DNA of 25,681 bases, taken from positions 1-25,681 of the forward strand of contig JACPCX010000188.1 in the NCBI GenBank assembly GCA_016184305.1, read 5' to 3'. Each line of letters begins with the position of its first letter. The stretch's first letter is position 1. Shown piece by piece: positions 1 to 25,681 of this stretch. Origin of the DNA: Candidatus Rokuibacteriota bacterium (GTDB lineage: Bacteria > Methylomirabilota > Methylomirabilia > Rokubacteriales > CSP1-6). The notes beneath the pieces were generated by a model that searched no databases, was not told the origin of the DNA, and saw only the letters and a program-made list of their open reading frames with translations. A program made the translations under genes and the position numbers.

Positions 1-126
1 GAGCTGCTCGAAGTTCTGGGTGACGAACACGCCGCGCTCGTAGAGCAGCGATCCCATCGCTCCGTCGAACACGAGGAGCGACTTCATCGCCTCACGGAAC
101 GGGGTGTCCCGGCGTGTGAGAGACAT
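1..126 (-). CDS. 5' part of a homocysteine S-methyltransferase-domain protein (YitJ/MetH-like), running off the window edge
   Basis: Manual translation from ATG 126: MSLTRRDTPFREAMKSLLVFDGAMGSLLYERGVFVTQNFEQL. It contains the family N-terminal motif DGAMG(S/T)LL. It is absent from the ORF track because there is no stop in the window. Confidence 0.8.
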   Translation of the reverse strand, partial: MSLTRRDTPFREAMKSLLVFDGAMGSLLYERGVFVTQNFEQL

Positions 127-322
127 GCGCTATGTTACTCCGTCTCCGCGGGACACGTCTACGCGAGAGCCGCGAGACGACGATGCCCCGGCGCGGGGAG
201 GCCGCTCACATGACGGGAGGAGGCCCACGAGCGGGCGAGTGGGATTCGTCGGACCGGGGACCCAGGGGGATGCCGGTGACGGCGAACCGGGCGAAGGCCG
301 GCGTCGCGCTGGTTGTCGGGGC

Positions 323-358
323 CTACAGCCCCATCATGCGCGCGATGATGTTGCGCCG
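323..358 (-). pseudogene. Possible C-terminal vestige of an acyl-CoA dehydrogenase gene
   Basis: Reads RRNIIARMMGL*, resembling the ...QRNIIAR.LGL* C-terminus of acyl-CoA dehydrogenases; no upstream gene body. Confidence 0.35.
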
Positions 359-374
359 GGGCGCCCGGGGGCGG

Positions 375-2192
375 TCACGTCTTCAGGTGGAAGGGCACGT
401 CCACCACGACAACCCCGCGCCGGAACAGCAGGGCGCCCTTGACGAGGAGCGCGGTCTGGTTGTGCAGCAGGTGCTGCCACCAGCGCCGGGGGATGAACTC
501 CGGGATCACGATGGTGACCACCGAGTTGGGCCCCTCCCGCTGGACCTGGTCGATGTAGTCGAGAAGGGGCCCGAGCACCGACCGGTATGGCGACGTCAGC
601 ACGATGAGCGGCACGCCGCCGCTCACCTTGCCCCACCGCTCCTCCACCCAGGCCGTGCGGGCCGGATCGGTCTCGACGAAGACGGCGCGGGGACGATCGG
701 CGAGCGTCTCGGCGAAGCGCAGCGCCTTGACCACGCCCATGTGGACGTCGCCGGCCAGCACCAGCACCGTGTTCCTCACGGGCGGCTCGCCGGCCAGGCG
801 GTCGAGCGACAGCTCCTCGGCCACCGACTCGTAGTGACGGTGAATGGCGAGGAAGCCCAGGACGATCACGGGGATCAGGACCACCACGATCCAGGCGCCG
901 TGGGTGAACTTGGTCACGGCGAAGACGATGGTGACGACGCCCGTGACCAGCGCGCCCACCCCGTTGACGGCCAGGCGCCACCGCCATCCGCCCCCCTTGT
1001 GCGTGAGCCAGTGGCGGACCATTCCGGACTGGGACAGGGTGAAGGAGATGAAGACGCCCACGGCGTAGAGGGGGATCAGGGCGTGGGTCTCGCCGCGGAA
1101 GAGGACGATGAGCAGGGCGGCCAGCGCCGCGAGGATGACGACGCCGTTGGAGAAGACCAGCCGATCCCCGAGGGTGGTGAACTGGCGGGGCGCGTAGCGG
1201 TCCCGGGCCAGGAGCGAGGAGAGCCGAGGGAAGTCGGCAAAGGAGGTGTTGGCAGCCAGGACCAGGATCAGCGTCGTGGACCCCTGGATGAGGAAGTAGA
1301 AGAGCCCGTCGCCGAAGAGGCTGCGGGCGATCTGGGACACCACGGTCTCGTCCTCGCCGGGGATCACGCCGAGCGCCCGGGCAAGCACCGTGATGCCGAG
1401 GAAGAGCGTGCCCAGGATCACCGCCATCCACGCCAGCGTGATGGCCGCGTTCCGGGACTCGGGCGGCTTGAACGCGGGGATCCCGTTGGAGATCGCCTCC
1501 ACGCCCGTGACCGCGGTGCAGCCCGAGGAGAACGCGCGGAGGACCAGGAACCAGGTCAATGCGGTGGTTGCCGCGGGCGGGGGTGTCGGCAGCGGGCGGA
1601 GATCGCCGCTGAGCCAGCGGAAGATGCCGGTGGCGACGAGGACGCCGAACGTCGCGATGAAGAGATACGTCGGCAGCGCGAAGACCCGGCCTGACTCCCT
1701 CACGCCCCGCAGGTTGGCGAAGGCGATGGCCGCGATGAAGACGACGCCAAGGGCAACCTTGTAGCTCAACAGGGCCGGTGCCGCGGAGGTGATGGCGGCC
1801 ACACCGGCCGCCACCGAGACCGACACCGTGAGCACATAATCGATGAGCAGGGCGGCCGCCGCCACCAGGCCCGGCGCCGCCCCCAGGTTCGCGCGCGCCA
1901 CGATGTACGACCCGCCGCCGCTGGGATAGGCGTGCAGGGTCTGCTGATACGACAGGACGACAACGGTCAGCAGTGCGGTGATGGCCACGCCGATCGGAAT
2001 CGTGAGATGGGCGGCGGCGGGGCCCGCCAGCACGAGGACCAGGAGGATCTCCTCGGTGGCGTAGGCCACCGACGACAGGTTATCCGACGAGAAGACGGCG
2101 AGGGCGACGGTCTTTGAGAGCCGCTCGTGGCGAGCCTGGGCGATGGGCATCGGCGCGCCGACCAGCCAGCGCTTGAGAAGGGTGTTCTTCAT
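375..2192 (-). CDS. APC-superfamily permease, KimA/YdaO-like K+ transporter
   Basis: 605 aa with about 12 hydrophobic helices. Motifs SSDNLSSVAYATEE, YPSGGGSY, TGVEAISNG and ANTSFADFPRL, plus a soluble C-terminal domain (SPYRS...LHNQT) typical of YdaO/KimA. Confidence 0.85.
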   Translation of the reverse strand: MKNTLLKRWLVGAPMPIAQARHERLSKTVALAVFSSDNLSSVAYATEEILLVLVLAGPAAAHLTIPIGVAITALLTVVVLSYQQTLHAYPSGGGSYIVARANLGAAPGLVAAAALLIDYVLTVSVSVAAGVAAITSAAPALLSYKVALGVVFIAAIAFANLRGVRESGRVFALPTYLFIATFGVLVATGIFRWLSGDLRPLPTPPPAATTALTWFLVLRAFSSGCTAVTGVEAISNGIPAFKPPESRNAAITLAWMAVILGTLFLGITVLARALGVIPGEDETVVSQIARSLFGDGLFYFLIQGSTTLILVLAANTSFADFPRLSSLLARDRYAPRQFTTLGDRLVFSNGVVILAALAALLIVLFRGETHALIPLYAVGVFISFTLSQSGMVRHWLTHKGGGWRWRLAVNGVGALVTGVVTIVFAVTKFTHGAWIVVVLIPVIVLGFLAIHRHYESVAEELSLDRLAGEPPVRNTVLVLAGDVHMGVVKALRFAETLADRPRAVFVETDPARTAWVEERWGKVSGGVPLIVLTSPYRSVLGPLLDYIDQVQREGPNSVVTIVIPEFIPRRWWQHLLHNQTALLVKGALLFRRGVVVVDVPFHLKT

Positions 2193-2261
2193 CGCCCGGG
2201 CCAGCCGTCGCGCATCATGCGGATGACTCTACATCGGCATGGGCGCTGCGCGCCGAGGCCC

Positions 2262-2334
2262 CGCGATTTTTACGCGATTTTAACGGCCCGTGCTGGCTTC
2301 TTCACGCCGCCTTTACGACGGGATATGGCAGGCT
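2262..2334 (+). promoter_or_regulatory. Candidate KdpE (OmpR/PhoB-type) operator and promoter
   Basis: Hexamers TTTACG 2269, TTAACG 2280, TTCACG 2301 and TTTACG 2312 are spaced 11/21/11 bp. CGCGATTTT is directly repeated at 2262 and 2273. A possible extended -10 (TGgCAGGCT) lies at 2326-2334. Confidence 0.55.
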
Positions 2335-2356
2335 CGTGCCAGGAGTCCGACACGCC

Positions 2357-2698
2357 ATGCACAAGGTTCGCGACGCGGCCACTCGGCGGGTGCATCCGCA
2401 CTGGGGCCGCCTCTACACGATCGTGCCGCTGGCTGCCTCGGCAGTCGCGCTGATCGAGTCCACGGTGGAAGCGCCCATGATCCGGAGCCTGCTCCCGTGG
2501 GGGTTCGTCCTCGCGGTCTTCGGCACCATGGCGTGGTGGGTGCGCGCGAACCGGGTCGCGCTCGATCAGGCGGAGTCCTGTGCCTGCGCCGAGAGGGCGA
2601 TCGGTGTTCGCGTGATCCGGTCGCGACCGCTGGCCGTGTCGCGCCCGCGGTCCGCGCGATCCCGCCCCACGCCGAAGGGCGTTACACTGGGGGTGTGA
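2357..2698 (+). CDS. Small two-TM membrane protein of unknown function
   Basis: AGGAG at 2341-2345 precedes ATG 2357. Two hydrophobic segments and a CAC motif. Its TGA overlaps the GTG start of kdpD (GTGA 2695-2698). Confidence 0.6.
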   Translation: MHKVRDAATRRVHPHWGRLYTIVPLAASAVALIESTVEAPMIRSLLPWGFVLAVFGTMAWWVRANRVALDQAESCACAERAIGVRVIRSRPLAVSRPRSARSRPTPKGVTLGV

Positions 2699-4245
2699 GC
2701 AGGGAGGTCGCGACACCCGCCGCCCGTCGCCCCACTCCGGGCTGGATCAAGGCGGGATACCTGCAGGCCGTGGCCACCGTCGCTCTGGCCACGGCCGTCT
2801 CGTGGGTCATGTTCCCCTTCTTCGATCTGGCGGACCTGATCATGACCTATCTCCTGGGAATCGTCGTCATCGCGACCCAGTACGGACGTGGTCCGTCCAT
2901 CGTGGTGTCCGTCGTGAGCGTCGCCTCCTTCGACTTCTTCTTCGTGCCGCCGTATCTCACGTTCGTCGTCTCCAACCCGCAGCACGTGTTGACATTCGCG
3001 GTCATGCTGGTCGTGGGCCTCGTCATCAGCGGGTTGACTGTCCGGATCCGCCTGCAGGCTGAAGCGGCCGGGCGGCGCGAGCACAGCACGGCCGCCCTCT
3101 ACGCCATGAGCCGGGAGCTGGCGCAGACAGGCGCCGTCGAGGAGCTCGTCCAGATCGCGGCGCGACATATCGAGGACGTCTTCGAGGCGGAGGTCGTGGT
3201 CTTGCTGCCCGGCGCGGACGGTCGGCTCCAGACCGTCGGGCATGAGAGGAGCTGCCCCATGGAACCCGACGACGCCACACTCGGCCGCTGGGTCTACGAG
3301 CACGGCCAGCCGGCTGGACTCGGCACGGCCACCTGCCCGGCTGCCGGTGCGGGTTACGTTCCCCTCCTGGGACACCAGGGGGCGCTCGGGGTGGTGAGGG
3401 TTGGCCCCCGGCACCCCGACGTGTTCACCCTGTCCGAGCCCCGCCGCCAGCTCGAGACGTTTCTCAACCAGACCGGGCTCGCCCTCGAGCGCGCGCGCCT
3501 GGCGGATGAAGCCCAGCAGGCACGGGTGCGCGCAGAGACGGAGCGGCTCCGGAGCTCGCTATTGACATCGGTCTCCCACGACCTCCGCACGCCACTGGCC
3601 ACGATCACGGGCGCTGCGACCACCATCATCGAGAGCGGATCGCGCCTGGATGAGCGAACGCAGCAGGAGCTGCTGGAGTCGATTCGCGACGAAGCTTACC
3701 GGTTGAATCGTCTCGTCCAGAACCTGCTGGAGATGACCCGGCTGGAGTCGGGTGCCCTCCAGCTCCGTCGCGAGTGGCATCCGCTCGAGGAGGTGATCGG
3801 GGCAGCTCTCGGACGACTCTCCACGGCCCTCGGCTCCCGTCCTGTCACGGTGAACATCCCGCGCGACCTGACGCTCGTGCCAATCGACGACGTGCTCATC
3901 GAGCAGGTCCTGGTGAACCTGTTCGACAACGCGGTCAAGTACACTCCGCCGGACACCGCCATCCGGATCCTCGCGACCCCCACCGATGGTCAGGTCACCG
4001 TGGAGATCGCGGACGGCGGGCCGGGCCTGCCCGGGGGCGAAGAGGATCGAGTCTTCGAGAAGTTCTACCGGGCCGCCTCGAACGATCGTCGCGGCGCCGG
4101 TCTCGGCCTGGCGATCTGCCGGGGCATCGTCCAGGCACACGGTGGGCGCATGTGGGCACGGAACCTTCCGGAGGGGGGCGTCGCGTTCCTCTTCACCCTC
4201 CCCGTGACGGGCACTCCACCGGCCTCGGTGCCCGCCGATGCCTGA
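2695..4245 (+). CDS. kdpD: KdpD-like sensor histidine kinase lacking the N-terminal KdpD/Usp domains
   Basis: Four-TM DUF4118-like region (FDFFFVPPYLTF), GAF-like region, H-box SVSHDLRTPL, N-box NAVKYTP and GAGLGLAIC. Start re-assigned from 2290 to the coupled in-frame GTG at 2695. Confidence 0.85.
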   Translation: MSREVATPAARRPTPGWIKAGYLQAVATVALATAVSWVMFPFFDLADLIMTYLLGIVVIATQYGRGPSIVVSVVSVASFDFFFVPPYLTFVVSNPQHVLTFAVMLVVGLVISGLTVRIRLQAEAAGRREHSTAALYAMSRELAQTGAVEELVQIAARHIEDVFEAEVVVLLPGADGRLQTVGHERSCPMEPDDATLGRWVYEHGQPAGLGTATCPAAGAGYVPLLGHQGALGVVRVGPRHPDVFTLSEPRRQLETFLNQTGLALERARLADEAQQARVRAETERLRSSLLTSVSHDLRTPLATITGAATTIIESGSRLDERTQQELLESIRDEAYRLNRLVQNLLEMTRLESGALQLRREWHPLEEVIGAALGRLSTALGSRPVTVNIPRDLTLVPIDDVLIEQVLVNLFDNAVKYTPPDTAIRILATPTDGQVTVEIADGGPGLPGGEEDRVFEKFYRAASNDRRGAGLGLAICRGIVQAHGGRMWARNLPEGGVAFLFTLPVTGTPPASVPADA

Positions 4246-4951
4246 CCCCGCCGTCGTCCTCGTCGAAGACGAGCCCCAGATCCGGCGCTTTCTCCGGGCC
4301 ACCCTGACCGGCCAAGGCTATCGGCTGTTCGAGGCGACGACGGGCGCGGCAGGCCTCGTGGAAGTGGGCTCCCGCCAGCCGGACGTCGTCATCGTAGACC
4401 TGGGATTGCCAGACATGGACGGCCTCGACGTCATTCGCCGGCTCCGCGAATGGACGGCCATCCCGATCATCGTCCTGTCGGCGCGGGGCCAGGAACGAGA
4501 CAAGGTGATGGCCCTCGACGTCGGCGCCGACGACTATGTGAGCAAACCGTTCGGTGCCGGTGAGCTCCTCGCGCGGATCCGCGTGGCGCTCCGTCATGCC
4601 GCCGGCGCCACTCGCGAGGGAGACGAGACACCGTTCACGGTCGATGACCTGCACGTAGATCTTCTGCGCCGCCAGGTGTTCGTCGCCGGCAAGGAGGTAC
4701 ATTTCACGCCGATCGAGTACAAGCTGCTGACCACGCTCGTCCGCCACGCGGGCAGGGTTGTCACACACCAGCAGCTGCTTCGCGAGGTCTGGGGGCCGGC
4801 GCATACCGACCAGGCCCACTATGTCCGCGTCTACATGGCGCATCTGCGTCACAAGCTCGAAGCCGAGCCGGCCCGTCCTCGTTATCTGCTGACGGAGCCC
4901 GGTGTCGGCTACCGGCTGGCGGCCGACTGGAGCGGCTCAGGCCGCGCGTGA
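4238..4951 (+). CDS. kdpE: KdpE response regulator (REC plus winged helix)
   Basis: VEDEPQIRRFL, DLGLPDMDG, GADDYVSKPF and TEPGVGYR motifs; overlaps the kdpD stop. Confidence 0.92.
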   Translation: MPDPAVVLVEDEPQIRRFLRATLTGQGYRLFEATTGAAGLVEVGSRQPDVVIVDLGLPDMDGLDVIRRLREWTAIPIIVLSARGQERDKVMALDVGADDYVSKPFGAGELLARIRVALRHAAGATREGDETPFTVDDLHVDLLRRQVFVAGKEVHFTPIEYKLLTTLVRHAGRVVTHQQLLREVWGPAHTDQAHYVRVYMAHLRHKLEAEPARPRYLLTEPGVGYRLAADWSGSGRA

Positions 4952-6220
4952 GCGCGGCGGAGGGGCGGGGCGCCGCGCGAGGACGAAGAAGATGGAGCCT
5001 GCGCCGGCGAGCGTCGCCAGCACCGTGAAGCCCAGCTCGTAGCTCCCCGTCCGATCGGCAAGGATGCCCGCGATCAGCGGGCCGGCCATCATTCCCAGCA
5101 TCACGATCATGGAGGAGATCCCCGTGATCATGCCGAAGGAGCCGCTGCCGAAATAGTCCGCCCGGATGGCAGCCATCAGCGGGCCGCGGATCCCCCAGGC
5201 CAGGCCATGCAGCACGGCGAATCCGAGGACCATCCAGAAGGCCGTCGCCGAGGCGAGCAGGAGCAGCGCCGCCGCGTGGCCGGCCATGCACGCCACGATG
5301 ATGGCGCGCTTGTTGAAGCGATCGCCGGCCCAGCCGCCGCCGAGCTGACCAACCACCTGCATCGCGGTCATCAGGGCGATGACCGCGGTGCCCTGGCGCA
5401 GGGAATAGCCGAGGCGCTCGGTCACGTGCACCACGAGGTGGACCAGCACCGCGGAGACCACCAGGAGCGCCGAGCCGTGGCCGAGGGAGATGAGCCAGAA
5501 GGCCGGCGTGCGCATGGCCTCGCGCGGGGTGAAGTCGGCGGGAGCGGCGTGGGCGGCTCCGTGCCCTCCCGCCGGGGCGCGCCCGGGCGGCGCCGGCGCA
5601 GTCTCGGGCAGGTCGCCGTCGGGACGGAGGCCGTAGGGCTCCGGGCGGTGACGCACGAGCTGGGCGATGGGCAGGCCGAGCAGCAGGATCAGCACGCCGG
5701 AGGCGGCAGCCGTCCACCGCCAGCCGTAGCGGGTGAGCGACAGGGCCACGAGCTGGGTGAGGAACCCCCCGACCGCCATGCCCATCGAGCTGATGCCGAG
5801 CGCCAGCGCGCGTCGCCGCCGGAACCAGCTCACGATGGCGACGCTGATGGGGAGATAGCCGCCGAGGCCCGAGCCGAGCGCGATCATGAAGAAGGTGACG
5901 AAGAAGCCGAGCGGGGATGTGAACTGGCTGAACAGGAGGAAGCCCACGCCGAAGATCACCATGCCGACGCGGATGAGGGCTCGCGGGCCGAAGCGGTCGG
6001 TGAGCCAGCCCTGGACCGGACCGAGGATGCCGCTCTCCGCCCGCGCCATCGAGAAGGCGGCGGAGAGCATGGTCTTGCTCCAGCCGAACTCCTCCCGCAG
6101 CAGGACGACGTAGGCCCCGTAGGCATGGAACACCAGGGCGCCGATGAGGGCTTCGAGGCCGAACCCTGCGGCGACGATCCACCAGCCGTAGAACACCCGG
6201 TCGCGCAGGCGTGGGAGCAT
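4937..6220 (-). CDS. MFS transporter (monocarboxylate/OFA-like)
   Basis: 427 aa with a 12-TM pattern. N-terminal FYGWWIV; MFS motif-A-like GWLTDRFGPR and GWAGDRFNKR. Confidence 0.88.
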   Translation of the reverse strand: MLPRLRDRVFYGWWIVAAGFGLEALIGALVFHAYGAYVVLLREEFGWSKTMLSAAFSMARAESGILGPVQGWLTDRFGPRALIRVGMVIFGVGFLLFSQFTSPLGFFVTFFMIALGSGLGGYLPISVAIVSWFRRRRALALGISSMGMAVGGFLTQLVALSLTRYGWRWTAAASGVLILLLGLPIAQLVRHRPEPYGLRPDGDLPETAPAPPGRAPAGGHGAAHAAPADFTPREAMRTPAFWLISLGHGSALLVVSAVLVHLVVHVTERLGYSLRQGTAVIALMTAMQVVGQLGGGWAGDRFNKRAIIVACMAGHAAALLLLASATAFWMVLGFAVLHGLAWGIRGPLMAAIRADYFGSGSFGMITGISSMIVMLGMMAGPLIAGILADRTGSYELGFTVLATLAGAGSIFFVLARRPAPPPRSRAA

Positions 6221-6237
6221 GCGAGTAGAGCCGCGCC

Positions 6238-6246
6238 ACTATATCA
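6238..6246 (-). promoter_or_regulatory. Possible extended -10 element for the MFS gene
   Basis: Minus strand reads TGaTATAGT, 17 nt upstream of ATG 6220. Confidence 0.3.
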
Positions 6247-6329
6247 CGCGCGCCCGTCTTCGCGGTTGCGTCCGCGCGTCGTTCTGCGCCATGCTGGCAA
6301 AGGCCGACCCGGCCGGAGGGAAAGCGATC

Positions 6330-6593
6330 ATGAGCGACGGGAACGGCGCCATCCGCGGCGCGCCCGGCTACCTGGACCGCCACGTCGAGGCATTCACGCG
6401 CAACCTCGGAGATCTCGGGCGCATCCCGAGCATGTCGGCGAGCGGCTTTCCGCCCGAGGAGATGCAACGCTCGGCCGAGGCCACGGCGGAGGTGCTGCGC
6501 CGGGCGGGCATCGAGAACGTCGGGATCATCAAGATCCCCGGCGGGCACCCGTATGTTTACGGCGACTGGCTGATGCGTCCGGGCACGCCCACG
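6330..6593 (+). pseudogene. N-terminal fragment of an M20-family dipeptidase/amidohydrolase
   Basis: GGAGG RBS, then MSDGN...LGRIPSMSA...GGHPYVYGDWLMRPGTPT. Similarity stops just before the expected metal-binding L.YGH.DVQP motif. Confidence 0.65.
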
Positions 6594-6654
6594 CGGGGCT
6601 TGCGGTGCCGGGCCGCTTCTGGTAACGAGGAAGCACAGACTGAAGGAGGATCTC

Positions 6655-7503
6655 ATGCCCATCGCCTATATCCAGCGAACCCAGGAACGCTACGCCGCCT
6701 TCGCGCCCTACAAGTGGGCGATCAACGCGGAGGCGCCGTGGACGCCGCTCGCGAAGCCGATCAGGGACTGCCGACTCGCCGTCATCACCTCCGGCGGCTT
6801 CTACCTCCCGGGCCAGGAGCCCTTCGTGGACAACGACACCTCGTTCCGGGTGCTCCCGAAGGGCGTGGACCTGCGAGAGCTGAAGATCCACCACCACGGC
6901 TACCGCGATGCCGACGCCGACCGCGATCCGAACTGCGTCTTCCCCATGGACCGGCTGCGTGAGCTGGAGGCCACGGGTGTCATCGGCGAGCTCGCGGGCG
7001 CGCTCAGCTTCGTCATGGTGTACTCGCATCGCCGCGAGATCCAGGAACGCGCGCCCAAGATGATCGCGGCGCTCACGGCCATGGGGGCCGAGGCCGCGCT
7101 GTGCGTCCCCGTCTGACCCGTCTGCCATCAGTCCGTCGGACTGATCGCGCGCGAGATCGAGCGAGCCGGCATCCCGACGCTCTGCATGAGCTCGGCCTGG
7201 GACATCACCTTCGCGGTGAAACCGCCCCGGGCGGTCTTCATCAACTTCCCGCTCAACCACGAGACGGGGAAGGCGGAGGATGCGCCGCTTCAGCGCCGGA
7301 TCCTGCTCGACGCCTTCAAGGCCTTCGAGACGCTCTGGGCCCCGGGGCAGATCCTGACCCTGCCGTACGTCTGGGACCCGAGCGACCGTGGCTGGGAGGA
7401 CAAGGACTTCGGCCCCGGCTTCGAGCTGTACGGCACAGGCGAGTCCCTGCAGGAAGGGTTCGGCGAGAAGACGCTCCAGCGCGCGGGGAAGACGGGAGCC
7501 TGA
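6655..7503 (+). CDS. Selenoprotein of the D-proline/glycine/betaine reductase component B family (PrdB-like), Sec at UGA 7114-7116
   Basis: ORFs 6655-7116 and 7186-7503 are in one frame. Reading through the TGA gives LCVPV-U-PVCHQSVGLIAREIERAGIPT, matching the PrdB U-x-x-C-H motif. D.N..FP.DRL.EL lies upstream, AGGAGG is the RBS, and a SECIS-like hairpin follows the UGA. Confidence 0.88.
7127..7145 (+). promoter_or_regulatory. Bacterial SECIS-like hairpin
   Basis: ATCAGTCC-GTC-GGACTGAT is a perfect 8-bp stem starting at the 11th nt after the UGA, with GU in the loop. Confidence 0.75.
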
Positions 7504-7531
7504 GCACCGCAAGGAAGCAACGGAGGACGCC

Positions 7532-8581
7532 ATGAAAGGCGTGACATTCCCGGGCGACCGGACGACCGAGACGATCGAATTTCCCGATCCCACCCCCGGC
7601 ATGGGCGAGGTGGCGGTGGCAATCAAAGCGTCCGGCATGTGCGGGTCGGATTTGAAAAGCTACCGCCGGGCCAAGGGGGCGGCGACCAGTTTCCGCTCGG
7701 CAAAGATCACCGGTCCCGTGATCATGGGCCACGAGCCCTGCGGCGTGGTGGCCGCGGTCGGCCCCGGTGTCACCAAGGCCTGGGCCCAGGTGGGGGACCG
7801 CGTGATGGTGCACCACTACCAGGGTTGTACCGTCTGCAACCATTGCCGCTCCGGCTGGGCGCAATTGTGCCAGGAAGTGCCGGTGGAAGTGTATGGCAAC
7901 AACGCCCATGGCGCGCACGCCCGATATATGTGCGTGCCGGCCAACACGCTGGTCAGACTGCCGGACGAGCTGTCGTTCCAGGCTGGCGCGGCGATCTCCT
8001 GCGGCACCGGCACCGCCTATGGCGCGTTGCGGCGGCTGAACCTGTCGGGCAACGACACGATTGCCATTTTCGGCCAAGGCCCGGTGGGCCTGTCCGCCAC
8101 CCAGCTCGCCAAGGCGATGGGGGCGCGGGTGATCGCGCTCGATATCAGCCCCGAACGGCTGGCGCGCGCGAAGGAATTCGGCGCTGACGAGGTGATCGAT
8201 CCCGGGTCCACTGATGCGATCGCCGCCATCAAGGACCTCACGCGCGGCTACGGCGCGCGCTGCACGCTGGATACCTCCGGGTCGCCCGAGGCGCGCATCC
8301 AGGCGGTGCGCAGCGCCGGGGTCTGGGGCACGGTGTGCTTCGTGGGCGAAGGCAACGACGTGACCATCGATGTCAGCCCGGACATGCTGCGCAAGCAGCT
8401 CACCATCATCGCCTCCTGGACGTTCTCGGCGATGGGCCAGGCGGAGTGCGCGCGCTTCGTCATCGACCGCAAGATCGATGTCGACACGCTGTTCACGCAC
8501 ACCTGGAAGCTGGGGCAGGCGGACGAGGCGTACACACTGTTCGACAAGCAGAATACCGGCAAGGGTGTCTTCTTGATGTGA
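7532..8581 (+). CDS. Zn-dependent medium-chain alcohol/polyol dehydrogenase
   Basis: GMCGSD, GHEPCG, structural Zn C-x2-C-x2-C-x7-C and GQGPVG. GGAGG precedes ATG 7532, so the upstream extension to 7388 is unlikely. Confidence 0.9.
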   Translation: MKGVTFPGDRTTETIEFPDPTPGMGEVAVAIKASGMCGSDLKSYRRAKGAATSFRSAKITGPVIMGHEPCGVVAAVGPGVTKAWAQVGDRVMVHHYQGCTVCNHCRSGWAQLCQEVPVEVYGNNAHGAHARYMCVPANTLVRLPDELSFQAGAAISCGTGTAYGALRRLNLSGNDTIAIFGQGPVGLSATQLAKAMGARVIALDISPERLARAKEFGADEVIDPGSTDAIAAIKDLTRGYGARCTLDTSGSPEARIQAVRSAGVWGTVCFVGEGNDVTIDVSPDMLRKQLTIIASWTFSAMGQAECARFVIDRKIDVDTLFTHTWKLGQADEAYTLFDKQNTGKGVFLM

Positions 8582-8608
8582 GAGGGCTGACCGAAGCCAC
8601 CGCGCCGC

Positions 8609-10330
8609 TCAGTCCTCGAGGATCTGGCGGATCAGCCCCGGATAGCCCGGGTCCTCGCGCGGGTCGTAGCCCGGCACCACGTGGCGGTCGAGGAGAAACT
8701 GGGCCGCCGCGGGGAGCCAGCCGAGCCCGTTGTTTCCGCCGTCGTGCTGGGCGTCGTCCAGCAAGAGCGCCACCTGGACGATGCGCGCCATGCGGGTGAC
8801 GAGGCCGCGCACGTGGTAGCCCGCCTCCTGGGGATCGCCTCGCAGCAACCCGTCCATCGCGCCTCGCACGTCGTCCAGGGCGGTCAGCGCGCGGTCGCGC
8901 GTCGCCGCGAGCGCCGGGGCCTCTGCGCCGAGGAGCAGGTCCTGCGCGTGCCGCAGCAGCGCGTGGTGCATCTTGGACCGGACCGAGTCGCGCAGGACCT
9001 GCGACATGAGCGTGTTGTGCGGGCCCTCCCAGCTCTCCTGCACGGGGACCTCACGATAGAGGCGCGGCAGCGGGCTGAAATCCTCGATGGTGCCGTTGCC
9101 GCCCAGGATCTCGATGGCGTGGTGGACCACCAGCCCGGCGTCGATGGAGCAGGCGTACTTGTTGACGTTGACCGCGGTGCGGAAGACGGCGTCCTCCTCG
9201 GGGTGCGTCCCGGCGAGCGTGAGCCGGTCCTCGAGGGCGGCGACGAAGAGCGTGCCGGCGAGCCCCGCCGTGCCGAGCACCCGCATCTCGGCCAGCTGCT
9301 GGCGCACGGCCGGGAAATCCACGAGCCGCTGGCCGAAGGCCTCGCGCACCCGCGCGTAGTGCCAGGCCTCGACCCAGGCGCGGCGCATGATCCCCGAGGC
9401 GCCGATGCCCACCTCGAGGCGTGAGGTGTTGATGATCACGCCCATGAGGAGCTTGAACCCGTCCTCGAGCCGGCCCACCGGGTAGCCGCGAGCGTCCTCG
9501 AAGTCGAGCTCGGCCGTCGGCAAGGTCCGTGTGCCGAGCTTGTTCTTGAGCCGCCGGATGAGGACGCCGTTGGGGCGCCCGTCCGGAAGCCGCCGCGGCA
9601 CCACGAAGAGCCCGATCCCCGGCGTCCCTTCGGGCGCGCCCTCGGGCCTCGCGCTCACGGCGTAGAGGTCGGCGCCCACGTTGGAGCAGAACCACTTCTC
9701 CCCGCTGAGGCGCCACACGCCGTCCTCGCCCGGCACGGGACGCGCGACGCAGGCGTTGGCGCCCACGTCCGACCCGCCCTGGACCTCGGTGAGGAACTGC
9801 GCGCCGTGCCAGCGCCGATCGTAGTCGCGGTCGAGGAGCCGCGGCAGCCACTCCTCCTTCATCCAGTCGGCGCCGCAGCGCTGGATGGCCTTGATGATCC
9901 CGGCGGTGCAGGCGATCGAGCAGAGGTGCGGGACCTCGCCGTTGTGCCCGAACAGATAGGTGAAGGCCGCGTGGAGCGTCATGTTGCCGGGCTCACCCAG
10001 CACCGCCACGGTGCCCGCGCGCCACACGCGACGACCCACCTCGTGGTGGGCCGGGTGGAAGATGACCTCGGCGGAGCGCTCGCCGATGCTGTTCCAGCCC
10101 TCGAGGCGCGGGAGGTGCTCGGGCCGGTCGAGCTCGCCCGAAGCCTGGCTCACGAAGCCGGCCGAGTCGGCGCCGGCCTGGCGGAGCGCGGGCGCCACCG
10201 CGGCGAGGCGCTCGCTGCCGAGACGGCGGCGGAGCGCCATCCTCAGATAGCCATCGTCCTCGTAGAAGTTGGTGGGCTTCGCGGCCTCCCACCGGGCGAG
10301 TAGCGAGCGTCCGTGCTGGCTTCGGTCCAT
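8609..10330 (-). CDS. AidB-like acyl-CoA dehydrogenase family protein
   Basis: QFLTEVQGGSDVG, GEKWFCS, RRLKNKLGTR and WEGPHN motifs; GGAGG before ATG 10330. Confidence 0.85.
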   Translation of the reverse strand: MDRSQHGRSLLARWEAAKPTNFYEDDGYLRMALRRRLGSERLAAVAPALRQAGADSAGFVSQASGELDRPEHLPRLEGWNSIGERSAEVIFHPAHHEVGRRVWRAGTVAVLGEPGNMTLHAAFTYLFGHNGEVPHLCSIACTAGIIKAIQRCGADWMKEEWLPRLLDRDYDRRWHGAQFLTEVQGGSDVGANACVARPVPGEDGVWRLSGEKWFCSNVGADLYAVSARPEGAPEGTPGIGLFVVPRRLPDGRPNGVLIRRLKNKLGTRTLPTAELDFEDARGYPVGRLEDGFKLLMGVIINTSRLEVGIGASGIMRRAWVEAWHYARVREAFGQRLVDFPAVRQQLAEMRVLGTAGLAGTLFVAALEDRLTLAGTHPEEDAVFRTAVNVNKYACSIDAGLVVHHAIEILGGNGTIEDFSPLPRLYREVPVQESWEGPHNTLMSQVLRDSVRSKMHHALLRHAQDLLLGAEAPALAATRDRALTALDDVRGAMDGLLRGDPQEAGYHVRGLVTRMARIVQVALLLDDAQHDGGNNGLGWLPAAAQFLLDRHVVPGYDPREDPGYPGLIRQILED

Positions 10331-10509
10331 CGAGGCTCCTCCCTCCGGTTCGGCTGCGTCGGACATGTTCATACTCCAGGAATCGGCCGAGGTCACGCTG
10401 AATCTTCGCGGGGTCGCAGATCTCGCTTTGCGTCCTGAGCGCGTCAATGCCAGTATGGGTCCCGGCTGGCCTCATCTCATCCACGCTCAACTTGCGACAG
10501 GAGGACGTC

Positions 10510-11817
10510 ATGGCTCGCCACCTCAAGCGCGGGATCGATGCGGGCGCCATCAAGGCCGCCGACACGAAGGTTCGCGAGACGGTCGAGACGATCCTCGCCG
10601 ACATCGAGACGCGCCGCGACGTCGCCGTCCGGGATCTCTCCCAGAGGCTCGACCACTGGTCGCCCGAAAGCTTCCGGCTCACCGCGCAGGAGATCGAGCG
10701 CGCCATCGCCCAGCTCGCCCGGCGCGATCTCGACGACATCCGCTTCGCCCAGGCGCAGGTGCGCAACTTCGCGGAGAAGCAGAAGGCGACCCTGCTGGAC
10801 CTCGAGGTCGAGACGCTTCCCGGCGTCATCCTGGGGCACCGGCACATCCCGGTGAACAGCATCGGCTGCTACGTCCCGGGCGGGCGCTATCCGATGGTGG
10901 CCTCGGCGCATATGTCGATCGTGACCGCGAAGGTCGCGGGCGTCCGCCGCATCGTCGCCTGCGCGCCGCCGTTCAAGGGCGGGCCGCATCCGGCGATCGT
11001 CGCCGCGATGTACCTGGGCGGCGCCGACGAGATCTACGTCCTCGGCGGCGTGCAGGCGGTGGCCGCCATGGCGCTCGGCACCGAGACCATCGCGCCCGTC
11101 GCCATGATCGTGGGGCCGGGCAACGCCTATGTCGCCGAGGCCAAGCGCCAGCTGTTCGGGCGCGTCGGCATCGATCTCCTCGCCGGGCCGACCGAGACGC
11201 TGGTCATCGCCGACGAGACCGTGGACGGCGAGATCTGCGCGACCGACCTCCTCGGCCAGGCGGAACACGGGCCGACCTCCCCGGCGATCCTCCTCACCAC
11301 CTCGGAGAAGCTTGCGCGCGAGACCATCGGCGAGGTCGAGCGGCTGCTGACGATCCTGCCGACCGCGGACACCGCCTCACAGGCGTGGGCGGACTACGGG
11401 GAGGTCATCGTCTGCGACGATGACGACGAGATGGTCCGGGAGGCCGACCGCATCGCCTCCGAGCACGTCCAGGTGATGACCAGAAACCCGGACTATTTCC
11501 TGACCCGGATGACCAATTACGGGGCGCTCTTCCTCGGGCCGCGCACCAACGTCGCCTACGGCGACAAGGTGATCGGCACCAACCACACGCTGCCGACCAG
11601 GAAGGCGGCGCGCTACACGGGCGGCCTGTGGGTCGGCAAGTTCCTCAAGACCTGCACCTACCAGAGGGTGCTGACCGACCAGGCGAGCGCGTTTGTCGGC
11701 GAATACTGCTCGCGACTCTGCCTGCTCGAAGGTTTCTCCGCGCATGCGGAGCAGGCCAATGTCCGCGTGCGCCGTTACGGCGGGCGCACCGTCGCCTACG
11801 CCCAGCCGGCCGTGTGA
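10510..11817 (+). CDS. Histidinol dehydrogenase homolog of the non-canonical HpsN-related clade
   Basis: [31 protein letters not shown] and [13 protein letters not shown] motifs. GGRY and GDK features resemble HpsN-like paralogs more than biosynthetic HisD, and no his genes are nearby. AGGAGG precedes ATG 10510. Confidence 0.8.
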
Positions 11818-11862
11818 GCGGCTCGTGCCCCCACCTGAACCGCGCGAGGCGTCGGAGCGCGG

Positions 11863-13320
11863 ATGCGCGGTATCATGGCGGCCTATGGCATCTCCGATGA
11901 GGCTCGGACCATGTCCATCCTGACCGTTGAGGAGTGCGCGCGCATCCACGCCGGCAGTCTCGATGTGCTGGAGACGCTGGGCATCCGGGTGGACGACGAG
12001 GGGATCCTGGCGCTGCTCCGCCGTCACGGGGCCCGCGACGGGGGTGACGCCGACACGGTGCGCCTGCCGCGGGGGCTGGTCGGCGAGTGCCTGGGGACTT
12101 GCCCGGAGACGGCGCGATTCGCCGATCGCAAGGGTGGCGGCGCCGAGCTTGGCCCGGGCGGTCCTGCCGTCTTCTGGACCGGCAATGCGCTGCATCTCGC
12201 CGAGGGGCGCGGGCGCCGGGATCTCCTCACGGCGGACCTCGCCATGCTCACGCGCGTGGCCGATGCCTGCCCCCAGGTGGACGGGATGGTCGGCACGAGC
12301 GTGGCGGATGTGCCGCCTGCCGCCCGCGATGTGGTCGGCTTCAGCGTGATGGCCGCCAACACGGCCAAGCATCTCCGCCCCTGCATCTTCACCCCGGCCG
12401 GGGCCACGGCCATCGTCGAGATGGCGGAAGTGCTGGCCGGCGGCGGGGCGCCGCTCAGCCAGCGGCCGCTGGTCTCCTTCGGCTACAGCATCGTGAGCCC
12501 GCTGCACTGGTCGGCCACGGGGCTCGGCGTCTTCCGCAACACGGCGGGCCATGGGCTGCCGCTCATGATCAACTCCGAGCCCATGGGCGGTGGCACGGCG
12601 CCCGTGACGCTGGCCGGCTGTCTGGTGCTGGCCAATGCCGATGCCTTGAGCGGCATCGTCATCGCGCAGCTGCTCGAGCGCGGCCGCCCGGTGATCTACA
12701 ACCTCGGCTTCGCCCACGTGCTGGACATGTCCACCTCCGTGGCGCTCACCGGGGCGCCCGAGAACGCGCTGCTCCAGGCGGCCGGCGCCGAGCTGGCCCG
12801 CTTCCACGGGCTGCCGTCGGCGTCGTGGATGTCCACCGAGGCGATGCTGCCTGACGGCCAGGCGGCGTGGGAGAAGATGCAGACGGGTCTCGCGCATGCG
12901 ACCCATGGCGTCAACATCGTCTGGGGCGCGGGCAACCTCGAGTCCACCCTTTGCATGTCCGCCGAGATGCTCGTGATCGACGACGAGATCATCGGCGCCA
13001 TCCGGCGCTTCACCCGGGGCATCGGCGTCAACGACGAGACCCTGGCGCTCGGGCTGATCCAGGAGGTGGGCCACAGCGGCGACTTTCTCACCACCGACCA
13101 CACGCTGCGGCACTTCAAGGAGCAGATCCGCCACAGCCGTCTGCCCACGCGCTCGAAGCGCGATGCGTGGGAGCGGCAGGGCAGTCGTACCATCGAGGAG
13201 AAGGCGGCTCACCGTTTGCGGGAGATCCTCGCCCGGGAGGCTCCGTCGTGCGTGACGGAGGAGCAGAGGCGGGAGCTCGAGCGCATCGCCGAGGGCCATC
13301 TGGCGGCGCTGCCCGCCTGA
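11863..13320 (+). CDS. mttB: Trimethylamine methyltransferase (MttB) superfamily protein, non-pyrrolysine
   Basis: RIH..SL.VLE..G, SPLHW, GGTAPVTLAG, PD.QA.WEK and GPGG-like GHSGDFL..DHT motifs. No in-frame TAG. Start uncertain (11863, 11875 or 11911). Confidence 0.88.
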   Translation: MRGIMAAYGISDEARTMSILTVEECARIHAGSLDVLETLGIRVDDEGILALLRRHGARDGGDADTVRLPRGLVGECLGTCPETARFADRKGGGAELGPGGPAVFWTGNALHLAEGRGRRDLLTADLAMLTRVADACPQVDGMVGTSVADVPPAARDVVGFSVMAANTAKHLRPCIFTPAGATAIVEMAEVLAGGGAPLSQRPLVSFGYSIVSPLHWSATGLGVFRNTAGHGLPLMINSEPMGGGTAPVTLAGCLVLANADALSGIVIAQLLERGRPVIYNLGFAHVLDMSTSVALTGAPENALLQAAGAELARFHGLPSASWMSTEAMLPDGQAAWEKMQTGLAHATHGVNIVWGAGNLESTLCMSAEMLVIDDEIIGAIRRFTRGIGVNDETLALGLIQEVGHSGDFLTTDHTLRHFKEQIRHSRLPTRSKRDAWERQGSRTIEEKAAHRLREILAREAPSCVTEEQRRELERIAEGHLAALPA

Positions 13321-13338
13321 GGAGGCGGCGAGGGGACG

Positions 13339-13986
13339 ATGAGCGCGGAGCGGATCGAGGCGATCCGGAGCGGGACGGTGGCGGGGCAGCCGGACACGGT
13401 GCTGCCGCTCGTGCGGGAGGCGCTGGCCGACGGCGTGCCGGCGGGCGCGCTGCTCCAGGATGGGCTCATCGCCGCCATGGACGAGGTGGGGCGGCGCTTC
13501 GAGCAGGGCGACTGCTACATCCCCGAGATGCTCCTCTCCGCCCGGGTGATGAAGGCGGCCGTGGAGGTGCTCAGGCCGCATCTGCTCGAAGCACAGGTGG
13601 AGCCCCTCGGGCGCATCGTCATCGGCACCATGGAGGGAGATCTCCACGACATCGGCAAGAACCTCGTTGGTATCATGCTCGAGGGGGTCGGCTTCGAGGT
13701 GATAGACCTCGGCAGCAATGTCCGGCCCGCGCGCTTCGTCGAGGCGGTGCAGAAGCATCAGCCTGCCTTCGTCGGCTTCTCGACCTTGCTCACGACGACC
13801 ATGCCCAGCATGGGGCGCACCATCGCCGCGCTCGGCGAGGCGGGGCTCAGGGCGGGGCTCCGCGTGGTGATCGGCGGAGCGCCGGTGACGGGGCGCTTTG
13901 CCCGGGAGATCGGCGCGGATTGCTACGCCGCCACCGCCATCGAGGCCGCCCAGCAGCTGCGCGAGATCGCCAGAGCCAGGAGGTAG
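13339..13986 (+). CDS. Cognate corrinoid (B12-binding) protein, MttC-like
   Basis: Cap domain M..VG.RF...YIPE plus GDLHDIGKNLV (DxHxxG), LLTTTM and IGGAPVT. Confidence 0.92.
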   Translation: MSAERIEAIRSGTVAGQPDTVLPLVREALADGVPAGALLQDGLIAAMDEVGRRFEQGDCYIPEMLLSARVMKAAVEVLRPHLLEAQVEPLGRIVIGTMEGDLHDIGKNLVGIMLEGVGFEVIDLGSNVRPARFVEAVQKHQPAFVGFSTLLTTTMPSMGRTIAALGEAGLRAGLRVVIGGAPVTGRFAREIGADCYAATAIEAAQQLREIARARR

Positions 13987-13989
13987 CGG

Positions 13990-14835
13990 ATGAACGTGAT
14001 CGAGGCATGGCTGGCCGACCTGAGAGAAGTCCTCCGGGGCGAGCCGGCAGCGGTGAGCGACGTGAGGGTCGGCGTGTTTTACACGGCGGTGGCCCTCGCC
14101 ACCGGCGAGACAGGGGTGGCCTTCACGCCGCGGGATCAGGCTGACACCGTGTGCTGCCCGCGCTCGGCGGCGGCGGCGCCCCAGGCCGGCCGGCTCGCGG
14201 GGCAAGACGCCTGGGCGCTCGCGCGCGAGGCCGCCGAGACCAACTCGCTCCGGCGCGCGGTGGGGGTGGCCGTGCTCAATGCGCTCTCGGCGCGCGCCAT
14301 GGCGCGGGCGGGAGTGCCCGGCGGGGCGCTGCTGCCTGGCGTGGACGCGCTCCAGGCCGCGGGTGTCGGCCCTGAGGACCGCGTCGCGATGGTTGGCGCC
14401 TTCGTGCCGTTCATCAAGGCGCTCAAGGGGCGCGTGGCCCGGCTCTGGGTGGTGGACAAGCACCGCGACGCGCTCAAGGGGGACGAGCTGCCCTTCTGGA
14501 AATCGCCCGCGGAGGCGCTCGCGGTGCTCGGCGCCGCCAGCGTTGTCGTCATCACGGGCTCGGCGCTGGTGGAGGGAGGACTGGACGCCCTGCTGGCGGC
14601 GGCCGCCAGCGCTCGCAGCGTGGTGCTGGCGGGGCCCACGGCCTCAGCCTGGCCGCGGCCCTTCTTCCAGCGCGGCGTGCGCGTGATGGGCGGCATCCGC
14701 GTGCTGGACGGTCGCGCGCTGCTCCAGGTCGTGAGCGAGGGCGGCTCGGGCTACTTCTTCGAGGGCATCGCGGAGAAGGTCTGCATCGTCCGGGAGGGCG
14801 AGGCCCTCGACATCGCGCGACGGTCCGCGGCGTGA
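13990..14835 (+). CDS. DUF364/DUF4213-like protein (enolase-N-like plus Rossmann-like)
   Basis: VG..YTAV, RAVGVA.LNALS, VAMVGAF.P, VITGS.LV...LD.LL and GPTAS motifs; a CC pair; AGGAGG RBS. Confidence 0.75.
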   Translation: MNVIEAWLADLREVLRGEPAAVSDVRVGVFYTAVALATGETGVAFTPRDQADTVCCPRSAAAAPQAGRLAGQDAWALAREAAETNSLRRAVGVAVLNALSARAMARAGVPGGALLPGVDALQAAGVGPEDRVAMVGAFVPFIKALKGRVARLWVVDKHRDALKGDELPFWKSPAEALAVLGAASVVVITGSALVEGGLDALLAAAASARSVVLAGPTASAWPRPFFQRGVRVMGGIRVLDGRALLQVVSEGGSGYFFEGIAEKVCIVREGEALDIARRSAA

Positions 14836-15044
14836 GCGCGATGCGCAATGGCGGCGAGATGATCGTCGAGTACCTGGCCCCCGCCATCGAGCACGGGATC
14901 AAGGCGGGCAAGCCCTTCGTGCTGGAGTTGCACGTGGATCGTGACATCAAACCGCCGGCAATGGGCACCTGGCAATTGCCGCCCCTGCCTCATGGCGAGC
15001 CCGCCTTCGGCGCCCGCCGACTCCCACAGGAGGAGACGCGATGA
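14832..15044 (+). pseudogene. Internally deleted thiamine-diphosphate-dependent enzyme (N- and C-termini only)
   Basis: MRNGGEMIVEYL (acetolactate-synthase-like start) is joined directly to APAIEHGIKAGKPFVLELHVD (typical TPP-enzyme end). Still coupled to both neighbouring genes. Confidence 0.65.
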
Positions 15045-15460
15045 CGACGGCCCCGGGGCAGAAGCCGCAGGCGAAGATCATGCGGATGGAGGAGGCGTTC
15101 TGGGAGCTGCCGCCCAAGCACTTCCAGGCCTTCTCGAAGATGCTCGTGCATCCCACCAATGCCGACACGAAGCACTTCGACTTCCGCATCTCGTCCTATC
15201 AGCCCCGCGGCTATGCGGAGGTCCACGTCCACGAGGTGGCCGAGAACCTCTACTACATCCTCCGCGGCAAGGGCATCGTGGAGCTGGACGGGGTGAAGCA
15301 TCTGGTGGAGCCGCACATGCTCATCCACATCCCGCCCGGCGTGCACCACGGCATCTTCAACACGGGCATCGAGGATCTCGTCTTCCTGGTGGTGGCGTCA
15401 CCCCCCTACGACATGCCGGAGGTCCAGCAGACCAGCGGCCGCGACACGCCCGCGCGCTGA
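15041..15460 (+). CDS. Cupin-domain protein
   Basis: HVHEVAENLYYILRGKG and IPPGVHHG are cupin motifs 1 and 2; AGGAGG RBS. Confidence 0.88.
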   Translation: MTTAPGQKPQAKIMRMEEAFWELPPKHFQAFSKMLVHPTNADTKHFDFRISSYQPRGYAEVHVHEVAENLYYILRGKGIVELDGVKHLVEPHMLIHIPPGVHHGIFNTGIEDLVFLVVASPPYDMPEVQQTSGRDTPAR

Positions 15461-15467
15461 CGGCCTG

Positions 15468-17408
15468 ATGGCCGCCTTCCCCCGCCTCTTCGCGCCTGGC
15501 CGGATCGGGCGCCTGGAGCTCCGGAATCGCATCCTGATGGCGCCCATGGAGAAGAATCTCGCCACCGCGGCGGGCGCCGTCACCCAGCGCTACATCGACT
15601 ACGTGGAGGCGCGCGCGGCCGGCGGCGCCGCCCTCATCCTGCTCGAGTCCATGTACGTGCACCCCGCGGGCCGCAATCACCTCTACCAGCTCGGCATCCA
15701 CGACGACGCGCTGGTGCCCGGTTACCGGCGCCTCGTCGAGGTCTGCCATCGCCACGGCGCCCTGGTGGGCGCCGAGCTGGAATTCGCGGGGCGCGAGACC
15801 TCTTCCGCCGTCACGGGCACTCAGCCGGTGGCGCCATCCCCCGTGCCGTGCGCGACGCTGGCGGGCGGTGAGATGCCGCGCGCCCTGTCGGTGCCGGAGA
15901 TCTCCGCCATCGTCGGGGAATTCGCCGAGGCGGCACGCCGGGCGGTGGCCGCCGGCTTCGACATGATCGAGGTCCACGGGGCCCATGGCTATCTCGTCGG
16001 CCAGTTCCTCTCGCCTTACGCCAACAAGCGGGAGGACGAGTACGGGGGGGACTTCGAGCGGCGCCTGCGCTTTCCGCTCGACGTCATCGCGGCGGTCCGC
16101 GAGGCCGTGGGGCCCGGGACGCCGCTCCTCTACCGCCTCTCCGCGGAGGAGCACGTCGAGGGCGGGCTCACGCTGGCGGACATGTGCCGCATCGCCCCGC
16201 GGCTCGAGGCGGCCGGCATCGACGGCCTCGACGTCACGGCCGGCATCTACGAGTCGGCGGTATGGATGGTGCAGCCGATGGAGATGGAGCAGGGGTGCCT
16301 GGCGCCGCTGGCGCGGGAGATCCGGCGCGCCGTGAGCATCCCGGTGAGCGTCGCGGGGCGGATCAGCGACCCGCATGTGGCCGAGCGCATCCTCGAGACA
16401 GGCGACGCCGACTTCGTGACGCTCGGCAGGGCGCTGCACGCCGATCCCGAGATGCCCAGGAAAAGCCGCGAGGGGCGGGAGCGGGAGATCTGCTACTGCG
16501 TGGCCTGCCTCAAGTGCAGCGACCTCCTGGGCCAGAACCAGCCCGTCCTCTGCCTGGCGAATACGCGGACGGCCCGCGAGCGGGAATACACGGTGCGCCG
16601 GGCGGCCGGGCCGCAGCGCGTGGTGGTGGTGGGCGCGGGGCCCGCCGGTCTCGAGGCGGCGCGCGTGCTGGCGCTGCGCGGGCATGCGGTGACCGTGCTC
16701 GAGCGCGCGGCCGAGCCCGGGGGGCAGGTGCTCATGAGCCGGCTCGTGCCCGGGCGGGAAGAGCTGGCCGGGCTCGCCGCCTATCTCGTGGATGCAGCCG
16801 CGCGAGCGGGGGCCACGATCCGGCTTGGTGTTGACGCGACGGTGGACGTGGTGCTCGCCGCGGCGCCCGATGCCGTCGTCGTGGCCACGGGCGCCAGGCC
16901 GGGCGTGCCGCCCATCGCGGGCATCATGGACAGCCCGGCCGTGGATCCCTTCACCGTGCTGCGCCGCCCCGCGGGCCCGGTGCGGCGCGCGCTCGTCATC
17001 GGCGGCGGGCTCCTCGGTGTGGGCGTGGCCCATGTGCTGGCGGAGCGCGGGGCCGATGTCGTCGTGGCCGAGCCCGGGGGCGAGCTTGCGGGGGAGCTGG
17101 GGCTCAGGCCCCGCTGGCAGTACGTGGCCAACCTGCGCGCGCGCGCGAACGTGTCGATCCGGCTCGGGACCACCGTCGAGGCGCTCTCCGCCGGCGGGGC
17201 GGTGCTCCGGAAGCTCGGCGAGGTGGAAAGGCTCAGCGCCCTCGACCTCGTGGTGCCGACGCGGCCCATGCTCGCGGTGAGCGGCCTCGCAGATGCCCTC
17301 AAGGCGCTCCCCGGCGGGCCCGCCGTGTTCGAGATCGGCGACTGCGTCATGCCGCGGACGGCCTTCGAGGCCATGCAGGACGCCGCCGCCCTCGGCCATC
17401 GGCTCTGA
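15468..17408 (+). CDS. OYE-like FMN/[4Fe-4S]/FAD oxidoreductase (FadH/TMA-dehydrogenase-type architecture)
   Basis: NRILMAPM, EVHGAHGYLVGQFLSP..NKR.DEYGG, C-x2-C-x2-C-x11-C, GAGPAGLEAA and ATGARP motifs. Confidence 0.9.
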   Translation: MAAFPRLFAPGRIGRLELRNRILMAPMEKNLATAAGAVTQRYIDYVEARAAGGAALILLESMYVHPAGRNHLYQLGIHDDALVPGYRRLVEVCHRHGALVGAELEFAGRETSSAVTGTQPVAPSPVPCATLAGGEMPRALSVPEISAIVGEFAEAARRAVAAGFDMIEVHGAHGYLVGQFLSPYANKREDEYGGDFERRLRFPLDVIAAVREAVGPGTPLLYRLSAEEHVEGGLTLADMCRIAPRLEAAGIDGLDVTAGIYESAVWMVQPMEMEQGCLAPLAREIRRAVSIPVSVAGRISDPHVAERILETGDADFVTLGRALHADPEMPRKSREGREREICYCVACLKCSDLLGQNQPVLCLANTRTAREREYTVRRAAGPQRVVVVGAGPAGLEAARVLALRGHAVTVLERAAEPGGQVLMSRLVPGREELAGLAAYLVDAAARAGATIRLGVDATVDVVLAAAPDAVVVATGARPGVPPIAGIMDSPAVDPFTVLRRPAGPVRRALVIGGGLLGVGVAHVLAERGADVVVAEPGGELAGELGLRPRWQYVANLRARANVSIRLGTTVEALSAGGAVLRKLGEVERLSALDLVVPTRPMLAVSGLADALKALPGGPAVFEIGDCVMPRTAFEAMQDAAALGHRL

Positions 17409-17487
17409 CAGGCCCCTGACAGGGGCGGCGCTGGCGATCTCGGCCGGCCGCTCTCCCCCTGCGAGGCCAGAGCTGGATGGTCGCCGA

Positions 17488-17661
17488 TCAGCGGCCTCTC
17501 TCCTGCGCTCCGACGCGAGCGGCCCGCGCCGGAAAGGCCCGCAAGCGTCTGCCGGCAGCCTGCTGACCCGGATGTCCATCAGAGCGTTGCCACTTCACCC
17601 CAGCCGGCAGGGCTCCGTAACCGGTCGCCGCCTCCGGGGCCAGAATGACCTCGTAGCGCAT
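17488..17661 (-). pseudogene. RelE/ParE-like toxin N-terminal remnant (last, broken cassette)
   Basis: MRYEVILAPEAATGYGALPAGVK resembles RelE-family N-termini, then decays. It starts about 50 bp after the attC1 core. Confidence 0.45.
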
Positions 17662-17713
17662 GAGGCCCCAATATGGCCAGAATGGCGCGCACGGTCAATT
17701 ACCGGGATGAGCG

Positions 17714-17771
17714 GCCCAACGCCAGCGGTCAGCGGCCGGCGCAGCCGGTCCGCTGGAGCGCTCTGTTGGGC
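17714..17771 (-). repeat. attC site 1 (58 bp)
   Basis: R'' GCCCAAC ... R' GTTGGGC. Bottom-strand stem tcagcggccggc/gccggTccgctgGa has extrahelical T17749 and G17756. Confidence 0.92.
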
Positions 17772-17794
17772 GGTTCGGCGATGAGATCAATCGA

Positions 17795-18817
17795 TCAAGG
17801 CGCTCCCGGGAAGTCTGCGTCGGCCCACGACTTCAAGGTATTTGGAATGGCTTCGACTTGAAGCTCAGGGTATTCGCTAGAGAGCCGAGTGTGGATTGCG
17901 GCGGCATCGGGACAGACAAGAACGAGCTTGCTGTTACGGGATCTAAGCGTAGAAAGAATCGGCTGGTAGGACGCCCGGTCGTGAGGGTTGAAGCTATAGC
18001 CGATTGTGACGAGAGGCATCGTGGAGGTTGCGAGCACCTCTGCCGCCCGACTGTAGACCGAATCGCTAAACTCCTTTCTCAACCCCTCGGTCTTGTCCGG
18101 AACCGGCGCCACGACTCGGCGCTCAATTGGCTCGTAGCCGAGAACTGGCGGTAACCGCTGGAGCGGCGTGAATAGGGGGGAGATCGAATCCGGATCGAAG
18201 AGGAACTTCGGGGCGGGCAATGTTTTGTACCACGCGACGCTTTCGCCTGGAGTTGTTTCGAAGGTGAAACTTGACGTGTAGAGGCAGAGGCTGCCATGCA
18301 GGTGCAAGACAAGAGAGATCGAGGACCTGCCGAGCAAGTGATCGTGGCCAGCCGCGACTTCGGCAATCACTGGCATGCCGTAGCCGTCGTGCGGATACCA
18401 GTCTCCTTGACGAAGGAGGAAGAGCTCGGGAAGTGAGTCGTAGTTGAACGTGAGAAACTGGGATCCGCGAAAGCGCGTGAAAAACTTCGAGTAGGAGTTT
18501 GGCGCAGCGCCGGGCGAGGGAAACAGCCGGGGCACGAGGTAATAGTCGGACTTCATCACAGAATGTGTAAGTCGCCGGAGCGGCTCGAACTCGCGCTTCG
18601 CCAGCGATTCCTGGAACAGGCCTTCGATGGACTTATCAACCGGAGGTGACGAAAGGTCGAAGCAGACCTGAGCGAGGTCACCAAGCAGCGGATACGCGCA
18701 ATGGATTTCGTGTTTTCCGATGTAAATCGACTCCCCATACACTGGTCCCACTTCGGAGTTCGCTTCGGCGTTGAAGCCGGCACCAAGCAAGAACACCTGC
18801 CGGTTGTTCGGATTCAT
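17795..18817 (-). CDS. SIR2-like (SIR2_2-type) domain protein, cassette-borne
   Basis: FLLGAGF, TFNYD, LHLHGS and IGYSF...D motifs. Confidence 0.8.
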   Translation of the reverse strand: MNPNNRQVFLLGAGFNAEANSEVGPVYGESIYIGKHEIHCAYPLLGDLAQVCFDLSSPPVDKSIEGLFQESLAKREFEPLRRLTHSVMKSDYYLVPRLFPSPGAAPNSYSKFFTRFRGSQFLTFNYDSLPELFLLRQGDWYPHDGYGMPVIAEVAAGHDHLLGRSSISLVLHLHGSLCLYTSSFTFETTPGESVAWYKTLPAPKFLFDPDSISPLFTPLQRLPPVLGYEPIERRVVAPVPDKTEGLRKEFSDSVYSRAAEVLATSTMPLVTIGYSFNPHDRASYQPILSTLRSRNSKLVLVCPDAAAIHTRLSSEYPELQVEAIPNTLKSWADADFPGAP

Positions 18818-18844
18818 CGAGATGGCTGACGCACGTTCACCGCC

Positions 18845-18902
18845 GCCGAACGCCGCCGCTCAGCGGCCGGCGCAGCCGGTCCGCTGAAGCGGTTCGTTAG
18901 CC
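18845..18902 (-). repeat. attC site 2 (58 bp)
   Basis: R'' GGCTAAC ... R' GTTCGGC; shares an identical 27-nt core (18860-18886) with attC1 (17729-17755). Confidence 0.9.
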
Positions 18903-18968
18903 ACGCAGGCGGATGCGCTCGTGAGCGAACTCGGCACCATTCGGCCACACGATCGACGAGTGTCGTTT

Positions 18969-20408
18969 TCATCGCCACCACCTGATCATCAGCGTCACGA
19001 CAATCGCGACGATGACACCGAAGACGGCGAGCTGAGGGAACGACAAACGTGCTGACAATCCCTCGACGGTCGATCGCATCGCCTGGAGGGCGTCGTCAGT
19101 TCGGTCCAGCCGCTCAGGTAGCCGTTCCAGACGATCGACAGATCGCTCGATCACTCCGGAGCGTTCCTCGAGGCGATCGAGACAGCGCTTCACGCCTGCC
19201 ACACCCTGGTCGATCTCCTCGAGCTTCTCGGCGAGACGCTCCAAGCGCGACCCGAAACCGTCGCTGCACTCCGGCTCGGTTGCCATGATGTCCAGATCTC
19301 GGTCTTCGTAAAGCTCAGTGTCCTCGCCGATCTCGCGTAGCTGCTGGCGAGCCCGTTGGTGGATGCTTGCTCGGACGGGCGCAGGCAGGCTTCGGTTGTC
19401 GGCCAGGCCCTTGAGCGCCGCGACATCATTCCCGGCGACGAGAGACTCGATCTCGTCTTCGTTCAGCGTCCCGATCCGCGCGTACGCCAGCTCCCGACAT
19501 TCGTCGTCCGAGTCCCTCCGGGCAACGTCCAACGTTTCAGCGTGGTCGTCCGGATCACAGGCGCAGACGATCTGTGCGCGGAGTGGCGACAAGCGGCACG
19601 CGCGGTACGTCGTCGCCTTTGCACGGTCGTCAGCGGGCACGTGGCGGTAGACGGCCATCTGAAGATAGTTATCGGGCCATCGCACAGCGCGCCCCCACAG
19701 CGACGTGAGAAATCTGTTCGCTTCGTAGAACGTCGAGCCATGAAGCGGCATCGGGTGCCCCTTGAGTCCAGCACCCTTGACGATCCGCTCGATCATCGCG
19801 CGGTTAGTGAGGAAGGCCCAGCACAACTCGCAACGCTCCGGCAGTTCGATGCCAAGTTGTCGGTCCTCTGGGTCAAAAAGCTGAAGGATGAGACCCGGAT
19901 GAACTTCGGCATTACGCACGAGCGCAAGGCGCTCGGAATGAGACGAATCGCGAAACCACCGGAGCGAATCATCCGGCAACGAGAGAGGCCCGAGGATGCA
20001 GGGGTTCTCTCGCAGAGACGCCCTGACCACGGGCTCGGGATCATCCTTGAGGCGCACGAGGAGGTTCCTGTCGGGGAGCCGGTACCCTGCAGGTTGGCTC
20101 ACGAACTCACTTGCGATGTCCAAGACCTTCAGCCGATCGGGAAACAAGTAGACCTCCGGGGCCAAGGTCTCCCGCTCGCGGTAGTCGAGATGGCGTGCGT
20201 TTCGGGCGATCCATCGCCGGACCTCGACGGACGGATCGCTCACGGCGAGCAGGGCCAGCTCGTACGGTAGTCGATCGTCGCGATACTCGGGGCTGCGATA
20301 GAGGCCTTCAAGGAGCGTGATGCGCCCTTGAACATCGGCCGCCTCGTACTGGGATCTTAGCTCTGCTACCACGTAGGCGTCGTGAATTGCGTATCTCGGG
20401 ATGCTCAT
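18969..20408 (-). CDS. HEAT/LRV-like repeat protein with C-terminal coiled coil and TM anchor
   Basis: Repeats DPSVEVRRWIARN, DPEPVVRASLREN and DSDDECRELAY; heptad-rich region; terminal LAVFGVIVAIVVTLMIRWWR. Confidence 0.7.
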   Translation of the reverse strand: MSIPRYAIHDAYVVAELRSQYEAADVQGRITLLEGLYRSPEYRDDRLPYELALLAVSDPSVEVRRWIARNARHLDYRERETLAPEVYLFPDRLKVLDIASEFVSQPAGYRLPDRNLLVRLKDDPEPVVRASLRENPCILGPLSLPDDSLRWFRDSSHSERLALVRNAEVHPGLILQLFDPEDRQLGIELPERCELCWAFLTNRAMIERIVKGAGLKGHPMPLHGSTFYEANRFLTSLWGRAVRWPDNYLQMAVYRHVPADDRAKATTYRACRLSPLRAQIVCACDPDDHAETLDVARRDSDDECRELAYARIGTLNEDEIESLVAGNDVAALKGLADNRSLPAPVRASIHQRARQQLREIGEDTELYEDRDLDIMATEPECSDGFGSRLERLAEKLEEIDQGVAGVKRCLDRLEERSGVIERSVDRLERLPERLDRTDDALQAMRSTVEGLSARLSFPQLAVFGVIVAIVVTLMIRWWR

Positions 20409-20446
20409 GTGGAGCGCTCCGGCTGTGGGTGGTTGATGCTGTGCCT

Positions 20447-21940
20447 AGACAGTATGACTTCCACGATGTGAGGCTGACCCCCAGCGCTCTTCGCGGGTTA
20501 GCCTGGACGGGCCAGAGCCGCCCTGTGCGCGGGGCACACAACGAGCGTGGAGGTCAGCCATGGACGAGTCTAGCCAGACAACGCTCTTTGTCGGGCTCGA
20601 TGTTCACGAGGGCTCGATCGCCGTCGCCTATGCGCCGGCGGACCGCGCCGCCGAGGTGGTGTCGCGGGGGCGATCGGGACCCGGCAGGGCGACATTGACA
20701 CGCTGATCCGGCGGCTCGAGTCGAAGGGCGCGCCGCTGGTGTTCGTCTACGAGGCGGGGCCATGCGGCTCCTGGCTGTATCGGGACCTCACCGGGAAGGG
20801 CCTGGCCTGCCAGGTCGTGGCGCCGTCGCTGATCCCGCGCAAGGCGGGAGACCGCGTGAAGACGGATCGGCGCGATGCAATCACGCTGGCCCGCTTGATG
20901 CGCAGCGGCGACCTGAGTGCCATCGACGTGCCCGGGATCGAAGACGAGGGGCTGCGGGACTTGAGCCGCGGCCGGGACGACACGATGCAGGATCTCCAGC
21001 GAAGCAAGCGCCGGCTGAAATCGTTCCTGCTGCGGCAGGACATTTGCTACGAGGGCCGGGCGAACTGGAACGCCTTCCAGGAGTACGTGCGCGCGGTCAG
21101 CGAGCAGCAGGAGCGACTGCAGCGCGTGGAGCGCGAGCTGCACGAGGCGGTGAAGGGCTGGCGGCTGTCCCCGGGGGTCGAGGCGATCCGGGCGCTGCGG
21201 GGCGTGGAGCTCACCGGCGCCGTCATCGTGCTGGCCGAGCTTGGGGACCTCACGCGGTTCGATCGCCTGCGCCAGCTGATGAGCGATCTCGGGCTGACCC
21301 CCTCGGAGTACTCGTCGGGGGCGCGGCGCCAGCAGGGGGGCATCACCAAGGCGGGGAACAGCCACGCCCGGCGCGCGCGGGTGGAAGGGGCGTGGACCTA
21401 TCGGTATCCGGCGAACGTGAGCCGGCCCCTCCACCTCCGGCTGGAGAAGCTGCCGCCCGAGGTTCAGGCGATCGGCTGGAAGGCGCAGGTGCGCCTGTGC
21501 CGACGGTATCGCCAGTTGACCGCCCGGGGGAAGCCCGTCACCCAGGTCGTGGTGGCCATGGCCCGCGAGATGGCGGCCTTCGTCTGGGCCATTGCGCGCC
21601 TCGTCCCGCTGGCCGCCTCCTGACGGGGGGCGCCCCATTGAGGCAGACGGAACGCCGAGCCACTGATCACGATCTCGAGCCATCGGCGGAGGCGCGGCCC
21701 CGGTATCGGCGCACTCTTCGATCGCGTGATGAGGCCCCGACCCTCGCCCCGAGAGCGAAGCAGGCGCCGCGACGGACACCTGTACGGTGGTAGCCAACCC
21801 ACGGATCTCAGCATGATCACCCGTCGCAGTGACAGGCTCCGTCTCTTCCGCTGGCTCGAGCAACCCCCCGGGAAGGCCCAAACACGAACGGCCCCCGCGA
21901 TCCGAGGGTCCCCGTAGCTCTTGACAGTGGAAGTAATATC
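20447..21940 (+). mobile_element. IS110-family element of IS1111 type, inserted in attC3
   Basis: Sub-terminal IRs ATGACTTCCAC (20454-20464) and GTGGAAGTAAT (21927-21937) lie 7 nt and 3 nt from the ends. No target duplication; flanks rejoin as GCCT|AAC. Long 3' non-coding region; TTGACA at 21921. Confidence 0.85.
20560..21623 (+). pseudogene. IS110 DEDD transposase/recombinase, frameshifted
   Basis: GGAGG then ATG 20560. FVGLDVH lies in one frame, a 1-nt loss occurs near the G run at 20666-20670, and YEAGP, KTDRRDA and [10 protein letters not shown] lie in the 20739 frame. Probable short internal deletion around ANWN/AFQEY. Confidence 0.85.
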
Positions 21941-22033
21941 AACGTCCGCGGTCAGCCGCGAGCCGCACGCAGCGGCCTCGTTCTCTTCACCCGGCGTCGC
22001 GCGCGGCTCGGCGGCTGGAGCGCGCTGTTCGGC
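21941..22033 (-). repeat. attC site 3 (interrupted; remaining 4 bp at 20443-20446)
   Basis: R'' GCCGAAC; stem tcagccgcgagccgc/gcggctcggcggctgGa. R' reconstructs to canonical GTTAGGC when the IS is removed. Confidence 0.85.
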
Positions 22034-22260
22034 AGCCCACCTTTGCCGCGGACAGCGCGTGCAGTGTTGAGAACTCCCCGCAGAGCCTCGTTGACGGCGT
22101 CGGGCGAGGGAAACGCCGCAGCGACTTCGGGTTCCAAGAGGACCAAGTTGCTCCCCTTGCGGAGTCGCGCGACGTACTTGCCGCGTACGCCACCCCTCAT
22201 CGACGCGAAGTCGTACTCGGGCAGGAGGTCGTTATTGTTCCGTCGCTTTGCCTTGCCCAT
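21952..22260 (-). CDS. BrnA-like antitoxin
   Basis: LLPEYDF...VRGKY...LEPEVAAAFP...VNEALR motif. Real start is probably ATG 22260, overlapping the brnT end. Confidence 0.75.
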   Translation of the reverse strand: MGKAKRRNNNDLLPEYDFASMRGGVRGKYVARLRKGSNLVLLEPEVAAAFPSPDAVNEALRGVLNTARAVRGKGGLPNSALQPPSRARRRVKRTRPLRAARG

Positions 22261-22522
22261 AGAATGCTCGCTCGCGCCTCGTTGCTCGGCGGGCGCTGAT
22301 GATGCGGATGGTGTCATTTCGTTCTGTGTGTGCGACGACGAGAAGCCTCCCACGGTCGGATACGCCGATCGTAACAAAACGCCGCTCGTCCGTGGAGTGT
22401 GCCTCGTCGGGGAACGTGGTCGAGAGTGCGTCCTCCAGCACCGTTGCCGCCTCCTGAAAGTGTACTCGGTGTTTCTTGAGGTTCGCGGCCGCCTTTGCGG
22501 CGCTCCACTCAAACTTCACCAT
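22232..22522 (-). CDS. brnT: BrnT family toxin
   Basis: FEW...KA..NLKKH.V.F.EA, HS..E.RF..IG and IRIISARRAT..ER..Y motifs. Confidence 0.92.
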   Translation of the reverse strand: MVKFEWSAAKAAANLKKHRVHFQEAATVLEDALSTTFPDEAHSTDERRFVTIGVSDRGRLLVVAHTERNDTIRIISARRATRRERAFYGQGKATEQ

Positions 22523-22560
22523 GGCTGGGTCCGTACCCGTTCATGCGTGGTCGTCAGTCT

Positions 22561-22619
22561 GCCGAACGCCCGGCGTCAGCCGCGGCCCGCGGGCCGTCGG
22601 CTGAACGACGTGGTTCGAC
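22561..22619 (-). repeat. attC site 4 (59 bp)
   Basis: R'' GTCGAAC ... R' GTTCGGC; stem tcagccgcggccc/gggccgTcggctgAa; lies 5 bp after the toxin stop. Confidence 0.88.
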
Positions 22620-22624
22620 GCCCG

Positions 22625-22984
22625 TCACGCTTCGCCATCTTCAAGGGTATTCACGCCACGGAGCATCCTGACGACCGCTTCGATGAGTTGCTCGCGGGCC
22701 TCCGAGCTCAGAGTGGCGACCTGACCAGCCATCAACTCTCGGCTCGCGGTGAACAGCTTGCCGGGCCGGGCGTGGCTGTCGAAACGAAGGGAGCCCGAGC
22801 TGAAGCTCGACGCCGCCAACCAAACGGCTCGCGGGTCGCCGTAGGGGTTACTGGTGACCTGGCAAAGGATCCAGTCATGCCGACCGGCGTCGGCCAGGAC
22901 GATTGCGGAACGCAGCTTCGGCTGAGAGAGATCCGAGAGCGGAAACCGGACGAGAACTATCCCGCCGGCTGAAGGTGTGACCAC
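22625..22984 (-). CDS. PemK/MazF family toxin
   Basis: G.IVLVRFP.SDLSQ.KLR.AIVL, ILCQVTS and S..RPGKLFT motifs. Confidence 0.85.
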   Translation of the reverse strand: MVTPSAGGIVLVRFPLSDLSQPKLRSAIVLADAGRHDWILCQVTSNPYGDPRAVWLAASSFSSGSLRFDSHARPGKLFTASRELMAGQVATLSSEAREQLIEAVVRMLRGVNTLEDGEA

Positions 22985-23169
22985 GCCGCTTCCTCCTCGG
23001 GCCGGCTCCAGTCAGCAAGTGCCCGCTCACTCAAGAGCGCGCGCTCGTCACTCCCTGGCGCATCGTCGAGAATTGTGACGAGCGCGCGGCGCGGTCCTGG
23101 GAGCTGGATGTCGTCCAGCAGGCGAACGTTGCCACTCGCGTCGACTACGGCTTCGACTGTGCGGATCAT
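22957..23169 (-). CDS. Putative antitoxin partner of the MazF-like toxin
   Basis: 70 aa with GGAGG RBS; acidic C-terminus LSERALADWSRPEEEAAWSHL; overlaps the toxin start. Confidence 0.75.
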   Translation of the reverse strand: MIRTVEAVVDASGNVRLLDDIQLPGPRRALVTILDDAPGSDERALLSERALADWSRPEEEAAWSHLQPAG

Positions 23170-23219
23170 CAGCGCCCTCCCCTCGTGATCATACCGCAGC
23201 GCGTCGGTCTCCGTAGTGC

Positions 23220-23304
23220 GGCGAACGGGGGCGGCGGATGAGCGGCGGGAGGAACCGCGAGCTTGCTCGCGGGGCCGACCGTCCGCTCCAGTCGCCCGTC
23301 AGGC
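23220..23304 (-). repeat. attC site 5 (degenerate)
   Basis: R'' GCCTGAC (AAC changed to GAC) ... R' GTTCGCC; stem tgagcggcgg/ccgTccgctcCa with inner palindrome cgcgagc/gctcgcg. Confidence 0.7.
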
Positions 23305-23348
23305 GGCTGTCAATCCGCCGCCCCCGATGGCGCGGCGCCAAGCGTCCG

Positions 23349-23411
23349 CGCCATCGGGCATGGTGAGCGGCCGGCCCCTCTGGGCCGGTCCGCTCCACCA
23401 TGTTGTTCGCC
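23349..23411 (-). repeat. attC site 6 (degenerate R')
   Basis: R'' GGCGAAC 4 bp after the hicA stop; stem tgagcggccggccc/gggccggTccgctcCa; R' reads GAT instead of GTT. Confidence 0.75.
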
Positions 23412-23415
23412 AGGC

Positions 23416-23607
23416 TCACCGGCCAATCTCCGGTACCGAAAGGGCCCGGCAGATCTTCCGGGCCAGCACATCCGAGATCTCGGTGTGCATGGGCACGGTC
23501 TCGAGATCTCCCGTCGTAGGATTGGTCCAAAGGGAATGCGCCCGGCCTTCCCGCTTCAAGTGACACCCGTGCTTCCTCAGGCGGCGAAGCAGGTCGCCCC
23601 GCTTCAC
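23416..23607 (-). CDS. hicA: HicA family toxin
   Basis: 63 aa: L...GC.LKREG..HS.W.NP...VP.H.EI...LA..IC. Confidence 0.9.
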   Translation of the reverse strand: MKRGDLLRRLRKHGCHLKREGRAHSLWTNPTTGDLETVPMHTEISDVLARKICRALSVPEIGR

Positions 23608-23819
23608 CCGACGACCACCTTCTCTCGGGTCGCCCCCGCGGGTATGCCCCGCAGGCCGTCCTTGCGCCTGTCCTCAAGAATCAGGGCGATGGCGTCGCTC
23701 AGGCTCTTCAAGGCTGCCGCCTTCGTCCTGCCGTGGCCATTCGCGCCCGGAATCTCCGGACAGTAGGCGATGTACCAGCGTCTGTCCCGTTCCACTACCG
23801 CGGTGAACTCGTTCCGCAT
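23604..23819 (-). CDS. hicB: Short HicB family antitoxin
   Basis: GGAGGAGG then MRNEFTAVVERD..WYIAYCPEIPGANG.G.T; its TGA overlaps the hicA start. Confidence 0.88.
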   Translation of the reverse strand: MRNEFTAVVERDRRWYIAYCPEIPGANGHGRTKAAALKSLSDAIALILEDRRKDGLRGIPAGATREKVVVG

Positions 23820-23873
23820 GCCTCCTCCTGACTCCGCTTCAAGCGTAGCGCATGTCTGGCGCTGCGTTGCTCT

Positions 23874-23931
23874 GGCGAACGCCGCCGGTGAGCGGCCGGG
23901 GAAGCCGGTCCGATCGAGTGGCCTGTTAGCC
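23874..23931 (-). repeat. attC site 7 (58 bp)
   Basis: R'' GGCTAAC contains the TAA stop of the upstream gene; R' GTTCGCC; stem is related to attC1 and attC2. Confidence 0.88.
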
Positions 23932-24632
23932 AGACCCCTCCGACGTTCGAGCACGGCAGAAATGGTCACCAAGCGCCCGAAGAGCCGCTGTCGCCTCACG
24001 TAAGAGGTGCTCCATGATCTCCGGCTTTCTCTGACCGCCTGCGCTCACTTTTGCGAGAATCTTGTCGTAACGGTCACCCTTGCGATGCCCGGCATCTGCG
24101 GAGCGAAGGGCCTGGAGATCTCGCAGGAACTGGACTACAACAGCCGTCTGAGGGAAGCCCCTGGCAGTAAGGAACCGTTCGAACTTCGTGATGCCCTTCT
24201 CGTCTTTCTGCCCAGGCCCCGCTTGGGCAACCAAAGCCTGCTCATTGAGCGAGTCAATCAAGAGCTTCGTAAGCACAAGGACTTGTTGATCGAGTTTCGA
24301 TTGCGAGTTCGTCACCGGCACCCGGACGGTGGCCAACAAATACTCGTCGGCCGGATCCGGGGCGAGAAAGAGGAGCCAACCGATGACGTTACGCCAGGAG
24401 GTGTTGAGACGCTCGTACGCTGCCCGAAAGATCAGATCCGGGGCCTGAGGAGGAGCAAACTGCGCCAAAAAGCTCCGACGATAGTTCGTCTCGCTGATCT
24501 CGCCTTGAGGAGGTACGTTGAACTGCTTCCAATGGAGACGCTCCTCGTACGGGAGGTCGCGGCCGAGGTCTCCCAGGAAGACAGCCACATGGGTTTCGTG
24601 ATTGGCGTCGATCTGGATACTCCAGAGGCTAA
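23926..24632 (-). pseudogene. 3' part of a hypothetical cassette gene, truncated by the ISAzo13-family element
   Basis: Open frame WSIQIDANHETHVAVFLGDLGRDLPYEERLHWKQFN ... LQALRS...HRKG. The ORF-track start (24675) lies inside the IS end. Confidence 0.7.
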
Positions 24633-25681
24633 GGAACTGTAACGAAATAACTGAGTGGGTTTCTGATCGCGACAATGTATTCTTTCTCTCGTGGAACGAC
24701 AGGTCCTACGGCAGAAGTACTCAGCCCTCGCGCCTGCGCTGAACGAACGCAGTCGGAGACTGTGGGCGGCGACCGAGGCGAAGGCGATAGGACATGGCGG
24801 CATCGCGTGTGTGGAGCGCGCCGTTGCGATCTCGCGCTCGACCATCAGTCGTGGGATCAAGGAATTAGCATTCGCCCAGAAACCACTGGATGCGGCTCAT
24901 ATTCGCAGGCCCGGTGGGGGGCGCAAGAGCACGGCGCAGAACGATCCGACACTGAGGACAGACCTGGAGGCGCTGGTGGAGCCCGCTGTTGCGGGCGACC
25001 CCCAATCGCCGTTGCGCTGGACGTCCAAGAGTCTGCGCAAGCTGGCGGCCGAACTCCAGGCGATGGGACACACGACCAGCCACCGAATGGGCGCCGCATT
25101 GTTGTCAGAGGCGGAGTACAGTCTACAGGCGAATCGCAAGTCGGTGGAGGAAGGGAAGCGTCATCCCGATCGGGACGGGCAATTTCGCTACATCAACGAG
25201 CACGTTCGACGATTTCAGCGCATCCGCCAACCCGTCATCTCCGTGGATACCAAGAAGAAGGAACTCGTCGGAGATTTCAAAAACACGGGCAAGGAATGGC
25301 GGCCGAAAGGGGAGCCGGAGCCTGTGCGGGTGCATGACTTTCTCATTGAGGAGAGCGGCAAGGCTGCCCCGTATGGGGTCTACGATCTCACACGCAACGT
25401 CGGGTGGGTCAGCGTCGGCATTGATCACGATACGGCGAGCTTTGCGGTCAGAACGATTCGGCGGTGGTGGCAGGTCATGGGGCGACCGAGATATCCGCAC
25501 GCCAAGGAACTGCTCATTACGGCAGATTCTGGGGGAAGCAACGGAGCCCGTGTCCGGTTGTGGAAGTGGGAGCTCCAGAAGCTCGCCAATGCGATGGGCA
25601 AGGCCATCACCGTCTGCCACCTTCCTCCGGGAACCAGCAAATGGAACAAGATCGAGCATCGGCTCTTTTCCTACATCAGCA
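24633..25681 (+). mobile_element. ISAzo13-family insertion sequence (left part)
   Basis: AT-rich terminus (TAA)GGAACTGTAACGAAATAA followed by the transposase; right end is outside the window. Confidence 0.8.
24691..25680 (+). CDS. ISAzo13-family DDE transposase, 3' partial
   Basis: Frame from GTG 24691 contains LNERSRRLWAATEA, RRPGGGRK, PLRWTSKS, HPDRDGQF, ISVDTKKKE, TADSGGSNG and PPGTSKWNKIEHRLF; no stop seen before the window end. Confidence 0.92.
   Translation, partial: MERQVLRQKYSALAPALNERSRRLWAATEAKAIGHGGIACVERAVAISRSTISRGIKELAFAQKPLDAAHIRRPGGGRKSTAQNDPTLRTDLEALVEPAVAGDPQSPLRWTSKSLRKLAAELQAMGHTTSHRMGAALLSEAEYSLQANRKSVEEGKRHPDRDGQFRYINEHVRRFQRIRQPVISVDTKKKELVGDFKNTGKEWRPKGEPEPVRVHDFLIEESGKAAPYGVYDLTRNVGWVSVGIDHDTASFAVRTIRRWWQVMGRPRYPHAKELLITADSGGSNGARVRLWKWELQKLANAMGKAITVCHLPPGTSKWNKIEHRLFSYIS

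Follow-up and report, generated by a model that had tools for sequence, protein, structure and literature searches.

A decayed IS110-family element in the R' box of an integron attC site, with a guide RNA that appears programmed for that box

Introduction

How does an insertion sequence (IS) come to lie within the recombination box of an integron attC site, and what does it mean there for the cassettes on either side? The question is raised by a stretch of 25,681 nucleotides (the window; contig JACPCX010000188.1, here C224) of a Candidatus Rokuibacteriota genome bin of 3.2 Mb and 70% GC, which contains a minus-strand cassette array (approx. 17,700-24,700), toxin-antitoxin cassettes included, with one of its attC sites split by an IS (table 1). 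The reading favoured here, to which a probability of about 0.85 is given, is that of a decayed bridge recombinase element of the IS110 family, belonging to the ISSso6/ISCARN28 protein cluster, with a guide RNA programmed for the attC R' box (box names R', R'', L' and L'' as in PMC2727003).

Table 1. Positions in the window of the element, its parts, the attC sites and the neighbouring cassettes.
Feature	Position	Strand	Remarks
IS110-family element, 1,494 bp	20447..21940	+	ends from junctions, C229 copy and relatives
-10-like hexamer CAGTAT of predicted circle-junction promoter	20450..20455	+	putative function
Left sub-terminal inverted repeat, 12 bp	20453..20464	+	one mismatch with the right repeat; conserved in relatives
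Conserved 5' leader	20472..20559	+	stem 20472-20482 with 20549-20559 over GGAGG ribosome-binding site; putative function
DEDD transposase pseudogene, PF01548 and PF02371	20560..21623	+	catalytic motifs still present
Predicted bridge/seek RNA	21691..21843	+	enclosing stem; target-binding loop 21707-21769; donor-binding loop 21769-21827
Right target guide	21720..21729	+	complementary to target from base -1 through AACG; decayed at 21728
Left target guide	21746..21753	+	same sense as left flank; decayed at 21751
Left donor guide	21804..21811	+	same sense as right IS end plus AG; decayed at 21807
-35 hexamer TTGACA	21921..21926	+	17 bp from -10 hexamer in predicted circle
Right sub-terminal inverted repeat	21927..21938	+	
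Outer four bases of target attC R' box (RRRY)	20443..20446	-	moved to far side of IS
Rest of target attC	21941..22033	-	R' GTT 21941-21943; L' 21951-21957; L'' 22013-22020; R'' 22027-22033
Unoccupied attC	17714..17771	-	R' GTTGGGC
Unoccupied attC	18845..18902	-	R' GTTCGGC; closes the IS-bearing cassette
Unoccupied attC	22561..22619	-	R' GTTCGGC
Unoccupied attC	23874..23931	-	R' GTTCGCC
Downstream cassette ORF, 479 aa	18969..20408	-	no Pfam match; IS now in the 5' end of this cassette
Upstream cassette	22046..22522	-	BrnT toxin (22232-22522), then a small ORF without Pfam match

Insertion into the R' box

Deletion of positions 20447-21940, or equally of 20448-21941, joins GTGCCT to AACGTCC and restores an R' box that reads GTTAGGC on the minus strand. 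The two junctions have one A in common, so that the ends of the element may be shifted by one base, and target duplication is absent. A reading of this DNA from its sequence only had placed an IS inside the R' core of an attC site, opposite in orientation to the cassettes and without duplication; the rejoined box, with the transposase on the plus and the cassettes on the minus strand, agrees with it, and the GTTGATA given by the IS end on the top strand also agrees with its view that the GTT triplet survives and that the IS now belongs to the 5' end of the downstream cassette.

The remaining attC passes the box-geometry test described below. The minimum-energy fold of its bottom strand pairs AAC with GTT, with a z of only −1.35, so that the fold alone is weak evidence. 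Both junctions are covered, with 0-2 differences, by Logan contigs from four public runs of one study, and the frameshift of the transposase gene is spanned without a gap by contigs of two of the four; since these runs may be the source samples, such coverage confirms the assembly only. None of the 15 joints listed, of 21, from four DNA runs skips the IS, hence no empty allele was seen; no RNA runs containing the stretch were found.

A second copy in the genome, on contig C229, occupies the same base of a different attC near an integron-integrase fragment and, together with the AAC right junctions of the relatives, confirms that the insertion is not due to chance. The occupied attC of the window has T at −1, and the four intact ones, all empty, do not; one intact attC of C229 with T at −1 and AACG is nevertheless empty. 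The heptamer CCTAACG occurs eight times in the 3.2-Mb genome.

No integrase gene is present within the window, and integron-integrase fragments were found elsewhere in the genome (C229:6493-6831 and C170:2-205), the one on C229 being truncated and oriented toward its own cassette array. A further attC cluster, free of IS copies, lies on contig C136 (576-669, 2439-2510, 2981-3110 and near 10125), and a left-end stub of a related element, without transposase, on contig C13 (40561-40685). Within the window, toxin-antitoxin cassettes (BrnT, PemK/MazF-like, HicA) follow one another at 22232-23999, where the attC sites near 23221-23290 and 23355-23410 are degenerate, and the upstream end of the array is marked by an ISAzo13-family transposase (PF07592; 24691-25681) that runs off the contig end. 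The large cassette ORFs of 340 aa (17795-18817) and 479 aa are both without Pfam match. The former carries an N-terminal, SIR2-like FLLGAG motif, and the latter a coiled coil and a membrane anchor at its end; both are possible defence genes.

Anatomy and decay of the element

The transposase retains the motifs GLDVH, YEAGP, KTDRRD and PSEYSSG, and combines the DEDD RuvC-like domain of the IS110 family with a C-terminal domain that contains the SG serine. Also typical of the family are the oriented, site-specific insertion without duplication and the guide-RNA loops that, by computation, match target and donor. The transposase of the C229 copy matches NF033542 with 247 bits (cut-off, 140), and a PDB sequence search gave just one weak match, to the ISCro4 transposase. 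The earlier label 'IS1111-type' holds for the architecture. The distance of the 12-bp repeats from the ends, the common A not counted, is 6 nt on the left and 2 nt on the right (approx. 7 and 3 nt are expected), the non-coding flank of the transposase gene is long downstream (317 nt, versus 113 nt upstream), and a junction promoter is predicted. It does not hold for the protein, which groups with ISSso6 and ISCARN28.

Joining of the ends in a circle would create the predicted promoter; a CATAAT/CAGTAT-type hexamer stands at the −10 place in most of 109 elements, and TTGACA at the exact −35 place in 67 of them, among the matches listed. The linear element has no sigma-70-type promoter in a scan of 20300-22100, and thus no outward promoter for the downstream cassette. 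The fold of the 5' leader is accompanied by double changes in 9 of 21 pairs (25 sequences). The 5' arm of its stem could alternatively pair with 20497-20506, which would make a translational switch possible.

Compared with the C229 copy (82% DNA identity, intact frame of 371 aa), the window copy has a frameshift near 20665 and an in-frame 57-bp deletion near 21072. It also carries 40 private substitutions at columns conserved in 22 close relatives (20560-21840), of which 22 are A:T to C:G changes, a kind found 0-8 times in the relatives. Changes of this kind are linked with oxidised dGTP in MutT-type mutation bias, and their excess may reflect a neutral mutation bias of the host. All three guides of the RNA carry a private substitution in the window copy. 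With the frameshift, the deletion and the three mutated guides the window copy cannot move on its own; it is a dead pseudogene, which has neither the intact transposase nor the matching guides of an active element. Rfam gave no match over 17300-25681 at E values up to 1, and the guide RNA of the window folded alone gives no signal (z of −1.1 and 0.8).

Relatives and their targets

Transposase matches were found in 40 of 251 genomes of the phylum (protein search, E up to 1e-60, the tally including the unpublished genome G076, from which no other result is drawn), and collection scans for relatives returned at least 80, 21 and at least 80 loci. When the sub-terminal repeats were the sole basis for calling ends, relatives at or above 60% identity gave 83 distinct junction pairs, both own copies included. 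Among the matches listed at that identity, the left junction is AG in 66/66 readable cases and the right junction AAC in 57/61, the other four being AGC, AGA, AGT and one mis-anchored row; since the elements are related, such counts here and below overstate independence and are not probabilities.

Whether the right flanks are attC sites was judged with a box-geometry test, devised with its threshold for this analysis in place of an initial, energy-only test that proved too noisy, and applied to 117 flanks of at least 120 nt; the L box that it scores lies beyond the guide-paired bases. Among the matches listed, it was passed by 43 of 69 AACG flanks (62%), by none of four AACA flanks and by one of 44 non-AAC flanks; control values were 119 of 3000 genomic AACG sites (4%) and 150 of 3450 shuffles. 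The 26 listed AACG flanks that failed the strict test include some that are truncated or of other geometry. Five related genomes added four right junctions, of which three read AACG and the fourth AACT; inspection by eye showed an L'-like box after every one. Hosts named among the matches listed include Rokubacteria, Acidobacteriota, Chloroflexota and several Gammaproteobacteria, and the marine gammaproteobacterial relatives in this set sit in attC R' boxes.

Several loci deserve separate mention. The right junction of L197 is AG followed by ACG, one base more than in the usual AAC form; an attC-like L' box comes after it, and the junction could be an alternative resolution of a mismatched core. 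L020 and L024 (genomes G116 and G113), 77-79% relatives, occupy a CAT-AACACC site that fails the attC test, and their guides are shifted toward it. L045 has an AGTCC target with a matching right guide. L147, L024 and L017 carry extra 200-bp inserts in the 3' non-coding region, the one of L147 being common to L024.

The Klebsiella pneumoniae plasmid NZ_CP095763 (IncC, NDM-1) carries a further member of the clade, 56% identical, in a class 1 integron. It lies between arr-3 and qacE-delta-1 (L228:2893-4447), where it splits the R' box of the arr-3 attC at the very base used in the window, and its guides match. Only one near-identical record is present among 72,556 plasmids, no match was found in 5,426 E. 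coli genomes, and the closest relatives, at 69-73% DNA identity, are from Pseudoalteromonas, Alteromonas and Vibrio.

Guide RNA and core

In 29 sequences the 3' region can be folded into two loops within an enclosing stem, with double changes in 13 of 31 pairs. The right guide precedes the left one, which is the order reported for IS1111 seekRNAs (PMC11187229). Guides could be aligned in 113 of 115 elements among the matches listed, two being without anchor and misaligned rows being kept. In the 50 listed elements with non-AAC targets, which include five near-identical ISSso6 copies, the guides match their own flanks at 6.52 of nine non-core positions against a shuffled expectation of 2.81 ± 0.2 (maximum of 2000 shuffles, 3.58), and in the 63 listed AAC elements at 6.14 against 4.72. 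Base −1 of the target is also paired by the right guide in 103 of 109 listed elements (shuffled mean, 79; maximum, 89). The covariation of guides and targets, with the AAC junctions and the geometry test, substantiates the earlier proposal of an RNA-programmed lineage aimed at the R' recombination box. The left donor guide is nearly invariant, so that the covariation informs on the target loop only.

Among the matches listed, the target of non-AAC elements starts with AG, like the donor, in 47 of 50 cases, and the AAC elements have a right guide with terminal TT in 55 of 63 cases and a left guide that keeps AG in 56 of 63, so that donor and target have one base in common and the left guide would face a G-T wobble. 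For IS621, cleavage of the top strand has been placed directly behind the core (PMC13626964); a cut after the common A would give exactly the observed junctions. Pairing with the core is strongly preferred by IS621 (PMC11208160), and an unmatched second core base would be unusual by that standard and counts against the explanation.

The following path may be proposed. By analogy with the family, the element would be excised as a circle, in which the joined ends form a TTGACA-17-CAGTAT promoter that would drive the transposase and the 3' guide RNA. As the covariation shows, the predicted target loop pairs with both strands of RYYT-AACG, read on the attC bottom strand, which fixes both place and orientation of the insertion. 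To judge from the junctions, exchange takes place at the single common A, leaving AG on the left and AAC on the right without duplication; the family's usual target has AG at this place, and in the attC-seekers the right guide changed to read AA and the left one kept AG. The product, as seen in the window, is an attC that has kept AAC/GTT, the L box and the extrahelical base but not the four outer pairs of its R box, and a following cassette with the IS in its 5' end. The last step, that the altered site still serves the integrase, if less often, and the IS can thereby ride with the downstream cassette, is given a slight preference; a site that is effectively locked is doubtful, and the remaining outcomes are mixed or site-dependent. 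In this scheme attC feet offer intergenic landing places, which are renewed by new cassettes.

Alternative explanations

It is unlikely that the transposase recognizes the folded attC hairpin or integrase-made intermediates, with the RNA match secondary, although the guide match is short (approx. 4 + 5 bases), cruciform extrusion could ease strand opening, and CTAACG is found 40 times in the genome, mostly outside attC, yet both genome copies sit in attC. Sister elements with other guides occupy guide-matched non-attC targets, and some AACG insertions lack a recognizable attC, which speaks for the guide rather than the hairpin. Alternatively, insertion could be near-random at short AACG-type sites and the enrichment in attC due to purging of the other insertions, as only surviving insertions are visible and attC feet are intergenic. 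What makes this reading quite improbable is the fact that guides follow RYYT-AACG across phyla, down to 43% protein identity among the matches listed, and shows the guide itself to be tuned to attC, and the difference between the 62% of listed AACG flanks with attC and the 4% of genomic AACG sites.

The sequence-only reading had also set the element beside the described IS1111-attC group (ISKpn4, ISPa21, ISPst6, ISUnCu1 and ISPa25). This group is reportedly the subject of Tetu & Holmes 2008 and Post & Hall 2009. The two indeed have in common the attC target, antisense orientation, lack of duplication, sub-terminal repeats and a guide RNA after the transposase gene (PMC11187229, PMC3001079). 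However, that the element is an ordinary member of the group is most improbable, being refuted for both position and protein, and kinship with the group is not supported. The C229 transposase has about 25% identity with those of ISKpn4, ISPa21 and ISPa62, and 25-28% over long alignments with those of the copies compared, and in the phylogeny that had been called for it lies on a very long branch from ISPa62 (25% identity), whereas the members of the group considered here are 76-100% identical to ISPa62, with ISPa25 at 46% to ISKpn4. At 371 aa it falls outside the tight IS1111 protein clade, in which transposases have 330-350 aa (PMC11187229). In six of seven copies of the known group (ISPa62, two copies, ISKpn4, ISPpu24, an ISPa21-like element and the pIEC33019 element called ISUnCu1) the insertion lies on the R''-L'' arm, between L'' and the spacer of R'', 6 nt from the R'' triplet, and parts R'' from the rest of the hairpin; the group has been placed near the 5' end of attC (PMC3001079). 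In contrast, the insertions of the present lineage are in R', at a distance of two bases from the crossover, and both triplet and L box stay intact. Place and protein both set the element apart. The seventh copy, ISPa21 of L262 (NZ_OL468819), occupies a non-attC site between dndB and the next gene.

Kinship

The nearest named relative of the C229 transposase is ISSso6 (56% identity), which has been clustered with ISVisp2, ISCps8, ISSpi3 and ISMtsp6 (Supplementary Table 1 of PMC11208160); a bridge RNA has been predicted for ISCARN28 (PMC11208160). The present lineage and this cluster have the same end motifs, 3' RNA scaffold and guide order, but ISSso6 and its Burkholderiaceae relatives differ in having AG-core, non-attC targets. 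In a tree of 118 rows the AAC-seekers make up most of a large group with ISSso6 and the Burkholderiaceae elements nested inside, and a single attC-seeker clade that excludes them, a grouping named after the first tree had been seen, is rejected (p-AU 0.0003; 55 of the 118 rows). The tree, the root of which is uncertain, would thus fit either a loss of attC targeting by ISSso6 or more than one origin of the habit.

IS621 is similar in its target and donor loops with guides for both strands, its junction promoter and its DEDD and serine motifs (PMC11208160, PMC13626964). The RNA of IS621, however, lies at its left end, and its donor and target have a 2-bp core in common; in the present lineage it is the right end that holds the RNA, with the right guide ahead of the left and a single base common to donor and target. 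Group IIC-attC introns also insert antisense into attC; unlike this IS, which is without a sigma-70-type outward promoter, they are retroelements with an outward promoter, and they insert near the 5' end of attC (PMC3001079).

ISUnCu1, considered as an R' inserter from the mention of a '56-bp truncated attC' in PMC10232235, has the R''-L'' position in its record, and ISSde13 and ISCps4 fall into different protein clusters. Within the coverage of the literature search, outside which lay the group papers of 2008 and 2009, the ISfinder notes and target-logo figures, no account of an IS110 element inserted in an attC R' box was found.

Consequences for the integron

Integrase-mediated recombination takes place between A and C of the bottom-strand AAC, and the conserved sequence of attC is limited to AAC and GTT (PMC7439510, PMC2727003). 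In the window the insertion has reduced the outer R-box pairs from three to none. Among the matches listed, all of 30 other loci that have both flanks and pass a stricter attC test show a like loss, from 1-4 pairs to 0-1, which favours an impaired attC. The logic of cassettes makes the IS a part of the downstream one, and excision of either neighbouring cassette needs the altered site. If the latter were dead, the insertion would lock the two cassettes together. Besides the lost pairs, the high rank of R-box pairing in a machine-learning study of attC activity (PMC7439510) and the finding of no moved IS copy among the loci examined speak for such a lock, which nevertheless seems unlikely: AAC and GTT, the only conserved attC sequence (PMC2727003), are both kept and remain paired in the fold of the bottom strand, and 14 of the 30 listed sites had only one or two outer pairs even before insertion.

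Riding of the IS with the downstream cassette, the outcome slightly preferred above, could have left its mark as a common left flank with different right flanks, but in flanks of 1.5-2.5 kb or shorter no such loci were found among the matches listed apart from ISSso6 copies; nor was any IS found beside intI at attI in flanks of that length (IntI1 matched two loci). Thus no genomic trace of hitchhiking was found, in data too sparse to exclude it.

Meaning

In this lineage an RNA-guided element is independently aimed at attC, and at another and more delicate spot than that chosen by the known group; the position of the insertion, two bases from the integrase cut, makes a direct test of IS hitchhiking on cassettes possible. 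As the remainder of the attC is intact, such insertions could pass for long cassettes in annotation. From the relatives come more than 100 natural pairs of guide and target for a bridge RNA scaffold of which the literature searched gave only the ISCARN28 prediction (PMC11208160), and a natural mismatched donor-target core that bears on the rules of bridge RNA reprogramming. One member of the clade is already within the class 1 integron of a Klebsiella NDM-1 plasmid. It may tentatively be suggested that these elements form a large and old bridge-recombinase clade tuned to the integron crossover box, with a donor-target core that has only one base in common, in which the integrase site would survive insertion and the IS could spread by both its own recombinase and IntI, and which would have reached a clinical class 1 integron and, through reprogramming to targets other than attC, been the source of ISSso6 of Shigella.
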